Of a stretch of 16,743 nt of DNA, positions 1-16,743 are shown piece after piece (the stretch's first letter is position 1; each line of letters begins with the position of its first letter). Source of the stretch: a virus; UHGV virus genome UHGV-0045952. One strand, written 5' to 3'. The notes under the pieces were generated by a model. That model saw only the letters and a program-made list of their open reading frames with translations, made no database searches and was not told the origin of the DNA. The position numbers were made by a program, and so were the translations under genes.

Positions 1-265
1 ACTCCTGACGACAGAAGTTATTAAATTCCTTCTCAGATTGCTTAAGCGAGGTATTTTCAGCAGCCATCTTCGCGCATTTAGCCTCAAGGTTATCAATCGT
101 GATTCCAGCAGAACGACACTCCCGCAACGCCGTTTCTAGTTTTGATTCAAGTTCACCGAACTTACGCACCAGATATTCAGCGTTTGTTTCGTTAACCTTT
201 AAATCTCGGGGGATGCATTTACCTTTCAGAAAACCATCCATCTCAATTAGTGACATTTGTTTCAT
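1..265 (-). CDS. Hypothetical early-left protein, 5' complete, 3' end beyond window start
   Basis: Minus-strand ORF from ATG at 265..263 ([16 protein letters not shown]...) running off the window; its ATG overlaps the stop of the upstream ORF (ATGA). Not in the ORF track because it is truncated. No family recognised. Confidence 0.4.
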
Positions 266-459
266 TTCTTCCCACTCCGCAACATCGCATTCAGATATTT
301 GTTTTGATTCACTGATGGAAAAGAATTTCTCTTAAGCAATTCCTCTCTCGATGGCATTGGCTTTACGCGTTGGCGAATAATCATTTCTGCCGGAAGAATG
401 CCGGGATTGTATGCAAGTCCTCTCATGGTAAATTCCTCAGTCATTACTGATAGCGCCAT
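262..459 (-). CDS. Small hypothetical protein (55-65 aa depending on start)
   Basis: ORF in the coupled leftward array; internal ATG at 426 has a GAGGA Shine-Dalgarno about 8 nt upstream and is the more likely start. No family recognised. Confidence 0.35.
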
Positions 460-733
460 AGCGTGAGCGGTAATTACGCAGGCGCGGGTCGATATATTCA
501 GGGAATTTGTCTATTGTCGCTTTTCGCAACGGTCTCATTGCTGTTTCGTTTGTTCGGTCCTTCTCCTGTTTTAGCGCGAGTTGTATATCGCGTCGGTACA
601 TCCGTTCTGCTTTTGTTTCTGGTGTCAGAGCAAGAAACGCGTCGAAATTGTTTTTGATATTTTCCAGCACCTCCGCCTTGGAGCTACCGGAGCAATTGCG
701 CGGGTCATCCGCACCATACAGAGGCGCTGGCAT
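437..733 (-). CDS. Hypothetical protein, 98 aa
   Basis: ORF 23 nt downstream of the DUF669-like gene on the same strand, weak AAGG upstream of the ATG. No family recognised. Confidence 0.45.
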
Positions 734-756
734 AATGGGAGCCTTATTTTCAATAA

Positions 757-1344
757 TCAGAAAGGAGGGTAATCGTTCTGGCTGTAACCATAATCATCTG
801 CATGATTATGGCTTACGTTTTTAGAGCGATTGTCTTTATCTTTGAGGCTGGCAACCATGTTGGCGATAGTTTCTGGTTGCTTGCCTTCCGCCTTTTCTTT
901 AAGGGTTTGACCTGTTTGTGCAATAAACGGGATGCGTATTTCCATCTGGTAGCTGTCTGCGCCAGTCTTTTTGTTTGTGGTTAATACTTTCTGGAGCACT
1001 AACCCGATTTTCTTTCCATGAAATTCAGGTGCAACAAATTTACTGGCGGAAGCCATATGCTGCGTTAATTGTCCAATCCCAGCACACCCCATCATGGCGT
1101 GAACGACATTTGCGCCAAATTTGTTTTCCGTTCCGTCATTTTTCTGAACACAGACGCTAAGATATTGGATTTTACGGCCGTCGTCGGATTCTCCAGAAAA
1201 CTCAATAAATTTGGCTCCTTTTTCTGATTGCTTTAGTTCTGCTTCAGTAATGGTAATGATATGGGCGCCAGTTTCGTTAATAAAACCACCTTGCCCTGCG
1301 GTCAGTGCTGCTTCTTCGTTATAAGTAAAAATCACGTTGCTCAT
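757..1344 (-). CDS. DUF669-like putative phage ssDNA-binding protein
   Basis: 195-aa ORF whose ATG overlaps the stop of the Sak4-like gene (ATGA); AAGGAAAA Shine-Dalgarno; C-terminus ends in an acidic/aromatic tail (...DDYGYSQNDYPPF) like the SSB C-terminal tip. DUF669 assignment is from memory of the family and its usual pairing with Sak4. Confidence 0.5.
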   Translation of the reverse strand: MSNVIFTYNEEAALTAGQGGFINETGAHIITITEAELKQSEKGAKFIEFSGESDDGRKIQYLSVCVQKNDGTENKFGANVVHAMMGCAGIGQLTQHMASASKFVAPEFHGKKIGLVLQKVLTTNKKTGADSYQMEIRIPFIAQTGQTLKEKAEGKQPETIANMVASLKDKDNRSKNVSHNHADDYGYSQNDYPPF

Positions 1345-2021
1345 GCGGCGTTTTCCTTAATTTGATGAACATTATTGATGCCGTAGTAATCACAAACAGT
1401 GGCATCGACGAAAGAGAGATCGTTATCAATCTCATTGGAATCAAACATTCCCATTGGGGATTTGACAGTGTCTGCACCGTTGTTTTTCGTGGTGAAAAAG
1501 AACTGGTCATCGCGGGTAAGAGTGCGAAGAACTATAGTAAACATGCCTTCGACAGTGATTTTCTCGTCCAGCATTTTGCCGATAGTTTTCATTTTCACGC
1601 GCCCCATAGGGGTTTCTTCGGTATGTGCAAGAAAATAGACTCTCAGGTCATCAGGTGCATCCTGTGCAGCCTTAATCACCTCCCATGCGTGGCGGCCTAT
1701 CTCAGTAAATTTATCAAACGATTTTTCTTCTGAGCGGCGCATAAACTCATTGCTCATCACATACTGGAAGTCATCAACAATAACGATTCTTTTTCCGTAT
1801 TCGTGAGCACGCTTAATTGCAGCAACTATTACGTCCCATTTGTCAGTGGTAACTACGGTTCCTTTTTTTGCTCTGGCATCCCATGCAAGCCAGTCTTTTG
1901 ATTTAAATGGTAGCGGCTTGCCTATTGGTTTTATAAGTATTGCTTCCTCTGGATTGATATTTCTCATGCTGGTTGATTTTCCGGTGCCAGATTCACCGAG
2001 TATTAATGTCGCAGTTCCCAT
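1341..2021 (-). CDS. Sak4-like RecA-fold ATPase (phage single-strand annealing/recombination protein)
   Basis: 226 aa; Walker A GESGTGKST at residues 9-17 and Walker B-like IVIVDDF; GAGG Shine-Dalgarno 6 nt before the ATG; sits in the early-left recombination position. Confidence 0.7.
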   Translation of the reverse strand: MGTATLILGESGTGKSTSMRNINPEEAILIKPIGKPLPFKSKDWLAWDARAKKGTVVTTDKWDVIVAAIKRAHEYGKRIVIVDDFQYVMSNEFMRRSEEKSFDKFTEIGRHAWEVIKAAQDAPDDLRVYFLAHTEETPMGRVKMKTIGKMLDEKITVEGMFTIVLRTLTRDDQFFFTTKNNGADTVKSPMGMFDSNEIDNDLSFVDATVCDYYGINNVHQIKENAA

Positions 2022-2029
2022 AATTTGCC

Positions 2030-2218
2030 TCAGAATGGTAATTCGGATGGGCAGGAAAGAAATTCGCGCTCATTCATGCGCTCTCTTTGCGCCTGCCATA
2101 AACAAAGTTGTTTCTTTGATTTATCTCCCGCTTTACGCCAGTAACGAGCCTCAGCAATGTGATATTCTCTTTTTAATCGACTTAACTCTGGAGTTTTCGC
2201 CAGTTCTACCGGAATCAT
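2030..2218 (-). CDS. Small hypothetical protein, 62 aa
   Basis: Track ORF 2030..2230 trimmed to the internal ATG at 2218, which has a GGAGG Shine-Dalgarno 5 nt upstream and overlaps the upstream stop (ATGA). Confidence 0.4.
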   Translation of the reverse strand: MIPVELAKTPELSRLKREYHIAEARYWRKAGDKSKKQLCLWQAQRERMNEREFLSCPSELPF

Positions 2219-2454
2219 TTTGACCTCCATTTTCTGTAGGCTTCTACGGCTTCACGAAACATCTTTTCATCGCCAATAAAAGTGGCGATAGTGAATTTAG
2301 TCTGGATAGCCATAAGTGTTTTATCCATTTTTGGGAACTCCTGGCTGATTAAGTATGTCGATAAGGCGTTTCCATCCATCACGTAATTTACGTGTGATTC
2401 GTTCAAGTAAAGATTCGGAAGGGCAGCCAGCAACAGGCCACCCTGCAATGGCAT
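2215..2454 (-). CDS. Small hypothetical protein, start uncertain
   Basis: 79-aa track ORF; an internal start at 2328 (MDKTLMAIQ...) would give a 37-aa product coupled to the next gene. Overlaps the 2321..2461 ORF in another frame, so both cannot be fully real. Confidence 0.3.
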   Translation of the reverse strand: MPLQGGLLLAALPNLYLNESHVNYVMDGNALSTYLISQEFPKMDKTLMAIQTKFTIATFIGDEKMFREAVEAYRKWRSK

Positions 2455-2461
2455 ATTGCAT
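2321..2461 (-). CDS. Small hypothetical protein, 46 aa
   Basis: Part of track ORF 2321..2521, started at the ATG at 2461 which has an AAGGAG Shine-Dalgarno 6 nt upstream (MQYAIAGWPVAGCPSE...). Confidence 0.35.
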   Translation of the reverse strand: MQYAIAGWPVAGCPSESLLERITRKLRDGWKRLIDILNQPGVPKNG

Positions 2462-2520
2462 GGTGTGCTCCTTATTTATACATAACGAAAACGCCTCGAA
2501 TGAAGCGTTATTGGTATGCA

Positions 2521-2547
2521 TATAAAAAGGCCCTCACATAGGAGGGC
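2521..2547 (-). terminator. Intrinsic terminator-like hairpin inside the leftward operon
   Basis: Inverted repeat GCCCTC (2530..2535) / GAGGGC (2542..2547) with a 6-nt loop; on the minus strand it is followed by CTTTTTATA (plus 2521..2529). Confidence 0.45.
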
Positions 2548-2651
2548 AAAGAAGATTTCCAATAATCAGAACAAGTCGGCTCCTGTTTAGTTACGAGCGA
2601 CATTGCTCCGTGTATTCACTCGTTGGAATGAATACACAGTGCTTCTCTGTG

Positions 2652-2849
2652 CTAAATAATTAAATCATATTCTGATTTGGTTAGTTTATACGCACCTCCT
2701 CTGGTGTAATATGCAAATCTGTCTTTGCTTCCATCAGAATTGTATACCCACCCACCAAATGGAAAGATAGTGTCTATTTCTCCAATATCTTTTTCACAAC
2801 TAAATGTTTTTCCGTTTTTAGTTGAATATGACTTTCCAACTGTCAACAT
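2652..2849 (-). CDS. Hypothetical small protein in an AT-rich moron-like segment
   Basis: 65-aa ORF with a GAGG Shine-Dalgarno 5 nt before the ATG; locally AT-rich; bounded by a perfect 9-bp inverted repeat (2610..2637) and the terminator at 2521..2547. Confidence 0.45.
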   Translation of the reverse strand: MLTVGKSYSTKNGKTFSCEKDIGEIDTIFPFGGWVYNSDGSKDRFAYYTRGGAYKLTKSEYDLII

Positions 2850-2888
2850 CTTCGCCTCTGTTGTTTATGCCAAAAATAAAGGCCACCA

Positions 2889-3089
2889 TCAGGCAGCCTT
2901 GTTGTTCTGTTTACCAAGTTCTCTGGCAATCATTGCCGTCGTTCGTATTGCCCATTTATCGACATATTTCCCATCTTCCATTACAGGAAACATTTCTTCA
3001 GGCTTAACCATGCATTCCGATTGCAGCTTGCATCCATTGCATCGCTTGAATTGTCCACACCATTGATTCTTATCAATAGTCGTAGTCAT
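2889..3089 (-). CDS. Small four-cysteine (zinc-ribbon-like) protein
   Basis: 66-aa ORF with cysteines at positions 11, 17, 20 and 26 (CGQFKRCNGCKLQSEC); AGGA upstream of the ATG. Confidence 0.45.
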   Translation of the reverse strand: MTTTIDKNQWCGQFKRCNGCKLQSECMVKPEEMFPVMEDGKYVDKWAIRTTAMIARELGKQNNKAA

Positions 3090-3159
3090 ACGGATAATCC
3101 TGGTATTGTTCCATCACATCCTGAGGATGCTCTTCGAACTCTTCAAATTCTTCTTCCAT
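3073..3159 (-). CDS. Very acidic 28-aa peptide
   Basis: ATG at 3159 preceded by GAGGTGA; translation MEEEFEEFEEHPQDVMEQYQDYPYDYDY; overlaps the start of the Cys4 ORF by 17 nt. Below the ORF-track length cutoff. Confidence 0.35.
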   Translation of the reverse strand: MEEEFEEFEEHPQDVMEQYQDYPYDYDY

Positions 3160-3217
3160 ATCTCACCTCAAATAAGTGGTTTGCTGCCTAATTTCATTTT
3201 CTGGCGACCAACACAAG

Positions 3218-3490
3218 TCATCTTGCTGTCAGTTGTTTTGATTTCCGGTAGCCTGCTGCGTAAAGAGCTACGTTCGGAAGACAAGTTGAACCTTCATATT
3301 TTCTGGTCAACGTTGTCAGAGTTATCACTTCTGCTCTCATTGCTGGTTTGCGCTTGCATTGCAAGACCACTCGTGAAGGGGTTGGCCTGTGTAGCTTGTC
3401 GGAGCTGATCGCCTCCTGACTTTGCAGATTTGCACGACGAGCTCTACGGCGAGAAGCTGCGGTTCCTTTAAATTCTGTTTTTCTGGACAT
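3218..3490 (-). CDS. N-like transcription antiterminator (phage 21-type arginine-rich motif)
   Basis: Track ORF 3218..3562 trimmed to the ATG at 3490, which has a GGAGGA Shine-Dalgarno 6 nt upstream. N-terminus MSRKTEFKGTAASRRRARRANL resembles the phage 21 N arginine-rich motif as I recall it. Candidate nutL and PL lie just upstream. Confidence 0.6.
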   Translation of the reverse strand: MSRKTEFKGTAASRRRARRANLQSQEAISSDKLHRPTPSRVVLQCKRKPAMRAEVITLTTLTRKYEGSTCLPNVALYAAGYRKSKQLTAR

Positions 3491-3607
3491 AGATTCCTCC
3501 CGAATAAACTTTGGCGATGCAATCTCGAAGCCCCTCCTGAGACGGTTGCTTCGGCATTGCATCCCACAGCTTATGTGGTTGGGTGATCTGGCTTTTCAGC
3601 CACGTAG

Positions 3608-3635
3608 TCGAGTGTTCGACGTTGTTTAAAGAGCC
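3608..3635 (-). promoter_or_regulatory. Candidate nutL (boxA-like plus boxB-like hairpin)
   Basis: On the minus strand: GGCTCTTTA, spacer AACAAC, then hairpin GTCGA-ACAC-TCGAC. Same architecture as the candidate nutR (CGCTCTTTG, TAACAAC, hairpin); about 120 nt upstream of the N-like start. Confidence 0.45.
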
Positions 3636-3681
3636 TGCCAGTCTGTTCCGTTTGGCTTCCAGCTTCCTGCTGATGGCGATA

Positions 3682-3710
3682 ATAATGAACTAATAGTTCG
3701 AAATTATCAA
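3682..3710 (-). promoter_or_regulatory. Candidate PL promoter with operator-like repeats nearby
   Basis: Minus strand -35 TTGATA (plus 3705..3710), 17-nt spacer, -10 CATTAT (plus 3682..3687). Flanked by three copies of a TACGAAAT / TTCGAAAT motif (about 3696..3758) that recurs in the cI-cro intergenic region. Confidence 0.35.
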
Positions 3711-3907
3711 GAACTATTGGTACGAAATTTTGTGATTTATTAACTCTACGAAATATGATTTTGATATATAAGGAAATTTATTTTTGTAAAGGTTGAAGAC
3801 TGGTCAGTTGTGGAGAAAGAATGATTTTGCTGGCGTGTTGGTTTGCGGTTTACCACATGTGCGGTTGTTAAGTCTGTGAGGCAAAGAAAACCCGGCGCTG
3901 AGGCCGG

Positions 3908-3997
3908 NNNNNNNNNNNNNNNNNNNNNNNNNNNNNNNNNNNNNNNNNNNNNNNNNNNNNNNNNNNNNNNNNNNNNNNNNNNNNNNNNNNNNNNNNN
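3908..3997. other. Assembly gap (90 N)
   Basis: Run of N; followed by low-complexity sequence aaaaaaacccccgggcgggggggcgggg (3998..4025) that looks like read-end artefact. Confidence 0.95.
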
Positions 3998-4032
3998 AAA
4001 AAAACCCCCGGGCGGGGGGGCGGGGATGAGGA

Positions 4033-5031
4033 TTATGTTATCTCTTTGACATAAAGTATTATCGCGGACTTTATTTCACCATCTAGTTCTTTTGCGTTGA
4101 TTGACAAATGAACTGGTTTTCTATCCCACTCAGCTTGCTGAAGAGCTTTTTTATGCTCGGATGCGTCGAGAAAAACATCTTGTACTATGCACGATATTCT
4201 TAGATCGGAGTCAACATTTCTCACTTGCACTTTGAAGCTCTCTGGATCAGTGGAGTCAACCTTTTCAATGCGATAATTTCCATCAAGGCGGATCTCCATT
4301 GATTTCCGCCTTGCATTTGTAGTGAGGGTTTTGGATAGATCTGCATCCAATACAACGCCATCAATCTGAGCTGTATCAGCCTTGACAAATGATTTAACTA
4401 TGTCGGTTTTTGCGTCATGAGCAAGTCTTTCCATGTTGTCTAGCTTGGGTTTTTCGCTAATAATCTGAGTCAATAATTCACTTCGTTTTGTTTCCTGCTC
4501 AGACATGAAGCGCATGGTCGCAAGGTGTTCACGCTCAGACTCGCTTTTTACTTCTGCCATGCGAATCTCTTTGCGGTCTTCTAGATATTTTTTGAATAGG
4601 ACGACGCCGCCCCATATAAGAGCGACCCCTAAAACTGTAATAACGATCTCTTGAGGGCCCACTTTACTCACCGCAGTTTGTATAACCTCACCCATGAACC
4701 CATCCATATTAACTTCTATCAAGGACGAGCCATTCTCAACATTCACCTGAATTTCGATAGCTTCCTTCTCTTCTTTTGAAAGCTTTCTTGGGTCAGGAAC
4801 TCCGTACTTTAACAATGCATAAGCTCGGTTTATTTGGGCCTGCATTTCAACAAAACCCTTCATGACAGAAGGAGTCAAACTGCCATGAAATTTGTCACCA
4901 GTAAGACGGAAGGTTAAGTTAGGCCACCCTTCAAATGATATTCCATCAGGAAGATCTTGCCCAGCGATGTACATCTCAACAAAACGCAAAGCATCTTCTT
5001 CGGAATGAATAACCGCCGTGCTGATTTCCAA
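4033..5031 (-). CDS. Unknown 332-aa single-pass membrane protein in the rexA-equivalent position (candidate exclusion / abortive-infection gene)
   Basis: Long ORF on the cI strand, directly downstream of cI with a 121-bp spacer. Apparent TTG start at 5031 with a GAGG Shine-Dalgarno 7 nt upstream. One hydrophobic segment at residues about 128-146 (IVITVLGVALIWGGVVLF) followed by a charged, helix-like stretch. No kinase or nuclease motif seen by eye. Confidence 0.55.
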   Translation of the reverse strand: MEISTAVIHSEEDALRFVEMYIAGQDLPDGISFEGWPNLTFRLTGDKFHGSLTPSVMKGFVEMQAQINRAYALLKYGVPDPRKLSKEEKEAIEIQVNVENGSSLIEVNMDGFMGEVIQTAVSKVGPQEIVITVLGVALIWGGVVLFKKYLEDRKEIRMAEVKSESEREHLATMRFMSEQETKRSELLTQIISEKPKLDNMERLAHDAKTDIVKSFVKADTAQIDGVVLDADLSKTLTTNARRKSMEIRLDGNYRIEKVDSTDPESFKVQVRNVDSDLRISCIVQDVFLDASEHKKALQQAEWDRKPVHLSINAKELDGEIKSAIILYVKEIT

Positions 5032-5152
5032 GACTAAGCCTCTATAATTATTAATAATTTCAAATGATTGCTGTTTTTATTAGGAGACATTTAGCCATTC
5101 ATCACCCAAACGTCTCTTCAGGCCACTGGTTACCAGCTATGTGACGATGAAG

Positions 5153-5860
5153 TCACGAACTTTTCAGCCATTCCCTTGCCTCGATGTCATCCAGATGGCG
5201 AGACTGCTTCAGAATACCAGCAACATACTCCACCTTTGCTACTTGATGATAAGGCAACGTTATTGGCCTGTGGTCCTGGTTGATGCTTGTAAATTGGTAT
5301 TCTCCATCTCTGTCATAGCCAAGAACCTTAATCATGTTGTGTCCTTCAACGGTTCTGACAAACACCTCATCACCCGGGAATACTTTGGTGTTAGGCTCAA
5401 TGAGTACATATTCTCCTGATTTTATTCTGGGCCACATGCTGTCTCCTTTCACACGAAGACCAAAGGCATCTGGATCATCGCTATAAATCTTGAGCCACCC
5501 ATCGCGCTCTTCGGTCATCTCGATGGCACCATCAACACCAAGAATTGCCTCACCAACCACGCGCACTAACCCTTTTTTTAATTTGCCAACAAATGAAAGA
5601 GTATCTTCATCATTCGCTCCATTTAACGAAGTGCCGTGCTGAAGCCACACAACATCAACGTTTAGAAATTTCGCAAGCGCATTCATTTTTTCCTGACGTG
5701 GTAAAGACTCAGCATTAAACCATTTGCTAACGCCTTTGGACGAAAGAGAAAGGGCGCGGGCTATGGCCATTCCCCTACCATGTTCATCAAGACCAGCTTC
5801 TTTACAGGCTTGCGCTAGCCGCTGGGCGAATTCTTTGCGCACTTTTTCATTCTGAACCAT
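5153..5860 (-). CDS. cI: cI-like prophage repressor (N-terminal HTH, C-terminal S24 LexA-like domain)
   Basis: 235 aa; C-terminal VKGDSMWPRIKSGEYVLIEP ... GDEVFVRTVEGHNMIKVL matches the S24 self-cleaving peptidase fold; divergent from a Cro-like gene; no Shine-Dalgarno upstream, consistent with a leaderless PRM transcript. Confidence 0.85.
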   Translation of the reverse strand: MVQNEKVRKEFAQRLAQACKEAGLDEHGRGMAIARALSLSSKGVSKWFNAESLPRQEKMNALAKFLNVDVVWLQHGTSLNGANDEDTLSFVGKLKKGLVRVVGEAILGVDGAIEMTEERDGWLKIYSDDPDAFGLRVKGDSMWPRIKSGEYVLIEPNTKVFPGDEVFVRTVEGHNMIKVLGYDRDGEYQFTSINQDHRPITLPYHQVAKVEYVAGILKQSRHLDDIEAREWLKSS

Positions 5861-5938
5861 GAGTACGATACTAAAGCACTTGCAAAAACTTTCAGTTCAA
5901 TCATAATGCGTACTGAAAGTACGAAAAAGGATATCCAC
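5861..5938. promoter_or_regulatory. cI-cro intergenic control region (candidate OR operators, PR and PRM)
   Basis: Palindrome CGTACT-GAA-AGTACG (5909..5923), imperfect palindrome AGTACGATACT (5862..5872), inverted repeat ACTTTCAGT (5888..5896) / ACTGAAAGT (5912..5920). Candidate PR: -35 TTGCAA 5881..5886, -10 ATAATG 5903..5908. Candidate PRM -10 TAGTAT (minus, plus 5868..5873) placing the start at the cI ATG. Confidence 0.55.
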
Positions 5939-6166
5939 ATGCAAAATCTTGATGAGCCGATTAAAGGTGTCGGCATCCCTGAAGTTGCGAAGGCTTGTGG
6001 AGTTAGCGAAAGGGCTGTCTATAAGTGGCTCAAAAACGGCTTCCTCCCTAAGACTGAGTTTTTTGGGAAAACGAAATATGCATCAAAAATCGAAGAGATT
6101 TCTGGTGGCAAATATCAAGCAAGCGAAATGCTTGAAATAAGCAAAAAGAACCTTTTGGCAGCATAA
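5939..6166 (+). CDS. cro: Cro-like HTH repressor
   Basis: Track ORF 5906..6166 trimmed to the ATG at 5939 (AGGA about 8 nt upstream), because the 5906 start would sit inside the predicted PR. HTH-like segment IPEVAKACGVSERAVYKWLK. Confidence 0.6.
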   Translation: MQNLDEPIKGVGIPEVAKACGVSERAVYKWLKNGFLPKTEFFGKTKYASKIEEISGGKYQASEMLEISKKNLLAA

Positions 6167-6173
6167 GTAACCC

Positions 6174-6201
6174 CGCTCTTTGTAACAACGGACATTCGTC
6201 C
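6174..6201 (+). promoter_or_regulatory. Candidate nutR (boxA-like plus boxB-like hairpin)
   Basis: CGCTCTTTG (6174..6182), spacer TAACAAC, hairpin GGAC-ATTC-GTCC (6190..6201); mirrors the candidate nutL. Confidence 0.45.
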
Positions 6202-6248
6202 TACGTCGCTGAAAAGCGAATCCCAGAATATCTGACCAACCAAGGCCA

Positions 6249-6272
6249 TATGCGTTTCCACGCATACCTTTC
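6249..6272 (+). terminator. tR1-like weak terminator hairpin
   Basis: Stem TATGCGT (6249..6255) / ACGCATA (6260..6266), loop TTCC, then CCTTTC; a weak U-tract, so probably only a partial terminator. Confidence 0.35.
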
Positions 6273-6303
6273 AACTAACTATTCACTATTGGAAAATTAA
6301 CAA

Positions 6304-6600
6304 ATGACACAAGCAAGTTACAGCAAGCCAACACAGCGTGACGTTGATCGCGCAGAAACAGATTTACTCATCAACCTGTCAACGCTTACCCAGCGCGGTC
6401 TGGCAAAGATGATTGGCTGTCATGAATCGAAGATAAGCAGAACGGACTGGAGATTTATTGCTTCGGTCTTGTGTGCTTTCGGAATGGCATCAGACATCAG
6501 TCCGATTAGCAGGGCTTTTAAGTATGCGCTTGATGAAATCACAAAGAAAAAATCCCCGGCTGCCACCGAGGATTTTAAGCAAATTGATATGCAATTCTGA
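6304..6600 (+). CDS. cII: CII-like transcriptional activator
   Basis: 98 aa; C-terminus ...[19 protein letters not shown] closely parallels lambda CII ...TNKKRPAATERSEQIQMEF as I recall it; HTH segment before it; position between cro and O. Confidence 0.8.
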
Positions 6601-6632
6601 GGGAATTACTGGATCAATCCACAGGAGTAATT

Positions 6633-6779
6633 ATGACAAAACAACTCAGTCCTTACCAGGACAAAATTCACAAACACATACTACGTGATCGCTTCCTGTC
6701 CAGCTTCAAGCAGCCTGGTCGATTCCGGGCTGAGTTGGAAAAAGTGAAGCTGATGCAGAAGGAGAAAGGTCATGAGTAA
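6633..6779 (+). CDS. Small hypothetical ORF, 48 aa
   Basis: ATG at 6633 with AGGAG 5 nt upstream; translation [48 protein letters not shown]; overlaps the start of the O-like gene by 8 nt. Confidence 0.35.
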
Positions 6780-14947: not shown

Positions 14948-15163
14948 ATGAAATCAATGGACAAAATCTCAACTGGCATTGCCTACGGCACCTCAGCAGG
15001 TAGTGCCGGGTACTGGTTTTTACAGTGGCTTGATCAGGTCAGTCCGTCACAGTGGGCTGCGATTGGTGTACTGGGGAGTCTGGTTCTGGGCTTCCTGACT
15101 TATCTGACAAATCTGTACTTCAAAATCAGAGAAGACAAGCGTAAGGCTGCACGGGGAGAGTAA
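14948..15163 (+). CDS. S: S21-type pinholin with dual-start motif
   Basis: 71 aa beginning MKSMDK (starts at Met1 and Met4); sequence ...[24 protein letters not shown]... matches the phage 21 holin as I recall it; GGAGG upstream. Confidence 0.85.
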
Positions 15164-15167
15164 TTCA

Positions 15168-15518
15168 ATGACTCAAAACTATGAACTGATTGTGAAAGGG
15201 ATCCGCAATTTTGAGAATAAAGTTACGGTAACTTTAGCGTTACGGGACAAAAAACGCTTTGACGGCGAAATTTTTGACCTGGACATCTCGCTGGACCGTG
15301 TTGAAGGTGCCGCGCTGGAGTTTTATGAGGCAGCAGCCAGAAGGAGCATCAGACAGGTCTTCCTGGATGTTGCTGCCGGGTTATGTGAAGGGGATGAGCA
15401 GTCGCCGGAAAAGCGCCCCGTAATTTTAGAGGCGCAGAATGTGTGGATAACCTACAAAGGAAAGCTACCAGGAATAATTACTGGTTCTCTGAAGACTCCT
15501 CCGGAATCACAACATTAA
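15168..15518 (+). CDS. Hypothetical protein between holin and endolysin (possibly YdfR/DUF1327-like)
   Basis: 116 aa; ATG 5 nt after the holin stop with GGGGAGAG upstream. The YdfR/DUF1327 suggestion is an uncertain recollection that a gene of unknown function sits between holin and lysozyme in the E. coli Qin prophage. Confidence 0.45.
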   Translation: MTQNYELIVKGIRNFENKVTVTLALRDKKRFDGEIFDLDISLDRVEGAALEFYEAAARRSIRQVFLDVAAGLCEGDEQSPEKRPVILEAQNVWITYKGKLPGIITGSLKTPPESQH

Positions 15519-15553
15519 GTCACTGACCGGAACAGATAAACCTGTCCGTGGGC

Positions 15554-15563
15554 NNNNNNNNNN
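15554..15563. other. Assembly gap (10 N)
   Basis: Run of N between two diverged copies of the same roughly 85-bp segment. Confidence 0.95.
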
Positions 15564-15651
15564 ATTTTAGAGGCGCAGGATGTGTTGATAACCTACAGAG
15601 GAAAACTACCGGGAATAATTACGGGTTCTCTGAAGAGTCCGCCGAAATGGT
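15564..15651 (+). repeat. Diverged partial duplicate of the 3' end of the 15168..15518 gene
   Basis: 15564..15648 aligns with 15423..15507 at roughly 90 percent identity; in frame it would encode ILEAQDVLITYRGKLPGIITGSLKSPPKW versus ILEAQNVWITYKGKLPGIITGSLKTPPESQH; several differences are synonymous. Confidence 0.6.
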
Positions 15652-15891
15652 AATTTTACCAGCATATTTTTCATCCAGTAATACAGCAAGCCGCCTGAAA
15701 GAGTCTTGTTGTTCCTGAGACCATTTGGGATTGCATGATTCAAACTGGATTGATGCCAGCGTTGATTGCATCTGTTCCCTTGGAATTGAGAATGCCAGAT
15801 ATGAGAAGGCGACGGTAAGGGTATTCACGTCTTCCCGAAGCCTGGAAATGCTGTCGAGCAACTCCTGTAGAGAAATGGTGTTATTGTCCAT
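15619..15891 (-). CDS. Hypothetical protein, 90 aa, convergent with the upstream gene
   Basis: ATG at 15891 with GAGGA 6 nt upstream; 3' end overlaps the duplicated segment in antisense. No family recognised. Confidence 0.4.
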   Translation of the reverse strand: MDNNTISLQELLDSISRLREDVNTLTVAFSYLAFSIPREQMQSTLASIQFESCNPKWSQEQQDSFRRLAVLLDEKYAGKITISADSSENP

Positions 15892-15996
15892 AAATAATCC
15901 TCATGATTGTATTGACCTGTTAGCAGCCTGAGGCAACAGGCTGGAACTGATAAACATATCCAGGGCTCAGAAACCGATAAATCCTGATAAATATCC

Positions 15997-16530
15997 ATGA
16001 ACGCAAAAATCAGATACGGCCTGTCGGCTGCCGTTCTGGCACTGATTGCCGTCGGTGCGCCCGCGCCTGATATTCTCGACCAGTTTCTGGATGAAAAAGA
16101 AGGTAACCACACAACGGCATACCGCGATGGTTCCGGCATCTGGACCATCTGTCGGGGTGCCACGATGGTGGATGGAAAACCCGTTTTTCCCGGTATGAAA
16201 CTGTCGAAGGAAAAATGCGACCAGGTTAACGCTATTGAACGTGATAAGGCGCTGGCATGGGTGGAGCGCAATATTAAAGTACCACTGACCGAACCACAGA
16301 AAGCGGGTATAGCGTCATTCTGTCCCTATAACATTGGCCCCGGTAAGTGTTTCCCGTCGACGTTTTATAAGCGGCTGAATGCCGGTGATCGTAAGGGCGC
16401 ATGCGAGGCGATTCGCTGGTGGATTAAGGATGGTGGGCGCGATTGCCGCATACGTTCAAATAACTGCTATGGACAGGTTATTCGTCGTGACCAGGAAAGC
16501 GCATTAGCCTGTTGGGGGATAGATCAGTGA
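15997..16530 (+). CDS. R: SAR endolysin (R21-type lysozyme)
   Basis: 177 aa; N-terminal weakly hydrophobic signal-anchor-release segment [16 protein letters not shown]; lysozyme catalytic region [20 protein letters not shown] with the E...D...T spacing. Confidence 0.85.
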
Positions 16531-16743
16531 GCAGAGTCGCCGCGATTATTTATGCTCTGGTTATCTGCATCATCGTCTGTCTGTCATGGGCTGTTAATCA
16601 TTACCGTGATAACGCCATTACCTATAAAGAACAGCGCGATAAAGCCACGTACATCATCGCTGACATGCAGAAGCGTCAACGTGACGTAGCAGAACTCGAT
16701 GCCAGATATACAAAGGAGCTTGCTGATGCTAACGCGACTATCG
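16527..16743 (+). CDS. Rz: Rz-like i-spanin, 3' end beyond window
   Basis: GTG at 16527 overlapping the endolysin stop; translation [39 protein letters not shown]... parallels lambda Rz as I recall it; runs to the window edge. Confidence 0.75.

Follow-up and report, generated by a model that had tools for sequence, protein, structure and literature searches.

In the canonical phage 21 lysis cassette, S21-R21-Rz/Rz1, the genes for the holin and the endolysin lie directly next to each other. In the viral genome UHGV-0045952, of which we analysed a stretch of 16,743 nucleotides (hereafter the window), a holin gene of this type and the lysozyme gene downstream of it are held apart by about 830 bp, and the locus therefore raises the question of what this interval contains and whether a prophage with such a layout exists. 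The initial annotation, made from the letters alone, described one contiguous insert carrying two convergent genes that lacked any recognisable motif and were placed to modulate lysis timing or to act on the envelope. The window is the late region of a lambdoid E. coli prophage, and the interval is best read as a probable assembly chimera of two natural, mutually exclusive spacer alleles (termed here type A and type B) that lie between holin and endolysin in such prophages. The features that the argument needs are as follows.

3908-3997: run of 90 N, the second N run of the window
11362-11928: second HNH endonuclease gene, between ninF and ninG
13348-13866: Q antiterminator gene
14061-14573: HNH-AP2 endonuclease gene, between Q and the holin
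14948-15163, plus strand: S21-type class II holin of 71 aa with an M1/M4 dual-start motif (PF04971, E=1.4e-35)
15168-15518, plus strand: YdfR/DUF1327 gene, the 116-aa type B allele (PF07041, E=7.4e-43; phrog_406)
15423-15507: left copy of an 85-nt direct repeat, in the 3′ coding end of the type B ydfR
15554-15563: scaffold gap of 10 N, preceded by the last type-B-specific base (...GTGGGC)
15564-15968: type A branch, made up of a 3′ fragment of the 114-aa ydfR allele, the convergent 90-aa gene and its upstream region
15619-15891, minus strand: conserved hypothetical gene of 90 aa, WP_000369850.1 (phrog_2411, E=1.1e-58, positions 1-90 of 90)
15997-16530, plus strand: lysozyme of 177 aa (PF00959, E=1.4e-24)
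16527-16743, plus strand: Rz-type spanin gene, annotated as ‘lysis protein’ at the equivalent position of E. coli MS 196-1

The genes on either side of the interval are those named by the initial annotation, a phage-21-type holin and a lysozyme, and both assignments are upheld by the two Pfam matches above. The holin begins with MKSMDK, in which M1 and M4 make up the dual-start motif; it belongs to the Phage_holin_2_1 family, also matches phrog holin families, and is annotated in MS 196-1 as ‘class II holin family protein’. The lysozyme is 100% identical to that of MS 196-1, and its N-terminus is SAR-like, rich in Ala, Gly and Leu and weakly hydrophobic, with a Kyte-Doolittle maximum over 19 residues of 1.87 at residue 9. 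The start of the spanin ORF (16527) overlaps the lysozyme stop, and the gene is cut by the end of the window. The cassette resembles that of phage 21 in its dual-start holin family, in its spanin and in a lysozyme whose N-terminus may be SAR-like, and differs from it in that ydfR separates holin and lysozyme, as it does in most E. coli prophage copies.

Natural forms of the spacer were defined from 5,426 complete E. coli genomes together with phage records. Genuine spacers come in two lengths: that of type B measures 418 nt and carries a single gene, and that of type A measures 692 nt and carries a convergent pair. The type B order is holin, YdfR of 116 aa, 63 nt and lysozyme, and it is found in phage vB_EcoS-689R5 and in MS 196-1. 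The type A order, exemplified by E. coli strains 1290 and EC958, is holin, YdfR of 114 aa, the convergent 90-aa gene with a 35-nt overlap, 105 nt and lysozyme; this form is present in 1,117 complete E. coli genomes, about one fifth. The 90-aa gene is wholly missing from type B, in which the 3′ untranslated stretch seems to have arisen from type A by deletion.

The window contains material from both. Upstream of the 10-N gap, positions 14401-15553 align with the complete genome of MS 196-1 with 0 mismatches over 1153 nt, and downstream of the type A branch positions 15969-16743 do the same over 775 nt. In MS 196-1 the equivalents of 15553 and 15969 are directly adjacent, GTGGGC being followed at once by AGAAACC, so that its prophage is the same as that of the window but without the 405 nt from 15564 to 15968; type B spacers, that of vB_EcoS-689R5 included, have the same DNA on both sides of the gap as the window has. 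These 405 nt in turn match the type A spacer with 100% identity in more than 500 complete genomes (e.g. EC958 and JJ1886); this spacer is found in ST131 and other E. coli (in EC958 as EC958_RS07440 / RS26895, encoding WP_000193278.1 and WP_000369850.1) and is the genuine home of the 90-aa gene. That spacer differs from the window in its YdfR of 114 aa, in having no duplicated ydfR tail and in being followed by another lysozyme allele, which departs from the window lysozyme from 16041 onward.

The right copy of the 85-nt repeat lies at 15564-15648 and is 89% identical to the left copy, the pair bracketing the 10-N run, and the frame of the type A ydfR fragment closes with a TAA at 15651-15653. 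In a three-way alignment the window follows type B on the left of the Ns up to the last allele-specific base and takes up type A on the right, within the 3′ end of ydfR; the left breakpoint coincides with that last B-specific base to the nucleotide, and the window returns to shared sequence precisely at the common AGAAACC. Alleles A and B are flanked by identical anchors, no shorter than 58 nt (left) and 72 nt (right), a configuration from which bubbles arise in assembly graphs. The tandem of B followed by A was absent from all best-ranked matches among the 5,426 complete E. coli genomes, the record span in these matches being always the query length minus 141 nt, and the type A branch joined to the lysozyme allele of the window was found in no complete genome, the best full-length match being 93.3%. 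Since none of these matches carries both alleles in tandem, the window most probably consists of two branches of an assembly bubble strung together. The source genome probably has both alleles, in two prophages with identical flanks, and the scaffolder would have set branch A behind branch B with 10 N in between. The contiguous 830-bp insert of the initial annotation thus gives way before the gap, the repeat and flanks that are contiguous in MS 196-1.

The other N run of the window behaves in a similar way. In the complete MS 196-1 genome nothing separates the sequences on either side of the 90-N gap, and this gap is therefore a scaffolding artefact too, located at a GC-rich hairpin; on its right the sequence begins as a homopolymer-ridden echo of the left side. 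The stretch 3908-4021 as a whole reads as the 90 N followed by homopolymer-rich junk (AAAAAAACCCCCGGGCGGGGGGGC).

An alternative is that the tandem is real, illegitimate recombination between cassettes having joined the type B ydfR to a type A 3′ fragment and the 90-aa gene, with a 141-nt tandem duplication and with the 10 N standing for a few unresolved bases. Lysis cassettes do rearrange, for which IMG/VR contig L043 may be compared, yet we consider a real tandem very unlikely here: a recombination event would have had to break exactly at the last B-specific base and at the common AGAAACC, both sides are 100% identical to a single contiguous prophage of a complete genome, the form is missing from the best-ranked matches among the 5,426 complete genomes, and the other gap of the same window is demonstrably spurious. 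In contig L043 (IMGVR_UViG_651053022_000004, 2740-4285) the holin is followed by the 116-aa YdfR, a start-less truncated lysozyme and a partial Rz fused to the type A ydfR 3′ end, after which come the 90-aa gene and a second lysozyme, all of it free of Ns; this lysis region may be a true rearrangement in tandem or else chimeric in its assembly.

Returning to the assembly chimera as the reading we prefer, the main value of the locus is a caution. Where a run of N in mosaic prophage DNA is bracketed by an imperfect repeat, this is a sign that two alleles have been concatenated, and a gene order that spans the run is unreliable. That the layout is chimeric, that the first ORF is YdfR and that the second is a real gene are three statements that we hold jointly with high confidence. 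Both genes are already known as annotated features, ‘YdfR family protein’ and ‘hypothetical protein’, of no assigned function.

The first ORF starts 5 nt past the holin stop behind a GGAG-type Shine-Dalgarno sequence and is translationally coupled to the holin, so the tight coupling that the initial annotation had described stands. Its further statement that neither ORF has a recognisable motif fails for the 116-aa ORF, which is matched by the DUF1327 model with 145.1 bits against a gathering cut-off of 25 (model positions 1-92 of 93). The DNA of 15168-15518 is 100% identical to the MS 196-1 gene annotated as ‘YdfR family protein’. Compared with YdfR of E. coli K-12 (P76160), 60 of the first 74 residues are identical (81%, E=2e-46), and past residue 74 the C-terminus is not alignable. 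YdfR is an acidic, soluble protein with no transmembrane or signal segment. In structure prediction, which the initial annotation had suggested for both proteins, AlphaFold2 (AF2) modelled the N-terminal domain of YdfR with a pLDDT of 64-85, as a predicted beta-beta-beta-alpha fold, and the model of the 90-aa protein found no fold match.

A gene at this position is no departure from the usual order. The K-12 Qin prophage has the order essQ-ydfR-rrrQ-rzpQ, likewise with an S21-type holin, ydfR 4-5 nt past the holin stop, a lysozyme and a spanin. The differences are that K-12 YdfR is 103 aa long with a different, helical C-terminus that lacks the ITGSLKTPP tail, that the ydfR stop overlaps the rrrQ start, and that there is no convergent 90-aa gene. 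A probe that runs from the 3′ half of ydfR into the beginning of the type A branch, with the 90-aa ORF, matches 3,089 of the 5,426 complete E. coli genomes. Given the Qin layout and these matches, a gene between an S21-type holin and the lysozyme is a common state of E. coli prophages, and ydfR ranks among the commonest uncharacterised genes of their lysis cassettes. A literature search for DUF1327 yielded incidental mention only, and one for ybl58 yielded nothing.

The C-terminus of YdfR is modular, with forms of 103, 114, 116, 176 and 183 aa. The two longest (P0083, 176 aa; P0087, 183 aa) are common variants in which an extension of about 65 aa follows the ...GSLKTPP tail. This extension opens with a coiled-coil stretch that resembles the N-termini of the short partner proteins described below, a likeness that suggests module shuffling at this point.

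Purifying selection acts on the second ORF, which is a real gene. In comparisons with orthologues 58-84% identical to it, changes at third codon positions are about twice as frequent as those at first or second positions (e.g. 20/20/49), and dN/dS is 0.1-0.37. The initial annotation was right in placing on the opposite strand a convergent ORF with a Shine-Dalgarno sequence of its own, namely GAGGA 7 nt upstream of the ATG. The gene is an annotated CDS in two of the loci that we compared (L001 and L012), and distant family members (P0186 and P0220) also match phrog_2411. The family is small and confined to Enterobacterales. It falls into 119 clusters at 90% identity, and an exhaustive profile search yielded only 20 at 50%. 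From Escherichia to Citrobacter, Yersinia and Serratia, its members have kept the length of the ORF and its start. The convergent overlap with ydfR is exactly 35 nt in 79 of 82 further loci, and E. albertii prophages have the same convergent arrangement of ydfR and the 90-aa gene.

The encoded protein is acidic (pI 4.5) and soluble, with no transmembrane or signal segment and no match in Pfam, NCBIfam or PADLOC. AF2 predicts four helices (pLDDT 68), and a Foldseek search of the PDB with this model gave no match at E<1. A scan for consensus promoters and terminators found no site for the gene. A candidate read by hand nearby, TTGCCT and TACAAT separated by 19 nt, is poorly spaced, and a transcript from it would have hardly any leader; conservation among the aligned upstream regions of the 90-aa genes is only patchy.

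Outside E. coli, phage-borne copies of the 90-aa gene keep a convergent partner that shares only the last 25-35 residues of YdfR, with the tail consensus ...I-x-G-x-L-x-x-P in the alignment. In Citrobacter the partner is a 238-aa protein without DUF1327, and the pair lies upstream of a lambda-type holin and a CHAP endolysin; further partners are short coiled-coil proteins of 61-85 aa. In one IMG/VR phage locus (L096) the pair sits among tail genes, and in Yersinia it sits between tail genes I and J. In all phage copies the partner is co-oriented with the late operon, and the 90-aa gene points the opposite way. We also considered whether the whole 90-aa family goes with a tail-motif partner, and this was refuted by stand-alone chromosomal homologues in Serratia (L097, 3001-3285), in Sodalis (L099) and at one E. 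coli locus (L101). The Serratia homologue is flanked by dinI and bssS on the same strand and faces no convergent gene with the tail motif. The pairing is thus a trait of the phage copies and not of the whole family.

From this arrangement we propose, as a speculation that we ourselves regard as rather doubtful, that the 90-aa protein and the I-x-G-x-L-x-x-P tail form an undescribed portable module of Enterobacterales phages, in which the 90-aa protein would bind or antagonise the tail and so gate a late protein. Probably the 90-aa protein belongs to lysogeny or to the early phase of infection, before late transcription sets in, and convergent late transcription would then shut its gene off; the protein may act on, or together with, the tail of its partner. 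Were this so, the module could be grafted onto various N-terminal domains (DUF1327, coiled coils, the 238-aa protein) and inserted between holin and endolysin, upstream of a holin or between tail genes, and the late protein gated in E. coli would be an RNase E- and RNA-binding factor. The convergent 90-aa partner module is a minor and unexplored lead, and the one worth recording.

What YdfR itself may do is indicated by a 2026 study of the K-12 protein, which binds the N-terminal catalytic half of RNase E in two-hybrid and co-purification experiments, through a surface within residues 1-72, and co-purifies with RNA / DNase-resistant nucleic acid (PMC13232886). According to the same study, overexpression of K-12 ydfR caused no growth defect and few transcript changes, the gene shares its transcript with the lysis genes, and the authors cite a genetic screen as having tied it to envelope integrity (PMC13232886). 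Binding of RNase E was shown for the tail-less K-12 protein only; from the 81% identity over the mapped region (residues 1-72), we infer that the YdfR of the window would bind RNase E and RNA as well. It would be made late, with the lysis proteins, and like its K-12 orthologue would contact RNase E and RNA. Because K-12 YdfR binds both, the role that we hold most likely is the adjustment of host or phage RNA decay late in infection, rather than of lysis timing. Such a contact suggests a possible late-phase link of lysis operons to RNA decay. Taken together, these functional proposals for ydfR and the 90-aa gene are tentative, and we hold them with low confidence.

Other readings of the two genes have to be set against these. 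That the 90-aa ORF is no gene at all, but a frame open by chance on the antisense strand, or DNA that only templates a regulatory antisense RNA directed at the 3′ end of ydfR, would agree with its lack of a Pfam family, of a predicted promoter and of a predicted terminator, and with an AF2 confidence that is only moderate; the third-position excess of about 2:1, the low dN/dS among orthologues reaching down to 58% identity, the conserved length and start, and 119 clusters of which some stand alone with no antisense partner make it very unlikely. The proposal of the initial annotation, which regards both genes as cargo with an effect on the timing of lysis or on the cell envelope, takes its appeal from the location inside the lysis cassette and the translational coupling to the holin, and could further draw on the co-transcription and the cited envelope-integrity screen for K-12 ydfR (PMC13232886). 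We nevertheless find it unsupported and judge it unlikely. Both proteins are soluble and acidic and neither has a transmembrane or signal segment, and ydfR overexpression is without a growth defect (PMC13232886). Type B and K-12 cassettes, moreover, are wholly without the 90-aa gene, which is found, with a partner bearing the tail motif, upstream of another holin as well and between tail genes, sites that include non-lysis ones, and whose homologues are found in non-phage loci as well.

Some of the same mobility could instead be taken to mean that the convergent pair is a prophage-carried moron, defensive or toxin-antitoxin-like, that benefits the lysogen. The pair is a portable two-gene unit that occupies several moron sites of late operons, one of its genes is oriented against late transcription like many morons expressed in lysogens, and in Citrobacter it adjoins HicAB. 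The partner, however, is oriented and coupled as a late gene and forms no operon with the 90-aa gene, no toxicity is reported for K-12 YdfR (PMC13232886), and PADLOC has no match for either protein or for the partners; searches of PADLOC, Pfam and NCBIfam gave no defence or toxin/antitoxin match for the 90-aa protein, YdfR or the Citrobacter partner. On balance a moron of this kind is improbable, and the RNA-decay role for YdfR, with a possible tail-directed role for the 90-aa protein, remains our preferred reading.

Further observations concern the surroundings of the cassette. Both HNH endonuclease genes of the prophage are likely homing-type insertions. Between the HNH-AP2 gene and the holin, on the plus strand at 14772-14830, lies a tRNA-like 3′ half with a GGTTCGATTCCGG T-arm. 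It has a weak, sub-threshold Rfam match to tmRNA (E=0.016), ARAGORN called no tRNA in it, and it is not homologous to the tRNA-Met/Thr/Gly array that phage vB_EcoS-689R5 carries at the same site. Between the start of the 90-aa gene and that of the lysozyme, finally, a perfect GC-rich inverted repeat of 7 bp is found at 15925-15944 (CAGCCTGAGGCAACAGGCTG). It could be an operator or an RNA hairpin, and its outer CCTGTT...AACAGG pairing is kept in E. albertii.
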